Made by a program: the position numbers and the translations under genes. The notes below the pieces were generated by a model that saw nothing but the letters and a program-made list of their open reading frames with translations, was not told where the DNA came from and did no database searches. This document shows positions 1 through 64,000 of a stretch of DNA of 64,000 nt, one piece after another. The DNA comes from Candidatus Cloacimonadales bacterium (GTDB taxonomy: Bacteria; Cloacimonadota; Cloacimonadia; Cloacimonadales; JAIOQZ01): the NCBI GenBank assembly GCA_963662655.2, contig CAXXTU010000002.1, positions 3,104,001 to 3,168,000 on the forward strand, in the 5' to 3' direction. How positions within the stretch are numbered: position 1 is the stretch's first letter; every line of letters begins with the position of its first letter.

Positions 1-1746
1 CCGGTTGCGCGGGATGCCGTGCCTGTACGGATCGATGGCCATCGCATGAAGACTCAATCGGACCATGCAAACTCGACGAGTCTTGCCGGATCGCAGGAGC
101 GATCTGCGCCGCGGAACGATCGTACTTTGCACTACGCTGTATACCGTGTGGAGGAAGGGGATGAGGATGATCCGAGTAACTGGGAATACCTTAACGAAGA
201 CGAATTCCCTTATTCTGACACAACGTATGTAGATACGGACTGGCCAGTGTATGGGATTTTCTGCTGGGCTGTGATCGCGTATGATAACGGGATTATGAGT
301 GAGTGCGGTTTCTCTAATTATATTCCCTATACACCGTCATATTATGTCGAGATTAATGTAACAACCAATTCCGGCGACAGCCCGATCGACGCTTTCTACC
401 GGTTCGAGAATCATGATGGAGACGAGAATCACCTCTACACCGGTCAGGTTCCTGCAAGTGGAACGGTTTTCCTGCCGGCGGTCTGGTATGGCATGTATGA
501 TTTAACTGTTCGCAAGCCGGGCTTTGATGATTACGAAGCGCTCAATCTGATCGTCGATGATCCCGAGAATGGCAGCGAATTCGATGTGGAGCTTATCGAA
601 ACGTTGCTGCCTGTCGAGTATGGTTATTATGAGGTCGATGGTGGTATGCTGATGATCTGGTGGAACCCGCCGGATCCATATAGCGGAGAGGAATTTACGG
701 AGGGATTCGAGGAAGGCGACCTCCTTGAAGGCTGGATTGCTACGGGCGTTTCGACCGACGAAAGTCAAACCGAGCCTTCCTACTTCCATGTCACCGATTA
801 CGAAGGTGATACATTCAGTCCTTTGGGATCGTATCATGCAGGGCTCTGGTGGTCGGAAGAGCATCAGGACGAATGGCTGATTACCCCTGAGTTTATATGC
901 GATTCCGATACCTACATCAACTGGAAATGCGTTGCGTACGAAGGCTCAACGCATAACGACCACTATTATTTGAAAGTCTCCACCAACGGCGGTTCGAGCT
1001 GGGACACTCTCTGGGATGCATCGGAGCTGAGTGGCGGATGGAACTACTACGATTATGCGTATGATGTAAGTCTCGGCGAATACAATGAACAGAACATCAA
1101 AGTCGCATGGCACTGTGTGGATGGCGATTCGAATGATGGATTATGGTATAGCTTCTTCGTGGACAACATTACCGTTAGCAATGGCAGAAACATCATCCAT
1201 TTCGATGCAAAGGACCTGGCGCAAGAAACTCGATCGGGCAAGGCGAAGAAAGCGGCGAGCGCCTCGCGTGACCGCCATCTGCTCGGTTATCGCCTCACCA
1301 GAAACAATCTCCCACTTGAAGACCTCTGGGAAGAGAATGAGTATATCGACGAAGACGGATTCCCGGGATGCGTTTATCATGTTTATGCCGTGTATTCCAC
1401 AGGGGAATCAGAGCCCTTTATTATCATAATACCCCATGGAACTAACGACGACGATGCCGTGCAAATCTCAACCAAGCTCATGGGCAATTGCCCCAATCCC
1501 TTCAACCCTGAGACGCGCATCGATTATTCGCTGTCCACGCCGGGTATGGTCTCGCTCGATATCTACAACACGAAGGGGCAACTCGTGAAAAGGCTGGAGA
1601 ATACGCGTCGCGATGCCGGTAAATACAGCGTGATATGGCATGGCGATAACGATTCGGGTAAGTGCGTCGCTTCAGGAATCTACTTCTGCAATCTGAAGGT
1701 GGATGGAAAACAGCTCGGTATGATCAAGATGGCTTTATTGAAGTAG
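1..1746 (+). CDS. Secreted/surface protein (5'-truncated): carboxypeptidase-regulatory-like domain, cleaved-adhesin (choice-of-anchor J)-like domain, C-terminal FlgD-Ig/T9SS-CTD-like domain
   Basis: Frame open from window start. 'QDEWLITP...YYLKVSTNGG..W...VDNI' is cleaved-adhesin-like. C-terminus 'NCPNPFNPETRI...IYNTKGQLVK...W.G.NDSGK.VASGIYF...KMALLK'. Confidence 0.8.
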   Translation, partial: PVARDAVPVRIDGHRMKTQSDHANSTSLAGSQERSAPRNDRTLHYAVYRVEEGDEDDPSNWEYLNEDEFPYSDTTYVDTDWPVYGIFCWAVIAYDNGIMSECGFSNYIPYTPSYYVEINVTTNSGDSPIDAFYRFENHDGDENHLYTGQVPASGTVFLPAVWYGMYDLTVRKPGFDDYEALNLIVDDPENGSEFDVELIETLLPVEYGYYEVDGGMLMIWWNPPDPYSGEEFTEGFEEGDLLEGWIATGVSTDESQTEPSYFHVTDYEGDTFSPLGSYHAGLWWSEEHQDEWLITPEFICDSDTYINWKCVAYEGSTHNDHYYLKVSTNGGSSWDTLWDASELSGGWNYYDYAYDVSLGEYNEQNIKVAWHCVDGDSNDGLWYSFFVDNITVSNGRNIIHFDAKDLAQETRSGKAKKAASASRDRHLLGYRLTRNNLPLEDLWEENEYIDEDGFPGCVYHVYAVYSTGESEPFIIIIPHGTNDDDAVQISTKLMGNCPNPFNPETRIDYSLSTPGMVSLDIYNTKGQLVKRLENTRRDAGKYSVIWHGDNDSGKCVASGIYFCNLKVDGKQLGMIKMALLK

Positions 1747-1754
1747 CTGCCCGA

Positions 1755-1938
1755 GAGTCGTGAGCAGGTTCGTTTGATCTGGCGCGAAGACGTGGTGTTA
1801 TGCATCCTATTTTCGGCTTTGCGAAGCGAAGCGAAAACATGAGCGTTGTGATTTCAAACAATGAAATCATGTTAGCGGATAATCAGGTGCATTATATCCA
1901 CGTAGGAGCGGCAGGATCGGACGAAGATGCCACGACGG
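1755..1938 (-). repeat. Family A structured intergenic repeat, full-length diverged copy in reverse orientation
   Basis: Reverse complement aligns with 43200-43387 and 46706-46893 (GGCATCTTCG, GTGGATATA, ACATGATTTC, AAAGCCGAAAAT, CTGCTC blocks). Confidence 0.85.
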
Positions 1939-1974
1939 AAAGCCAATGGCTGTCTCCCTTGAATCCGTGTCTCA

Positions 1975-4188
1975 TTATGATTGCTTGAACTTCTTGAGCT
2001 TCCGGCAGAGCGTGCTTTCCGTCAGACCCAATAACTTCGCGGCGTTTTTCTGCGATTGATTGGTGCTTTCCAGCGCAGCAAAAATCGTTCTCCGCTCGAC
2101 GTCCTCCAGATTGAACGTACCGAAGTCCGTTGCATCTTGTTTGCGCTCGGCCTCTTGCAGATCAGGCAATGATTGGGCCGTGAGGTTGTTGGAGTTCTCC
2201 AGAATCATGCTCCTCTCAACGATATTCTTGAGCTCCCTGATGTTTCCCGGGAATTTGTACTGACGCAGAGCAGCGATGTACGATTCGTCAATGCCTACGT
2301 TCCTCTTGTTCAAGACCTTTGACATCTCGAAAACGAAATGCTCGATCAACCGGTCGAGGTCTTCCATCCTCTCGCGCAGCGGCGGAATCGTTATATGAAT
2401 GGCATTGATTCGGTGCAGCAAATCGAGCCTGAACTGATTTTGCAAGATCAACTCATTGAGGTCTTTATTCGTCGATGCAACGATTCGCACATCGACTTTT
2501 ATTGACTTGTCGCTGCCGACCGGCGTGAGTTTCCCAGATTCGATCACACGCAGGAGTTTGGACTGAATTTCCACGGGCATATCCCCGATTTCATCCAGGT
2601 ATAGCGTCCCTCCGTTAGCCTGCTCGAAGAATCCTGCTTTATTGTAAACTGCACCGGTAAAAGCCCCTTCCACATGACCGAAAAACTCGCTCTCGGCCAG
2701 GGATGACGTTATTGCGCTGCAATTGACGGTTACAAGCCGCTGGTCCTTTCTTTCACTATTGAAGTGTATCAGGCGGGACAGAATCTCCTTGCCTGTTCCC
2801 GATTCTCCTGTGATGAGGACGTTGATATTGTTGATCTTCGATGCCTTTTTCGCCATATCCACGGCGTACCGAAGCTTCTTGCTGTTTCCAATCAACTGAT
2901 GCTTGATGCTCTTCTGTAAATTCTGCTCCAGAAGTCCTTTGATTCGCTCTCGCCGGAGGATGCTCTCATTGAACGTGTCGTAGAAATCCTGATTCTGAAC
3001 CTGCAATTGCTTCTTGTAGTACTGGCGCTGCTGCGTGATCAAATCGTCCAGGACATCGCAGGCTTTTTCGTACTCTTTCTTATTCATATAGTAGTACGCA
3101 AGCAGGTTCTGCGCTTTGATGTACATTTCATCTAGATTATTCTTCTTGAGGTAGTTGGCATTTTCTTCAATTTCCTGCTTCATACCTTCCGAGAATTGTC
3201 CGTTCATCAGTTTATAGTACAGGATGTTGTTTCGCACAAGCCGCTGCTGAAACTCGTCGTTCAGTTCGCAGGAAATCTCGTAGGCTTTCTGGAAGCTCTC
3301 GATTGCCAGATCGTTCTTCTCGAGTTTCCCATAGATGAGCCCGAGATTGTTGTATATTTTCTTTATTGTCTGCTTGTTGGCTGTCTTGCCCAGTAGTTCC
3401 AATGCCTTCAGGCTGCATTGCTCCGCGAGATCAAAATCCCCCGTGCTTCGGTAGCACAACGACAGATTGGAGTATGCCAATCCTTGCTCCGTGAACATTT
3501 CGGGATTGTTTGCAAGCTCGATCAATTCCTCGAACACGGATATTGCCTCGGGAAGTTCCCCAAAGTTCTTGAGGATCAAACCATAGTCGTTCAGGGGCGA
3601 GAAAAGGTAAATATCAATGCCTATCTCTTTGAAATAGGTAATTGCCTTGACCAGGCTCTCCTTGGCATCGAGATAAAAACCTTGACGCAAATTCAACTCC
3701 CCGAGACCGAAAAGGCTGAAGGCGGTAATTTTCTTGTCCTGATGCTTGCTTCCCAGTGAAAGACAGCGGAGAAATTCCTTCTCGCCTTCCTCGTACATGC
3801 GATTGATCATGTAGGAATAGCCCAGGAAATAGTAAGCCAACAAGTAGCCATCCGGATCGTGCTTCTCGAAAAGTCGCACTGATTCTTCAATAAATGACAG
3901 CCCGGCTTTGTAATCCCCTGCGATGTTGTGGATTTTGCTGATTATCGCAACAACGTATGCCTCGATCGACTTCCAGTCTTCCTTTTCCGCAGCCCTTCTC
4001 AAGCTGTGGAGCTTGATCAGGCATTCCTTCGCGGTGCCCGAGTGTCCCCTCAGTTGCTGTTCCAGCGAATCAACAACGATCTTTTCCGCCTCGCTCAGGC
4101 TTTGCTTCTTCAATAAGTCAATCTGCGATCGATTAATGATCGGCTCACCGGCTATAGTGTATAGTTTTGTAAGGATTTCCCGTATCAT
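1975..4188 (-). CDS. Sigma-54-dependent activator (bEBP) with N-terminal TPR repeats and Fis-type HTH
   Basis: GESGTGKE Walker A, intact GAFTGA, LYLDEIG Walker B, FPGNIRELKN, C-terminal HTH. TPRs such as 'YSNLSLCYRSTGDFDLA' and 'YNNLGLIYGKLEKNDLA'. Start moved to the ATG at 4188. Confidence 0.93.
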   Translation of the reverse strand: MIREILTKLYTIAGEPIINRSQIDLLKKQSLSEAEKIVVDSLEQQLRGHSGTAKECLIKLHSLRRAAEKEDWKSIEAYVVAIISKIHNIAGDYKAGLSFIEESVRLFEKHDPDGYLLAYYFLGYSYMINRMYEEGEKEFLRCLSLGSKHQDKKITAFSLFGLGELNLRQGFYLDAKESLVKAITYFKEIGIDIYLFSPLNDYGLILKNFGELPEAISVFEELIELANNPEMFTEQGLAYSNLSLCYRSTGDFDLAEQCSLKALELLGKTANKQTIKKIYNNLGLIYGKLEKNDLAIESFQKAYEISCELNDEFQQRLVRNNILYYKLMNGQFSEGMKQEIEENANYLKKNNLDEMYIKAQNLLAYYYMNKKEYEKACDVLDDLITQQRQYYKKQLQVQNQDFYDTFNESILRRERIKGLLEQNLQKSIKHQLIGNSKKLRYAVDMAKKASKINNINVLITGESGTGKEILSRLIHFNSERKDQRLVTVNCSAITSSLAESEFFGHVEGAFTGAVYNKAGFFEQANGGTLYLDEIGDMPVEIQSKLLRVIESGKLTPVGSDKSIKVDVRIVASTNKDLNELILQNQFRLDLLHRINAIHITIPPLRERMEDLDRLIEHFVFEMSKVLNKRNVGIDESYIAALRQYKFPGNIRELKNIVERSMILENSNNLTAQSLPDLQEAERKQDATDFGTFNLEDVERRTIFAALESTNQSQKNAAKLLGLTESTLCRKLKKFKQS

Positions 4189-4235
4189 TACACCCCCAGT
4201 TTGGGCAATCATCCACATCGCGTTTCATTTTGTCA

Positions 4236-4260
4236 ATTGCATTAGTGCAATAATTGCACT
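4236..4260. promoter_or_regulatory. Overlapping palindromes (ATTGCA-TTAG-TGCAAT and AGTGCAAT-A-ATTGCACT); candidate operator/UAS
   Basis: Perfect inverted repeat at 4244-4260 between divergent genes, next to the bEBP gene. Confidence 0.45.
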
Positions 4261-4399
4261 GGCGCAATCATTGATGCATGTCAGCTATGAGAGGAGGGTA
4301 TGCGCTACTGTGTTGATACGCAAAAAGTTGTGTCTTTAAACGAATAGACAAAATGCCTTTGGCATAAAAATCCCATATACATGCCCGAGAGGTTTGGCC

Positions 4400-4603
4400 A
4401 TGGAAATTATTAGCATAAGCGATATATTCATCGTTGATCGCGAAAACTTGAAAGCGGTTGGGTTTACCGTCGCATACTCGAATGGACGCTTCATCAACGA
4501 AGTCGAGTTTTACGACGACAACAATCAGGACAACGCATTCTCGGTAATCATCGAGAAACACAACGAAATTCTCGATGTGATGGGGGAAGCTCATCCGCTG
4601 TAA
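4400..4603 (+). CDS. Small acidic hypothetical protein (67 aa)
   Basis: GAGAGG RBS before the ATG at 4400; divergent from the bEBP; protein-like composition. Confidence 0.6.
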   Translation: MEIISISDIFIVDRENLKAVGFTVAYSNGRFINEVEFYDDNNQDNAFSVIIEKHNEILDVMGEAHPL

Positions 4604-4687
4604 GTCTATCCGAAGCATATCGGAAATAGCCTTACAGCGATTATTTTGAATGATAAGTACTTGACGATTCAAAAAGACAATCATTTT

Positions 4688-4709
4688 TCTGGACAACATT
4701 TTTACCATC
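4688..4709 (+). repeat. Left copy of the imperfect direct repeat bounding the AT-rich islet
   Basis: TCTGGACAACATTTTTACCATC versus TCTGGACAACCTTTTTCCATC at 6194-6214. Confidence 0.65.
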
Positions 4710-4841
4710 TCTTCCTTTGGGTTCTAGGTCATATAGCTATACGCAATATCATGTGAAGCTTTTTCTTAATAAACATAAAAAGATTTGATAACTTATCACA
4801 TGCTGTTTTAATAATATCTAAGGCATTTATAGAGAGGAATA

Positions 4842-5462
4842 ATGGAAAAGCTACGCTGGCAATATGTTAAGGATATCACTTCAATTGCTGTGTTTTCTGT
4901 GGGAATAATATATTTTCTCGACTCAACCTTCGGAAAACCTGTTCCAAGATATTTATATTCTTTGATAATATTCCTTGCAATATGGTTATACAACAAATGT
5001 CTCTGGAAAATTGTATCTCCAAGACAGAATTTTTCAGGAAAGTGGTGGGGTTATACAAACTACACTTGTCTTCAAAGACACGTTGTTAAAACAGAATCTG
5101 AATTGCCTACTACAAGGCAACATGATATTGCGATTAATCAGTCCCCGTTTGAAATTAGGATTGAATCTTCAGAAGGAGCTGGGATGGTTTACTGGAAGTC
5201 TGAGTCAATGCAATTAGAAGGGAACACAATAAAAATGTCTTATCTTGTTACACGAAAACAGGATGATATTCAATTGGGTTTCCCAAAGATCACTAAAGGA
5301 ATTGAAGAACTTGAGGTTGTAGAAATAAATTTCTGGGGAATGCCAACAAGAATGAAAGGGACATTTCATCATGCAGCTTTGGATCAATGCAATTTGTACA
5401 GTGGAGAAACCGAGTATTTCAAGAAAAGGAAGAAAAATGCGATTCAGAAGGAGCCAAAATAA
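4842..5462 (+). CDS. Cap15-like (SMODS-associated 2TM beta-strand-rich) membrane effector
   Basis: Two N-terminal hydrophobic helices, then 'LYNKCLWK....NFSGKWWG', 'IAINQSPFEIRI', 'SES', 'MSY', 'MKGTF' and 'SGETEYFKK', matching the Cap15 pattern. AGAGG RBS; AT-rich. Confidence 0.7.
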   Translation: MEKLRWQYVKDITSIAVFSVGIIYFLDSTFGKPVPRYLYSLIIFLAIWLYNKCLWKIVSPRQNFSGKWWGYTNYTCLQRHVVKTESELPTTRQHDIAINQSPFEIRIESSEGAGMVYWKSESMQLEGNTIKMSYLVTRKQDDIQLGFPKITKGIEELEVVEINFWGMPTRMKGTFHHAALDQCNLYSGETEYFKKRKKNAIQKEPK

Positions 5463-6181
5463 TGGCTGATATTGGAGTTAATCGAGTGATATTGGTAGGG
5501 GCTGGATGTCCTTTAGCAAACTCAATTGCTAAAACTTTATATGGACATGCTGAAATATATGGAATATCTACGAAGGATTTTTCGAATACGTATTACAGCA
5601 AGATAGATATTTTTAATTTTCTTGACGAATCTATTGCAAAAGAACGATTTAATGAAATCACAGAAAGTGTTGAAAGTTTTGTTATAATAACATGCACTGG
5701 AAAATTTCCTTTAAGAAAAAAACTGTCTGAGTATACATGTAAAGACCAAGTTGAAACCTTTGAGTCGAATATTCTTGGTTTCACAATTCCTTACAGATCA
5801 GTAGTAGAAAACGCAAGGAAGGCAAAAAAGGCTCTGTTTATGGTATTTGGGTCTGTTTCTCAATCCTACAAATACCCCAAGCTATCTATTTTCACAGCGA
5901 TGAAAGATGCGCTAAAAACTATCGTTCATACTGCATCTCACGAAGAGTCAAGTAATGATATATGTTTTTGTTTTCTAAATCTTTCTACTCTTGATCAAGA
6001 AAAAGAACAGGCATTTACGAAACTGACTTCGGATAAGTATTTGCCTTGTTCTGTTGTTGCCCAAAATATTCATTCTTTGTTTCTTGGCTTTGATAAACTG
6101 CCATTTTACACGGAGCAAAACAATTATATTCACTCGGATGATTACTACAGTATGGGCTACTTCAGTAGGATTCCAGACTAG
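5462..6181 (+). CDS. Atypical short-chain dehydrogenase/reductase (Rossmann)-like protein
   Basis: 'VILVGAGCPLANSIA' is a degenerate glycine motif. 'ETFESNILG' and 'FGSVS....YPKLSIFTAMK' follow, with FxxxK in place of YxxxK. TAATG overlap with the upstream gene. Confidence 0.7.
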   Translation: MADIGVNRVILVGAGCPLANSIAKTLYGHAEIYGISTKDFSNTYYSKIDIFNFLDESIAKERFNEITESVESFVIITCTGKFPLRKKLSEYTCKDQVETFESNILGFTIPYRSVVENARKAKKALFMVFGSVSQSYKYPKLSIFTAMKDALKTIVHTASHEESSNDICFCFLNLSTLDQEKEQAFTKLTSDKYLPCSVVAQNIHSLFLGFDKLPFYTEQNNYIHSDDYYSMGYFSRIPD

Positions 6182-6193
6182 TCTTTGCTTTTC

Positions 6194-6214
6194 TCTGGAC
6201 AACCTTTTTCCATC
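6194..6214 (+). repeat. Right copy of the direct repeat bounding the AT-rich islet
   Basis: See 4688-4709; lies 12 bp after the SDR stop. Confidence 0.65.
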
Positions 6215-6229
6215 ATCCACTCTTGCATC

Positions 6230-6781
6230 ATGAGTAATACAAAACCTAAACTTTTGATCCACACCTGCTGTGGCCCGTGTTTCATCGCGCCGTACCGGCA
6301 TCTGAAAACTGAGGGTGAGTACGACATCCACGCGTTCTGGTTCAATCCGAATATCCATCCGTGGACGGAGAATCGCCGGCGTCTGGAGACGCTGCAGGCG
6401 TTTGCCGAAAAAGAGGAAATTCCACTGATCGTGAAAGACGAGTACCTGCTTGAGGAGTTCCTCCGGCAGAGCGCTTTCAGGGAGATAGACCGTTGCCGTA
6501 GCTGTTACTACGACCGCCTGAAGTACGCTGCCATCATCGCGAAAAAAGGTAACTTCGACTACTTCACTACCACGCTTCTATACAGCAAGTTCCAGAAACA
6601 CGGCCTGATCCGCGATATCGGCGAAGCGCTGGGCAGGGAGTACGGCGTGCCGTTCCTCTACCGCGATTTCCGTGAATACTGGAAGGAAGGCATTGAGCTC
6701 TCGAAGGCGGAGGGGATGTACCGTCAGCAATACTGCGGTTGCATCTACAGCGAAAAAGACCGCTATCTTGGCACCAAATGA
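6230..6781 (+). CDS. queH: Epoxyqueuosine reductase QueH (DUF208)
   Basis: 'LLIHTCCGPC', 'FNPNIHP', 'RCRSCY', 'YRQQYCGCIYS'. Confidence 0.93.
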   Translation: MSNTKPKLLIHTCCGPCFIAPYRHLKTEGEYDIHAFWFNPNIHPWTENRRRLETLQAFAEKEEIPLIVKDEYLLEEFLRQSAFREIDRCRSCYYDRLKYAAIIAKKGNFDYFTTTLLYSKFQKHGLIRDIGEALGREYGVPFLYRDFREYWKEGIELSKAEGMYRQQYCGCIYSEKDRYLGTK

Positions 6782-7494
6782 GTGAAATCCTGAAAGAAAC
6801 CGATCTCTTCGATCCACTGAAACACTGGCTGGAATACAACGGCTACACGGTTCGCGGTGAAGTGCGCGGCTGCGATGTGATCGCGATGAAAGACGACGAA
6901 GTGATCGCGATCGAGCTTAAGCTGCGTCTGAATCTGGAGCTGATCATCCAGGCGACAAAACGCCAGCGGGTTGCGGAGGCGGTCTATGTCGCGGTACCGG
7001 CAATGCAACGGAAAAACCGCAACTGGCGCGGAATCCGGCATCTATTGCGCAGGCTGGAGGTCGGACTCATCTTCGTTCACTTCAACCTGGAAGAACCGCA
7101 AGTGGAGATCGTCTTCCACCCGGTGTCTTACCAGAAGCGACGCTTCAAAAAGCCCCGCGCGCTGGTGATCCGGGAGATCGAAGGCAGGCAGGAGAATTTC
7201 AACAAGGGCGGTTCCGTCCGGAAGAAAATCGTTACCGCGTACCGGCAGGAAGCCATACACATCGCGTGCTGCCTGGAGCGTCTTGGGGATATGAGTCCCA
7301 AAGCCATGCGCGAACTCGGCACCGGCGATCGAACAACTGCAATCCTGGGCAGTAACTTCTACGGATGGTTCGCGCGGGTGAGTCGGGGCATATACAGCTT
7401 GACAGCCAGGGGGCGGAGTGATCTGGTGAAATACGCGCATATCGCGAATGTGTTTTATAATGAGCTCGACTCGACGGAGAACGACAATGGATAA
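6778..7494 (+). CDS. DUF2161 family putative PD-(D/E)XK-type protein
   Basis: 'KETDLFDPLK..LE..GY.V.GEV.GCD', 'IELK', 'GGS....IVTAYRQEA', 'NFYGWF.RV.RG.Y'. Confidence 0.85.
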   Translation: MSEILKETDLFDPLKHWLEYNGYTVRGEVRGCDVIAMKDDEVIAIELKLRLNLELIIQATKRQRVAEAVYVAVPAMQRKNRNWRGIRHLLRRLEVGLIFVHFNLEEPQVEIVFHPVSYQKRRFKKPRALVIREIEGRQENFNKGGSVRKKIVTAYRQEAIHIACCLERLGDMSPKAMRELGTGDRTTAILGSNFYGWFARVSRGIYSLTARGRSDLVKYAHIANVFYNELDSTENDNG

Positions 7495-8200
7495 ACTGGA
7501 TCAGGCAATCGGGATTTTACGCAAGGATCCCGTATGGAACGCCAACATACTCAATTTCATCGAAGACAATCCGATTCAATACCTCGATATCGAAGGTGAA
7601 TCGGTTATCGTGGTGGGCGAAGACCTCCACCCGCGCGGATTTATCGCAAGCAAGAATGCCGATGAGGTGAAAGCGTTGATGCAGCGATTCCCGGAAATCA
7701 TCACCCGGTTTTCCGCACTGGAAGAGTGGGTTTTGCCTCTGGTGGCCCGTGGAAGGGAGATGCCGCACTACGTTCCGGCAGCGCAGTTCATTCTTCCCGA
7801 CGATGTCCGGTTCGATCCACCCCGGTCTGAAATCGAATCGCTACGCTCCGAGGACGCCGATACGGTATTGAAATATATGACGTTCCACAGCGATTCGATC
7901 GAATCTTACATCGCCGACCGGATTGCGAACACGAAAACAGCGGCCATTCGCAAAGATGGAAAGCTCGTCGCTTGGAGCATGCTGCACCGCGATGGTGCGT
8001 TGGGATTCCTTAGCGTTCTGCCCGAGTATCGCAAGCAAGGTCTGGCACATGACCTGACCGTCTACCTCATCGAAAAAGTGCGCGAAAGAGGTCGCGTTCC
8101 CATGGTGCAGGTACAGCCCAAGAGCGTTGAATCGAAGCGTCTCGGAGAGAAGATGGGGTTCGTCTATCAGAAATCGCTCGTTTGGATAGACTTCAAGTAG
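7487..8200 (+). CDS. GNAT family N-acetyltransferase
   Basis: 'LSVLPEYRKQGLA' acetyl-CoA motif A; 'KMGF'. Confidence 0.85.
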   Translation: MDKLDQAIGILRKDPVWNANILNFIEDNPIQYLDIEGESVIVVGEDLHPRGFIASKNADEVKALMQRFPEIITRFSALEEWVLPLVARGREMPHYVPAAQFILPDDVRFDPPRSEIESLRSEDADTVLKYMTFHSDSIESYIADRIANTKTAAIRKDGKLVAWSMLHRDGALGFLSVLPEYRKQGLAHDLTVYLIEKVRERGRVPMVQVQPKSVESKRLGEKMGFVYQKSLVWIDFK

Positions 8201-8211
8201 TAGGCGGCTCG

Positions 8212-9396
8212 ATGAATGTATTATTTATCTCGCCGTTGTACTCGACATTCATTCATTCGCAGGTGGTGCGATTGCTGGAGATGGAAGATATCTCCGGCAG
8301 GGCCGAGTTCCTGGTTCGGGCCTACGCCTGGATGAGGAGTCCCAAGTACAGATGTTCGTTTTCCCCGGATAAATTGAGAGTAGTAATTCCGGAAGAGCTA
8401 TCACACCTTCTGGTCTACCCGAATTTCCCGCGGGACTGGCTACTGCATCGCAATGCAGACTGGATCGCTGGCCGCATCCTGCAGCGCTACAAGGAGGGGG
8501 CGTTCGATCTGATTCATGCCCACACACTGCATCCGGCAGGAACCGCGGCGATTAAAATCGCCCGAAAATGGGGTATCCCGGTTGTCATCACCACGCATGG
8601 AGCCGATTTCTATCGCTTGCGCTCCGAGGTGACGAAAACCCGGGCAGGTCGTCCCTACGATCCGCAGACTGCGCGCCTCGTGCGTAGCGCACTCCACGAA
8701 GCGAATCGGATTATCGCCGTGTCACCATCTTTTGCGGAAGAGATCGCGAGCGCTTTTCCGCAAGCCAGCGTGGAAATGATTCCCAATAGCTACGACAGCA
8801 CGATATTCACCCCTGGCGATAAACAACTGGCTAGAAAAGAGCTATCCATTCCCGAGGACGAAGAAATGCTCCTCAGCGTCGGGCATTACACGAAGACAAA
8901 GGGCTTCGAGTATCTGATCGGCGCTGTTCCTTGTCTGGTGGAGAAGCATCCACGGCTCAATCTGCATCTGATCGGTTCCGGCGAGCTGAAAGAGAGCTTC
9001 ATCGAGTTGATTCGTACGCTCGGTATGGAGAAACATGTCCAATTGCACCCACCCGTGCAGCACGAAAAGCTCACCACCTGGTACCGGGCAACCGATATCT
9101 ACTTGCAGCCGTCGTTGAGCGAGACCTTCGGTCTGACGCTTGCGGAGGCGCAGGCCTGCGGAGCTCCGGCAATCGCATCACTGACCGCCGGACCGAAGTA
9201 TATTCTGGGCAAGACCAACGGCGGCATCCTGGTTGCGCCCATGGACACGGATGCACTGGTACGAGAGACGGGAATGCTCCTCGAATGCGCAAACGTACGT
9301 GAATTGCATGCCCAAATGGCTACTGACAACGCGAAACTGCACCTGACGTATCAGGAAGTGAAGATTCGTGAACTCTACCGGGAATTGCTGAAGTAA
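8212..9396 (+). CDS. Glycosyltransferase family 4 (GT-B)
   Basis: 'DLIHAH', 'VVITTHGAD', 'KGFEYLI', 'PSLSETFGLTLAEAQACG'. Confidence 0.92.
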   Translation: MNVLFISPLYSTFIHSQVVRLLEMEDISGRAEFLVRAYAWMRSPKYRCSFSPDKLRVVIPEELSHLLVYPNFPRDWLLHRNADWIAGRILQRYKEGAFDLIHAHTLHPAGTAAIKIARKWGIPVVITTHGADFYRLRSEVTKTRAGRPYDPQTARLVRSALHEANRIIAVSPSFAEEIASAFPQASVEMIPNSYDSTIFTPGDKQLARKELSIPEDEEMLLSVGHYTKTKGFEYLIGAVPCLVEKHPRLNLHLIGSGELKESFIELIRTLGMEKHVQLHPPVQHEKLTTWYRATDIYLQPSLSETFGLTLAEAQACGAPAIASLTAGPKYILGKTNGGILVAPMDTDALVRETGMLLECANVRELHAQMATDNAKLHLTYQEVKIRELYRELLK

Positions 9397-9611
9397 TCCA
9401 TTCAAGAAAAAATGTTTGCGATCCTTCGTAACCTTTACTGAATGATTGCTCAGTTTATGGTGACAAATAATGATAATCGCACTTCCCGAACCACAAAAAC
9501 AGATTGACAGAATAAACGCTAACAGGGTTAGTGTAATGTTCATTATTATGATTGGATCAACCCATGAATAAATGCATATATAGAATATCTTGCGAGAGGA
9601 ATGTGGGAGAA

Positions 9612-10352
9612 ATGAATCAGGATAAACAAGTGAAAATAGCACTTATAACAGGGGCTGCAAGGGGAATAGGCGCAGCAATTGCAAAACAACTCAGTGCGGA
9701 CGGATACACGATTTGGGCAAATTATCGCAGCAATCACGAATCTGCAAACAAACTGAAGGAAGAGATCGAAGCCGGCGGAGGCGAATGCGTTCTCCTTCCG
9801 TTCGACGTAGCCGATGAAGAGCAGGTTAACGAAGTCCTCGGCAAGATGCTTGAAGAAGGCACGCCGGATGTACTCGTCAACAACGCTGGATTCAGTCGCG
9901 ACAGCCTGATTGTGTGGATGTCGAGCGAAGATTGGCAGGCCGTGACGGACGTGACGCTCCGGGGATTTTTCCTTGTAACCAAGCTCGTTCTTCTGGGCAT
10001 GATGAAGCGCCGGAAAGGCTCCATCGTTAACATCGCCTCGACGGGCGGCCAGAGCGGACTCGCAGGCCAGGCGAATTACTCGGCTGCGAAGGCGGGATTG
10101 ATTGGCGCTTCCCGCTCTCTTGCCAAGGAAGTTATCAAGCGCAACATTCGCGTCAACTGCGTGGCTCCCGGTTTCATCGAGACCGAAATGACCGCCGAGC
10201 TCCCGGTTGAAGAAATCAAGAAGACCATTCCGGCCGGCCGTTTTGGCAAAGTTGAAGAGGTTGCATCCGTCGTGAGCTTCCTGTGCTCGGATGCGGCGTC
10301 GTATATCGTGGGCGAAACCATCTCCGTCAACGGCGGAATCTTCACGCCGTAA
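9612..10352 (+). CDS. fabG: 3-oxoacyl-ACP reductase of the biosynthetic cluster
   Basis: TGAARGIG, NNAG, YSAAK, 'VNCVAPGFIETEM'. Confidence 0.93.
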   Translation: MNQDKQVKIALITGAARGIGAAIAKQLSADGYTIWANYRSNHESANKLKEEIEAGGGECVLLPFDVADEEQVNEVLGKMLEEGTPDVLVNNAGFSRDSLIVWMSSEDWQAVTDVTLRGFFLVTKLVLLGMMKRRKGSIVNIASTGGQSGLAGQANYSAAKAGLIGASRSLAKEVIKRNIRVNCVAPGFIETEMTAELPVEEIKKTIPAGRFGKVEEVASVVSFLCSDAASYIVGETISVNGGIFTP

Positions 10353-10367
10353 TCCAGAGGTTGAACC

Positions 10368-11582
10368 ATGTACGATGTAGCAATAACCGGAATTGGAATT
10401 GTATCCTGTATCGGAACGGGCGTCAAGAAAGTCACCGAGTCTCTCCGCAACGGGAGATCGGGAATCGGCATCGATCCACAGCGTAAAGAACTCGGATTCC
10501 GCAGTCCCCTCACCGGAATCATCAGCGATTTTGAACCACCAGACCTTTCTCGCAAAAAAAGAAAAACACTCAGCGACTTCGGTTTGCAATGCTACGCTGC
10601 CGCTCTCGAGGCAGTGGAGATGTCGGGCTGGGGCGAAGAAGATATCCAGACGGACCGCACCGGACTGATCATCGGCAACGATTCGTCATCCGTCGCCAAT
10701 ATCGAACCTTACGAAGTGGTGATGAAAGAACGCTCGACGTTCCCCGTCGGCGCAACGGTCATTTTCCAAGCGCTCACTTCGACCGTGACCATGAACTTGA
10801 ACACGCTTTTTGGAACGCGTGGCGCGTCCTGGACCATCTCGGGCGCATGCGCCAGCGGCGGACACGCGGTGGGACAGGCAGCCGATCTCATTGCGCTTGG
10901 CAGGCAGGATCGGATGATCTGCGGAGGCGTTCAGGAGATAAGCTGGCAATCGGTTTGCAGCTTCGATGCGACCAACGCCTTCTCGGTTCGCGAACACGAT
11001 CCGCTGACAGCATGCCGTCCATTCGACAAAAACCGCGATGGCCTGGTGCCCAGCGGCGGCGCGGCTGTTATCACGCTCGAGCGCGGTGATCTCGCCCGAA
11101 AACGCGGCGCGAACATCCTCGGATGGGTTCGCGGTTACGCGTTCTCCTCCGATGGCGAGAATCTGGCGGTCCCATCCGGCGAAGGCTTGCAGCGCTGCAT
11201 CCAGTCGTGCCTGGACAACGCCGGATACAATCCCGACAAGATAGACTATATCAATGCGCACGCCACCTCAACGCCAGTCGGCGATCACAAGGAGGCCTGG
11301 GCTATAAAAAACACCTTCAAAGCGGACGCCCCCTGGGTTTCTTCCACGAAATCCATGACCGGCCACGAGATGTGGATGTCCGGCGCGGCGCAGGTTGTTT
11401 ATACCACGCTGATGGCGCAAAACGGATTCATCGCGCCCAACCTCAACTACCGCAATCCGGATGAGGATATGCCCACGCTGAAGATCGCAACGGAAACCAT
11501 TTCACAGAAGATTAAATTGGCTCTTCTCAATTCCGCTGGCTTCGGAGGAACCAATTCCTGCCTGATTATCGAATGCGAATGA
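10368..11582 (+). CDS. Beta-ketoacyl-ACP synthase (KS1), flexirubin/aryl-polyene type
   Basis: 'SGACASG' (Cys), 'NAHATST', and 'TGHEMWMSGA', which resembles the GHECWMAGA motif of flexirubin-cluster KSs. Confidence 0.92.
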   Translation: MYDVAITGIGIVSCIGTGVKKVTESLRNGRSGIGIDPQRKELGFRSPLTGIISDFEPPDLSRKKRKTLSDFGLQCYAAALEAVEMSGWGEEDIQTDRTGLIIGNDSSSVANIEPYEVVMKERSTFPVGATVIFQALTSTVTMNLNTLFGTRGASWTISGACASGGHAVGQAADLIALGRQDRMICGGVQEISWQSVCSFDATNAFSVREHDPLTACRPFDKNRDGLVPSGGAAVITLERGDLARKRGANILGWVRGYAFSSDGENLAVPSGEGLQRCIQSCLDNAGYNPDKIDYINAHATSTPVGDHKEAWAIKNTFKADAPWVSSTKSMTGHEMWMSGAAQVVYTTLMAQNGFIAPNLNYRNPDEDMPTLKIATETISQKIKLALLNSAGFGGTNSCLIIECE

Positions 11583-13030
11583 AGAAGTACGACTGTATCG
11601 TAATCGGAGCTGGCGCCAGTGGTTGCACCGCGGCTCTGTTGCTCGCGAAATGCGGGAAAAAAGTAGCGCTTGTCGAATCGCACCACACGTTGATGCCCCT
11701 CTTGAAGCGTTTCAAGCGCCAGGGTTTCTGGTGCGATCCCGGATTCCACTATACGGGCGGTTTGCATGAAGATGGCAAGATGAACGTTTTCATGCGCTAT
11801 TTCGGTATGGACGACTTGATTAAGCCGGTTATGATGGATCCCGATGGTTTCGACGCGATCCGCTTCAAGGACCGGGAATACGCGATTCCCTGGGGAATGG
11901 ATCGCCTGCACGACTACCTTTGCAGCGAGTTCCCGAAATCGAAACCCGCGATCGAGAAATACCTCACCTATTTCCACGATCTCAACATGCACACCGCTTT
12001 TACGAATTACGACCTCCCATACGGCTCCTATCCGGAAGACCTGATCGAATCCAAGAGCCTTTACAGGTATCTCCGCGAGAACGGCGCCGAGAAGGAATTG
12101 ATCCAGCTCCTCGGAACGCACGGCTACATCGTTTACGGCGCGGATATGACGAGCGTGCCGACGTTCATGAACGCCTATATCATGTGGTCGTTCTATAACG
12201 GTACGGGGAACTTAGTCCACGGCGGCGATGCGCTTCATGACGCGTTCTCAAAGAGGTTGACGGAAGAAGGCGTCGATATCTTACTGAAATCGCCGGTTAC
12301 CGAAATCAACATCGATTCGAGCCGGAGGGTAAAGGGTGTCGAGATCGCCGGTGAGATGCGCCTCGAATGCGACCATTGCATCTCAACGGTACATCCTCAC
12401 AAACTTCTCGATATATTCCCCCAAAAGGGAATCAAACCCGCATTCCGCAAGCGGGTTCAGGCGATGGAAAATTCGCTCTCCTTCGCGACGATTTTCTACA
12501 AGTGCGAGAACATCCCCGAATCTCTGAAGCGCAGAAACCTTTACGAATATCTTCCCGAGCGCAGAGGCAGTTTGGAAGGTATTCACGCAATCATGAAAAC
12601 ATCTCCAGAAGAAAGAAATGCGCTTACAGTAATCTTACCTGTTGCGGAAAAAGAAATTGATGATTTATTCGCTATTGACAGAAATATCGATATGGAGAAA
12701 TATCAAACGATGAAACAGAGTTTCGCCGAGCGAGCGGATCGGGCGTTGTTTGGCCGGTTCCCCGAGCTTCGCGGACATGCGGAGATTATTGATGTCTCAA
12801 CACCTGTCACATATAATCGATACACGGGAACTCCGCGTGGAACCGCATACGGATTGAAGCAGACCAACCAGTATTTTGCTTTGTCTTCTCGTGCCCCGGT
12901 TCAGGGATTGTACCTCGCGGGGCAGAGCTTGAATCCGGGTGTGCTTGGAGCGATTGTGACCAGCTTCATCGCTACAGGTTTCATCGTCGATCCCGAAACG
13001 ATCTGGAAGGAAATAAGAAAATGTCGATGA
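11579..13030 (+). CDS. FAD-dependent oxidoreductase, phytoene-desaturase/retinol-saturase-like
   Basis: 'VIGAGASG' dinucleotide fold, 'DPGFHY.GG', 'STPVTY.RYT....G.AYG', 'GLYLAGQS..PGVLG'. Confidence 0.88.
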   Translation: MKKYDCIVIGAGASGCTAALLLAKCGKKVALVESHHTLMPLLKRFKRQGFWCDPGFHYTGGLHEDGKMNVFMRYFGMDDLIKPVMMDPDGFDAIRFKDREYAIPWGMDRLHDYLCSEFPKSKPAIEKYLTYFHDLNMHTAFTNYDLPYGSYPEDLIESKSLYRYLRENGAEKELIQLLGTHGYIVYGADMTSVPTFMNAYIMWSFYNGTGNLVHGGDALHDAFSKRLTEEGVDILLKSPVTEINIDSSRRVKGVEIAGEMRLECDHCISTVHPHKLLDIFPQKGIKPAFRKRVQAMENSLSFATIFYKCENIPESLKRRNLYEYLPERRGSLEGIHAIMKTSPEERNALTVILPVAEKEIDDLFAIDRNIDMEKYQTMKQSFAERADRALFGRFPELRGHAEIIDVSTPVTYNRYTGTPRGTAYGLKQTNQYFALSSRAPVQGLYLAGQSLNPGVLGAIVTSFIATGFIVDPETIWKEIRKCR

Positions 13031-14265
13031 ATCGAGTTGTAATAACCGGTGTCGGAGCGGTATCCCCCTTCGGCCTTGGCGCAGATAAAATGTATGAGAA
13101 CCTTTGCAAGGACAACAATGCCGTTGTCAACCTGCGTTCGATATGGGAGAAACATGTTTCCGATCTCGAGTGCTGGGTCGGCGCCCCTGTGGCGGAACCG
13201 CTCAACGAGAAGGAAATCCCCCGTAAATATCGTAAGCTCATGGGTCGCACGGCGTTCCTGGCTTTTTTCGCAGTTAGGGAAGCGCTGGAAAACGCACGAG
13301 TTCCCGAAGAACTTCTTTCATCGGGCAACGTTGGCGTGAGCTACGGATCGTCCACGGGCAGTATCGACAGCATGACCGACTTCTTCATGGAAATATTCCG
13401 GACGAACGAGTGCCATCAATTGTCCTCGGGTATCTTCTTTCAGGTGATGAGCCATACTGCTGCAGCGAATATCGCGCATATCTTTGGCGTGACGGGACGG
13501 GTCGTCTCTCCCAACGCGGCGTGTGCCTCCGCATTGCAATCGATCGGCGTCGGCTACGAGTACGTGAAATACGGGATGATCGACATGATGATCTGTGGCG
13601 GCGTTGAAGAACTTCACGCCTATACGAGCACCTCGTTCGACATCGTGCAGGGAACTTCCACCAAATTCAACGAAAGGCCGCAGCAGACACCGCGACCATT
13701 CGACAGGGACAGGGACGGAACCGTTTGCGGAGAAGGCGCGGGTTGCCTGATCATCGAGAGCGAGGCCTCCGCGAAGAGACGCGGTGCGAAAATCCTTGCC
13801 GAGATAATCGGATTCGATACTTCTGCAAGCGGTGAACACATGTCGCATTCGCACGCCGAATCAATCGCGCGTTGCATGAGAAGCGCACTCAGGAATGCCA
13901 ATGTCAAGCCGTCCGATGTCGATTACATCAACGCCCATGCAACGGCAACCGTATTGGGGGACATGCACGAGGCGGAAGCGATCGCGGAGATATTCGGAGA
14001 GCACAAGATTCCCGTCAGCAGCATGAAAGGCCATATCGGCCACACACTCGGGGCAAGCGGAGCGCTGGAGCTGGTTGCGTCCACCTACATGATGCGCGAC
14101 GAGCAGATTATTCCTACGAGGAATCTGGAAAATCCGGATGAAGCAGCGCAGGCACTGAACCTTGTTTCCGATCTCAAGCCGACGAAGCTGGACGTGATCA
14201 TGAAGAACAGTTTCGCATTCGGAGGCATCAATACAGCATTATTAATAAGGAGATATAAATCATGA
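13027..14265 (+). CDS. Beta-ketoacyl-ACP synthase (KS2)
   Basis: 'NAACASA', 'NAHATAT', 'GHTLGASG', 'NSFAFGG'. Confidence 0.93.
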   Translation: MNRVVITGVGAVSPFGLGADKMYENLCKDNNAVVNLRSIWEKHVSDLECWVGAPVAEPLNEKEIPRKYRKLMGRTAFLAFFAVREALENARVPEELLSSGNVGVSYGSSTGSIDSMTDFFMEIFRTNECHQLSSGIFFQVMSHTAAANIAHIFGVTGRVVSPNAACASALQSIGVGYEYVKYGMIDMMICGGVEELHAYTSTSFDIVQGTSTKFNERPQQTPRPFDRDRDGTVCGEGAGCLIIESEASAKRRGAKILAEIIGFDTSASGEHMSHSHAESIARCMRSALRNANVKPSDVDYINAHATATVLGDMHEAEAIAEIFGEHKIPVSSMKGHIGHTLGASGALELVASTYMMRDEQIIPTRNLENPDEAAQALNLVSDLKPTKLDVIMKNSFAFGGINTALLIRRYKS

Positions 14266-14516
14266 GTGATGAGCAAATCTTGAAAGGAATCACCAGGATT
14301 CTGGTGGACGAATTCGAAATTGAAGAAGATATAATCAACCCCGAAGCGACGCTTTACGACGAGCTTGAACTGGATAGCCTCGATGGCGTCGATCTTATCG
14401 TGATGCTGGAAAACGAATTTAACTTCAAAGTTGATCGCAAGCAGGATGAGGGTACCATCCGTCAAATGAGAACGATTCAGCACATCATCGAGTTCATCAA
14501 ACAGAAAATTGCCTGA
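14262..14516 (+). CDS. Acyl carrier protein
   Basis: Acidic 84 aa; 'LELDSLD' phosphopantetheine Ser motif. Confidence 0.93.
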   Translation: MSDEQILKGITRILVDEFEIEEDIINPEATLYDELELDSLDGVDLIVMLENEFNFKVDRKQDEGTIRQMRTIQHIIEFIKQKIA

Positions 14517-14536
14517 TCCGTTTCTCAGAGCCAATC

Positions 14537-15268
14537 ATGCATCTATTGCAGAACTTGTACTACCTTATCGTGATCTCGGCCGTGACAATCGTCTTCGAGA
14601 TATCTTATCATCTTGTCGCGAAGCCTCTTCTGTACCTCCGGGGATATAAGCGGGACGATATCTATCGCATCAAGAACGCCGTTTACGGAAAAGTGTGTGT
14701 AAGGGCTTCTTGGCCGGTGCTAAAGGTGAAGATGAAAGGCCGGAAGAATGTCCCCAAGGGGCAGCCCTGCGTATTTGTATACAACCACCGGAGCAATGTC
14801 GATATCTTTTTCGCTTCGATGGTTCCGCGCAGCAACCTGATGGTGTTCGTGCGATCCTGGCCGTTCCGGCTCCGGTTGTTCGGATGGTCCATGCAACGGG
14901 CGAACTACATCAACAGCGAGACAACCGCTCACGACGAACTGGTTCGGAAAGGGTTGGATCTCGTGGACCGAAAGGTCTCGTTCGTCGTGTTTCCCGAGGG
15001 GCATCGCTCGCGCGACGGTAAGCTCCGGAGATTCTACTCGGGTGCTTTCTATCTCTCGATACACACCGGTATTCCGATTGTTCCCGTGGTCATGACGGGG
15101 ATCGAGAAATTCTTCTCGACGAAGTTCCCCTTCATCAACACTGCCAATGTTGAGATTGAATTGCTGGAACCGGTTTATCCGCAAGATTTCACGGAAGGAC
15201 AGCCCTGGCTGAGAATGCGCAAGCACGTCGAAGGCATCTACCGCAAACATCTGGGAGAGGAGCTTTAA
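14537..15268 (+). CDS. PlsC-type lysophospholipid acyltransferase
   Basis: 'NHRSNVD' (HxxxxD), 'FPEGHRSRDG', 'IPIVPV'. Confidence 0.9.
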   Translation: MHLLQNLYYLIVISAVTIVFEISYHLVAKPLLYLRGYKRDDIYRIKNAVYGKVCVRASWPVLKVKMKGRKNVPKGQPCVFVYNHRSNVDIFFASMVPRSNLMVFVRSWPFRLRLFGWSMQRANYINSETTAHDELVRKGLDLVDRKVSFVVFPEGHRSRDGKLRRFYSGAFYLSIHTGIPIVPVVMTGIEKFFSTKFPFINTANVEIELLEPVYPQDFTEGQPWLRMRKHVEGIYRKHLGEEL

Positions 15269-15270
15269 CG

Positions 15271-16584
15271 ATGGTACGGGATTTTTCTGCAGCAAGATTC
15301 GGAGACGTACAGCACCTGAGCCGAGAAAAGATAGACGATCTCTCTCTGGAACTCCTGAAACAGCACATCGCGTACGCGTATGAGAACAGCCCATTCTACA
15401 AGCGATTTTTCGATGAAAACGGAATGACTCCGGCCGACATCAGAACCATCGAGGATGTTTCCCGCATCCCGACGACGATGAAACATCATCTCGCGGAGAA
15501 CAACATGGATTTTCTCGCTGTTCCGCGGGATCGAATCACCGATGTCTGCATGACATCCGCGACCGTTGGCAACAACCCGACGATGGTGCTTCAGACGGCT
15601 GATGATCTCACGCGACTTGCGCTCAACGAAGAGGTCGCATTCGGCATCAGTGGGATATCCGGCAGCGACATCATCGCGATCGGGGCGGCGATCGATCGCT
15701 GCTTCATGGCGGGGCTCGCCTACTTTCTGGGCGCGCAGCGCATGAAAGCGACCGCAGTTAGGATCGGAGCGGGAAGCGCGGCGCAACACTGGGAGCTCAT
15801 CAAGACAACCGGTGCGACAACGATCGTCGGCGTGCCGTCCTTCATGCTGAAGATCGCGCAGTACGCGCTGGATAACGGCGATGATCCGGCCCAAAGCGGC
15901 ATCAGGAGACTCCTCGCCATCGGTGAGCCCACGCGCGATGCCGGACTCGAGCTTCTTCCTCTGGGCAAAATCCTCGAGGATATCTGGCAGGCTCCATTGC
16001 TTTCCACGTACGCGTCCACCGAAATGGCTACCTCCTTCAACGAATGCGAGATGCAAGCCGGCGGACACCTGCGTCCCGAACTGGCCTACGTAGAAATCCT
16101 GGACGACCAGGGCAATCCCGTTCCACCCGGACAAACCGGTGAAGTCACCGTGACCCCGCTGGGTGTAACCGGAATGCCGCTGATTCGCTTCCGAACGGGC
16201 GACATCGCTTACAAAATCGACGAACCGTGCGCATGCGGGAGAACCACGCCGCGCATATCGCCGGTTCTGGGCAGAAAAAACCAGATGCTCAAGTACAAGG
16301 GCACGCTCCTTTTCCCGAACGCGATTCTCGCTGCGGTCGAGGGACGGGACGGCTTTCTGGGGGGATACGTGATGGCGAATCGCGATTCCCACGGTAACGA
16401 TCTGGTTACCTTCTGCGTCGCGCTCGATCAAGACCGATTGCCGCTGCAAGCGCTCAAAGAAAGGCTTCAGGCCAAGGTGAGGGTCATTCCGCAGATCGAG
16501 ATCATGAGCGAGGACGCCGTTCGCGAGAAAGTCAACCAGACCGGGAAGCGGAAGCGGGTAATTTTCCATGATTATAGGAGCTGA
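15271..16584 (+). CDS. Phenylacetate-CoA-ligase (PaaK)-like aryl-CoA/ACP ligase
   Basis: 'AYENSPFY', 'STYASTE', 'GMPLIRFRTGD', 'CACGRT', 'GRKNQMLKYKG'. Confidence 0.88.
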   Translation: MVRDFSAARFGDVQHLSREKIDDLSLELLKQHIAYAYENSPFYKRFFDENGMTPADIRTIEDVSRIPTTMKHHLAENNMDFLAVPRDRITDVCMTSATVGNNPTMVLQTADDLTRLALNEEVAFGISGISGSDIIAIGAAIDRCFMAGLAYFLGAQRMKATAVRIGAGSAAQHWELIKTTGATTIVGVPSFMLKIAQYALDNGDDPAQSGIRRLLAIGEPTRDAGLELLPLGKILEDIWQAPLLSTYASTEMATSFNECEMQAGGHLRPELAYVEILDDQGNPVPPGQTGEVTVTPLGVTGMPLIRFRTGDIAYKIDEPCACGRTTPRISPVLGRKNQMLKYKGTLLFPNAILAAVEGRDGFLGGYVMANRDSHGNDLVTFCVALDQDRLPLQALKERLQAKVRVIPQIEIMSEDAVREKVNQTGKRKRVIFHDYRS

Positions 16585-16585
16585 C

Positions 16586-18181
16586 ATGAAAGATACGATC
16601 ATTTTAACAGGCTACGACCTGACCATAGATGAAATCGTCGCCATCGGGAATGGCGAGAAGCTGGTGGGCATGGAGCCTCGAGCGCTGGAGCGATGTAGAG
16701 CGTCGCGGAAGTTCCTGGAAGAAGAGATTTCCAAGCAGCGCGTCATATACGGCGTCAACACGTCCTTCGGACCCATGTGCAACAAGATTATCGACCACAA
16801 CCACATCGAGACCCTGCAAACCAACCTGATCCGCAGTCACGCCGCTGGTTTGGGCGATCCCCTCAAGCCGGAAATCGCACGGGCGGTCTTCGCGGTGCGA
16901 CTCAACACGCTGGTCAAGGGATACGCGGGCGTCCGGATCGAGCTTCTCGAACTTCTCCAGAACATGATCAACGCCGGCATCGCTCCCTGGATTCCCGAGT
17001 GCGGAAGCGTGGGCGCATCGGGCGACCTGGTCCACCTGGCGCACATGGCGCTGGCGATCATCGGGGAAGGAAACGTGTGGTTCAAGGGCGAAGCGATACC
17101 TGCGGCAGAAGCGCTCGAAGCCTGCGGCCTCCAATCGCTGAACCTCAGCTACAAGGAAGGGCTTGCACTTATCAACGGCACCGCAGCCATGACGGCCATT
17201 GCCGCCTACGCGGTTCACGGAGCGAAAAAAGCGCTGGAAATCGCCTGCGTGAACGCCGCCTACGCGGTGGAGATTTTCGGAGGCATCGACGACGCCTTCG
17301 AACGCCATCTGCACGCAGTCAAGCCGCATCCGGGTCAGGTATGGATCGCGGATCGCGTTCGCGGACTCTACGAAGGCTCGCGCAACATCACCTTGCGTGA
17401 AAACATGCACGAGATTATCCGCAGCAAGCAAAAGGGCGACGAGCAGGTCTTCGAGACAGACATCAACGTCCAGGACGTCTATTCCATCCGCTGCACTCCA
17501 CAAGTTCTTGCACCGGTGAAGGAAGCGCTCGATTTCGCGCACGACACGGTTGTTCGCGAGGCCAATTCGTCCAACGACAACCCCATCATCATCCCCGAGA
17601 AGCGGAAGATCATTCACGGCGGCAACTTCCACGGCCAGAGCATCAGCTTCGCCATGGACATGCTGGCCATCGCGCTTTCCACCATGTGCAACCTCTCGGA
17701 GCGTCGCCTGAACAAGCTCCTGGATCGTAACCTCAACGAAGGGCTTCCCGAGCACCTGATCCCGGGAACCGTGGGACTCACCATGGGATTCATGGGCGCG
17801 CAATACCTATCCACATCTACCACGGCCGAAAACCGTCAGATGGCGGCCCCAATGAGCACGAACACCATCTCTTGCAACGCTTCCAACCAGGATGTCGTCA
17901 GCATGGGAACCGTCTCCGCAAGGCGCACGTACCGGATGCTCAACAACACTTCCTATATCCTTACCATGGAAACGCTCGCGGACATGCAGGCGCTTTCCTT
18001 CCGCAATGCCGACAAGATGGGAAAACAGACCGGAAAGATATACCAGGCGTTGAATTCGCAATTCAAGGTTTATGACAACACACGTATCTTCCACGACGAT
18101 CTCGCAGCTTTCAGAGAGCTGATTTTCAACGACAAAGATTTATTCGACATCATTTCCCGGGAGGAAACGAAAGAATCATGA
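16586..18181 (+). CDS. MIO-dependent aromatic amino acid ammonia-lyase, probably Tyr/Phe (flexirubin-type)
   Basis: 'GSVGASGDL' (MIO ASG). 'IYGVNTSFGPM..LQTNLIRSHAAG' resembles the Flavobacterium TAL N-terminus. Also 'QDVYSIRC' and 'GGNFHG'. Confidence 0.9.
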   Translation: MKDTIILTGYDLTIDEIVAIGNGEKLVGMEPRALERCRASRKFLEEEISKQRVIYGVNTSFGPMCNKIIDHNHIETLQTNLIRSHAAGLGDPLKPEIARAVFAVRLNTLVKGYAGVRIELLELLQNMINAGIAPWIPECGSVGASGDLVHLAHMALAIIGEGNVWFKGEAIPAAEALEACGLQSLNLSYKEGLALINGTAAMTAIAAYAVHGAKKALEIACVNAAYAVEIFGGIDDAFERHLHAVKPHPGQVWIADRVRGLYEGSRNITLRENMHEIIRSKQKGDEQVFETDINVQDVYSIRCTPQVLAPVKEALDFAHDTVVREANSSNDNPIIIPEKRKIIHGGNFHGQSISFAMDMLAIALSTMCNLSERRLNKLLDRNLNEGLPEHLIPGTVGLTMGFMGAQYLSTSTTAENRQMAAPMSTNTISCNASNQDVVSMGTVSARRTYRMLNNTSYILTMETLADMQALSFRNADKMGKQTGKIYQALNSQFKVYDNTRIFHDDLAAFRELIFNDKDLFDIISREETKES

Positions 18182-19053
18182 TACCGATGGAGCTTCCCCT
18201 AAAAGCAGAACAGCTAATCCCCCAGCGTGGTAAAATGAAGCTGATCGATCAGCTTGTGTGGGTTTCAGCAGAAGAAGCTTGCGCCGAGACGGACATGTCC
18301 GGCAAGAAGATGTTCCTGACACCGTCCAGGCACGTATTGCCATCGGCGATTATCGAGCTGGCAGCGCAGTCGACCGCGTGTTTCTCCGGCTATATCCGCC
18401 TGCTGGAGGACGAAGGCAGCGCGAGGTCCGGCTATCTCGTGGGCTTGCAGGATTTTGTATTCGATGAGTTGCCCTGTTGCGCAGAGAAACTCTCGTTCAA
18501 GCTCAAACAGGAGAGCTCGATCGGTTTCTACAGCCTGACAAGCGTTATCGTGTTCTCGAACGATACGCAAATCGCCACCGGCCTGCTCAAGACATGGGAA
18601 GAGGATGGCCAGCCGCAGATTCCCGAGATCGATACCCCCACGTTGGCATCAGGATCGCCAGTATCTGTTCACGGCAATTTCGCTCCCATCGAGAAGGATA
18701 TTCTTCGTAACGTTCAATCCGTGGAGAAATTGGAGCACAGTATCAAGGCGAATCTTTGCTATCGCCCCGATTTCAAGGGATTCGATGGCCATTTCGAGGC
18801 ATATCCCGTGCTTCCGGGAATTCTGATACTTCAGACGGTCGAGACGCTTTGCGAAAGCTTGCTGAAACGTCCGTACCGGATCATGCAGGTGTCGAGCGCG
18901 AAGTTCGCACATCTCTCTTTCCCGGGGGAGATGCTTGAATACGATATCAAACTTACCGAAATAGAAGATGATCGCTTGCGCGCCGTTGTGCGGGTAAGCG
19001 GCGGAACAGAATTAAAGGCCAGATTCACACTTGATCTGGCAGAAACGAGTTAG
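18178..19053 (+). CDS. Double hot-dog FabA/FabZ-like 3-hydroxyacyl-ACP dehydratase
   Basis: First domain 'LIPQRGKMKLID...IELAAQ...GYLVG'; second domain 'FDGHFEAYPVLPGILIL'. Confidence 0.85.
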   Translation: MIPMELPLKAEQLIPQRGKMKLIDQLVWVSAEEACAETDMSGKKMFLTPSRHVLPSAIIELAAQSTACFSGYIRLLEDEGSARSGYLVGLQDFVFDELPCCAEKLSFKLKQESSIGFYSLTSVIVFSNDTQIATGLLKTWEEDGQPQIPEIDTPTLASGSPVSVHGNFAPIEKDILRNVQSVEKLEHSIKANLCYRPDFKGFDGHFEAYPVLPGILILQTVETLCESLLKRPYRIMQVSSAKFAHLSFPGEMLEYDIKLTEIEDDRLRAVVRVSGGTELKARFTLDLAETS

Positions 19054-19055
19054 AG

Positions 19056-19529
19056 ATGAGTCGCAGAAGCAAGAAGCAATATTTTGTCGAGGAACCGGGC
19101 GCACCGGCGCCGCTTGTGGCCGAGTGCACGCGCGTGGTTCGCTTTGAAGAAGTCGATCCGCTTACCATCGTGTGGCACGGGCGTTACCCCAGCTTTCTGG
19201 AAGATGGCCGGGCCGCTTTCGGGCGCAAGTTCGATATGGGATATCTGGATATGTATCACGCCGGCTTTCTGGCGCCCATCGTCCAGATGCACATCGACAA
19301 CCACAACCCGCTCCAGTTCGGCGAGGAATTCCTCATTCGCGCCAGACTCCACTGGTCGCAGGCCGTGCGCATGAATTTCAGCTACGAGATTCTGAAGGAT
19401 GGCGACATCCCCGTAGCAACCGGATACACGGTGCAGCTTTTCACCGATTTCCAGCGCAATATCATGCTGGTCCGGCCCGACTACATCGAGGATTTCATGA
19501 AGCAATGGCAGGAAGGAAAGCTGCAATGA
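19056..19529 (+). CDS. 4HBT-like acyl-CoA/ACP thioesterase
   Basis: 'VRFEEVDPLTIVWHGRY.SFLEDGR'. Confidence 0.9.
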   Translation: MSRRSKKQYFVEEPGAPAPLVAECTRVVRFEEVDPLTIVWHGRYPSFLEDGRAAFGRKFDMGYLDMYHAGFLAPIVQMHIDNHNPLQFGEEFLIRARLHWSQAVRMNFSYEILKDGDIPVATGYTVQLFTDFQRNIMLVRPDYIEDFMKQWQEGKLQ

Positions 19530-21526
19530 AGAAGGTTTTTATCAGCGCATGCGATATCGTAACCGGCCTCGGAAGCGGATTGGATTATAACTTCCGCAAG
19601 TTGATGGCCGGGGAGACTGCCATCGACGCGATCGGTCATTTCGATACCGGGCGTTTGCTTTTCCACAAGGCTTCCGTCGCGAAGCACGTTCGCGAGAGAA
19701 ATCCCGAGAGCGTTACCCTCGCGCTGGCGCTGGAGGCAGTCCGCGATCTGCCGGAACTCCCGCGAGACACGATGGTCATCTGGGCCGGCGTGAAGAGCGA
19801 TGCCGAGTACGTTGAGGCCGAGGCAGCGTACGGGTCCAACATCCCATATCTTCCCGAGCATTACATCGAAGCCTTACAAACGAAACTGAATCTTTCGGGC
19901 GATCACCTGAGCTGCAACGCGGCCTGCGCGGCATCGACCGTGGCAATATCGCTGGCGGCACAGATGATCTCCTCGGGACAGCGAAACAGCGTGCTGGTCG
20001 TCGCTGCCGATCTGGCGAGTCGCTTCACCCATACGGGATTTTCTGCGCTGCGAGCGCTTTCGCCCACCGATTGCCGTCCCTTTGACGAGAATCGCGATGG
20101 TTTGTGCCTCGGTGACGGAGCCGTTGCCATCTGGATGACCGACGGGACCGAATATCCCAGGCTGGCTGAAATCGCCGGCTGGGGTGTCGCCAACGATGCG
20201 AATCACATTACCGGACCCGCCCGGGACGGATGCGGTCTGATCGCGGCCATCGAGCAAGCTCTGCGAATGAGCGATACCGGTTGCGACAGCGTGGAAGCCT
20301 TCTGCGCGCACGGTACCGGAACAGTCTACAACGACGCAATGGAACTTACTGCCATCGAGACTGTCTTCGGCGACAGGAAATTCCCCGTCTTCGGTATAAA
20401 GGGTGCCATCGGGCACACCATGGGCGCAGCGGGAGCCATAGAAGTCGCGCTATGTACAAAGATTCTGGAAGGTGAACGCATTCCTCCCACCTGCGGAGTT
20501 CTCAATCTGGAGCCTCGCGCCGTTGAACGCGTCAGTTACCTCGCACAGACTTTCCCGGGACATAACATTCTTACCACCAATTCCGGTTTCGGTGGCGTGA
20601 ACGCGGCAATCATCCTGAAGCATACCGACGCGGATAAGCCGCTCGACAGAGATTCACAAAGCGATTGGCCGGATACCAACGCAGGCGCTCAAACGAATCG
20701 AGACTCCAGTACTCCCTGTCATCCTGAGCTATCTCAACCAGACATAAATTCTCCCTGTCATCCTGAGCTCCCTTTTCCCTGTCATCCTGAGCGGAGTCGA
20801 AGGACAGGCCCCGGAGCGTTACACCTCCGCGTCCTCGGCGGAAGCTGGATCAGCGCAGCCGCCCCCGCCATGCTGAATCAGGCATCTTCCTTCGAGTTCA
20901 TCGATGGCGAACTTCAGCTCCCACCGGCGCGTGGACTCTTCACGCCTCCGCTGGTTCGCTACGGGCGTTTCGACCCCTACACGAAGACCGGCCTGGCTGC
21001 GATGGCGCTCGCCTTGAAGGATGCCGGACTCGACGAGTTCGATGAAAAACGCGACATCGGCGTAATCCTCTCCACCCATTGGGAAAGCCTGGATACGGAT
21101 CGGAAGTATCACGAGACGACTCTCGCCGACGGCGGTATCGCCTCGAGCCCCAACCTGTTCTCCTATACCTTGCCGAACGTGGTGATTGGCGAATGCGCCG
21201 CTTACTACAAGCTGATGGGACCCACCTTCACCGTGAATGAAACCGGTGACCGCGGCGGAGCCGCCCTGAAGCCTGCTCTCGACATGATCGAGGCGGGACT
21301 GAGCGGCACGATTGTAGTCGGCTGGCTCGATAGTCCGCCGGAATCCATGCTGACCGGGGTGCAAACGTTACCCCAGCGCGGCGCTCTGTATATTGTTTTC
21401 CAGCGCGCGGCGCATGACGAAAAATACGATTATCAATATATAAACGGTTTCCTGAGCGATCCTGATGGAGGGACGTTCTCCAGCTTGACGGCAATCGCTC
21501 GCGATCAAATCCAAAAAAAAGGCTGA
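19526..21526 (+). CDS. Fused ketosynthase (KS3) and chain-length-factor-like domain, with a repeat-derived linker
   Basis: KS with 'AACAAS', 'AHGTGT', 'GHTMGAAG', 'NSGFGG'. Linker with PCHPE x3. Then a Cys-less KS-N-like domain ('GRFDPYTK', 'SPNLFSYTLPN'). True start is the ATG at 19526 overlapping the thioesterase stop. Confidence 0.88.
   Translation: MKKVFISACDIVTGLGSGLDYNFRKLMAGETAIDAIGHFDTGRLLFHKASVAKHVRERNPESVTLALALEAVRDLPELPRDTMVIWAGVKSDAEYVEAEAAYGSNIPYLPEHYIEALQTKLNLSGDHLSCNAACAASTVAISLAAQMISSGQRNSVLVVAADLASRFTHTGFSALRALSPTDCRPFDENRDGLCLGDGAVAIWMTDGTEYPRLAEIAGWGVANDANHITGPARDGCGLIAAIEQALRMSDTGCDSVEAFCAHGTGTVYNDAMELTAIETVFGDRKFPVFGIKGAIGHTMGAAGAIEVALCTKILEGERIPPTCGVLNLEPRAVERVSYLAQTFPGHNILTTNSGFGGVNAAIILKHTDADKPLDRDSQSDWPDTNAGAQTNRDSSTPCHPELSQPDINSPCHPELPFPCHPERSRRTGPGALHLRVLGGSWISAAAPAMLNQASSFEFIDGELQLPPARGLFTPPLVRYGRFDPYTKTGLAAMALALKDAGLDEFDEKRDIGVILSTHWESLDTDRKYHETTLADGGIASSPNLFSYTLPNVVIGECAAYYKLMGPTFTVNETGDRGGAALKPALDMIEAGLSGTIVVGWLDSPPESMLTGVQTLPQRGALYIVFQRAAHDEKYDYQYINGFLSDPDGGTFSSLTAIARDQIQKKG
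20714..20808 (+). repeat. Family C REP-like repeat, three in-frame copies of CCCTGTCATCCTGAGC inside the KS-CLF gene
   Basis: Copies start at 20714, 20753 and 20777 (offsets 39 and 24 nt). The last continues GGAGTCGAAGGACAGG and matches the intergenic copy at 31291. Confidence 0.88.
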
Positions 21527-21530
21527 CACG

Positions 21531-22796
21531 ATGAAATTTAAACTGATATATCCAAAATGGCGAAAGCTCGAGATGCAAACGCCCTTCTTCCTGCCGCCGC
21601 ACGGACCCGTGGTTATGGCTGCGGCAGTTCCGGCGGATGTAGAGATCGAATTTGTGGACGACAATGTGCAGGACTTACAGCTTGAAGACAGCCCAGACCT
21701 TGTCGGGCTCTCCATTATGCTCACCGCGCAGCTTCCACGCGCGTTTGAAATCGCCCGGCACTATCGCGAGCGCGGTATTCCGGTGATGGCCGGTGGAATC
21801 TCGGCGAACCTCCACTCCGAAGAGGTGAGGCAGCACGTGGACAGCATCTTCCTTGGCGAGTCCGAAGGTAGACTGGAGCAGGTCTTCGACGACCTGCGAA
21901 ACGGCGAACTCAAGCCGCTTTACGACTACCATCTCAATTTCCCGCCGATAGAATCCGTCGGTACGGCGAAGAGGGATATCCTCGATCACAGCAAGTACGT
22001 CTATCGCGGAACCAAGATGCTCGACCTCGTTCACGCCTCGCGCGGATGCAGGTTCAACTGCTTCCCATGCTGTACGCCATACCTCGGGGGACGCCAGTTC
22101 CGTCCGCGCCCCATCGAGACGGTGATCAAGGAAATGCGGGAGATCGACAACAACCGCATGTTTATCGTGGATAACTCGCTGGCGCAGGACACGAACTGGG
22201 AGAGGGATCTCTTCAAGGCGATGATCCCGCTCAAGAAGAAGTTTGTGAGCCATCCGATCGAGCGAAACGATGAAATCCTCGAGCTGGCTTATCAGGCCGG
22301 CGCGTGGTATGTGTATCAGGCCGTATTCGATACTTCCGATTTCATTCGCGAAACAATCCGCATGTACAAGGATCACGGTATCGGCATCGAAGGAACCATC
22401 ATCCTGGGAACCGACGATCAGGACGAGGACTACATCAAGCGCCTGGTCGATTTCCTGCTGGAAGTGGAACTCGACACCGCGGAATTCACCATCCTGACAC
22501 CGTTCATGCACACGCCGATCCGCGCGCAGCTCGAAAAGGAAGGACGCCTCTTCTCCAGCAACTGGGAAGACTACACCTGCGACCGTGTGGTGTTCCAGCC
22601 CAAGAAGATGACGCCGTCCAAGCTGCAAGAGATGTACTACTACGCCTGGGAAACATTCTACCAGGACGAAACCCAGGAGCTCAAGATGGGTAAGCTCTTC
22701 CACAAGCTGATGCAGCGTGAACTCGCCGACGGAACGTACATAGCGCCGGATATGTCTCGCAGACGCAGAAGGGTACCGCGTGAATCGACCAATTGA
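21531..22796 (+). CDS. Cobalamin-binding radical SAM protein 1
   Basis: N-terminal B12-binding domain ('PDLVGLS', 'VMAGG', 'GESE'); 'SRGCRFNCFPC' CxxxCxxC. Confidence 0.92.
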   Translation: MKFKLIYPKWRKLEMQTPFFLPPHGPVVMAAAVPADVEIEFVDDNVQDLQLEDSPDLVGLSIMLTAQLPRAFEIARHYRERGIPVMAGGISANLHSEEVRQHVDSIFLGESEGRLEQVFDDLRNGELKPLYDYHLNFPPIESVGTAKRDILDHSKYVYRGTKMLDLVHASRGCRFNCFPCCTPYLGGRQFRPRPIETVIKEMREIDNNRMFIVDNSLAQDTNWERDLFKAMIPLKKKFVSHPIERNDEILELAYQAGAWYVYQAVFDTSDFIRETIRMYKDHGIGIEGTIILGTDDQDEDYIKRLVDFLLEVELDTAEFTILTPFMHTPIRAQLEKEGRLFSSNWEDYTCDRVVFQPKKMTPSKLQEMYYYAWETFYQDETQELKMGKLFHKLMQRELADGTYIAPDMSRRRRRVPRESTN

Positions 22797-22800
22797 CCCC

Positions 22801-24153
22801 ATGCATAAAATTTTACTCCTTTCCTGTAATACGACGCAAGAGCCCTATCCGGTGTATCCACTGGGTATGGCCATGATCTCGCACGCAGCGCGCAGAGCCG
22901 GATACGAGGTTTTCCAGCGCGACGTCCTGGTCAACGAGAACTGGCAGCAGGAGATCGTCGATCTGCTCGACCGGGAAGACCTCCTGATGGTTGGGTTGTC
23001 AATCCGCAACATCGATGACGTGAACTACTGCAAAGGGGACGTGTATTTCCGGCAGTACCGCGATATCGTGCGTTTCCTGCGGGAGCACACTGATCTGCCG
23101 ATCGTAATGGGCGGTTCGGCCTACTCGATCTTTCCAAAGCAGATGCTGGATGTATGCAAAGCGGATTACGGCATCGTTGGAGAAGGGGAGAAGCTGTTCG
23201 TTCAACTGGCCGACGCGCTGAAAGACGGCAATCCACCCGCTGAAAGAATCCTGCGCGAAAGCGATTACATCCCGCCGCAGGAATTGATCCCCACCGAACG
23301 CGATGACGCGCTTGCAGCCTATTACATCAATAGAGGCGGTATGCTCAGCGTTCAGAGCAAGCGCGGGTGTCCGCATCGCTGCTTGTACTGCTCCTACCCG
23401 ACGCTGGAGGGAACGAGGTATCGCTTCCGTTCCCCGAAGGACGTTGTGGACGAAATCGATCTGCTCAAGGAAAAATACAACGCCGACTACCTTTCTTTCA
23501 CCGATTCGGTGTTCAATGACGTACAGGGCAAGTACCTGGAGATCGCGAAAGAGCTGGTCAGGCGGGGAAACAAGACGCCCTGGATGGCCTTCTTTCGCCC
23601 ATCCGATTTCACCGAGGAAGAGGTGCTTCTGCTTAAAGAATCTGGCCTGCACGCGGTGGAATGGGGTACCGACGCCACCAGCGACACGACCCTTGCGGGG
23701 CTCCAGAAAGGATTCTCCTGGAAGCAGGTGCAGCACTCGAACAGGCTCTTTGTCGAAGCCGGGGTCGCGAACGCGCATTTCGCGGTGTTCGGAGGCCCGG
23801 GGGAAACGCCGGAGACGGTCGAGGAAGGCATCCGTAATCTGGAAAGCCTCGAAAACTGCGTCGTTTTCGCTTCCATTGGCATCCGTGTATTTCCCGATAC
23901 GCCGATATGGGGGCAGCTGATCGAGTCAGGCGAGGTCAAGCCGGAGGATAATCTGCTGGAACCCTGGTGGTACTTCTCGCCGCATGTCGATAAGGAATGG
24001 CTTCATCAGCGTTTGCTGAAAGCCTTCGGGGATCGTCGCGATCGCGTGTATCCGGACGGCGAGCAGCTCGACATGATCAAGGCGTTTCACACCATGGGTT
24101 ACCGCGGTCCCGTTTGGAATATGATCCTCGCGAAAAAAAGCACCAGGCGGTAA
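22801..24153 (+). CDS. Cobalamin-binding radical SAM protein 2, lipid-biosynthesis ('ladderane-island') type
   Basis: 'EPYPVYPLG', 'GLSIRNIDD', 'ADYGIVGEGE', 'KRGCPHRCLYCSYP..EG', 'FTDSVFN'. Confidence 0.9.
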   Translation: MHKILLLSCNTTQEPYPVYPLGMAMISHAARRAGYEVFQRDVLVNENWQQEIVDLLDREDLLMVGLSIRNIDDVNYCKGDVYFRQYRDIVRFLREHTDLPIVMGGSAYSIFPKQMLDVCKADYGIVGEGEKLFVQLADALKDGNPPAERILRESDYIPPQELIPTERDDALAAYYINRGGMLSVQSKRGCPHRCLYCSYPTLEGTRYRFRSPKDVVDEIDLLKEKYNADYLSFTDSVFNDVQGKYLEIAKELVRRGNKTPWMAFFRPSDFTEEEVLLLKESGLHAVEWGTDATSDTTLAGLQKGFSWKQVQHSNRLFVEAGVANAHFAVFGGPGETPETVEEGIRNLESLENCVVFASIGIRVFPDTPIWGQLIESGEVKPEDNLLEPWWYFSPHVDKEWLHQRLLKAFGDRRDRVYPDGEQLDMIKAFHTMGYRGPVWNMILAKKSTRR

Positions 24154-24156
24154 CGA

Positions 24157-25602
24157 ATGAATCCCAAAGCTCTTTATTTGATACACCCGCTGGGCGAGAA
24201 CTGGATGCCCGGCGAGATCGATATGTCTCGCGTGGCCAACATCATGCCTCCGCTGGGACTTTGCAGCATTTCCGCCTGGATGGAAAAGCATGGCTGGAAA
24301 ACGGAAATCTACGATTGCTATGCCTTTCCGGGCGACGACAAGCGTCTTTTTCAGCCAAATCCTGCGCGATAGACCGGCCTGGATCGGTTTCAGCACAACC
24401 ACGTCGAGTTTCCCGGACGCGATTCGTCTGGCGAACCACTGCCGGGATATCCTCCCCGAGGCGAGCATCGTTTTCGGAGGCGTGCATGTCTCCGCATTGC
24501 GAGAGCAGCTCATGCGGGATTATCCCGTGATCGATTATTGCGTTGTGGGAGAAGGCGAGCAAACGCTCCTCGAGCTGATGAATCGGGAGGCTCCGGTCTT
24601 TCAGAAATCCAGGGCTTGATCTGGCGCAATGGCGACGAGGTGGTTTTCAACGGGCATCGCGAGAAACTCCTCGAGCTGGATTCGCTCCCCATTCCGGCCT
24701 ACCACAAGCTGCACGATTTTCCCAACGCGTACATGCTCCCCATCTTCAATTATCCCAAAGCGCCCGGAACCACCATCATCACCAGTCGTGGCTGCCCGTT
24801 CCGGTGCTCTTATTGCGACCGCAGCGTATTCATGAGCTCGTATCGATATAATTCTGCGGATTACATTCTGGAGATGATGCGCTACCTGAACAAGACCTAC
24901 GGTATGCGTCACGTTAACATCTACGACGACACATTCACCTTGCAGCGCAAGCGCATCGAGGAATTCTGCGAGAAGAAGATCGCCTCCGGACTCAAGATGA
25001 CTTTCAACTGCGCCGCCCGTGCGGAGCAGGTCGATCCCGAGCTTCTTCGCATGATGAAGAAGGCGGGGTGCTGGATGATCAGTCTGGGCATCGAAACCGG
25101 CGATCCCGAACTCCTGAAGAAGCATCGCTACTACGGCGGCAAGAAGCCTGACGACGCACTGGACATGAATCGCAAGGCGGTGGAGATGATCCGCAAGGCC
25201 GGTATCCGCGCGAAAGGACTCTTCATGCTTGGGCTTCCCGGTGAAACAGAGGAGAGCGTTGAGCGCAGCATCAAGTATGTGCTGAGCCTTCCGCTGGATG
25301 ATTTCAACCTCTCCAAGTTCACGCCGTTCCCCGGGTCTCCCGCGTATCAGACGATTCGCGAGTACGGTGAATTCGACGAGAACTGGGCGCTGATGAACGC
25401 GCTGAACTTCGTCTTCGTGGCGAAAGGCTTCACCAAAGAACGCCTGGAGGAGCGGCACCGCGAATTTTATCGCCGGTACTACCAGCGTCATCGCGTCATG
25501 ATGAATTACGTCACCATGCTGTGGAAATCGCCGGATAGCTGGCGCAGATTCCTCAAGGACCTGCCGCTGTTCCTCCGGTTCCGAAAGCAATACGAAAAGT
25601 AA
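24157..25602 (+). pseudogene. Cobalamin-binding radical SAM protein 3, broken by two compensating frameshifts (pseudogene or assembly error)
   Basis: Split over ORFs 24157-24372, 24290-24619 and 24538-25602. Removing one T from the T5 at 24347-24351 and adding one base near 24580 gives one continuous protein containing 'SRGCPFRCSYC'. Confidence 0.85.
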
Positions 25603-25603
25603 G

Positions 25604-26833
25604 ATGTCCGGGATAAACATTCTGATCGTCATTCCGGTGTTCAACAACCGGACAACCATTCGCGATGTTGCAAAGCGCGCTTTGGCAACGGGCTATCCTG
25701 TACTTGTGGTCAACGACGGCTGCACCGATGGCAGCGTGGATGCACTGAGTGGGATCGAGGAAGAGAGAAGTCGAAGGACGGCACCGGCAGGCAGGATGGC
25801 TGCGATCCAACTCCACCAAACCGGCTTCTCGCAAAACCGCGGAAAGGGAGCCGCTATCATGGAAGGTTGTCGTTGGGCGACGGAGCACGGATACACGCAC
25901 ATCCTCACCATCGATGCCGACGGACAGCACCATCCTGAGGAAATCCCCCAATTCGTGAAGGCAGCGAACGAGTTTCCGCTATCTATCGTGATCGGCACTC
26001 GCGATTTCGACAGCGACGCCGTCCCGGGCTCCAGCAAGTTCGGTAGAAAGTTCTCCAACTTCTGGATTCGCGTATGCACCGGGCAGTCGGTTTCCGACAG
26101 CCAGAGCGGCTATCGCGTTTATCCCGTTGAGGCTCTGCGATTGCTCAGGATCAAGGGGAAACGCTACAACTTTGAGGTGGAAGTGATCGTGCGCGGCATC
26201 TGGGCCGGGCTGGAGATCAGGGAAGTCCCAATCGCCGTCGAGTATAGCGAAAAGACCATCGAGGCGTCCCATTTTCATCCGTTCAAGGACAACGCCCGCA
26301 TCTCCATGACCTACACGCGGCTGGTCCTTCGCAATTTCGTTCCACTGCCGCATAAACTGCTCTTCGGCACGAGACAGAAGAACGCACTGAAGATTTATCT
26401 TACCAATCCGTGGAAGACCCTGAAGATGCTGTTCACCGAGAAGCTCGAGCCGCGAGAGCTTGCGCTCGCCGTGGGGACCGGTGTTCTGCTGGCGACACTG
26501 CCGCTCATCGGATTTCATGGTGTGGCGATTGTATTCGTGGCCACGCGAATGAAGGTAAATCGCCTGGTCGCGCTCAGCATGAATCATTTCTGCGGACCGC
26601 CATTCGTTCCGGCGCTATCCATACTTGTTGGGTACTATGTTCGCAACGGACAGTTCCTGACCCAATTCAATTGGGAAACGCTGGGACATCAGGCATTGCA
26701 GCGTGTCGGCGATTACATCGTCGGATCAACGATCCTCGGGCCCATCCTGGCTGTTCTGTCCGGGTTCGGGATTCTTGGTGCGACGTGGGCCTACCGGCGC
26801 GTATTCGGGAGGGGGAAGCATGTCCGAGCGTAA
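25604..26833 (+). CDS. Glycosyltransferase family 2 fused to a DUF2062 membrane domain
   Basis: 'VIPVFN', 'VNDGCTDG', 'NRGKGAA', 'TIDADGQH', 'DSQSGYRVY'; hydrophobic C-terminus 'PRELALAVGTG'. Confidence 0.9.
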   Translation: MSGINILIVIPVFNNRTTIRDVAKRALATGYPVLVVNDGCTDGSVDALSGIEEERSRRTAPAGRMAAIQLHQTGFSQNRGKGAAIMEGCRWATEHGYTHILTIDADGQHHPEEIPQFVKAANEFPLSIVIGTRDFDSDAVPGSSKFGRKFSNFWIRVCTGQSVSDSQSGYRVYPVEALRLLRIKGKRYNFEVEVIVRGIWAGLEIREVPIAVEYSEKTIEASHFHPFKDNARISMTYTRLVLRNFVPLPHKLLFGTRQKNALKIYLTNPWKTLKMLFTEKLEPRELALAVGTGVLLATLPLIGFHGVAIVFVATRMKVNRLVALSMNHFCGPPFVPALSILVGYYVRNGQFLTQFNWETLGHQALQRVGDYIVGSTILGPILAVLSGFGILGATWAYRRVFGRGKHVRA

Positions 26834-27725
26834 GGAATCACCCAACCACGGCGGGAAATTCGGTTACGGATTCTTCCATGTCCTCATCCGACTGGTAGGC
26901 CCGTATCCGGCGTATTTCTTCGCGGCGTTCCTGATCCCGTATTACCTGATGAAGGTGTGGTTCTCCTCATCGTCTCCGCGATTCTATCTGAAGAAAAGAT
27001 TCCCCGGTAAACCGGCGGTTGTCCGCTTCTTACTGGGTGGCAAATACCTTCATGAGTTCTCGAAGATTCTGATTGATCAGGCGTGCATGGGTATCCTCGG
27101 ACCGGGAAAATTCCGCATCGAATTCCCTTACTGGGAAGAGCTTTACGCCCTCTCGCAAGAGAAGGACGGCATGGTGCTGCTGACCACCCACTCGGGGACT
27201 TGGCTGGCTGCCATGGCTTCCATGAACCACCTGGACAAGCCGGTCAATTTCCTCCTGCGCGTTCAGGAGCACGACCGCGGTAAGTACTTCTTCGATCTGG
27301 CCAAGGAGAAGGGCATCAAGATTATCTCTCCGGACGGACTCTTCGGCGGCCTGGTGGAATCGGTCAATATGCTCAAGCAAGGCGAATGCGTGTCCATTAT
27401 GGGCGATCGCGCCTGGGGATCGCGCACACGAAAAAGCAGGTTCCTCGGTCACGAAGCGGCTTTCCCCATCACGCCCTACTATCTGACCGTCTCCAGCGAT
27501 GCGCGCCTGGTGATGTTCCTCACCGTACGTACCGGGTCTCTGGCTTTCCGCATCGATCACTACGTCCTCAACGACGAGATCGATCCCGCGCTGACACGCG
27601 ATGGAAAAATGGATGCGCTCTTCGAGCGATATGTTTACCATCTGGAAGAATACGTGAGCGCTTACCCGTTCATGTGGCTGAATTTCTTCGATTTCTGGAG
27701 CGACGACAAAGGCGCGAAGGAGTAA
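26820..27725 (+). CDS. LpxL/HtrB-like lipid acyltransferase (aryl-polyene cluster type)
   Basis: 'GMVLLTTHSGTW', 'VSIMGDR', 'FLGHEAAFP', 'YPFMWLNFFDFW'. Confidence 0.85.
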   Translation: MSERKESPNHGGKFGYGFFHVLIRLVGPYPAYFFAAFLIPYYLMKVWFSSSSPRFYLKKRFPGKPAVVRFLLGGKYLHEFSKILIDQACMGILGPGKFRIEFPYWEELYALSQEKDGMVLLTTHSGTWLAAMASMNHLDKPVNFLLRVQEHDRGKYFFDLAKEKGIKIISPDGLFGGLVESVNMLKQGECVSIMGDRAWGSRTRKSRFLGHEAAFPITPYYLTVSSDARLVMFLTVRTGSLAFRIDHYVLNDEIDPALTRDGKMDALFERYVYHLEEYVSAYPFMWLNFFDFWSDDKGAKE

Positions 27726-27727
27726 GA

Positions 27728-28291
27728 GTGAAAATTATCTACCTGCACGGATTCTGCTCGTCGGGACAAAGCTTCAAGGCGCGTGTACTGAGAGAAAACC
27801 TTCCCCGGCACGAGATTATCTCACCCGACTTACCCGATGCCCCCCTCGACGCGATTCGATTCATAGAGGACATGCTTTCCATAGGCCCCGATCTCATTAC
27901 CGGGTCCAGCCTGGGCGGGTTCTATTCGCTCTATTTCGGAATCGTGCACAAAATCCCCGCAGTAATGATCAATCCAGCCCTGGATCCGTGGGAGAAGCTC
28001 TCCTACGCGATCGGCATGCACAAGCGGCTTTACTCGGACAATCTCTTCGAATTCAGGATGGAATACATGGATCAGCTCAAGGAGATTGACCGGAGAATCA
28101 ACGAATCCACGTGTGACCAGAACCTTCTGCACTTCCTGCTCGCCACCGACGACGCGCTCTTCGATCACAATAAGGTGCCGCAGCGATACCCCGAAGCAGC
28201 CACGATCGAGTTTTTCGATGGGGTCGCGCATGATTTCATCGGCTTCGAGAAGACATTGCCGTATTATCAGAATATTGTAAAAAGCCTGTAG
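27728..28291 (+). CDS. YqiA/YcfP-family alpha/beta hydrolase (esterase)
   Basis: 'IYLHGF.SS..S.KA', 'GSSLGGFY', 'INPA'; GTG start. Confidence 0.88.
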   Translation: MKIIYLHGFCSSGQSFKARVLRENLPRHEIISPDLPDAPLDAIRFIEDMLSIGPDLITGSSLGGFYSLYFGIVHKIPAVMINPALDPWEKLSYAIGMHKRLYSDNLFEFRMEYMDQLKEIDRRINESTCDQNLLHFLLATDDALFDHNKVPQRYPEAATIEFFDGVAHDFIGFEKTLPYYQNIVKSL

Positions 28292-28685
28292 AAATAGGCA
28301 ATATCCTCCTGCACACTCTGTTCATATTCGTACAATATCCGTACGGCCTTCGACGCCTTTACAATACCTCGAAATCCTCAATCATCGGCTACCAAACGGA
28401 TTAGCCTTTTGGAACAAGGAATGCATCTATGATTGTCAGATCCTTTACTCTATCATTTGTTTATCAGGTTGCCTGCGTGGTCGTTGTGTCGGTAAATTTT
28501 TGAAGATCCTCCTCGACAATTTTCAGAAGCTTCAACCGACAATAATCCCCAATCCACCTAATCCCAAAAACGACGATCCGGAAAGGCAACCTTTTTTTTT
28601 CCGGCATCTCTGCTTAAAATTATCGATTTGATTGACAGTTCCAATGTCTATGCCATACAAAGACATTACGTTTGGGAGGATAATC

Positions 28686-29042
28686 ATGTTTGAACTGCCC
28701 TGGTTCATTATCACCGTAGTCGGATGTTTGCTTGTCGGTTTCTTCGTTACCATCTATCTCATGCGAAGAAAAGGCTACAAGCCAACACCGAACTACCGCG
28801 CGCTGTTTATCATCGGTATCGCGATCATCGTTGTCGGCATGAGCGGAAAGAACATTCCCTTGAGCGGTCTGGGGCTCATCTACATGGCCATCGGGCTTTT
28901 CAACCGCAAAAAATGGGGGGAACAAACCAAGTGGCGCGATCTTCCACCGGCGATGCGAAGGTTCAAGATAGGTATTATTATCGTGCTGGGATTGCTGGTC
29001 GTATTGGGCGTTGTATTCTATCTATTGCAGATGTACCATTAG
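28686..29042 (+). CDS. Small multi-pass membrane protein
   Basis: GGGAGGA RBS; four hydrophobic segments. Confidence 0.7.
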   Translation: MFELPWFIITVVGCLLVGFFVTIYLMRRKGYKPTPNYRALFIIGIAIIVVGMSGKNIPLSGLGLIYMAIGLFNRKKWGEQTKWRDLPPAMRRFKIGIIIVLGLLVVLGVVFYLLQMYH

Positions 29043-30082
29043 GAGAGCGAATTCAGTAACTGAGACAGGGCTTCCTGATTTTCCACTTCAAACCTCACCG
29101 CTACAATAGCGAGCGGCAGGTGGCTCAATTCCAATTGCGAGAGCTTGGCCCAGTCCTTCTCCGTGGTGAGGATCATATCGCAGCCGTGTGCGGCGAGCTC
29201 CTTTTCCAGGCGTGGGATAAAGCCGGGTTGTGTGTAATCGTAGTGATCACCCATTGCGAGGTGATGCTTGAAGTCGATATCGTTGCCTCGCATGGTTTGC
29301 TCGAACGACGATGGATTCCCGATCCCCGATAGCAGCAAGACCTTCTTCTTGCGAACATCCTCCAACGCAATCTCGTTTCCGTCCGCTCCGTAGATTCTAT
29401 CCAGCCGATTTTCGCCCCGCAACACCGGTTTGTTCCATTGATTGCACGGTGGATTCCAGTCACCGCCGTTGATGACGATGCAGTCCGCGTGTTTCAGCGA
29501 GGAAAGTGGTTCGCGCAGGATTCCCGCAGGCAGGACAAATCCGTTTCCGGCTCCTCTTGGGCCGAACACCACGAACATCAAGTCTTTGCTCACCTTCAGG
29601 TGTTGGAAGGAATCGTCCAGCAGGATGCAATCGATCTGGGGCATCGCGTTCATCAGCATAGCGATGGAGTTTCTCCTTTTCGCACCGACCGCAACCGGAA
29701 CGCCGGGGAGTTTTTCCGCCAGCATGCGGGCCTCATCACCGGCTTCCACAGCCTCGGGGAGCACTTCTTGCATATTGGAGATGATGCGGTTATTATATTC
29801 GAACTTACCTCGGTAGCCTCGCAGGCAGATCGCCGGATGCTTGCCGTTCTCCTTCAGATAGCCGGCAAGAAACATGGTGAAGGGCGTTTTTCCGCTTCCG
29901 CCGGAAACAACGTTTCCGATCCCGATAACGCGAGGCGCATTGGGGATCGGCGACGGAGGCTTAAGTCGATAGAAAAGCCTGCGTATGGATTGCACGAGAG
30001 CGTAGAGAAGCGATAGCGGATACAGCGCGCAGGAGAGGACCGAGCGTTGGTAGAGGTGGCTCTGGATGAATTTCTGGCTCAT
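29039..30082 (-). CDS. lpxK: Tetraacyldisaccharide 4'-kinase
   Basis: 'IGNVVSGGSGKTP', 'RGY', 'GDEA', 'LDDSFQH', 'LPAGILREP', 'TTEKDWAK'. Confidence 0.95.
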   Translation of the reverse strand: MSQKFIQSHLYQRSVLSCALYPLSLLYALVQSIRRLFYRLKPPSPIPNAPRVIGIGNVVSGGSGKTPFTMFLAGYLKENGKHPAICLRGYRGKFEYNNRIISNMQEVLPEAVEAGDEARMLAEKLPGVPVAVGAKRRNSIAMLMNAMPQIDCILLDDSFQHLKVSKDLMFVVFGPRGAGNGFVLPAGILREPLSSLKHADCIVINGGDWNPPCNQWNKPVLRGENRLDRIYGADGNEIALEDVRKKKVLLLSGIGNPSSFEQTMRGNDIDFKHHLAMGDHYDYTQPGFIPRLEKELAAHGCDMILTTEKDWAKLSQLELSHLPLAIVAVRFEVENQEALSQLLNSLS

Positions 30083-30092
30083 GCCCTTTCCG

Positions 30093-30599
30093 TCAGTGCT
30101 CAATGCCCTCGCGAGCGGGGACGCCTTGCGCAAAGTAGTGTTTGATCTCGCGCATCTCGGTGACGAGGTCGGCGCGGTCGATCACTACCTGGCGAGCGTA
30201 TCGGCCCGTCATCACGAGCTCAGCTTCCGTGGGAATATTCATCAGTTCGAGCTGCTTTTCCACCGGCAGGAGCTTCCACTCGACCGCCACGTTGATCTCG
30301 TCGATGACAATGAGATCGTATGAGCCGGACCGGATCGCGTCCTTCGCCTTCGAGAATGCCAATTCCGCTTCCTCGAAATCGATGGGAGCCGGATGGTTCG
30401 GATCGATCAGCTTGTCCGTTCCGAATTGGAACACGTCGATCCCGTCGATCTTCTCCAGCATGCGGATTTCGCCATACTCCCAGTTTTTCTTCATGAACTG
30501 GATCAGGCAGACTCTTTTCCCGCGCCCGAGCGCCCGGATCGAAAGTCCCAGAGAAGCGGTGGTTTTCCCTTTTCCGTTTCCCGTATAAACGTGAATCAA
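30093..30599 (-). CDS. cobO: Cob(I)alamin adenosyltransferase (CobO/BtuR)
   Basis: 'VYTGNGKGKTTA', 'QFMK', 'DEINVA', 'MTGR', 'KHYF..GV.A..GIE'. Confidence 0.93.
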   Translation of the reverse strand: MIHVYTGNGKGKTTASLGLSIRALGRGKRVCLIQFMKKNWEYGEIRMLEKIDGIDVFQFGTDKLIDPNHPAPIDFEEAELAFSKAKDAIRSGSYDLIVIDEINVAVEWKLLPVEKQLELMNIPTEAELVMTGRYARQVVIDRADLVTEMREIKHYFAQGVPAREGIEH

Positions 30600-30614
30600 A
30601 ATGTCCTCCTGAAA

Positions 30615-30657
30615 GGAAAATGAAAGCGCCGGGTTCCGCTCATTGCAGACACCCGGC
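30615..30657 (-). terminator. Probable intrinsic terminator after the ferritin-like gene
   Basis: GCCGGGT...ACCCGGC stem followed by a T-rich tract on the minus strand. Confidence 0.55.
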
Positions 30658-30678
30658 TATTAAATCGGATTATTGAGC

Positions 30679-31131
30679 TCAATTGTCTTTGAGGATCTCT
30701 TCGTCGTAGATTTTCTCGAAACGAAGCTTGTGCTGGGCTTCTTCCGCCGCGATGCGAAGCAGAACCGCCGAGAGATCGGCATCGTCTACCTGACCCGCAA
30801 GATATTCGTAGAGCGCTTTCGATTTCTCTTCGCGCTTCATCGCGGTGACGATGATATCCTGATAGGTCATTTGCGCCGTTGGTTTCGCTTCAACCAGATA
30901 CTCGCTGATCTGAAGAGTCGGAACCTTTCCTACAGACTTTTCTGAGGTACCTTTCGAGCGAATGCCTTCGAGTACTCGAATGTGGCCGCGCTCCATATCT
31001 TCAAGCTCCGCCAGCATGATTTTCTGGGCAGCGAATTTCGCGATGTCCTGTAAATCGTTATAGAATTGAACCGCTTCTTTCTCGCGTTCTACCGCAAAAT
31101 CGATCACTTCGTTGAATTCTTTCGTTGTCAT
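30679..31131 (-). CDS. Rubrerythrin/ferritin-like diiron protein
   Basis: Two 'E..A..FY ... E..H' repeats ('MERGH', 'EEAQH'). Confidence 0.88.
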   Translation of the reverse strand: MTTKEFNEVIDFAVEREKEAVQFYNDLQDIAKFAAQKIMLAELEDMERGHIRVLEGIRSKGTSEKSVGKVPTLQISEYLVEAKPTAQMTYQDIIVTAMKREEKSKALYEYLAGQVDDADLSAVLLRIAAEEAQHKLRFEKIYDEEILKDN

Positions 31132-31290
31132 AAAGATACTCCTTTATTCTTTTACTGATATCATTTTTGGTAACCATTTATAATAAACTCGATCTCATCG
31201 TTCAAGGCATTTCTGTAAATGTTTTTTTTAAAAGGCCAGTTTCATAAATATCACCCTGGTCAGCAAGGGGCTGTATGCAATACCATCTCA

Positions 31291-31319
31291 CTGTCACCCT
31301 GAGCGTAGTCGAAGGGTCA
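31291..31319 (+). repeat. Family C REP-like repeat, intergenic copy
   Basis: CTGTCACCCTGAGCGTAGTCGAAGGGTCA. Its CCCT/AGGG stem covaries with TCCT/AGGA in the copy at 20777. Confidence 0.75.
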
Positions 31320-31465
31320 TTCAATATCGTTTCCCTTATATCGTTTCACGTATTTCAGGTAATGGATATAGTTATCCTCTAACATGCTACAGGGCCCCAA
31401 AAGGGAATGTCCTGCTGCAAAATCCCTCTGAATCCTTTCCGCGAAAGGAGATTTTCGATTAAAAT

Positions 31466-31583
31466 TCCGCTAACATGATTTCGTTGAACGAAATCACAAC
31501 GCTCATGTTTTCGTTTTGACTATGTCAAAGCCGAAAAAGGCTTAAGTTCGAAGTTTTTGTTTTTGCTTCGCAAAAGCCGAAAA
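31466..31583 (+). repeat. Family A partial copy (inner modules)
   Basis: TCCGCTAACATGATTTC...GAAATCACAACGCTCATGTTTTCG...AAAGCCGAAAA is nearly the reverse complement of ~1811-1880, and a second module ending AAAGCCGAAAA follows. Confidence 0.85.
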
Positions 31584-31611
31584 TAAAAGCCGCCGGCTTT
31601 CACCGACGGCT
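31580..31611 (-). terminator. Intrinsic terminator of the oxidative-stress operon
   Basis: Minus strand AGCCGTCGG-TGAAAG-CCGGCGGCT-TTTATTTT just after the rubredoxin stop. Confidence 0.75.
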
Positions 31612-31621
31612 CCAAATGTTA

Positions 31622-31762
31622 TTAGTCGATAGGACTGAACATATCCTTGCCGACTCCGCATTCCGGGCATACCCAATCTTCGGGAAGATCGTCGAAAGCC
31701 ACGTTATCGTTCTCGGCTGGATCGTAGATGTATCCACATGCGTCGCATACGTATTTCTGCAT
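31622..31762 (-). CDS. Rubredoxin (short 46-aa form)
   Basis: '[12 protein letters not shown]...[14 protein letters not shown]'; AGGAGG RBS. Confidence 0.95.
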
Positions 31763-31788
31763 TGTTTCCTCCTGTATTTTCTGAGATA

Positions 31789-32376
31789 TTAATAGTTCTC
31801 TATCCAAACTTCAAAGTAGCTCTTGGGATGAAGGCATACCGGGCATTTTTCCGGCGCTTCAATCGACTCGACGATGTGACCGCAGTTGAGGCATTTCCAG
31901 AAGACTTTTCCGTCTTTCTTGAACACTTCGTGATTCTTGATGTTCGCAAGCAGCTTGCGATAGCGGTCCTCGTGACGAACCTCGACGAGTGCGACCAGGC
32001 GGAACACGGACGCGATGTCCTTGAAGCCTTCTTCATCCGCGATCTTGGCAAATGTGGGATAAAGGTCGGTCCACTCTTCGTTCTCGCCATTGGCTGCCCA
32101 TTCCAGATTTTTCATCGTGTCGTCGAGAGCGACGGGATATCCCGCGTCGTTGATCACGACCATTTCACCGTTCAAGCCGTGCTCGATCAGCTTTTTGTAG
32201 AAGAGCTTCGCGTGCTCTTTCTCGTTCTCGGCTGTTTCGAGGAAGATGTTCGCGATTTGAAGGTATCCTTCCTTCTGTGCCGCTTTCGCGTAATAGGTGT
32301 AGCGCATACGGGCTTGTGATTCGCCGGCGAAAGCCTTCATTAAATTTTCAGCAGTTTTTGAATTCTTGAATTCCAT
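31789..32376 (-). CDS. rbr: Rubrerythrin
   Basis: '[13 protein letters not shown]', 'NEKEHA', C-terminal 'WKCLNCG...CPVCLHP'. Confidence 0.96.
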
Positions 32377-32403
32377 CCAGTATCCTCCTGTATTTCTCTT
32401 GAG

Positions 32404-32787
32404 TTATTCGCTTTTCCACAGGCCGTGGACGTTGCACCATTCACGGGCTTTCACGATGTTTTCTTTCTGAACCGGGAAGAATGCTTCCGGTGCGTCGCCG
32501 GGATTCAACTCGGCGATACAAACGCGATCCTTCGTCTGGATCTCGATGAACTTGATGTAGTGTTTCTCCAGCATCGGATGCGCGGTTTCCTTGCCGACTT
32601 TTACCAGAACGCCGCCTTCGACTTCTTCGATGTAAGGGACGTGCTTTTCCGTACTGGCGTCTTTGCTTTGCTCTTCCAGTTTTGTCATGGGCTGTCCGCA
32701 GCATACGAGCGCTTCCGCGCCTTCGTTGCGAATACCGACTACGTTACCGCATATTTCGCAGTAGTAAATATCTCTGAGTTTTGTCAT
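32404..32787 (-). CDS. dfx: Desulfoferrodoxin (superoxide reductase)
   Basis: 'CEICGN...LVCCGQPM', 'EKHVP', 'HPM..KHYI', 'CNVHGLW'. Confidence 0.96.
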   Translation of the reverse strand: MTKLRDIYYCEICGNVVGIRNEGAEALVCCGQPMTKLEEQSKDASTEKHVPYIEEVEGGVLVKVGKETAHPMLEKHYIKFIEIQTKDRVCIAELNPGDAPEAFFPVQKENIVKAREWCNVHGLWKSE

Positions 32788-32823
32788 TGCTAACTCCTTT
32801 GCTTGTATTGAATGACGATTGGG

Positions 32824-33333
32824 TTATGCCGTTGTCGGCGGCGTATAGACGCGGGATGCCAGCTCACGATCCAGCATGAGCATTCCGTGGCCCTTGCCTC
32901 CGATTATCTGTAACTGGCTGAGAATCGATTCCATCGAATTCTCTTCTTCTACTTGCTCGTCGACATACCAGTTCAGGAAACTTCTGGTTGCGTGGTCGTT
33001 CACTTCGATCGCCACGTCCATCAGTTCGTTGATTGATTTGGTTACGAATTGCTCGTGCTTGAGAGCGATCTCGAAGATTTCCTCCGCCGACTCGAAATCA
33101 ACGGTCGGTTTTTCTATCTTGTCGAGGATTACGCGTCCACCACGTTCATTGAGGTAGTTGTAGAATTTCATGGTATGGAAGTGTTCTTCCTGCGCCTGTA
33201 CGATAAAGAAGTTTTCGAAGCCCGAAAGGTTCATGGATGCGAACCAGGCAGCCATGGAGAAGTATAAGTATTCAGAGTACAGCTCCTTGTTGATCTGTAC
33301 ATTGATTGCGTCTTGCAGTTTTTCGGAAATCAT
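32824..33333 (-). CDS. ftnA: Non-haem ferritin
   Basis: 'QINKELYSEYLY', 'QAQEEHFH', 'HEQFVT', 'WYVDEQVEEE'. Confidence 0.95.
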   Translation of the reverse strand: MISEKLQDAINVQINKELYSEYLYFSMAAWFASMNLSGFENFFIVQAQEEHFHTMKFYNYLNERGGRVILDKIEKPTVDFESAEEIFEIALKHEQFVTKSINELMDVAIEVNDHATRSFLNWYVDEQVEEENSMESILSQLQIIGGKGHGMLMLDRELASRVYTPPTTA

Positions 33334-33385
33334 GGTTCCTCCTTGTGTTTCCTTCTATTGTCTTTAACACATTTCTTTGAACATG

Positions 33386-34561
33386 TTACGATCTGATTTC
33401 ATTTATTTGCTTACGGATTATTTCTTTCATCGCATCCAGGTCTTCCTGGTCGGGAATGTATTGAAGACGGTGCATGTCCATCATGTTGAATCCGCACGAT
33501 TCCAGGACGTCGTGCACCAGTCCGATGCTCTGCCCGCCCCAGCCGTAGGAGCCGAAGGCAAGTCCGTAACGGTCCTTCGGTGCGAGTCCCTTCATGTAGG
33601 TGAGGAACGCGGCGACCGTGGGCAGCATGTTGTTGTTGAGCGTGGGTGATCCGACGCAGATGTATTTCGCGGTTGTCAGGTGCGTCATGATGTCGGAGAT
33701 ATGGTTGTGCTGAAGGTTACACATGCAGATATGGATACCCATATCTGCGAACACTGCCTGAATGGCCTTCGCCATCATTTCGGTAGATTTCCACATCGTA
33801 TCGTAGATAATCAAAGCTTTTTCTTCCGTCTCGTTCGCCGACCATTTTTTGTATTTCTCGATAATCTCCGGTATGTATTTCCGCCAGATGATTCCGTGGC
33901 TTGGGCATACCGTGTCGATATCCAGGGTTCCAACCACTTCGAGCGCTTTCTGCACCTGCTTGCCGTAGGGCAGCACGATGTTAGCGTAGTACTTCATGGC
34001 TTCTTCCATGATGATGTTGAACGGGTATTCGTCGTCGAATCGTTCGGAGGACGCGATGTGCTGACCGAAAGCGTCATTAGAGAAGATGATTTTCTCCTCG
34101 GGGCAGTAGGATACCATGTTATCCGGCCAGTGTACCATCGGAGTCTGTACGAAGTTGAGGGTGCGTTTGCCGAGGTTGAGCGTGTCTCCGGTTTTAACGG
34201 TGACGAAATCCCAGTCCTGCTTGAAATGCTTCGGAATGCCTTCAACGCCCTTGGGCGATGCGTATATCTTTGCGTTGGGAGCTTTTTTCATGATCATGGG
34301 AAGGGAGCTGGAGTGATCCATCTCGATGTGGTTCTGGACGATGATATCGATCTTGGATGGGTCGATGATGCTACTGATGCGAGCAATGAGCTCGTCCGCG
34401 AGATAGTATTTCACATTGTCGATCAGGGTAATCTTTTCATCGATAATCAGATACGCGTTGTATGTGGAGCCTCGTTGCGTCAGGTAGCCGTGGAAGTTCC
34501 GCAGGTCCCAATCGACAACGCCAACCCAGTATACGCCTTCTTTAATCTGTATAGCCTTCAT
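33386..34561 (-). CDS. fprA: Flavodiiron protein (FprA; O2/NO reductase)
   Basis: 'GSTYNAYLI', 'NHIEMDHS', 'HWPD', 'DAFGQH', flavodoxin 'GSPTLNN' and 'FGSYGWGG'. Confidence 0.95.
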   Translation of the reverse strand: MKAIQIKEGVYWVGVVDWDLRNFHGYLTQRGSTYNAYLIIDEKITLIDNVKYYLADELIARISSIIDPSKIDIIVQNHIEMDHSSSLPMIMKKAPNAKIYASPKGVEGIPKHFKQDWDFVTVKTGDTLNLGKRTLNFVQTPMVHWPDNMVSYCPEEKIIFSNDAFGQHIASSERFDDEYPFNIIMEEAMKYYANIVLPYGKQVQKALEVVGTLDIDTVCPSHGIIWRKYIPEIIEKYKKWSANETEEKALIIYDTMWKSTEMMAKAIQAVFADMGIHICMCNLQHNHISDIMTHLTTAKYICVGSPTLNNNMLPTVAAFLTYMKGLAPKDRYGLAFGSYGWGGQSIGLVHDVLESCGFNMMDMHRLQYIPDQEDLDAMKEIIRKQINEIRS

Positions 34562-34577
34562 TCAATTATCTCCTTTA

Positions 34578-35372
34578 TCACTTTTGACAATTCGGGCAGA
34601 AATATGATGAGCGTCCCGCTTGTTTGATGCGCTCAATCGGTGTACCGCAGTGGCATTTCTTTTTCATATAAACTCGTAGAAAATCCTGGAACTCGCCTGT
34701 CTTGTCCTCTACACTTCGAAAATCCGATATGCTGGTTCCATTTTTCTCAATTGCTTCTTCAAGTATCGTACGGATCGAATCTGTCAAGTGTTCAATTTCC
34801 CTTTCGCTCAGGCTGTTTCCTGGGCGAGCAGGGTGAATCCCGCTTCGGTGAAGCGCTTCACAAGCATAGATATTACCGATTCCAGCAATGAATTTCTGGT
34901 TCATCAGCAGGTTTTTCACCGGAGCTTTCCTTGACGAAAGTACGCCATGCAAGTATATCTTGTCAAACGATTTGCTGAGAGGCTCCACGCCAAGATCGCT
35001 GATTCGGCCTATGGTGTCGCGTTTTCCATGAATCGAGACAAAGCCGAATGTCCGCGGATCGATGAAGAGCAGAAGTTTACCGCTCCCGAGATGAAAGGCT
35101 GCGCGAACATGGGTCGCGTCGGCAGGGAACTCTCCTGCGAAAACAAGCTTTCCTGTCATGCCGAGGTGAACCACGATCACCGCTCCCGTCGAGATGTGCA
35201 TCAGGATGTATTTCCCGCGACGTTCGACGGATTCAATCTTGCCCATCACCGATTCGGAAGTGAACTCCCGAACCGTTCCCGGGCGGAACTCGTCCAGCTT
35301 CACAACGTTGGATTCGACAACCGTATTGCGCAATCCACGCACGATCGTTTCGACTTCCGGCAATTCTGGCAT
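34578..35372 (-). CDS. mutM: Formamidopyrimidine-DNA glycosylase
   Basis: 'MPELPEVET', 'RRGKY', 'HLGMTG', 'DPRTFG', 'GIGNIY', C-terminal zinc finger. Confidence 0.96.
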   Translation of the reverse strand: MPELPEVETIVRGLRNTVVESNVVKLDEFRPGTVREFTSESVMGKIESVERRGKYILMHISTGAVIVVHLGMTGKLVFAGEFPADATHVRAAFHLGSGKLLLFIDPRTFGFVSIHGKRDTIGRISDLGVEPLSKSFDKIYLHGVLSSRKAPVKNLLMNQKFIAGIGNIYACEALHRSGIHPARPGNSLSEREIEHLTDSIRTILEEAIEKNGTSISDFRSVEDKTGEFQDFLRVYMKKKCHCGTPIERIKQAGRSSYFCPNCQK

Positions 35373-35658
35373 CTATCTTAATCCCTTATCTAGCAGTATT
35401 ATTCATCTATTTTGTCTCGGAGAAATCACCGAGTCTCAATACAATATATCGAGATGAATCATTTATAACAAGTAAAATATTTCACGGTGTGAAATTATTT
35501 ATTGAATATTGTTCAAGATAAAGAATTCGTCTGTTCTATCTGGCTGATATAATACAATTTCCGCGTTGAAAAATCCTGAGTCGGGAAGATAGATTAGGCG
35601 GAAATTGTTTTAGGATGGATTTCCCGATTGGAGGAATCCGGGTTTTCCAGCCATCCAC

Positions 35659-35806
35659 GCGGCGGGGCGGCGTGTGCGCTTCGCGCACGATCGATGTACA
35701 TCGATCAGGAAGCCGGTCGGCCAGCAGGCTCAGGACTACAATCAGCGCGAAGTTATCGAGCAATATTCAGACAAGCACATGCAGGCTTCCTACGCCGCCC
35801 CGCCGC
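35659..35806 (-). repeat. Family B four-way-junction element, copy 1
   Basis: 15-bp perfect terminal inverted repeat enclosing three abutting hairpins; related to 58104-58226 in opposite orientation. Confidence 0.85.
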
Positions 35807-35886
35807 TGGGTGGGCAGAAAACTTCGAGATAGCTGCTCGCGAATATAGCAAGAGAGGGGAAATGTAAAGCTGCAAATTCAGGGGCG

Positions 35887-37521
35887 TTACTCCGATGCGG
35901 AAAGAGCAATAATGCGATAGAAGATTCGATCATTGGTCGTCTGCATATGATAAGATGTATCCGTCGTTTCGACAAGATCGAACCATAGAGTGTTATCCAG
36001 ACTGAACTGAAGGAGATACCTTTCCGCTCCGCTAACCTGCTCCCAATGGATATATGCGGTATTTTCAGACACTTCAACGGTGGGATGCTGTGGCGCTTGC
36101 AGATGGATGAGGAAAGATGAATACGTGAAAGGATCGTCATCTCCAGCAGTGGGAATCGTTCTTCGCTTACCAGCTTCATCAACTGCGTACAGGTAATAGG
36201 AGACCTGACCTTCGTTCTCCGTTGCTGGGATAATAGCTCGGTAATTGCGACCAGAAACATGCTCGAAAATGGATGAGACGTACGGATATTCTTCGCTAAC
36301 GCGATAGAAGACGAGGAGTGAATCCGCAATCAATCCTGCCCGACTGTTAGAAAAAATTTCCGCATGGATCACGACATCCGAAAACATGTCCTGCTGCGAA
36401 CTCACGGGATTGTGCCGGATATGAAGCATTCGTTTGTCCGGGATCTCGTGCACGCGACAGTGAAGCGCATCCGTGTTGTACCAACCCGAGTAGGGTATTC
36501 CGATGATTTCATATCCCGGCATCGCGCTCTGATAGGATGAAATCGCCTCATCGTCCCAGGGATTACCCGTTTGAGGAACAAACACCTTTTTATTCAGAAT
36601 CAAAGAATTGGTATAGGGTGTGTACGGTGTAACGGTTGCGGGAGTATGCACTCTGAAAACCTCGTAAGGCGTACCATACGGAGATACCTGTTGCCCGAAG
36701 AATGAGGCGACATCCTCGAAGTTCTGGTAACGCGGATCGGAAATCGCAACCTGCCCAATCAGTATCTTATCGACATCCAGGAATTTACCCCAGCAATCGA
36801 CGTGCTTGATGTATTCTCCGAGCGGATCCTGCATGATGTGGTAGGTCTCGATGCCGAGATAATTACAGTGATATTCCTCGATCTGGCTCCGCGTGAGTTC
36901 TTCGTTTTCCTCGAGAACCAAGTCCGTTGATACCGCGGTTCCCATCCCGTCGCACATGTAGTTTCCGCCTGTGTGAATCACATCCATTCCAAAAAGGCCC
37001 AATGTGTCGAATGCGGCGTAAGCGATAGGGATTTCGTTGTCGTACGGCCGATTGCGGTTATAGCGAAAATTGACCACTCGCATGGAATCGCTTTGGTCAA
37101 ACACGAACATAGGCCCGAAGTCCCTTGTCCAGAATGAGTTTGATGGAGCGATAAGGAACCGGCAGTTTGCCATGTTGACCTCGTTGCTCTGGTAATTTCC
37201 GTAGGCTTCGGCGTAGTATGAGCTTGAAACGATCGTTACCAGAACGTCGTCTTCGGCAAGCTCGCGAACAAGGGAATAGGGAATACCAAGCGGGTAGCGT
37301 ATCAACGAACCATACATCGGCTCGAACTCCGCGACTTGTCGGATGGGTGGATTCGGGGGATCGGTTGGGGCAAATGTCCGCTGTTCTTGTCCGTCTTCTT
37401 CCCCCGAAATGGCGTGGGGAAGAGAGTTCGGATAGCGTTGATTCCAGTCCGGAGGTACGCCGCTTTCGGCGAAAGTGATTGCTGCCAACACAAGGAATAT
37501 GATGGACAGCAGTCGTTTCAT
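35887..37521 (-). CDS. Secreted agmatine/peptidyl-arginine deiminase family protein
   Basis: Signal peptide; 'AEFEP', 'WTRD', 'GGNY', 'HVDCW', 'ALHC' catalytic set; Ig-like C-terminal region. Confidence 0.88.
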   Translation of the reverse strand: MKRLLSIIFLVLAAITFAESGVPPDWNQRYPNSLPHAISGEEDGQEQRTFAPTDPPNPPIRQVAEFEPMYGSLIRYPLGIPYSLVRELAEDDVLVTIVSSSYYAEAYGNYQSNEVNMANCRFLIAPSNSFWTRDFGPMFVFDQSDSMRVVNFRYNRNRPYDNEIPIAYAAFDTLGLFGMDVIHTGGNYMCDGMGTAVSTDLVLEENEELTRSQIEEYHCNYLGIETYHIMQDPLGEYIKHVDCWGKFLDVDKILIGQVAISDPRYQNFEDVASFFGQQVSPYGTPYEVFRVHTPATVTPYTPYTNSLILNKKVFVPQTGNPWDDEAISSYQSAMPGYEIIGIPYSGWYNTDALHCRVHEIPDKRMLHIRHNPVSSQQDMFSDVVIHAEIFSNSRAGLIADSLLVFYRVSEEYPYVSSIFEHVSGRNYRAIIPATENEGQVSYYLYAVDEAGKRRTIPTAGDDDPFTYSSFLIHLQAPQHPTVEVSENTAYIHWEQVSGAERYLLQFSLDNTLWFDLVETTDTSYHMQTTNDRIFYRIIALSASE

Positions 37522-37553
37522 GTGCTCTCCTGAAGGAATGTTATGGGATAATA

Positions 37554-39701
37554 CTACTCGAACACCGCCGTTACATAGAAGAATCTTGCTTCGTACGTTC
37601 TCGATGAACTCCAGCTTGTTTCAGCCACGCGCGCTCTCAGAAAGAAGGTCCCGTTTGGAACGTTGATCGAGTAGACGTTGTATCCGCTTGCTCCCTCAAC
37701 AGGGTTCCAGGTCAGGGCTACGCCTCCTTCACTGGCCACATCGATGCTCAGTCCGGTGACCGCCTGAACTTCGCCCACCGATATCGTCTCCTGATATGCG
37801 ATGCGATCCGGAGCGGTGACGGTCAGAAGCAGTTCTGCTGGTTGTGTCAAAGGCTCGAATGAAAGCGTGGCGCTCCCGGTTGCCCCGGCCGCGGCAGCAT
37901 CGACGATCGTTTGACCAGCCGTAAGGCATACCGTTGCCCCGGGAGTATCCGTGTTGATCGTCAAAGAGCTTGATCCCAATGGCAAAAAGGTGCTATGACT
38001 GATATTCATCGCCTGGGGCGTCATGGTGCGAATCACAAGCGACGGATCACCGAAAATATGCCATGTGTTGTACATGCGCGGACCCCAATAGGAGTATTCG
38101 TCGATCATCAGGCACGAGCCGTTGTAGCAAAGCCCGCCGACGGTGTAATTGCTCTCGCTCACAAGCAGGTCGATGATCTCGTCCTGCGCGGACATCGGGG
38201 GCGCCCACTCCTGATTGATGGAAGATGCGTATATGCCGATCGCGCCGGTAGGATTGCCGTTGGAATTGTTGGTGGCTCTCATCCAGTACTCGGCGAAACA
38301 TGTATAGCTGGTGAAATTCCCGTTCTTGCAGGCAACGGAGATAATGAAAGGCAGTTTGTTGTCGTTGGTCAGGTTATTGACATTGGAGTAACTGAAGCCA
38401 GTCGTTCCCCATGCGGTTGTGCTGCCGTGACCACAGTAATTCACGACGGTTCGTCCTTCGTTCAGGGCGTTGGAAACCATCGTGCTGGTTGCCCCCAAGG
38501 TGGCGTAAAGCTCGTCAACCTGCGTGTAATTGTAGCTCAGAAGGTCGTCGCGGATATATCCCATGTGGACGTAATCCGATTCGCCGTCGTCTCCTTGACC
38601 ATTCCCCAATTGAGAGGCAATGCCGGTACCTTTCGAAAGCCAGTCGCCGGATGTGATGTCACGTTCATAATGTATGAGGCGGTCAACTTGTGTTATAACC
38701 TGCGATTCCGATTGCGCGGAAAGGCGCCCGATGAAAAGGTCGGGGTAGCTGTCGTTTCCGTCAACCAGCGCATACATCGGATCCGCTCCACCGCCCGAGA
38801 AAATGGGCGAATCGACTTGCAGGAAATCTCCCACGAGAAGTACCCACGTCAGGTTGTCGTTCTGGTCGTACTGCTGCTGGATGAAATCCATGATTTGCGT
38901 ATACGTGTTACCGATATCCGAAACATTGTAGAGGTCGGTTTGGATACCCTTCTGGATTTTCCAGTTCACGAACGGCTCCATTTCCTCCATGAAGTAGTTA
39001 TAGGAAATGATGATCATGCGACCCTGATCTTCAAGGGGAATGTAGCGATCCGTGGGAAGATTGATGAAGTGATTGCGGTATATCTCGTCGAACTCTCGAC
39101 TGATTCCGGAACGGGTTGTTGTTTGCGGGTTGATCGTCGCCGGTCCGTTGAACTGAATCTCGATATCTATAGAAGTTTTGATGTAAAGTCGTTCTTCCAG
39201 CGGATTGTAGTAAAACGGCTGAAAAGAGACCGCTACGCCTCGGTAGTCCCTGAGAATGTAGGGATCGGAAAGCGTTGCGATTTCCTGCGGTGTGGGATTC
39301 CGGTAGAAATCGTCAAAAACGTACGGGACGGTACTCGGATCGATGTTCCTGGAAAAATGTCCCTTGGATGGCGCGACGCGAAGATCGACAAAGGTCTCCT
39401 CGCTTCCGGTAACAACGATATCCGGCCTGAGATTACCGGGAATGATGACGCTTCTCACGACTTTTGGAAGCTGGGGCATACCCTTGTCCATGATCAGGCC
39501 TTCTCCGTCGAGGTGGGGAAGCGCCCAAGTCTGGCCATCGATATCCACCTCATTGTATGAGAAGGAACCCAATTGCATGCGCAACGTGAGAGGGTTCGTA
39601 TTTAGAACCTGCACATCTAATTGATTATCATTGAGTTGCACATCAATTGCAGCAAGGCCGACAACGGCTAATAATAAGATTATTGTAAACCTTGTATACA
39701 T
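37554..39701 (-). CDS. Gingipain-like peptidase C25 with propeptide
   Basis: Signal peptide; propeptide 'GMPQLP', 'APSKG'; 'LLVGD', 'FIGRLSA', 'YCGHGS' (His), 'SVAC' (Cys), 'FGDPSL'. Confidence 0.92.
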   Translation of the reverse strand: MYTRFTIILLLAVVGLAAIDVQLNDNQLDVQVLNTNPLTLRMQLGSFSYNEVDIDGQTWALPHLDGEGLIMDKGMPQLPKVVRSVIIPGNLRPDIVVTGSEETFVDLRVAPSKGHFSRNIDPSTVPYVFDDFYRNPTPQEIATLSDPYILRDYRGVAVSFQPFYYNPLEERLYIKTSIDIEIQFNGPATINPQTTTRSGISREFDEIYRNHFINLPTDRYIPLEDQGRMIIISYNYFMEEMEPFVNWKIQKGIQTDLYNVSDIGNTYTQIMDFIQQQYDQNDNLTWVLLVGDFLQVDSPIFSGGGADPMYALVDGNDSYPDLFIGRLSAQSESQVITQVDRLIHYERDITSGDWLSKGTGIASQLGNGQGDDGESDYVHMGYIRDDLLSYNYTQVDELYATLGATSTMVSNALNEGRTVVNYCGHGSTTAWGTTGFSYSNVNNLTNDNKLPFIISVACKNGNFTSYTCFAEYWMRATNNSNGNPTGAIGIYASSINQEWAPPMSAQDEIIDLLVSESNYTVGGLCYNGSCLMIDEYSYWGPRMYNTWHIFGDPSLVIRTMTPQAMNISHSTFLPLGSSSLTINTDTPGATVCLTAGQTIVDAAAAGATGSATLSFEPLTQPAELLLTVTAPDRIAYQETISVGEVQAVTGLSIDVASEGGVALTWNPVEGASGYNVYSINVPNGTFFLRARVAETSWSSSRTYEARFFYVTAVFE

Positions 39702-39812
39702 GGGAGGCTCCTTCTTTGCTATTTCATGAATTTTCCATGCAAACCGTAAACAGCATTGACAGAAACGTCAATATATTTCTGAAAAAATTTGAAAATGCAT
39801 AATTTTATGGTG

Positions 39813-41177
39813 CTATTTACCCACGCAGAAATCGCTGAAAATCCTGTTCAGAAGCTCTTCGGAGGTGATTTTCCCAATGATTTCTTCCAGAGCCAGGCTG
39901 GCCTCCTTGAGATCGAAGGCGACGAACTCCGCGCCCAATTGATCCTGCATGGCAATGTGAGCCTTCCCCAGGGAATCGAAAGCGCGAGATGCCGCGGCAA
40001 TCTGGCGTGCGTTGGTGAGAATACCGGAGTGGAGATCGTTCTGAGAGATGCGGATATCCTCAAGGAGCTTGTTTTTTAGCTCGTCGAGGCCATCCGGTTC
40101 GGTTGCTGAGCATACGACATAGCCCTTCTCGCGGAAGTTGGCAATCTGTGAATCGGTGAGGAGGTCGGCCTTGTTGATCACCTTGATGACATTGTTTTGC
40201 TGCGAAATTTCCTCGAGATGGTGCAATTCATCGGGGGAGATATCCGCTTCGGAAATGAGCAGAATGCGATCCGCCTGGCCGATCATCCGCTGGGAGCGAT
40301 CGATACCGATTTTCTCGATCTCGTCCGGCGTTTCCCGGATACCTGCGGTGTCGAACAATCTGAGGAGGTAGCCCTCGATCGCGACCGCTTCTTCGAGGTA
40401 GTCGCGGGTGGTTCCCGGGTGCGGTGTGACGATCGCGCGTTCGGTCTGCAGGAACGCGTTGAAAATGCTCGATTTTCCTACGTTTGGCGCGCCGACGAGC
40501 GCGATCTTGAGTCCTTCCCGGAGGATAACGCCTTCCTGCCCGGTGAGGATCAGCTCGTCGAGCGCTTGAAGAAGCGATTCGGTCTCATCTTTGACAACGC
40601 TCCAGTCCGTATCGGCGAGATCCTGATCGCTCAGATCGATTTCGATTTCCATTTGCATCCTGATTTGCGTGATACGATGTAGCAGTCCTTCAATGCGATG
40701 CTGCAAGCTGCCTTCCATCTGCTCCAGAGCGACGGCCTGCGATTGCCTGGTCTGCGCTTGAATGAGATCGTTGACGGCTTCCGCTCCGGTGAGATCGATC
40801 CGGCCGTTCAGGAAGGCGCGCTGGGTGAATTCACCCGCTTCCGCCTGCCGAGCGTGGCGCAGAACGATGGTCATGATCTGGGAAACGAGGAATGGATTGC
40901 CGTGACAGGATATCTCGGCGACATCCTCTCCCGTGTAGGTGTGCGGAGCCCTGAAGATCGTGACAAGCGCCTGATCGATCCGGCGTTCGTTATCGTAGAT
41001 GTCCCCCAGATGGGCGCTATGAGACGGGCAATCCTGAAGCTGCTTGCGTGTTTTAACGATGCGAGAGGCAATATCGATCGCTTCTGGTCCGCTGATACGT
41101 ATTACGGAAATACCGCCGCTACCCTTGGGGGTCGTTTCGGCAGCTATGGTATCGAATAGGTTCTGGTTATTGCTCAT
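39813..41177 (-). CDS. mnmE: tRNA modification GTPase MnmE
   Basis: 'DTIAA', 'GEFTQRAFLNGRIDL', 'GAPNVGKSS', 'GTTRD', 'DTAG', 'NKAD', 'FCVGK'. Confidence 0.97.
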   Translation of the reverse strand: MSNNQNLFDTIAAETTPKGSGGISVIRISGPEAIDIASRIVKTRKQLQDCPSHSAHLGDIYDNERRIDQALVTIFRAPHTYTGEDVAEISCHGNPFLVSQIMTIVLRHARQAEAGEFTQRAFLNGRIDLTGAEAVNDLIQAQTRQSQAVALEQMEGSLQHRIEGLLHRITQIRMQMEIEIDLSDQDLADTDWSVVKDETESLLQALDELILTGQEGVILREGLKIALVGAPNVGKSSIFNAFLQTERAIVTPHPGTTRDYLEEAVAIEGYLLRLFDTAGIRETPDEIEKIGIDRSQRMIGQADRILLISEADISPDELHHLEEISQQNNVIKVINKADLLTDSQIANFREKGYVVCSATEPDGLDELKNKLLEDIRISQNDLHSGILTNARQIAAASRAFDSLGKAHIAMQDQLGAEFVAFDLKEASLALEEIIGKITSEELLNRIFSDFCVGK

Positions 41178-41179
41178 GG

Positions 41180-43033
41180 CTAGAGGAACGTCTTGATTTT
41201 ATCGAATATCTGCCGGGGCATGATTCCCAGCATGTCTTTGAGTTGCTCCACTTTTCCGTGCGTGACAAACTCGTCGGGGATGCCGAACGAATGTACCGTA
41301 ACACCGGTTCCGCCCATAAACGTTGATACTGCCTCGCCAAATCCGCCTGTGAGAGCATTGTCCTCGATGGTGACGATGTGCTTGACTCTGGTTGCCAGAT
41401 CGTTCAGGAGGCCGGTGTCGAGCGGTTTGACGAATCTAGCATTGATGAGCCAGGGCGTGCTATTCTCGTTTTCAGTGAAAAGCTTCGCGACTTCCTCGCC
41501 GTCTAGGACGCCTTTGCCCGTACCGATGATGGCTATATTACTACCTTCCTGCAGAACTTCCCATTTCCCCATCTTGATTACGGGATGTTCCGATTTGCAA
41601 TATCGTGCGCTTCCGCGTGGATAGCGGATTGCGATGGGCCCATCGTTGTAAGAAATGGCGTAGTCCATCATCGCTTCCATCTCTTCAGCACAGCATGGGG
41701 CGAGAATTTGGAGGTTGGGTATCAAGCGTAGGAACGAAAGATCGAAGACGCCGTGGTGGGTTGCGCCGTCGTCTCCAACGAGTCCCGCGCGGTCGAGACA
41801 GAACACGACCGGGAGTTTCTGGAGCGCGATGTCATGGATCACCTGGTCGATCGCACGTTGCAGGAACGTGGAGTAGATCGCCACAAACGGTTTGATTCCG
41901 CGAACGGCGAGTCCGCCGGCAAATGTGACGGCGTGCTGTTCGGCGATACCGACATCGAAGAAGCGATCGGGGTATTGCTTGGCGAAATCGGTGAGTCCTG
42001 TTCCGTCCGTCATTGCCGCTGTGATGGCAGCGACGTTGCTGTTTTCGGAAGCGAGCTTGCACAGTTTATCGCCAAAGACGTTGGAATAGGATTTCGACTT
42101 GGTGGAAAGGCTTGCGCCGGTTTTCTCTTCGTATGGGCCAACTCCGTGGAAAACACGAGCGTTGTTCTCTGCAAAATCGCAGCCTTTTCCCTTCTGGGTA
42201 ACAACGTGGATCAGAACCGGGCCAACGATGTTGTGCCGGGCTTTATTGAAGATATGAACCAGTCTGGGAAGATCGTGCCCATCGATGGGGCCGACATACT
42301 TGAAGCCGAGATCCTCAAATATAATGTTCGGGACGAGGATGTTGATGAGGCTCTCCTCCAGCTTTTGCGCACCGGTGATGAATTTTCGCCGGATGCTTGT
42401 GGGAAGGGTGTGCGAGAGGTCCCAAACGCGTTCTTTCAGAGTGTTGTAGGTTTTACTGACCAGGATATTGGTCATGTAGCTTTGTAGTGCGCCAACGTTC
42501 TTGGAGATGGACATGGCGTTGTCGTTGAGGATAACGATGAGGTTTTTCTGGAGATGGCCGCAGTGATTGATCGCCTCCAGCGCCATTCCACCGGTGAGAG
42601 CGCCGTCGCCTATAACGGCGATGGTTCTGCTCTTTCGTCCGAGCATTTCGTCGGCCACGTTGATGCCGAGTCCCGCCGAAATGGATGTGCTCGAGTGCCC
42701 CACGCCAAAGGCGTCGTACTCGCTCTCGAAGATGTTATTGAATCCGCTGATTCCCCCGAATTGGCGCAGGGTATCGAAGCGGTCGTTGCGTTCGGTGAGG
42801 ATTTTCCAGGCGTACGATTGGTGACCGACGTCCCACACCACGCGGTCGCGCTTGGGATTGAATACCCTAAGAAGGGCGATCGCGATGTCGACAGCGCCGA
42901 GGCTGGGAGCCAGGTGACCGCCGTTTTTCGCGGTGACCTCAATGATTCGGTTTCGTACGTCCTCTGCCAAGACTTTCAGTTGCGCAAGTGAAAGCTTGCG
43001 TATATCTTCCGGTTTATTGATTTTTTCGAGCAT
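41180..43033 (-). CDS. dxs: 1-deoxy-D-xylulose-5-phosphate synthase
   Basis: 'GGHLAPSLG', 'DVGHQSY', 'GDGALTGG', 'IAEQHA', 'DRAGLVGDDGATH'. Confidence 0.97.
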   Translation of the reverse strand: MLEKINKPEDIRKLSLAQLKVLAEDVRNRIIEVTAKNGGHLAPSLGAVDIAIALLRVFNPKRDRVVWDVGHQSYAWKILTERNDRFDTLRQFGGISGFNNIFESEYDAFGVGHSSTSISAGLGINVADEMLGRKSRTIAVIGDGALTGGMALEAINHCGHLQKNLIVILNDNAMSISKNVGALQSYMTNILVSKTYNTLKERVWDLSHTLPTSIRRKFITGAQKLEESLINILVPNIIFEDLGFKYVGPIDGHDLPRLVHIFNKARHNIVGPVLIHVVTQKGKGCDFAENNARVFHGVGPYEEKTGASLSTKSKSYSNVFGDKLCKLASENSNVAAITAAMTDGTGLTDFAKQYPDRFFDVGIAEQHAVTFAGGLAVRGIKPFVAIYSTFLQRAIDQVIHDIALQKLPVVFCLDRAGLVGDDGATHHGVFDLSFLRLIPNLQILAPCCAEEMEAMMDYAISYNDGPIAIRYPRGSARYCKSEHPVIKMGKWEVLQEGSNIAIIGTGKGVLDGEEVAKLFTENENSTPWLINARFVKPLDTGLLNDLATRVKHIVTIEDNALTGGFGEAVSTFMGGTGVTVHSFGIPDEFVTHGKVEQLKDMLGIMPRQIFDKIKTFL

Positions 43034-43199
43034 ATCTCTATCCTTTCTACTTTACACCAGTGAAATAGTATATTTAAAACGGAATAACTGTCAACCTGTT
43101 TCGGGGGAAATCGGCGAGTGAGCTTGTGGCATCGCTTGATAACGTTGTTTGCGATATGGCTCCGAGGTTATTCGGTGATGGTGTGTGATGGACACACGT

Positions 43200-43387
43200 C
43201 CGGCACGGCATCTTCGCCCAGTCTCCCACGAAAATGTGGATATACCACAGCCGATTATCCACTAACATGATTTCGAGGAACGAAATCACAGCGTTCATGA
43301 TTTCGTTTTCGTTGCACGAAAGCCGAAAATTGGCTGTGAAACACCACAATTTCGTGGGAGATTGAACCAATCTGCTCGCGCCTCGTT
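43200..43387 (+). repeat. Family A structured repeat, full-length copy (188 bp)
   Basis: Direct repeat of 46706-46893 with compensatory stem changes. Confidence 0.92.
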
Positions 43388-43405
43388 GGCGAAGCTTAAT
43401 GATTG

Positions 43406-45922
43406 TTATAGTTTCTTGAGCAGGTAGCGCAGGATTTCCATCGTCTCCTGCTTGCCGGAGGAGCCTTTGAGTGGAGCCGGACCGACGCAGGATGGGCATC
43501 CTTCGTCGCAGGTACAGTTTTCGATCAGGTCGAGGGCATTCGCGAGAAGGTCGCGGTGGATATCGTAGAGCTTGCGACTCAGGCCGATGCCTCCCCCTGC
43601 CGCATCGTAAACGATGATGGCGGGTTTTCCGCCGGTCAGGGGAGAGCGGATTTGAGAGAGCACGCCGAGGTCGGTGTAATCGCACATGAGATAGAGTGGA
43701 GAGAGGTGTCTCAGGACGTGCGTGAGACCGTTCAGTCCGCTCTGGATGTATACGTTGAATTCCGCGATCCGGTGGCATGATGGGCAAAGTGTGACGAGGT
43801 TCTCGGGAAGGTTGGCGATATCCGGATTGGGGCATGCACGGAAGGGGATGATATGATGAACGTCGAGCGCTCTTTCACCTTCCTCTTTACCGCAGTGCTG
43901 GCACTTGTAGCCGTCTCTTTTGCGAATCGTTTTTTTAATGCTTTCCCAGAAGGGGCCGTATTGATTGGGATCGCTGCCCCAGATACCGGTTTCCCGGAAA
44001 TGATCCACCGTTTCGTCGGGAAGTCCGAACCAGAAGCCGCAGGTGTGCAGGTCGGTCGGGGGGAGCTTGACTTCTCCGTAGCCCAGCACCTCATTCGTCT
44101 GGAATTTCAGCTTGCGGAATCCGGTCACGGTTCTTGTAACCTGGAGGTTGCCGTAATAGATCAGGTATTTGCCGGCGTTGTTCTCGAGTTCGATGCCTTC
44201 CGGTTGAACCTCGGTGTCGCTCATGGCGTCCGTGTAGTAATCGGTTTCCATCTCGCGAAGCTTGACGATGGCGCTGTCCAAATCCAGCTTTCCGACCAGG
44301 TAACTTTGGCCTTCGTGGAAGTATACCGCCTGAGGATGGGTGAGCCAGAACGCGCTGTTGTAATCGATCTTGCCGATCACTTTAACAGTGTCGTCCTCCG
44401 TATCGAGCTGGAGGGTAAACGTTTGCGGAGAACTGCTTCGCAATGAGACGCCTTCGGAAGGATAACGCTCGTCCATCCAGAACCAGCGCTCTCCCGACTG
44501 GTGGAGGACTCCCTGTTCCTGCAAAATCTGGAGGATATCGTTGACTTCGTCGTGCGGCACGCTTCCAAAGCTTTCTCCACTCCGGAAGGGAAGTTCGAAC
44601 GCTGCGCACTGGATGTGCTGGAACAGGATGAACAGGTGGTTTGCGTTGATCAGGCAGCTCTCGGGCGATCTGCCGAAGAAGTACTCGGGATGGGAGGCGA
44701 GAAACTGGTCGATGGGACGCGCTGCAAGGACGAGGACTGCCAGAGAAACACGATCGCGCCTTCCCGCTCTTCCCGCCTGCTGCCATGTGGAGGCGATCGA
44801 GCCCGGGTATCCGTTGATGAGCGCGACGTCAAGGTGCCCGATATCGATGCCTGCTTCCAGCGCGCTTGTCGCGACCACGCTTCGAATGAATCCGCTCTGC
44901 AAGTCCTCCTCGATTTTGCGCCGCTGGCGGGGGAGGTAGCCGCTTCGGTATCCGCGAATTCTGTCCGAAGATACGATGCCGGAATCGCGTAAGTATCGCA
45001 GGATCAGCTCGACAGATTTTCTGGAGATGGTGAACACAATACTCTGGAGGCCGTTTTCGATCACATCCAGATTCAAGCGGATGGCTTCCTGCATGCTGCT
45101 GCGCCGGATACCGAGCTGTTTATTGACGATGGGGGGATTGTACAGGATGAAGTATTTCGCGCCCCTTCCCGCGCCGTCCTCCAGGATGGTGTGAACCGGC
45201 TCCTCGATGAGGTTTTTCGCGTGCTCTTCGGGGTTGGAGATGGTCGCGGATGTCATGATGAAGATGGGTTTCGCGCCGTAAAATGCGGCAATTCGTTTCA
45301 GGCGGCGTATCACGTTGGCAACGTGGCTCCCGAAGATTCCCCGGTAGCTGTGGATTTCATCGATAACGATGTACCGGAGAGATCGCATGAGGTGCTTCCA
45401 GCGTGTGTGGTGGGGCAAAACGCCTGTATGGAGCATGTCGGGATTGGTTATCACGACTCGCGCGTTCTCGCGGATGGGCTTCCGGTGATCCTTGGGTGTA
45501 TCGCCATCGTAGATGCCTATGGAGAGGTCCGTCATTTGCGGAATGATCTGCTCGAACTGCTTCCGTTGATCCTGCGCAAGGGCTTTGGTGGGGAAGAGGT
45601 AGAGCGCTCTGGCTTGTTGGTCTTTCAGGAGGGTGTTGGCCACCGGAAGATTATAGCACAGCGTCTTGCCGCTGGCAACACCGGTCACGATAACGGTGTG
45701 GTTGCCCTGATGGATGCTGTCGAAGGCCTGGCGCTGATGAGAGTACAATTTGCGAATACCCTGGTAATCGAGCAAGGCTGAGAGGCGGGGATCGAGCGCT
45801 TCGGGGAAGTCCGTCCACTGGGCATTTCGTTCCGGGGTGAAATGGAAGTAGGTGTTCTGCTTATGCAGTTTGCGTACAAGCGTTGCGATTCGTTTATCGA
45901 CGGAGCCGTTTGGGTTCTTCAT
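43406..45922 (-). CDS. DEAD/DEAH helicase of the MrfA/Hrq1 (DUF1998) family with an inserted HNH nuclease domain
   Basis: 'ASGKT', 'DEIH', 'SAT', 'QQAGRAGRR', terminal 'CTCDEGCPSC'. Insert 'IRKRDGYKCQHCG....LDVHHIIP....N..ENLVTLCPSCH'. Confidence 0.92.
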   Translation of the reverse strand: MKNPNGSVDKRIATLVRKLHKQNTYFHFTPERNAQWTDFPEALDPRLSALLDYQGIRKLYSHQRQAFDSIHQGNHTVIVTGVASGKTLCYNLPVANTLLKDQQARALYLFPTKALAQDQRKQFEQIIPQMTDLSIGIYDGDTPKDHRKPIRENARVVITNPDMLHTGVLPHHTRWKHLMRSLRYIVIDEIHSYRGIFGSHVANVIRRLKRIAAFYGAKPIFIMTSATISNPEEHAKNLIEEPVHTILEDGAGRGAKYFILYNPPIVNKQLGIRRSSMQEAIRLNLDVIENGLQSIVFTISRKSVELILRYLRDSGIVSSDRIRGYRSGYLPRQRRKIEEDLQSGFIRSVVATSALEAGIDIGHLDVALINGYPGSIASTWQQAGRAGRRDRVSLAVLVLAARPIDQFLASHPEYFFGRSPESCLINANHLFILFQHIQCAAFELPFRSGESFGSVPHDEVNDILQILQEQGVLHQSGERWFWMDERYPSEGVSLRSSSPQTFTLQLDTEDDTVKVIGKIDYNSAFWLTHPQAVYFHEGQSYLVGKLDLDSAIVKLREMETDYYTDAMSDTEVQPEGIELENNAGKYLIYYGNLQVTRTVTGFRKLKFQTNEVLGYGEVKLPPTDLHTCGFWFGLPDETVDHFRETGIWGSDPNQYGPFWESIKKTIRKRDGYKCQHCGKEEGERALDVHHIIPFRACPNPDIANLPENLVTLCPSCHRIAEFNVYIQSGLNGLTHVLRHLSPLYLMCDYTDLGVLSQIRSPLTGGKPAIIVYDAAGGGIGLSRKLYDIHRDLLANALDLIENCTCDEGCPSCVGPAPLKGSSGKQETMEILRYLLKKL

Positions 45923-45964
45923 TTTTATTGACTTCCAACCTCTCTGTGCATTTTGGTTTCCCAC

Positions 45965-46684
45965 ATGAGAACATTTGTAATACCTGAATTCACCGAAGAG
46001 ATTGTCAAAGTAAAAATCGAGATTATCCGGCAGGAACTGCTCGAAAAAGCGGCAGAACTCGATCGGGAGAATTTTACGCGAATCAGCGTTGGCGATCTTG
46101 TGCTGCTCTTCGATTTGTATAATCGGGAGTTCTTTTTGGGAGAATTTCCGTCGAGTTGGAAGATCGATTACAGCTTTTCAAATCGTATGACACGCACGGC
46201 AGGAAAAGTCATCTATCATCGAATAAAAAAGACGTGCGAGATTGTTATCGCCACGCGCTTGCTTCTGCGACTCGATTTCGGCGACGCGGGAAGGTTCTAC
46301 GTCGTGAATGGTGTCAGGTGCCACACACGTCTGGAGTGCCTGATGCGTGTCTTCGAGCACGAACTGATTCATGTGCTCGAGTTTGTGCTGTTCGGTTTTT
46401 CAAGCTGCTCGAAGCCGCGCTTTCGCATGATGGCTTATGGGCTTTTCGGGCATACGAAGACCAAGCATGAGCTTTTCGGAAAACCTCAAGAACCTGTGAT
46501 AAAGGATGTTTTCAGGGCGGGTGACCGGGTTTACTTCAAATACGATGGCGAGACCATCGAGGGTGTGATAAAAGGGATTCGTAAACGGGCGACAGTGATC
46601 TGCGAAGAGGGGAAGAGCAGCAAAAGGGGGCGGGTTGTCCGCAAATTCTACGTACCGCTTTCAAGGTTGGAGAAGGTGGAGTGA
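45965..46684 (+). CDS. SprT-like zinc metalloprotease with a C-terminal SH3/KOW-like domain
   Basis: 'YNREFF', 'SNRMTRTAGK', 'EHELIH' (HExxH), C-terminal 'GDRVYFKYDG...G...IRKRATV'. Confidence 0.8.
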   Translation: MRTFVIPEFTEEIVKVKIEIIRQELLEKAAELDRENFTRISVGDLVLLFDLYNREFFLGEFPSSWKIDYSFSNRMTRTAGKVIYHRIKKTCEIVIATRLLLRLDFGDAGRFYVVNGVRCHTRLECLMRVFEHELIHVLEFVLFGFSSCSKPRFRMMAYGLFGHTKTKHELFGKPQEPVIKDVFRAGDRVYFKYDGETIEGVIKGIRKRATVICEEGKSSKRGRVVRKFYVPLSRLEKVE

Positions 46685-46705
46685 GTTTTGTGCTGCGATG
46701 TGCGA

Positions 46706-46893
46706 CCGGCGCGGCATCTTCGCCCGTTCCGACGCGAAATGTGGATATACCACAGCCGATTATCCACTCTCGTTATTTCGCTCCGCGAAAGACTTTCGTT
46801 CGAAGATTTCGTTTTCGTTGCACGAAAGCCGAAAATTGGCTGTGAAACACCACGATTTCGCGTCGGATCGAACGAATCTGCTCGCGCCTCGTT
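46706..46893 (+). repeat. Family A structured repeat, full-length copy (188 bp)
   Basis: See 43200-43387. Confidence 0.92.
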
Positions 46894-46995
46894 TAGTTTG
46901 TCTGGATGATGTCACTAAAGGGAATCACGATAGAACTGGACAAGCGCAACCGGTAAAAGAAAATGGTATGTGAAAATGATCAGATTGGAGTAAGC

Positions 46996-48153
46996 ATGAT
47001 AATACCCGATTACGAAGGCAATTCGATCGTCAACCTCGTTTCAACCGTTATCGCCGCCGAGGGGCAGGATCCGCAACATTCAGTACTGAGAGACTTCGAC
47101 GCGTCCCATTGGGGGGATTACCGGAATATTCTTCTTGTGGTTCTGGATGGGATGGGTGACGAATTCTTGCAGAAGCAGTTCCCCGATTCGTTTTTAAACC
47201 GTCATCGTGTACGGCGAATGACCTCCGTTTTTCCGACAACGACAGCGACGGCGATCACGAGTTTCCTGAGCGCTCAGACGCCTCTGGAGCATGCGATAAC
47301 CGGCTGGTATATGTATCTTCGGGAGGTCGGTGCGGCATCGGTTTTACTGCCGTTCAAGCCGCGTTATGCCAGGAAAACCGGTTTTGACTTCGAGGGGATC
47401 ACCGGGGAGCAGATTCTCGATTTCGACCGGGCGTTTGCGCATATTCACCGGAAGAAGTGCTATGTCACGCCATCGTATCTGATCGGATCTCCCTACAACG
47501 CCTACGCGAGTCCCGATAGCCAGAAGTTTGGCTATAACACGTTCGGCGGATTTTTTAAGCAGATACGCAAGGCCGTTCGTCAGGGAGACGAGAAGAAGTA
47601 TATCTATGCTTACTGGTCCAAAGTGGATGCACTGATGCATCGCTACGGCACGACGAGCGAGGAGGTGGCGAGCCACTTCAACGAGCTCGACCAGCGCATG
47701 GAGTATTTGGTGAAGTCAATTCAAGATGAGGACACGCTCGTGATAATCACCGCCGATCATGGATTGATCGACACGACGCCGACGCGCGCCCTTAGCGTGG
47801 ACGATTATCCCAAGCTGAAGGATTACCTGATTCTCCCGCTTTGCGGTGAGCCGAGAGTGGGGTACGCGTATGTGCGGAACGGAAAGACCAACGAGTTCCT
47901 TCAGTACATGAACGATAACCTGAGCAATGTATGCGATATCATCACGCAGGAAGAGGCGATCCGGAGCGGGGTTTTCGGCAGCGGTGTTCCGGGTATGAAA
48001 TTCCGTGACCGCATTGGTGACTATATCCTCCTGATGAAAGAGAATTATGTGCTCAAGGATCATGTGATCAACGAAACGCCTCCTGATTTCATCGGGTATC
48101 ACGGGGGCCTTTCGGAGAAGGAACTGTTTGTTCCGTTGATTGTTGTTGAATAG
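46996..48153 (+). CDS. Alkaline phosphatase superfamily nucleotide pyrophosphatase/phosphodiesterase
   Basis: 'VVLDGMG', 'SVFPTTT', 'D..MH.YG', 'ITADHG', 'HGGLS..E..VP'. Confidence 0.9.
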   Translation: MIIPDYEGNSIVNLVSTVIAAEGQDPQHSVLRDFDASHWGDYRNILLVVLDGMGDEFLQKQFPDSFLNRHRVRRMTSVFPTTTATAITSFLSAQTPLEHAITGWYMYLREVGAASVLLPFKPRYARKTGFDFEGITGEQILDFDRAFAHIHRKKCYVTPSYLIGSPYNAYASPDSQKFGYNTFGGFFKQIRKAVRQGDEKKYIYAYWSKVDALMHRYGTTSEEVASHFNELDQRMEYLVKSIQDEDTLVIITADHGLIDTTPTRALSVDDYPKLKDYLILPLCGEPRVGYAYVRNGKTNEFLQYMNDNLSNVCDIITQEEAIRSGVFGSGVPGMKFRDRIGDYILLMKENYVLKDHVINETPPDFIGYHGGLSEKELFVPLIVVE

Positions 48154-48245
48154 GATCGTGGGTCGGTGGTCATTTTGTGAAAACCATTGACACGATTGTA
48201 TATAGTAAGAAAATTCAAAAAATAAAATAATAAGGTGGGGTAAAA

Positions 48246-49370
48246 ATGGAAGTCAAAGGAGTCGTGGAGTATTTTGTGGAGCTGATCCAGATCGACAGCG
48301 AATCGAAGAACGAGAAGAACGTAGCCGTTCGCATCGCGGATGACCTGATCGCCATGGGGGCGGAGGTTCACTTCGATAGCGCTCATGAGAAGACCGGCGG
48401 TAACGTGGGTAATCTCTATGCTCGCTTCAAGGGGGACATCGACAAGGATCCAATCCTTTTCAGCGCTCACATGGATACTGTCAAGCCGGGCAACGGTATC
48501 AAGCCGGTCCTCGGCGCGGGAATGATCCGTTCGGATGGAACGACCATTCTCGGTTCGGACGATAAATCCGGCATCGCACAGATTGTGTGCGCGATCCATG
48601 AGCTACAGGCGTCCGGCGAAAAACTGCCTCCCATCGAAATATTGTTCACCATCTCGGAAGAGATAGGCCTCTTGGGCGCGAAATACGCGGATTACGACTG
48701 GTTCAAATCGAAACTCGGCTTCGCGCTCGATTCGCACGACGTTGGTGGCTTCATGATTGCCGCGCCGTCACAGAATTCGGTGCAGTACATCATCTACGGC
48801 AAGGAGTCTCACGCGGGCGCCGAGCCGGAGAATGGCGTTAACGCCATCAAGATTGCGGCGGATGCAATCTCGAAGATGAAGCTTGGGCGCATCGATGAAG
48901 AGACGACATGCAATATCGGAATCATCGAGGGCGGACTGGCAACGAACATCGTTCCTAACAAGGTTGTGATCAAGGGCGAGGCGAGAAGCCACGACCCGGC
49001 GAAGCTGGAAGCGACCACCAACGCGATGACGGAAGCTGTCGAAGAAGCCGTGAAAGCGGCCAAGACAGATTTCTTCACACCCAAAGCCGATGCCAGGATT
49101 CACAAGGAATATTCGTCGTTCACGACTCCCGCGGATGCGGAAGTCACCAAGCTCGCGATCAAGGCAACAGAGAGAATCGGCCTCACCCCGAGAACCTACC
49201 GTGGCGGCGGCGGAAGCGATGCGAACATCATTTGCAAGCACGGGATTTCCATGATCGTGGGCGGAACGGGTATGGACAACGTTCACACGGTGAACGAGTG
49301 CATCAAGATCAAGGATCTCGAAGACGGCTGCCACTGGGTGAAAGAAGTCATACGCCTCTACGGAGAATAA
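48246..49370 (+). CDS. M20 family peptidase (peptidase T-like)
   Basis: 'SAHMDTV', 'LGSDDKSG', 'SEEIGL', 'HAG..PE.G', 'GGGSDAN', 'VHT..E'. Confidence 0.9.
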   Translation: MEVKGVVEYFVELIQIDSESKNEKNVAVRIADDLIAMGAEVHFDSAHEKTGGNVGNLYARFKGDIDKDPILFSAHMDTVKPGNGIKPVLGAGMIRSDGTTILGSDDKSGIAQIVCAIHELQASGEKLPPIEILFTISEEIGLLGAKYADYDWFKSKLGFALDSHDVGGFMIAAPSQNSVQYIIYGKESHAGAEPENGVNAIKIAADAISKMKLGRIDEETTCNIGIIEGGLATNIVPNKVVIKGEARSHDPAKLEATTNAMTEAVEEAVKAAKTDFFTPKADARIHKEYSSFTTPADAEVTKLAIKATERIGLTPRTYRGGGGSDANIICKHGISMIVGGTGMDNVHTVNECIKIKDLEDGCHWVKEVIRLYGE

Positions 49371-49372
49371 TC

Positions 49373-50113
49373 GTGCAAAAACTCAAGATTGCCCTCGTCG
49401 GATACGGCCAGATGGGTAAGATTCTGGAGCGAATGGCTCCGGAGCATGGGTGCGAGGTTGTGGCGATCATCGACCCGTATCAGGAAGGATATCCATCCGA
49501 AATAACGCCGGAGACGCTCAAAGACGCCGAGGTCTGCATCGAATTCACCCAGCCAGATGCGGTGATCGGCAATATGAAGGCGATCGCTGCCTGCGGAAGA
49601 AACATGGTGGTGGGTACAACGGGCTGGAAACCGGAAGATGTGCGTATCGACGGTACAAAGATCGGCATGGTGTATGGCTCGAATTTCTCGGTGGGGATGA
49701 ATGCGATGTACTTGATCGTCGAGGCGGCGGCCAACGTAATGAATGCCCTGCCGGAGTACGATCCCTACGGCTACGAACTGCACCACAAGCTGAAAAAGGA
49801 CAGCCCGTCCGGCACGGCCAGGACGCTTGCGGGGATTCTGCTGGAGAATATCGATCGGAAAGACCGTGCGCTCTACGACTGCATCGAGCGGAAGATCGAA
49901 CCGGAAGAATTGCATTTTTCCAGCACGCGAGCTGGGAACATCCCCGGCGAGCATGTGATCGGATTCGACTCGGCTGCCGATTCGATACAGATTGTTCACA
50001 CGGCCCGAAATCGCGAGGGTTTAGCGCTCGGAGCGATCAAGGCAGCCAAATGGATTGCAGGAAAAAAGGGCGTTCACGATTTCCGAGCTATTTTCCGGGA
50101 GCTGGTAAAATGA
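49373..50113 (+). CDS. dapB: 4-hydroxy-tetrahydrodipicolinate reductase
   Basis: 'GYGQMG', 'VGTTGW', 'SNFSVG', 'ELHHKLKKDSPSGTA'; GTG start. Confidence 0.95.
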   Translation: MQKLKIALVGYGQMGKILERMAPEHGCEVVAIIDPYQEGYPSEITPETLKDAEVCIEFTQPDAVIGNMKAIAACGRNMVVGTTGWKPEDVRIDGTKIGMVYGSNFSVGMNAMYLIVEAAANVMNALPEYDPYGYELHHKLKKDSPSGTARTLAGILLENIDRKDRALYDCIERKIEPEELHFSSTRAGNIPGEHVIGFDSAADSIQIVHTARNREGLALGAIKAAKWIAGKKGVHDFRAIFRELVK

Positions 50114-50904
50114 GATTACCCTTCTTCAAGATGCACGCCCAGGGCAACGACTACATCTACTTCGATTTCCACGATCGCGAGATTCCAGACATTTCCTTCA
50201 GAGAGCTCTCGCAGAGGCTTTCCACGCGCAGATTCGGGATTGGCGCGGACGGCGTCGTTCTCATTCTGCCGCCTTCGAACGACGAGCATGACGCCCGGAT
50301 GCGCATATTCAACGCGGACGGAGGCGAGGCCGAGCTTTGCGGCTCAGCGTTGCGATGCATCACCGCGTATCTGGCGGGAAAGAAGGGGAGGGATTCCATC
50401 CTGATCGAGACACTGGCCGGCTTCAAGAAGGGCACCGTGCTTCAGCGGGAACCGTATTGGATCACGCAGGTTAAAATGGGCAAGCCGTCCCTCGTTGCCG
50501 AGCGTAAAGTGCAGGGGCTGGTCGGGCTGGAAATCGACATGGGGAATCCTCATTTTGTCATCTACGACGACAAGGGTCCCATTACGGACATCATGCGCAT
50601 TGGGCCTATGCTCGAAAAGGACGGACAATTTCCCGGAGGCGTCAATGTTCATTACGTTGTACCGGAGAATCCAACCACGATCCACATGGGGATTTGGGAG
50701 CGTGGCAGCGGTCCGACACTCGCGTGCGGGACAGGAGCTTGCGCTGCGGCATACGCGGGGATCCGACTGGGGATATTGACGGGCGCTGTCATCGATGTGC
50801 ACCAGCCGGGAGGGATCACCCGGGTTCATTTCGATGCCGAAACGCAGGATGTGCGATTGTCCGGAGAAGTGACCTTCGTGTTCGATGGTTTCGTGGAGAG
50901 CTAG
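50110..50904 (+). CDS. dapF: Diaminopimelate epimerase
   Basis: 'KMHAQGNDY', 'RRFGIGADG', 'AELCGS', 'MGNPH', 'WERGSGPTLACGTG'. Confidence 0.95.
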   Translation: MRLPFFKMHAQGNDYIYFDFHDREIPDISFRELSQRLSTRRFGIGADGVVLILPPSNDEHDARMRIFNADGGEAELCGSALRCITAYLAGKKGRDSILIETLAGFKKGTVLQREPYWITQVKMGKPSLVAERKVQGLVGLEIDMGNPHFVIYDDKGPITDIMRIGPMLEKDGQFPGGVNVHYVVPENPTTIHMGIWERGSGPTLACGTGACAAAYAGIRLGILTGAVIDVHQPGGITRVHFDAETQDVRLSGEVTFVFDGFVES

Positions 50905-51241
50905 TCTTCTTCAAGTATCTCGTTAATAAAAATGAATAGCAGCCATTTTTCAGAAGCTAATTACAAAACGATTATTTGTTTGTAGTACATCTTCATGTAA
51001 TGCTTTCCCGTGAAATGAGTTAGACTTGAGTTCCGTTTACGCTATTACCCTTGGGATCGACAATTAATGCAAGATACTTTGGTCTTAATGGTGAAACGAA
51101 CTATATTAATAACGAAAGGTTTATAAAATACCTGTAAATTCTCATTGCCTAATTTGATAGCAGATGAAAAAGGTGGTTTGCGGACAATGAGATATCAAAA
51201 ACACGTCGTAAAAAGCACTGTCTGCCTTAAAGGATTCTTCT

Positions 51242-52387
51242 ATGAAGATTAAAAAATTCGTTGCGCCTTCCATGCAGGCCGCAATCGAGCAGGTGAAGAA
51301 GGAATTCGGTGAGGATGCCATCATCCTCAACACCCGTCAATTGAAGGACAAGGAGAAGATTGACGGGAAAGCCGTGGTGGAAATTACGGCGGCTATCGAC
51401 AAGAAAGAAACGGGTGAAGCCGCGCCGACTCCTTTCCTGGAATCCATGAAGAAGCAAGCCGCGCGACCCATGACGAAGCAAAGCCTTTCCGGCACGCAAT
51501 TCGGGATTCTTCAGAAAGAAATCGATTTTATCAGCGAGCGCCTGGACACCCTGATTGCGCACATCAAATACGAAAACCTCCCGCACATCCCAAAATTGCT
51601 TCAGCAGCGCACGCGAACGTTGATAAAAAACGGCATGCTTCCCTCGCTGGCCAACGAGATGGTGGAGGAAATCCTCCTGAACCTCAAGGGAGAGGAGTTG
51701 ATGGAGGCGGACCGGATCGACGAGAAACTGCTGATAAAAATCAAGAATCGTCTGATGGTCACGGGGCCGGTTCGTTTTCGCGAGGGGACGCCCAGTGTTA
51801 TCGTTGTCGCCGGTCCAACTGGGTGCGGAAAAACAACGACGATCGCCAAGCTGGCTGCGCTCTACAGCTACCAGTACGGGAAGAAAGTCGCGCTTGTCTC
51901 CGTGGACAGCTACCGCATCGCGGCGATGGAGCAGCTCAAGGCCTTCGCGGGGATCGCCCGTATCAAGTTCGTCGAGGCCTACGACCACGACGATCTCCTG
52001 GAGAAGATGAAGAAGCTTGCCCAGTTCGACCTCATCATCGTCGATACGGCTGGAATCAACCCGCGCGACATGAAGAAGATGGTCAACCTGAAGGACACCA
52101 TTCGCATCGCCAAGGCGGATGAGGTTCACCTGGTTCTCAACCTGACCACGAGATTCGAGGATCTGCGCGAGATCGTGAAAAGCTTCAGCATCATCAATTT
52201 CACAGGTATGCTGTTCACGCGGATGGATGAGACGACGATTTTCGGGGATATATACAATCTGGCACTGGAATTCAACAAGCCCATCTCGTACCTGTGCTAC
52301 GGACAGGAAATTCCGGAGGACATCGCCCTGGCGGACCGAAAGGAACTGGCAATGAATATCTTGAGAGGAAAATATGGAGTTCTTTAA
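51242..52387 (+). CDS. flhF: Flagellar SRP-family GTPase FlhF
   Basis: 'MKIKKFVAPSMQAA...KEFGEDAIIL', 'GPTGCGKTTTIAKLA', 'DSYRIAAMEQL', 'DTAG', 'GQEIPEDI'. Confidence 0.93.
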   Translation: MKIKKFVAPSMQAAIEQVKKEFGEDAIILNTRQLKDKEKIDGKAVVEITAAIDKKETGEAAPTPFLESMKKQAARPMTKQSLSGTQFGILQKEIDFISERLDTLIAHIKYENLPHIPKLLQQRTRTLIKNGMLPSLANEMVEEILLNLKGEELMEADRIDEKLLIKIKNRLMVTGPVRFREGTPSVIVVAGPTGCGKTTTIAKLAALYSYQYGKKVALVSVDSYRIAAMEQLKAFAGIARIKFVEAYDHDDLLEKMKKLAQFDLIIVDTAGINPRDMKKMVNLKDTIRIAKADEVHLVLNLTTRFEDLREIVKSFSIINFTGMLFTRMDETTIFGDIYNLALEFNKPISYLCYGQEIPEDIALADRKELAMNILRGKYGVL

Positions 52388-53186
52388 CGAAGCGAAGAAG
52401 TTGCAGCAACTATCGAAACGTAAACCGGGACAACAAGATGCGCGTCTGATCTGCATCACCAGTGGCAAGGGCGGTGTTGGAAAAAGCAATTTTATCCTAA
52501 ACATGGCGATCGCAATGTCGATAAGAAACAAAAAGGTGTTGCTGATCGATGCGGACATGAACCTGTCCAACCTGGACATTCTGCTGGGCATCTACCCGCA
52601 ATATTCGGTAAGGAATCTGCTGGACGACGTTGTCGATATCGAAAAGATTCTGGTGGAAGGACCGAAGGGTATAAAAATTCTTCCGGCTTCATCCGGCGAT
52701 ATCAACGTGGCAAGGAACGCCAAGCTGATCCAGCAAACGCTGATTCAGGCTTTCAACGAGCTTCGGCCTAAGTTCGATTACATCCTGATCGATACGGGGG
52801 CCGGCGTCAGCGAATATACGATGGATTTCGTGTATAGCTCGGATAAGGTGATCGTGATCTCGACACCGGAACCGACATCGATCACGGACGCGTACGCCAT
52901 GATCAAGATGTTGTTCTACCATAGCCGGAATCCCGATATCTCGGTGGTCATCAACATGACCCAGAGCGAGAAGGAAGGGCAGGTGATCTACGACAAGATC
53001 AGCCAGATCCTGAGCCATTTTCTCAATAAACAGGTAAGGTTCCTGGGCAGCATTATGGTGGATAAAAACCTGCCGGATGCCGTGAAAGACCAGACGCCGG
53101 TGATCCTCAAACACCCGCGCGCCTCGTCCTCGGCAGCCATCCACAATATCGCTGTGCAGATACTGAAAGAGGACAAAAGGGAATGA
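52374..53186 (+). CDS. flhG: MinD-like ATPase FlhG/FleN
   Basis: 'TSGKGGVGKS', 'DTGAG', 'TPEPTSITDAYAMIK'; directly after flhF. Confidence 0.92.
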   Translation: MEFFNEAKKLQQLSKRKPGQQDARLICITSGKGGVGKSNFILNMAIAMSIRNKKVLLIDADMNLSNLDILLGIYPQYSVRNLLDDVVDIEKILVEGPKGIKILPASSGDINVARNAKLIQQTLIQAFNELRPKFDYILIDTGAGVSEYTMDFVYSSDKVIVISTPEPTSITDAYAMIKMLFYHSRNPDISVVINMTQSEKEGQVIYDKISQILSHFLNKQVRFLGSIMVDKNLPDAVKDQTPVILKHPRASSSAAIHNIAVQILKEDKRE

Positions 53187-53461
53187 TAGCAAAAATCAAG
53201 CTGAGAGCTTTCATACGAGGGATCTCTCTCATTATGCTTTTCATTACCTTTTTCAACAACTACCTCTTCTTCCACGCCCAACTACTCGAGGCTCTCCTGC
53301 GGGGCCTTATCACGTATGTCGTCACCTCTCTTGTTCTCCACGCAATCATTTTCGTCTGGCGTTTCGCCTTCAGCCCCTCCGAGTGGAAACTGATCATCGA
53401 AGGCGAGAAGTCCAATACCCGTCAGGAGATATTTGGAGCGGAAGAAAGCGCCTCCAAATAA
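53183..53461 (+). CDS. Small two-TM membrane protein coupled to flhG
   Basis: ATGA overlap with the flhG stop; two hydrophobic helices. Confidence 0.7.
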   Translation: MIAKIKLRAFIRGISLIMLFITFFNNYLFFHAQLLEALLRGLITYVVTSLVLHAIIFVWRFAFSPSEWKLIIEGEKSNTRQEIFGAEESASK

Positions 53462-53831
53462 TTGAATACCCCTCACTGTTATTATAAATTCATAATATTG
53501 GCATTCGTTTTTATCAATTCTAATAATTTGCTTTTCTGAAGAAAATACTTCCGATTCAATTAAGAAATGTTTTGACAACTTATTGATGAAATCTCTTCTT
53601 TGCCATACATAATATGGCAGTCTTTACGGTTAGTCTGTCGATGTATGTTCGGTTAGAGTATTTGATTTACTTGCGTTTATGGCGATATGCCTGACAACGC
53701 TTCAGTAAATCTGCCCCAAGCCGGTGATATCGGCTCATGCTCTTCTGTAGCGATGTGGAGCGGGTGTCTCGTATTGGGGTTTTCACGTCATTAGGTCTTT
53801 TACTCGGTTAGTTAGTATCATGGAGGAATTA

Positions 53832-56078
53832 ATGAAAAGAATTTCTTTCACAGCAGTTGCCCTGCTGATTTTCAGCACTCTCTTCTGTTCAATTCTCGAA
53901 GTCGGCGACACGTATTCCTTTCTCAACATCTCCGATGCGCTTCGCGTAGCACAATCGGGCGATATCATACGTGTTCACGATGGAATCTATCAGGAGGCAT
54001 TGACAATTGACAAGAGCGTCACGATACTCAGCGATTTTTATTATGACAGCGATCCTTCTCATATCGAGGATACCGTCATCAATAACACGACTGAGGATCA
54101 GGCGATTCTGTTCGATACCAATGATCTCGATGTGAACGTTTTCATCGCCGGTTTTTCGGTTACGGGAAAGAACAGTGCGATTAAGATCGGCCAAAACAGT
54201 GGAATCGACGCAAAGATTTATTACTGTAATCTTTATGCGCAAGCCACCAGCGGAGCTGAAGTAGTCAGCGCGAAATATTCAACGTCACTTGATATCAGAA
54301 ACACACGGATTATTGGCGCAGACGGCTTTGGAATCAATGCGAACGGCGCGGATGTGACCATCCAGAAATGCGAAATTACTGGAATTTCAAGCTCCGCCGT
54401 ATGGTTCAACGGTCAGGATGTTGCAAGCCTTGTTGTCAAGAAAACCGTACTTGCCAACAACGGTTCCGGTATCGATCTCCGCCTTTCGGAAGAGCCGGTT
54501 GTCCTGGATCATTGTACCATCGCCAACAACTCAACGGGTATTCGTCTCTTCTCGGGCGATCTCACGGTTAACAATTCCATTATTTACGGAAACAACACAC
54601 AGATTCATCATGTTGACGGTAACTATACGGTCACGTATTCCGATGTGCAGGATGGTTGTAGCGGTGAAGGCAACATTAATGCGAATCCGCTCTTCGACCC
54701 GGATGGAAACGGAACCTTCGATCTCCGCTGGAACGCAGACGGGAAGAGCCCTTGTATCGACGCAGGCGACTGGTCGACAACCGCTGATCAGGATGGAACG
54801 CCTCCTGATATGGGCGCATATCCGGCGGTTTCTCATCGCTACGACGTTTGGGGCTTCCCACGCAAGGATCAAAACAACGGCTGGCGCTGGTTCTGTGTTC
54901 CCGCCGTCGATAACGTTCTGACCAATCCTGCATTGAATAGCGCTGACGCGCTTTTCGGCGGCATGATCGAAGCAAACATTCTGGACCATGTTTCATGGTC
55001 GACCAGCGACACTGAAGGTAACATCAGCCTGCTGAACAACGAATGGACAAACCTCGATCACGTTGTTTCCCCTGTTCAGGGCTACAAGATCAAGATGAAC
55101 GAGAATGCCGCTCTGAATTACTATATTGAAGTTGCTGGATTCAATCCGGCCTTCGATACCGTTATTCCGCTAAGCGCAAACGAAGATAATTGGGTAGGTT
55201 ACTTCCTCCCGGAAACGCGTCTGGCGATTGACCTTTTCGATAGCATCAAGGACAATATTAAGTACATCAAGGCGCAGCGCTGGGCGCTAAGCCGCGTTAA
55301 TGGCGACTGGATTGGCGATAAGGACGTTTCGCTGGACTACGGCGACATGGTCATCATATCGGTCAATCAATCGTGCAATTTCCAATGGGATACGAGCGCT
55401 CAGATTACCGAGCCTGAAAACTACCCGTTCCCGGAATTCTTTACGTATGAAGAAAAAGCAGAATACATTCCCTTCTTCGTTGAATACACTCCGGAATTCC
55501 AGAACGAAGAGATCGCTGTAGTCATCGACGGCGAGGTAAAGGGAGCTTCCGTTGTTTTCGGAAGTATCACCCAGATCAATGGGTATTTAGATGACGATGA
55601 AGATGGATATGAGGGAGGTTCACACATGGGAGAAGTTGATTTCATTATCTGGTGTCCACCGGTTCGTGGAACAAAAGCCGTAAACGATTACTATGTTTAC
55701 GATGAATCATTGAGCCGTGTAGTACCTGGCAAGGTTAACATGGATTTAAATCGCGATTACTACTATGTTTCCTTCGATAAGGAATCCGTGATCGACGCAC
55801 CGCCTGCCATGGATCTATCGCATTATCCCAATCCCTTCAATCCTGAAACGACGATCCGCTACACGATCGATCATCAAGATCACGTGACCGTGGACGTATA
55901 CAACGTTAAAGGCCAGAAAGTGCGTTCACTCGTCAGTGGAACACAGTCTGAAGGCTATCATCAGGTTACCTGGCGCGGAAACGATGAAAACGGCAAGCCC
56001 GTATCGTCCGGTATCTATTTCTGCCGCCTGAAATCAGGCAACCAGACAATGATTCGCAAAATGATGCTGATGAAATAA
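53832..56078 (+). CDS. Secreted right-handed beta-helix protein with C-terminal FlgD-Ig domain
   Basis: Signal peptide; 'GDIIRVHDGIYQE'; parallel beta-helix repeats; 'SPCIDAG..DQDGTPPDMGAY'; 'YPNPFNPET...RKMMLMK'. Confidence 0.85.
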   Translation: MKRISFTAVALLIFSTLFCSILEVGDTYSFLNISDALRVAQSGDIIRVHDGIYQEALTIDKSVTILSDFYYDSDPSHIEDTVINNTTEDQAILFDTNDLDVNVFIAGFSVTGKNSAIKIGQNSGIDAKIYYCNLYAQATSGAEVVSAKYSTSLDIRNTRIIGADGFGINANGADVTIQKCEITGISSSAVWFNGQDVASLVVKKTVLANNGSGIDLRLSEEPVVLDHCTIANNSTGIRLFSGDLTVNNSIIYGNNTQIHHVDGNYTVTYSDVQDGCSGEGNINANPLFDPDGNGTFDLRWNADGKSPCIDAGDWSTTADQDGTPPDMGAYPAVSHRYDVWGFPRKDQNNGWRWFCVPAVDNVLTNPALNSADALFGGMIEANILDHVSWSTSDTEGNISLLNNEWTNLDHVVSPVQGYKIKMNENAALNYYIEVAGFNPAFDTVIPLSANEDNWVGYFLPETRLAIDLFDSIKDNIKYIKAQRWALSRVNGDWIGDKDVSLDYGDMVIISVNQSCNFQWDTSAQITEPENYPFPEFFTYEEKAEYIPFFVEYTPEFQNEEIAVVIDGEVKGASVVFGSITQINGYLDDDEDGYEGGSHMGEVDFIIWCPPVRGTKAVNDYYVYDESLSRVVPGKVNMDLNRDYYYVSFDKESVIDAPPAMDLSHYPNPFNPETTIRYTIDHQDHVTVDVYNVKGQKVRSLVSGTQSEGYHQVTWRGNDENGKPVSSGIYFCRLKSGNQTMIRKMMLMK

Positions 56079-56084
56079 CAACTT

Positions 56085-56273
56085 TCGGCTTTCGCGGAGC
56101 GAAAACGAAAGCTTCGAACGTAAGCCTTTCGCAGAGCGAAATGCGTAAGTGGATAATTTTCCGGCAGTCAGGAATGGCTGCCGGATTCTTCTTTCGGCTT
56201 TCGCGGAGCGAAAACGAAAGTTTGCCGTAAGCACGTAAGTGCTGGAGTCGGCTTTCGCGGAGCGAAAACGAAA
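56085..56273 (+). repeat. Three copies of a 26-bp Family A core module (TCGGCTTTCGCGGAGCGAAAACGAAA)
   Basis: Identical copies at 56085-56110, 56194-56219 and 56248-56273. The stretch ~56082-56157 matches the inner part of 46706-46893 in reverse complement. Confidence 0.9.
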
Positions 56274-56281
56274 ATATAATG

Positions 56282-56316
56282 AAACCCCTTTGCGAAATCC
56301 GCGAAGGGGTTTTTTG
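56282..56316 (+). terminator. Intrinsic terminator
   Basis: AAACCCCTT...AAGGGGTTT followed by a T run. Confidence 0.7.
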
Positions 56317-56477
56317 TTGAACTGTTTGAAATTTATTGACATAAGATTTCCGGATTGATAAATTATAATTGTAGGATATGTCTTGTGAGGGTAATGTGGA
56401 ACAATTTGCGATATGCCTGTATTGCCCTCTATTTTTTGGATACTGGAGAAGGCTTTGTACGAGAGTGAGGAGGGTTT

Positions 56478-58013
56478 ATGAAGCTGAGAATGTATGTCGA
56501 GATATGTCTTGTGGCGATTCTTTTCCTGATGCCGGCGCTTCTGTTTTCTGAAATCCAATATGAACTGAGTCATCTAGAAACAACGATTCTTGACGAGCCG
56601 TATCAATTCGTACACCGGATTGGAGACAGCGCGCTGCGATTCTACACACTGGAAGTCACTTCCGATTCGATTTTCGTGAGGAGCTTCACGTTTGACGAGG
56701 ACGGGATTGTGGGCACAACGCAGACGATGTTGCAGGTGGAAAATCGATACGGTTATTCACTGTACTACGACAATTATCACTATTTCCAGATGGGTGAGAT
56801 CGTGCATGTTTGCTGCGCTTGTGACAATGTCCTGCTGATCTTCTCGTTCGATGAGAATGAATACCTGCAAACATACGAGCTCAATCTTACGGCCTATAAT
56901 AATTTATCGATCTGGTATGGCGGACTCACACTGTGGGACGAGTTCACCTTTTTGTATATTGCCGATTACTCCATCTACAGTGTCGACATTCAAAACGATG
57001 TAACCGAGACGATCGACACGTTCACGGAGTGGGACGAGATCACGATCTATCCGCTGGGACAGGAGTACCTCCTTGCCGGCAGGTCCGGTTTTATCTGGAT
57101 GCTCTACGATTCCGATTTCAACCTGCTTCAGGAGATAACCGAAGAGGACATCCCGGATATTAATGGAGCTATGTTCACTCGGGGGTTACCGGCGTTTGCA
57201 ATCGGAGGAGGCTATATAATCTCCTTGCAGAACATGATCATGTACGATCACACCGATTACGTGTGGGTCGAGAATGGGAACGAATTGCATTTTGATTCAG
57301 CTTTCTTCGACGACCCCGATGGGTACAACTATCGAAACAATTTCGTTGCGGTCGATGATCGGAAATTTCTCTATCTCGAGTCGTTGTGGGGCTCGAATGT
57401 CATTACCAGCAGGACGATTGACAACCATGAGATGGAATATGCCGGGTATCATGTTGACGGCGGCTACACGCTCACCGCGATGATGAACATGTGCATCGCG
57501 TCGCTTATATGCACGGATGCCGGCAACGAGGTGCATGTATACGATTTCGTGAGCGAGCGTGATTTCACGTTTGCGTGCCCGGAAATTCCGGTGCCGTCCG
57601 ACGTGTGTTGGAACAGCTACGCGTTCGACCATGTTCTGATGCTCGAACGCGTTCCTACCAGCGGGAGTTCGAGAACGATTTATCGTTATGAGCTCGATTA
57701 CTACTATCCAACGGATGATGGGGAGGTTACTCCGGTCGAATTAGCGCTAAGCTGCTATCCTAATCCGTTCAACCCGACGACGACGTTTCGCTTCACGTTA
57801 CCGATGGATGGTCATGTCGAGATAACCGTTTACAATGCGAAGGGGCAGCTTGTACGGAGGCTGGCGAACGATCGCTTCGAGAGCGGCGAGAGCCAGGTCG
57901 TGTGGTCGGGAGACGACAGTACAGGTATAACCGTGGCTTCGGGCGTTTACTTCTACCGCATGAAGCTTGACGGCAAGCCGTTCGGAACCGGCAAGATGCT
58001 GTTGATGAAATAG
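56478..58013 (+). CDS. Secreted protein of unknown function with C-terminal FlgD-Ig domain
   Basis: Signal peptide; beta-rich body; 'YPNPFNPTT...YNAKGQLVR...GKMLLMK'. Confidence 0.82.
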   Translation: MKLRMYVEICLVAILFLMPALLFSEIQYELSHLETTILDEPYQFVHRIGDSALRFYTLEVTSDSIFVRSFTFDEDGIVGTTQTMLQVENRYGYSLYYDNYHYFQMGEIVHVCCACDNVLLIFSFDENEYLQTYELNLTAYNNLSIWYGGLTLWDEFTFLYIADYSIYSVDIQNDVTETIDTFTEWDEITIYPLGQEYLLAGRSGFIWMLYDSDFNLLQEITEEDIPDINGAMFTRGLPAFAIGGGYIISLQNMIMYDHTDYVWVENGNELHFDSAFFDDPDGYNYRNNFVAVDDRKFLYLESLWGSNVITSRTIDNHEMEYAGYHVDGGYTLTAMMNMCIASLICTDAGNEVHVYDFVSERDFTFACPEIPVPSDVCWNSYAFDHVLMLERVPTSGSSRTIYRYELDYYYPTDDGEVTPVELALSCYPNPFNPTTTFRFTLPMDGHVEITVYNAKGQLVRRLANDRFESGESQVVWSGDDSTGITVASGVYFYRMKLDGKPFGTGKMLLMK

Positions 58014-58033
58014 GTTTTCTCAATTTTCATGCG

Positions 58034-58067
58034 AAAATCCTCCAGGAACCTGGAGGATTTTTTCTTT
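58034..58067 (+). terminator. Intrinsic terminator
   Basis: AAAATCCTCCAGG-AA-CCTGGAGGATTTT plus a T tract, 20 bp after the stop. Confidence 0.8.
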
Positions 58068-58103
58068 GAGGCGGTTGTGCGACTTTCGTTGTTCGCGATC
58101 CCC

Positions 58104-58226
58104 GCGCGGCGGCGGCGTGGTAATCCGGATGTTTCACACCCGACTTACCGGCCCCTCCCTGTTTTTTCTCTGCCGCAGAAAAAACAGGGAGGGGCTGTGC
58201 GCGGAGCGCACACGCCGCCGCCGCGC
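58104..58226 (+). repeat. Family B four-way-junction element, copy 2
   Basis: 15-bp perfect terminal inverted repeat enclosing three abutting hairpins. Confidence 0.85.
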
Positions 58227-58426
58227 TGAGCCGGGCAACACCCCTAAGAATCCCATTTTCCCCGTTTAAAATGAACTGTGTCTCGTTCATGTAGTGTGTA
58301 ATGCAGAAACTATTTGACAGTATTCACTTTTTTCGGAATGAGTTTTGCCTTATAATATGTACGAGAGAAGAGAGATTTAAATTAAGATATGCAATAAAAT
58401 CATTGAGTTGAGAGTGAGGAGGATCC

Positions 58427-61400
58427 ATGAGACGATTTATCGTCCTGGCGCTGTTACTTGCGCCAATACTTGTACTTGCGAATGTTCAGCTTGAACTTCA
58501 GTTTGACCGTCCATTATTGAGGGGAGCGCATTTTGAGGATGTAACCGCTCGCATGAAAGAAGCGGGGAGTCCGGAATTACCGTACGAAACTGTTCGTATA
58601 TTGTTACCATTCGGACACCGGGTCGAGACCGTCGATGTTACATTCGGCACCGAAAACACGATTGATAACGCGAATATCGACTACGCTCCGCTGCAACAGC
58701 CGACTTCCGCAACGAATCCGCAGTACGCGACGAAGAACGTCAACGTCTACAGTGCGGACGCTGATTTCCCGGGATATACGTATAAGAACCTGGGTGTCCA
58801 GAGGATGAATGGACACGACATTCTGCTGTTGAACATCTACCCCTACCAATACAATCCGGTGCGGAAAACCCTGACATGGTTTTCCGGTGCTGATATCGAT
58901 GTCGAGACAACCGAAGACAATACACTTCGTGAAGAGCAAAATCGTTTTCTCGTGCAGTCGAATAGGGTTGAAGCGAATGTCAGCAGAGTTGTAAACAACC
59001 CTCAGGAACTTAACAGCTACACCAAGACGCATTCGAGCCGCATGGCCGGATCGCGAGATCCCGAAGGCCCGTTCACCATGATCATCATTACGGACTCCGC
59101 TCGTGAGCCGTTCTGGGGAGATTTCATGGCGTGGAAGACCGGTCACGGTATCTCGAACGGCCTGTTTCTGGTCGAAGATATCTACGCCGAGTACGATGGT
59201 GTGGATAACGCGGAGAAGGTCAGGAATTTCATTATCGACGCCTATACGACCTACGCGGAAACCGATACGCCTCTCGAATACGTGCTTCTTGGCGGCGACG
59301 ACGAGATTTGCCCTGAGCGTGGTTGCTACGGGCAGGTCGGCGGAACGATCGATCTGCGAATTCCGACCGACATGTATTTCGGAAGCCTCGATGGCGGGTG
59401 GAACGACAACGGCAACTCGGTGTGGGGCGAATTGGCGGATAATCCGGACCTCCTTCCCGATGTGGCTGTGGGACGTATCTCCGCAGAATCCGAGACCGAG
59501 TTCAATAACGTTTTCAACAAGACCTACTACTACACGGATCAATCCACATACAGCAACGATAAAGCCCTGATGCTGGGCGAGAATCTCAATACCAATCCCA
59601 TGACCTGGGGCGGTGATTACAAAGACGAAGTCTCACCGATATTGCCGGATGCGTTTTACATCGAAACACGCTACGAACGGGATGGGACTTTTTCGACCCA
59701 ATCGGTCATTCAGGCAATCAATGAAGGCGTTGGCATCATCAACCACATGGGCCACTCTAACGAATCTTACAACATGGGGCTTTCGAATAGCAACGTTCCA
59801 TCGCTCGTGAACACAGAGTATGGTTTCGCCTACTCGCAAGGGTGCTATCCGGCAGCGTTCGATCAACGGACCAGCCAGGACGGAGAATGTATCGCGGAGA
59901 ATCTGACGAACTCGGCGCACGGTCTTTTTGCCTACGTTGGCAATACCCGTTACGGCTGGTACGCTCCAGGAAGCGTATGGGGTGCATCCGAATTCTTTGA
60001 TATCTCATTCTTCGAGGGCCTGTTCGAACAGAATATCCGTTCTCTCGGGCAAGCGCTCGATTACTCCAAGATCGAACTGGTGAACGAAGCCGCTCAGGGC
60101 GGCGTCATGCTCTGGATATACTACGAAATGATCGTCATGGGCGATCCCAGCGTGCAAGTGAAAGACGCGACAGGCCTTTTCCCGTACGTGACGGTTGGCG
60201 AGGTCTCCGTTGAAGAGATCGAAGGCGATGGCGACGGTTTCATCAACCCGGGCGAAACCGTGTACATTTACGTCGAGCTTACAAACAACGTTGGATGGGC
60301 CGATGCGAGTCAGGTAAATGCAACGATCTCGTTCGAGGACGAAACGATTATCATTGATCATGGCACTTCCGATTATGGCGCGATTGCCAGCGGCGTATCG
60401 GTAACCAACCTGATTGATCCGTTCCAGATATCCGTTCCGGCAGAGAATGGATTTGCCGACATCAACTACACGGTTGAAGTGACCGCGTCGTCAGGATCAC
60501 AGACATACGTGAACAGCTTCGACAGGAGCTTCTCGGTCAGCATGTTCCAAAGCAACTGGCCGTGGGCCGGCGGTTTCGATTTCAAATCGGCTCCGATTCC
60601 CTATGATCTGAACGACGACGGCGTGAAGGAGATCATTGCACTTTCCGACGAAGCGGAAATCATCGCGCTTGGAATCGATGCGTCGATGGTCGATGGCTAT
60701 CCGGTAATCAACAACGAACGTATCTGGAGAAGCGCCGCGTTTGAAGATATGAACGACGATGGAGTTCCGGATATCGTTTATGTAAGCCGTCTAGGTAAGA
60801 TCGGAGCCTACAATCTGGATGGCTCAACGATATTCTCCATCGACAATGTTGCTGAGCAGCTTCAGACGCCGGTTGTCGCGGACATCGACGGTGACGATCG
60901 GTGGGAAGTCGTATCTTTGGGTATAGACGGTTATCTGCATGCAATCGACACCACTGGAGAAGAGAAAACCGGATTCCCCATCGAACTGGAACCCACCCTC
61001 GCCGAAATCGCCGCCGCAGATATGGATGGCGATGGTTTGGACGAGGTCATTGTCGGCACTACGTACGGAAATCTCTTTGTTTTACGCAGTGACGGCTCGA
61101 ATTTCTCATCCTATCCGATCTCTTTGGGTGCCGCAATTGTGGGAGCGCCAATTGTATTGCCCGACATGAGCATCATTGTCGGAACACAGGATAACAAATT
61201 GTTCAGGCTTTCTCCTTCCGGCACAACCATACTGGAAATGGAACTTAACGGAAGGGTCGCCAATTCCGCGATCGTTGCGGATTTCGACAACGATCTGGTT
61301 TTGGAGTTGGCCTTTACGACTCACAATGGTTACATCTACATCATCGAGATGGACGGGACGATTCTGGACGGTTTCCCGATCGATACTGGCAGTACGTTCC

Positions 61401-62020
61401 TCAATCCACCGCTTGCCGTTGATTTCGATAATGACGACGAGGTGGAGATCGTTGCGTTTACAAGCTTGAGCAATCTCTATGCCTTCAATCCCGACGGTAC
61501 CTCGGCAGGATTTTCTCCAGTGCCGGTTCAGCTTGGTGGCAACACGCCGGGAACCATCATGGACCTCGATGACGACGGCGACGTCGAATTCATCTGTGGA
61601 AACGCGAGCGGTGTTGTGATCCTTGACTGCAAGATGCAATCGGGAACGAAAATGCCGTGGTACACATACCGTGGAAACCTGCGACGCACTGGCTACTATC
61701 GGGATAGTCCAACCGCTACGGAAGGCGGTTCCGCTCCTGAACTGACGACAGCGCTGATGAACAATTACCCGAATCCGTTCAACCCGACCACGACCATCAA
61801 GTTCAGCCTGGCGAAGAAAGCGCAGGTAAGGCTTGATGTGTACAATATTCGTGGTCAGAAGGTGAAGACACTCGTCAATGACAGTATGGACGCCGGAGCG
61901 CATCAAATCGTGTGGAACGGCGACGACGATGCCGGTAAGACCGCAGCTTCGGGAGTTTATTTCTATCGCTTGAAAACCGGTGGCTACAACAGTGTGCGGA
62001 AAATGCTCCTAATCAAGTAA
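58427..62020 (+). CDS. Secreted C25 peptidase with propeptide, FG-GAP/VCBS repeats and C-terminal FlgD-Ig domain
   Basis: 'YVLLGGD', 'VAVGRI', 'NHMGHS', 'YSQGC', 'MGDP'; repeats 'D(L/I/M)(N/D)xDGxxE(I/V)'; 'NYPNPFNPTT...RKMLLIK'. Confidence 0.9.
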   Translation: MRRFIVLALLLAPILVLANVQLELQFDRPLLRGAHFEDVTARMKEAGSPELPYETVRILLPFGHRVETVDVTFGTENTIDNANIDYAPLQQPTSATNPQYATKNVNVYSADADFPGYTYKNLGVQRMNGHDILLLNIYPYQYNPVRKTLTWFSGADIDVETTEDNTLREEQNRFLVQSNRVEANVSRVVNNPQELNSYTKTHSSRMAGSRDPEGPFTMIIITDSAREPFWGDFMAWKTGHGISNGLFLVEDIYAEYDGVDNAEKVRNFIIDAYTTYAETDTPLEYVLLGGDDEICPERGCYGQVGGTIDLRIPTDMYFGSLDGGWNDNGNSVWGELADNPDLLPDVAVGRISAESETEFNNVFNKTYYYTDQSTYSNDKALMLGENLNTNPMTWGGDYKDEVSPILPDAFYIETRYERDGTFSTQSVIQAINEGVGIINHMGHSNESYNMGLSNSNVPSLVNTEYGFAYSQGCYPAAFDQRTSQDGECIAENLTNSAHGLFAYVGNTRYGWYAPGSVWGASEFFDISFFEGLFEQNIRSLGQALDYSKIELVNEAAQGGVMLWIYYEMIVMGDPSVQVKDATGLFPYVTVGEVSVEEIEGDGDGFINPGETVYIYVELTNNVGWADASQVNATISFEDETIIIDHGTSDYGAIASGVSVTNLIDPFQISVPAENGFADINYTVEVTASSGSQTYVNSFDRSFSVSMFQSNWPWAGGFDFKSAPIPYDLNDDGVKEIIALSDEAEIIALGIDASMVDGYPVINNERIWRSAAFEDMNDDGVPDIVYVSRLGKIGAYNLDGSTIFSIDNVAEQLQTPVVADIDGDDRWEVVSLGIDGYLHAIDTTGEEKTGFPIELEPTLAEIAAADMDGDGLDEVIVGTTYGNLFVLRSDGSNFSSYPISLGAAIVGAPIVLPDMSIIVGTQDNKLFRLSPSGTTILEMELNGRVANSAIVADFDNDLVLELAFTTHNGYIYIIEMDGTILDGFPIDTGSTFLNPPLAVDFDNDDEVEIVAFTSLSNLYAFNPDGTSAGFSPVPVQLGGNTPGTIMDLDDDGDVEFICGNASGVVILDCKMQSGTKMPWYTYRGNLRRTGYYRDSPTATEGGSAPELTTALMNNYPNPFNPTTTIKFSLAKKAQVRLDVYNIRGQKVKTLVNDSMDAGAHQIVWNGDDDAGKTAASGVYFYRLKTGGYNSVRKMLLIK

Positions 62021-62044
62021 TCAATCGACAATTGAAATCATTTT

Positions 62045-62081
62045 GCCGTCCGTATGATTTTCATGCGGACGGCTTTCTTTT
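62045..62081 (+). terminator. Intrinsic terminator
   Basis: GCCGTCCGTATGA-TTT-TCATGCGGACGGC-TTTCTTTT. Confidence 0.8.
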
Positions 62082-62341
62082 AGGCTTTTTTGCTTATCGA
62101 GTGGGAAAATATCCTCCGCATGCTTGTGTGGTCAACGGATGAACTGGTCGTGCAGCTCGGGAGAGGAAACAGTCGTGCTGTTCAAGATCGTAAGTAGTAC
62201 ATCATTGGAATAGGGCTTATGCGCATTTCTTGCTACCTGGTATATGGATTGGTAATGAATCTTCTTGACAGAATTACGATTTGTATGTGATTAAATGGAA
62301 TGAAAATTGTATGAAATCACAGAAAAAATACGGAGAAAGAG

Positions 62342-62755
62342 ATGGATAGAGTTCCAATTTTCTATTTAAGTCATGGAATCGCAGTGATTGCATCTGTGTT
62401 AATCGTTCCCTGGGTGGCGTATGGTTTGGCGATCGTATTCGGTTTTCCGGTAACGGGAATGATGCGTAAAGTGACGGCGTCCGAGGACAGCCGAACGCTC
62501 GACGTGAATTTCATCATGCTGGGCGGTTGCTTGCTGGACGGCTTTGTGAGTGTGCTACTGACGATCGGTATTTTCATGGTTTTCCGATTCTACACACCGA
62601 TGCACATGATGTTCATCCTTGCGGCGGCAAAGACCATCTACACGGTTTGGCGTCATGATATTCTCGGTATGAAGTCGGATGAAATGTTCCAGGAGATCGC
62701 GCACCTGATGCTTTATTTTGGCGGGTTGTTCCTTGGCGCGCAGTTGTTGCTGTAA
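62342..62755 (+). CDS. Hypothetical membrane protein (about 4 TM)
   Basis: GGAG RBS; hydrophobic segments. Confidence 0.7.
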   Translation: MDRVPIFYLSHGIAVIASVLIVPWVAYGLAIVFGFPVTGMMRKVTASEDSRTLDVNFIMLGGCLLDGFVSVLLTIGIFMVFRFYTPMHMMFILAAAKTIYTVWRHDILGMKSDEMFQEIAHLMLYFGGLFLGAQLLL

Positions 62756-62766
62756 AGAACGGTTGA

Positions 62767-63207
62767 TTATTCGGTGTTGTTGAGAATCAGGTGGTGAATC
62801 CCCTTCTCGTTCAGGATTTTCATCGCTTCCTTGCTACCAAATAACGCTGACTTTTTCAGGCACTCGATTTCTTCGGGATTCCTGACACGCTGGTAGCACT
62901 TGGCAAGATTGATATATAGCTTAGCGATTGTACTCTTTGGGTATTGTTTATCGAGCCCGAGGTCAATCGCTTTTTTTATTGCCGCGATGGCGTGCTTGAA
63001 GTCCCGCAGCATCCAGTAGGCGGTTCCCAAGTTTCCCCATACGGTAACTTTTTCATACTCCATGGAAGGGAGTATATCGGTAGCGTTCTGAAGGCCCGCC
63101 AGTATTTTACGGTATTGCAGAACCGCATTTCTGAAATCCCCGTTTTTCAAGAATGCATTGGCGGATTTGTTGAGTGCGCTGTATTGGTCCGGATCGAAAG
63201 CAGCCAT
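62767..63207 (-). CDS. Small TPR protein
   Basis: 'WGNLGTAYWMLRDFKHAI', 'YINLAKCY', 'KSALFGSKEA'. Start uncertain (63207 or 63303). Confidence 0.75.
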   Translation of the reverse strand: MAAFDPDQYSALNKSANAFLKNGDFRNAVLQYRKILAGLQNATDILPSMEYEKVTVWGNLGTAYWMLRDFKHAIAAIKKAIDLGLDKQYPKSTIAKLYINLAKCYQRVRNPEEIECLKKSALFGSKEAMKILNEKGIHHLILNNTE

Positions 63208-63589
63208 GTAATCCCCATTCCGTCGTAATACGATTTCCCGATCGAAGAATCCAAATGAAAATCGGTTATACGGGAAATCGGTTCCAGATAACCATTTCCG
63301 CATTCCCTATCACTCTGATATATGAATCATCAAAGCGGAAATGGCATTTATGATCATGCTAACCTGATTTTGACGTTGTCATAACAAGATAATTTATATT
63401 TGCATGGTGTGCAAACAATTAAACAATTTCCACTTCGAAATTTTACAGATTCATATTCCAGGGATTGTGGAAATCGCTCTCCTAGACGATATTCCGATGG
63501 ATCATTTTACAGACTACGGCCATTCATCCGGAAGATCGTAAAAAATCTTCGCCAGGTTCGTAACGCTGCCGACTTGCGAACAGTGTTGC

Positions 63590-64000
63590 CTACTCCTCGG
63601 TATCCTCCTGAGCAGCCTTGATGTGGATCGTCATCTTTTCCTTATCAAGAACGAAGCTGGCGGCATCGTACTTCGGCGGGCCGAACCCGGGCCGAGCGTT
63701 GTTGGAGAAGTAAACGGGTTCCTGGGGAACCCCCATGAAGTTGGCGTCCAGTTCACCGTTTCCGTTCACATCGTGAATGATTGCCACCGCGTAAGTGCCG
63801 AAGGGTATCTCGCCGAAGCAGACCATCATGGAATCCTGCGTCACAGGCTTGATGATCCCGCTGTAACGCGTTTCATCGTTTCCAGGGAAGCCTTCCGGGC
63901 CGTTGTGCAGCGACAGCATGAGTTTACCTTCTACGGGGTAGAGCCCCGTAATTTCGACGCTCAGAGCGCCCATTTGTGCGTTCATACATGATATGCACAA
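63590..64000 (-). CDS. DUF2141 family protein (5'-truncated)
   Basis: 'GTYAVAIIHDVNGNGELDANFMGVPQEP..FSNN....FGPP.YD.A.F'. Confidence 0.88.
   Translation of the reverse strand: MCISCMNAQMGALSVEITGLYPVEGKLMLSLHNGPEGFPGNDETRYSGIIKPVTQDSMMVCFGEIPFGTYAVAIIHDVNGNGELDANFMGVPQEPVYFSNNARPGFGPPKYDAASFVLDKEKMTIHIKAAQEDTEE

What the first reader, a model, noticed from the sequence alone, without database searches (positions are those of the whole stretch)
4842..6181. Candidate new antiphage module: Cap15-like membrane effector coupled to a catalytically degenerate SDR, with no cyclase
Seen: two visibly AT-rich genes joined by a TAATG overlap inside a GC-rich region. Gene 1 has two TM helices and the WK...NFSGKWWG/beta-barrel pattern. 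Gene 2 has a Rossmann/SDR fold whose YxxxK reads FTAMK and whose glycine loop reads GAGCPLA. Established: Cap15 proteins are CBASS effectors that bind a nucleotide signal and disrupt the inner membrane, normally next to a CD-NTase. No CD-NTase, TIR or other cyclase is visible in the window. Inference: the SDR-like protein replaces the cyclase, either by sensing NAD(P)/nucleotide changes or by making a new small-molecule signal. I do not know of this pairing being described.
Basis: partly seen in the sequence, partly recalled or inferred. Interest (0 to 1): 0.85.

Follow-up and report, generated by a model that had tools for sequence, protein, structure and literature searches.

The report
Cap15-like membrane effector paired with SDR
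A 1.5-kb foreign cassette encodes a membrane protein resembling the Cap15 phage-defence effector, followed by an altered short-chain-dehydrogenase-like protein, with no nucleotide cyclase in the genome; it is likely a new, untested variant of cyclic-nucleotide-type phage defence.

Summary
Genes 4842-5462 and 5462-6181 overlap in TAATG and form the lowest-GC 1.5 kb of the window (0.35 against 0.52).

- **Gene 1** is modelled as two N-terminal helices plus an eight-stranded beta-barrel. Its best structural match among 48,161 chains is the Cap15 receptor 7n34 (Z 13.0), tied with generic barrels. It fails Pfam Cap15_CD_rec, but 37 of 126 relatives hit PADLOC "Effector 2TM" models (best E 7e-12). 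One distant relative sits directly behind a CD-NTase gene.
- **Gene 2** has a classical SDR fold. The catalytic Tyr is Phe in 11 of 11 partners, the Lys is kept, and the family shares a C-terminal tail.
- **Pairing:** the pair, in the same order, is present at 5 of 6 loci examined, including a second diverged copy in this genome. One locus lies between type I restriction-modification genes, Kiwa, SymE and an EcoRI-type methylase.
- **Distribution:** the own genome has no SMODS or mCpol gene. The gene 1 family is found in 1 of 232 genomes of the phylum. Same-genus synteny resumes 9 bases after gene 2, and a 20-nt direct repeat flanks the cassette.

My reading is a cyclase-free defence module with a Cap15-type effector controlled by an SDR-fold protein. 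The function and mechanism are inferred. It is not in PADLOC 2.0.0, and my paper searches found nothing.

The parts
4684..4703 (+). Left copy of the direct repeat (TTTTTCTGGACAACATTTTT) that bounds the cassette
   Evidence: 18 of 20 identical to 6190-6209, spacing 1506; these are the only two exact matches to the pattern in the genome. One search prints both stretches; the likeness runs on for a few more bases with one indel (my reading).
4704..4841 (+). AT-rich leader of the cassette, presumed to hold the promoter
   Evidence: GC about 0.32-0.35. The sigma-70-type scan found no + strand site here, and that scan does not cover other promoter types. Its role is inferred.
4842..5462 (+). Gene 1: a 206-aa protein with two N-terminal helices and an eight-stranded beta-barrel; Cap15/OptE-like membrane effector candidate
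   Evidence: pLDDT 78.4, pTM 0.71; 7n34_A Cap15 ranks 1 of 48,161, Z 13.0, rmsd 3.5, 103 aligned; PADLOC 'Effector 2TM'; Atlas neighbours carry PF18153; 199 related clusters.
5462..6181 (+). Gene 2: a 239-aa SDR-fold protein with Phe in place of the catalytic Tyr (FTAMK), glycine loop GAGCPLA, and a family-specific C-terminal tail YYxxGYFxRIP
   Evidence: pLDDT 83, pTM 0.85; motifs in 11 of 11 partners; Foldseek: classical SDRs, E about 1e-11, TM up to 0.78.
6190..6209 (+). Right copy of the direct repeat. It is also the conserved motif upstream of QueH in same-genus genomes, and the point where synteny resumes.
   Evidence: blastn match to relatives starts at 6190; motif conserved upstream of QueH in G117 and G115.

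Best explanation
This is a horizontally acquired two-gene cassette that likely works as a cyclase-free phage-defence (abortive-infection-type) module. Gene 1 is a Cap15/OptE-like protein with two membrane helices and a small ligand-binding beta-barrel, and it is predicted to damage the inner membrane when switched on. Gene 2 is an SDR-fold protein that would bind NAD(P)(H) and takes the place a nucleotide cyclase holds in CBASS, Panoptes and PanDA. I infer that it acts as the sensor or regulator, holding the effector off until infection changes its ligand state.

Shown:
- the architecture and fold of both proteins;
- the profile link of the gene 1 family to CBASS 2TM effectors;
- the conserved gene pair and its congruent divergence;
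- the foreign origin of the cassette;
- the absence of SMODS and mCpol from the genome.

Inferred:
- the defence function;
- membrane disruption by gene 1;
- NAD(P) binding by gene 2;
- loss of ordinary redox catalysis from the Tyr-to-Phe change;
- whether control runs through a small molecule or through direct contact.
For: Gene 1 (fold and family):
- The model has helices 2-30 and 36-58 plus 8 strands.
- In a search of 48,161 chains that does not depend on Foldseek, the top row is the Yersinia aleksiciae Cap15 cyclic-dinucleotide receptor 7n34_A (Z 13.0, rmsd 3.5, 103 of 108 residues).
- PADLOC 'Effector 2TM' models are hit by 4 of 8 close family members. By my union of the listed rows, 37 of 126 wider members hit them, best E 7.3e-12.
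- The nearest Atlas clusters carry PF18153.
- The family profile finds, at E 8.8e-9, a 221-aa protein in G344. It lies 2 bases downstream of a 301-aa ORF that holds a SMODS match over Pfam's cut-off. That is a canonical CD-NTase plus 2TM-effector operon.

The pair:
- It has the same order and strand, with an overlap or short gap, in the window, in a second own-genome copy (L004 7523-8131 and 8134-8865), and in L001, L024 and L025.
- The identities of gene 1 and gene 2 rise and fall together across the 10 locus pairs.

Gene 2:
- Phe is at the Tyr site, Lys is kept, and the tail (Y/F)YxxGY(Y/F)xRxP is present in 11 of 11 partners.
- Partners of the other clade pass Pfam adh_short (49.3, 53 and 56.6 bits).

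Context:
- L025 reads N6_Mtase, Methylase_S, KwaB, the pair, SymE toxin, EcoRI methylase.
- The second own copy lies in an AT-rich island of more than 8 kb, near a protein with an M78 peptidase domain that hits capP/RmrA models.

Foreign origin:
- GC is 0.35 against 0.52.
- The gene 1 family is in 1 of 232 genomes of the phylum, and none of 3 same-genus genomes has it.
- Synteny resumes at 6190.
- A direct repeat flanks the cassette.

Precedent: S-2TMbeta effectors work with synthases other than CD-NTases, and by inverse signalling, in Panoptes (PMC12657218, passages) and PanDA (bioRxiv 10.64898/2026.08.10.743972, passages).
Against: - No experiment bears on function.
- Gene 1 does not pass Pfam Cap15_CD_rec. 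P0001 has no hit at E<=1, the paralogue scores 19.2 bits against a cut-off of 31.2, and only 2 of 147 relatives give weak hits.
- A profile of the family finds no PDB sequence at E<=10.
- Foldseek gives no PDB match at E<=0.001.
- In one search generic and designed eight-stranded barrels (Z 12.8, 12.0) tie with Cap15, so the fold match alone is not specific.
- Only 1 of the 5 pair loci is a clear defence island. The window copy sits between a sigma-54 activator and QueH, and L001 sits next to an oligopeptide ABC transporter.
- No relative was found in viral contigs, phage records or plasmids.
- The catalytic Ser position is not invariant, and a conserved Tyr six residues upstream of the Phe (Y138) might take over catalysis, so 'inactive' is not shown.
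- That PADLOC's 'Effector 2TM' models belong to its CBASS set is recalled, not printed by the tool.
Confidence: 0.55

Rival explanations
1. This is a membrane-anchored ligand-binding barrel plus a working reductase: an accessory metabolic pair acting on a hydrophobic or membrane-borne compound (lipid, quinone, pigment or xenobiotic), with no role in immunity.
For: Small eight-stranded barrels bind hydrophobic ligands. Foldseek's list for gene 1 is lipocalins and similar barrels, and the VIA list includes avidins and lipocalins. Gene 2 is a full-length classical SDR fold. The window and L001 contexts are not defence islands.
Against: The catalytic Tyr is Phe in 11 of 11 partners. Profiles link the family to CBASS 2TM effectors, and a distant relative sits behind a CD-NTase. 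The distribution is sporadic and foreign. L025 is a defence island. No further pathway genes travel with the pair in the five loci.
Confidence: 0.2
2. This is a toxin-antitoxin-like addiction module. Gene 1 is a membrane toxin and the SDR-fold protein is its protein antitoxin by direct binding, stabilising the islet without sensing phage.
For: It is a compact overlapping two-gene cassette on foreign DNA bounded by a direct repeat. There are two diverged copies in one genome. One copy lies beside a SymE toxin gene in L025. Gene 2 carries a family-specific conserved C-terminal tail that could be a contact surface.
Against: An SDR fold of about 240 aa, with the cofactor loop kept in clade B (GASSDIG-type), is an unusual antitoxin. 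The gene order (toxin first) is less common for type II modules (recalled). This reading also overlaps with abortive-infection defence, so it is only partly a rival.
Confidence: 0.12
3. Gene 1 is an orphan CBASS-type effector that answers a nucleotide signal made elsewhere (in trans or by a phage), and the SDR gene is a passenger.
For: G232, the genome of L001, has a SMODS gene on another contig. Panoptes-type systems are often coupled to CBASS in the same genome (PMC12657218, passage).
Against: The own genome, with two copies of the pair, has no SMODS and no mCpol gene. The SDR partner is present at 5 of 5 loci of the family proper and diverges in step with gene 1.
Confidence: 0.05

Closest known systems
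Cap15 (S-2TMbeta effector of type I CBASS; Pfam PF18153 Cap15_CD_rec with PF23471 Cap15_TM; structure 7n34)
   Same: It is about 200 aa, with two N-terminal membrane helices fused to a minimal eight-stranded beta-barrel. The top structural match is 7n34_A. Family members hit CBASS-type 2TM effector profiles. A distant relative lies behind a CD-NTase.
   Different: It is below Pfam's threshold for PF18153 and has no PDB sequence match. There is no CD-NTase next to it or anywhere in the genome. The partner gene lies downstream and is an SDR-fold protein. The ligand is unknown.
Panoptes OptS/OptE and PanDA PanS/PanE (S-2TMbeta effectors held off by a constitutively made cyclic dinucleotide)
   Same: They are two-gene operons in which a Cap15-like effector is controlled by something other than a CD-NTase (PMC12657218 and bioRxiv 10.64898/2026.08.10.743972, passages only). 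This shows that the effector family is reused with new partners and with opposite signalling logic.
   Different: Their partner is a nucleotide synthase (mCpol or a minimal diadenylate cyclase) encoded upstream. Here it is an SDR fold encoded downstream, and the genome has no mCpol. Diadenylate cyclase was not searched for.
Classical short-chain dehydrogenases/reductases (Pfam PF00106 adh_short), such as EntA and 11beta-HSD1; and, from memory, atypical non-catalytic SDRs such as NmrA/HSCARG that act as NAD(P)(H) sensors
   Same: It has the Rossmann-type SDR fold. The Lys of YxxxK is kept, and clade B partners keep a classical glycine loop and pass PF00106.
   Different: The catalytic Tyr is Phe in 11 of 11 partners. 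The window's clade has the loop GAGCPLA and falls below PF00106's cut-off (17.1 against 26.6 bits). The conserved C-terminal tail (Y/F)YxxGY(Y/F)xRxP was seen in all 11 partners but was not looked for in other SDRs. Likeness to NmrA-type sensors is recalled and was not tested here.

Membership tests
S-2TMbeta / Cap15 (PF18153 Cap15_CD_rec) | Two N-terminal transmembrane helices | tested here: met
   The model has helices 2-30 and 36-58. Hydropathy windows above 1.5 start at residues 8-12 and 40-41.
S-2TMbeta / Cap15 (PF18153 Cap15_CD_rec) | C-terminal minimal eight-stranded beta-barrel like the Cap15 receptor domain | tested here: met
   The model has eight strands between residues 66 and 193. 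7n34_A ranks 1 of 48,161 chains with Z 13.0, rmsd 3.5 and 103 of 108 aligned. Designed and generic barrels tie at Z 12.8 and 12.0, so the match shows the fold, not specific kinship.
S-2TMbeta / Cap15 (PF18153 Cap15_CD_rec) | Scores over Pfam's gathering threshold for PF18153 (31.2 bits) | tested here: not met
   P0001 has no hit at E<=1. The own-genome paralogue scores 19.2 bits. Of 147 relatives, 2 give weak hits and none passes the cut-off.
S-2TMbeta / Cap15 (PF18153 Cap15_CD_rec) | Sequence-profile kinship with CBASS 2TM effectors | tested here: met
   PADLOC 'Effector 2TM' models: P0001 at E 4.1e-4; 4 of 8 close members; 37 of 126 wider members, best 7.3e-12. The family profile finds the effector of a CD-NTase operon in G344 at E 8.8e-9.
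S-2TMbeta / Cap15 (PF18153 Cap15_CD_rec) | Binds a cyclic (di)nucleotide and disrupts the inner membrane | not testable with these tools
   This needs binding and membrane-integrity assays.
CBASS | A CD-NTase (SMODS) gene in the operon | tested here: not met
   The whole genome (98.95% complete) has no SMODS match at E<=0.001. The neighbours of the cassette are a sigma-54 activator and QueH.
Panoptes / PanDA | An mCpol or minimal diadenylate cyclase gene next to the S-2TMbeta effector | tested here: not met
   The genome has no mCpol (PF18182) match. The cassette holds only the two genes. Diadenylate cyclase was not searched genome-wide.
Classical SDR (PF00106 adh_short) | Rossmann-type SDR fold | tested here: met
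   The model has pLDDT 83 and pTM 0.85. Foldseek returns at least 500 PDB matches at E<=0.001, and the best listed rows are all SDRs (for example 8sby at TM 0.76 and 3svt at 0.78). A family profile finds 120 PDB sequences at E<=0.01, and the 60 shown are SDR-type enzymes.
Classical SDR (PF00106 adh_short) | Scores over Pfam's gathering threshold (26.6 bits) | tested here: not met
   P0002 scores 17.1 bits. The clade B partners P0010, P0164 and P0165 do pass (49.3, 53 and 56.6 bits), so the family as a whole belongs to the superfamily.
Classical SDR (PF00106 adh_short) | Catalytic YxxxK with Tyr | tested here: not met
   Phe replaces Tyr in 11 of 11 partners and Lys is kept in 11 of 11. The profile alignment to PDB SDRs puts the Phe at the Tyr position.
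Classical SDR (PF00106 adh_short) | Glycine-rich cofactor loop TGxxxGxG and NAD(P)(H) binding | tested here: inconclusive
   The window's clade reads GAGCPLA. Clade B reads GASSDIG, GATSELA or GSVNSEIG. Cofactor binding itself was not testable.

The most novel reading that the evidence does not exclude
A Cap15-type membrane effector is driven not by a cyclic nucleotide from a cyclase but by an SDR-fold protein. That protein would either read the cell's NAD(P)(H) state or make or remove a non-cyclic, NAD(P)-linked small-molecule signal. This would be a new sensor class and possibly a new messenger chemistry for the S-2TMbeta effector family, spread over roughly 200 protein clusters.
Probability: 0.3. 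Interest if true: 0.85.

Novelty: new variant of a known kind. Interest (0 to 1): 0.66.

Why it matters
S-2TMbeta effectors are known with CD-NTases (CBASS), mCpol (Panoptes) and minimal diadenylate cyclases (PanDA). A conserved pairing with an SDR-fold protein that has lost its catalytic Tyr would be the first case I found where the partner is not a nucleotide synthase. Two questions follow:
- What ligand does the barrel read?
- Can a redox-cofactor-binding fold act as an infection sensor?

The module is small (1.5 kb, two genes) and has about 199 related clusters to draw on. It carries clear point-mutation handles: Phe144, Lys148, the glycine loop and the C-terminal tail. That makes it directly testable.

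Tried and rejected
Searches that found nothing:
- The word-index homologue search with P0001 found only itself. An alignment query was needed.
- The PDB sequence search with the gene 1 family profile gave 0 hits at E<=10.
- Foldseek against PDB for gene 1 gave nothing at E<=0.001, only generic barrels.
- The first metagenome scan with gene 2 patterns found none.
- Viral contigs gave none in 3 scans: the gene 2 family, the gene 1 close family and clade B of gene 1.
- tblastn gave no match for P0001 and P0002 in plasmids, or for P0018 in plasmids and phage records.
- Earlier notes of this scan had nothing on the place, the sequences or the words.

Complex prediction: the barrel domain (59-206) with the SDR returned 'no answer' (score 0.00).

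Left boundary of the island: the DNA of window 1-4850 has no syntenic counterpart in G117 or G115, only paralogous sigma-54 activator pieces and a dispersed repeat. So only the right boundary and the direct repeat define the insert.

Flanking repeats elsewhere: none was convincing around the second own copy or in L001.

Promoter and terminator scan: no + strand site was found upstream of gene 1.

Considered and rejected:
- Gene 2 as a SLOG or CARF-type Rossmannoid sensor. Clade B partners pass Pfam adh_short and the fold search returns only SDRs.
- A link between the cassette and the adjacent QueH. Synteny shows that QueH is the old neighbour of the insertion point.

Paper searches:
- 'Cap15' + 'short-chain dehydrogenase': 0 papers.
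- Four terms including 'anti-phage' and 'defense system': 0 papers.
- 'Cap15' + 'dehydrogenase': 15 papers, 14 listed, none on this subject by title and abstract start.
- 'short-chain dehydrogenase' + 'antiphage': 2 quorum-sensing reviews.
- One search was badly framed and useless.
- Burroughs et al. 2015, which defined S-2TMbeta, was not in the listings and was not read. An SDR association mentioned there or in its supplements would not have been seen.
Full report
**Observation**

Gene 1 is 4842..5462 + (206 aa, P0001) and gene 2 is 5462..6181 + (239 aa, P0002). They share TAATG at 5459-5463.

GC is 0.359 for gene 1 and 0.343 for gene 2, against 0.516 for the 64-kb window. Of 626 sliding windows of 1486 bp, the lowest (0.341) lies on this cassette; the 5th percentile is 0.454.

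- Gene 1: LWK and NFSGKWWG.
- Gene 2: GAGCPLA and FTAMK.

**Gene 1**

Direct family searches are weak:
- Pfam and NCBIfam give nothing for P0001.
- PADLOC gives two weak hits to models named 'Effector', description '2TM' (E 4.1e-4 and 5.1e-3).

An AlphaFold2 model built on an 8-sequence alignment has pLDDT 78.4 and pTM 0.71. It shows helices 2-30 and 36-58 followed by eight strands.

Structure comparisons:
- Foldseek against PDB finds only generic barrels and lipocalins above E 0.001.
- VIA-align against 48,161 representative chains puts the Yersinia aleksiciae Cap15 cyclic-dinucleotide receptor 7n34_A first (Z 13.0, rmsd 3.5, 103 of 108 residues, 15% identity).
- Designed barrels tie at Z 12.8 and 12.0. 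The fold is that of Cap15's barrel, but the fold alone is not specific.

Sequence evidence links the family to CBASS-type effectors:
- A profile search of 1.84 billion representatives finds 199 clusters at E<=0.001. Of these, 134 are at <=1e-10 and 17 at <=1e-30; most of the 150 listed are 190-270 aa.
- Of 147 of these scanned against Pfam, only 2 touch PF18153 Cap15_CD_rec (E 1e-3 and 8e-3) and none passes the cut-off.
- The own-genome paralogue scores 19.2 bits against the 31.2-bit cut-off.
- Of 126 members scanned against PADLOC, 37 hit at least one 'Effector 2TM' model at E<=0.001, by my union of the listed rows. The best is 7.3e-12.
- The ESM Atlas neighbours of P0001 include clusters carrying PF18153 in 25% and in 96% of members (a lead only).
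- The family profile finds a 221-aa protein in genome G344 at E 8.8e-9. It lies two bases downstream of a 301-aa ORF holding a SMODS match over Pfam's cut-off. It has no SDR partner within 16 kb. That is an ordinary CD-NTase plus 2TM-effector CBASS operon.

I therefore read gene 1's family as a separate, so far unnamed branch of the S-2TMbeta/Cap15 superfamily, not as a member of the Pfam family.

**Gene 2**

P0002 is below Pfam's adh_short cut-off (17.1 against 26.6 bits), and its NCBIfam hits to SDR models are weak (best 9.5e-5).

The SDR assignment nevertheless holds:
- A profile of the family finds 120 PDB sequences at E<=0.01, and the 60 shown are SDR-type enzymes.
- The model (pLDDT 83, pTM 0.85) matches classical SDRs such as EntA and 11beta-HSD1 at E about 1e-11, with TM up to 0.78.
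- The partner proteins of the other clade pass adh_short outright (49.3, 53 and 56.6 bits).

Across 11 partner proteins:
- The residue at the catalytic Tyr position is Phe in 11 of 11.
- The Lys four residues on is kept in 11 of 11.
- A Tyr-Pro pair five to six residues upstream of the Phe is kept.
- All end in (Y/F)YxxGY(Y/F)xRxP.
- The glycine loop is GAGCPLA-like in the window's clade and closer to the classical TGxxxGIG in the other clade.

**The pair is a unit**

The same gene order and strand, with an overlap or a short gap, is found at five loci:
- the window;
- a second copy in the same genome (G000:C2, L004 7523-8131 and 8134-8865);
- a Deltaproteobacteria MAG contig (L001);
- two metagenome contigs (L024 and L025).

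So 5 of the 6 loci whose context I could read have the SDR. The sixth and most distant (G344) has a CD-NTase instead.

Pairwise identities of gene 1 and gene 2 rise and fall together over the 10 locus pairs. They define two clades:
- Clade A: the window and L001.
- Clade B: the second own copy, L024 and L025.

The genome thus holds one copy of each clade. The contexts of the other homologues (P0003-P0008, P0011, P0013-P0016) could not be read.

**Origin and context**

Distribution of the family:
- The gene 1 family is in 1 of 232 genomes of the window's phylum, namely this one. None of 3 same-genus genomes has it.
- In a 401-genome sample of the phylum of G232, the gene 2 family is in 1 genome and the gene 1 family in 2.

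The insertion point:
- Nucleotide similarity to two same-genus genomes starts at window 6190, nine bases after gene 2's stop, with QueH.
- A 20-nt direct repeat (18 of 20 identical) lies at 4684-4703 and 6190-6209.
- The right copy is the motif conserved upstream of QueH in the relatives.
- The genome has only these two exact matches to the pattern.
- This looks like a duplicated target or attachment site around a 1.5-kb insert. No recombinase gene lies inside the insert, and the way it entered is unexplained.

Neighbourhoods of the pair:
- L025 is a defence island: type I restriction-modification methylase and specificity subunits, KwaB, the pair, a SymE toxin and an EcoRI-type methylase.
- The second own copy lies in an AT-rich island of more than 8 kb. 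Its neighbours are a 1652-aa protein with no Pfam match and a protein with an M78 peptidase domain that hits PADLOC capP and RmrA models.
- The window copy and L001 have ordinary neighbours.

Other signalling genes in the own genome:
- No SMODS match and no mCpol match.
- One TIR_2 gene far from both copies.

**Mechanism**

Published work shows how the known S-2TMbeta effectors behave (passages read in PMC12657218 and bioRxiv 10.64898/2026.08.10.743972):
- Cap15 is switched on by a cyclic nucleotide.
- OptE (Panoptes) and PanE (PanDA) are held off by a constitutively made one.
- OptE and PanE fire when a phage sponge protein removes the nucleotide.

By analogy, I take gene 1 to be the membrane-damaging effector and the SDR-fold protein to occupy the controller's place. 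The invariant Tyr-to-Phe change with the Lys retained suggests a cofactor-binding protein that no longer does ordinary hydride chemistry.

My preferred version is a sensor or regulator that reads NAD(P)(H) or a related nucleotide and releases the effector when that state changes on infection. All of this is inference. Two things remain open:
- whether the SDR makes or consumes the barrel's ligand;
- whether control runs by contact instead.

The rivals are given in their own section.

**Novelty**

- PADLOC 2.0.0 has no model that hits the SDR partner.
- Four targeted full-text searches found no paper linking Cap15-type effectors or phage defence with an SDR partner.
- The paper that defined S-2TMbeta was not available to me, and supplements were not read.

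I rate the finding as a new variant of a known kind.

Noticed in passing
window 1808-1884 (and 1885-1930): A dispersed repeat of about 72 bp lies in the spacer between the 19..1746 gene and the sigma-54 activator. It has dozens of copies at 77-88% identity in same-genus genomes G115 and G117. Some are in tandem arrays with a period of about 83-92 bp.
   Followed up: no
G000:C2:2299523-2300865 (L004 7523-8865): A second, diverged copy of the whole pair lies in the same genome (gene 1 26-32% identical, gene 2 27%). It sits at the edge of an AT-rich island of more than 8 kb.
   Followed up: yes
L004 8965-13923 (-) and 13988-15163 (-): Next to the second copy are a 1652-aa protein with no Pfam or PADLOC match and a 391-aa protein with an IrrE/M78 peptidase domain. 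The latter hits PADLOC capP and RmrA models at E about 6e-7.
   Followed up: partly
L004 3871-7059 (+): A 1062-aa fusion of a PPDK_N (pyruvate phosphate dikinase ATP-binding) domain with a C-terminal nucleotidyltransferase domain. The nucleotidyltransferase part hits the PADLOC candidate system PDC-S09 (E 6e-8). It lies directly upstream of the second copy of the pair.
   Followed up: no
window 4219-4683: A stretch with GC 0.415 lies between the sigma-54 activator and the left repeat. It has no counterpart in the relatives. It holds a 69-aa + strand ORF (4394..4603) and a 146-aa - strand ORF (4268..4708), and neither has a family match.
   Followed up: partly
window 1975-4218 (-): A sigma-54 activator with an N-terminal TPR region in place of a receiver or CARF domain. 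Its AAA+/HTH part matches the PADLOC model RtcR_PspF2 at E 1.5e-100, which reflects the shared sigma-54 activator core.
   Followed up: no
G000:C2:2689366-2689779 (-): The only TIR_2 domain match in the genome (56.8 bits), inside a 485-aa open frame. It is about 390-415 kb from either copy of the pair.
   Followed up: no
L025 1-7933: A metagenome contig with a compact defence island: type I restriction-modification methylase and S subunit, a 209-aa ORF plus KwaB (Kiwa), the 2TM-barrel/SDR pair, a SymE toxin and an EcoRI-type methylase.
   Followed up: partly
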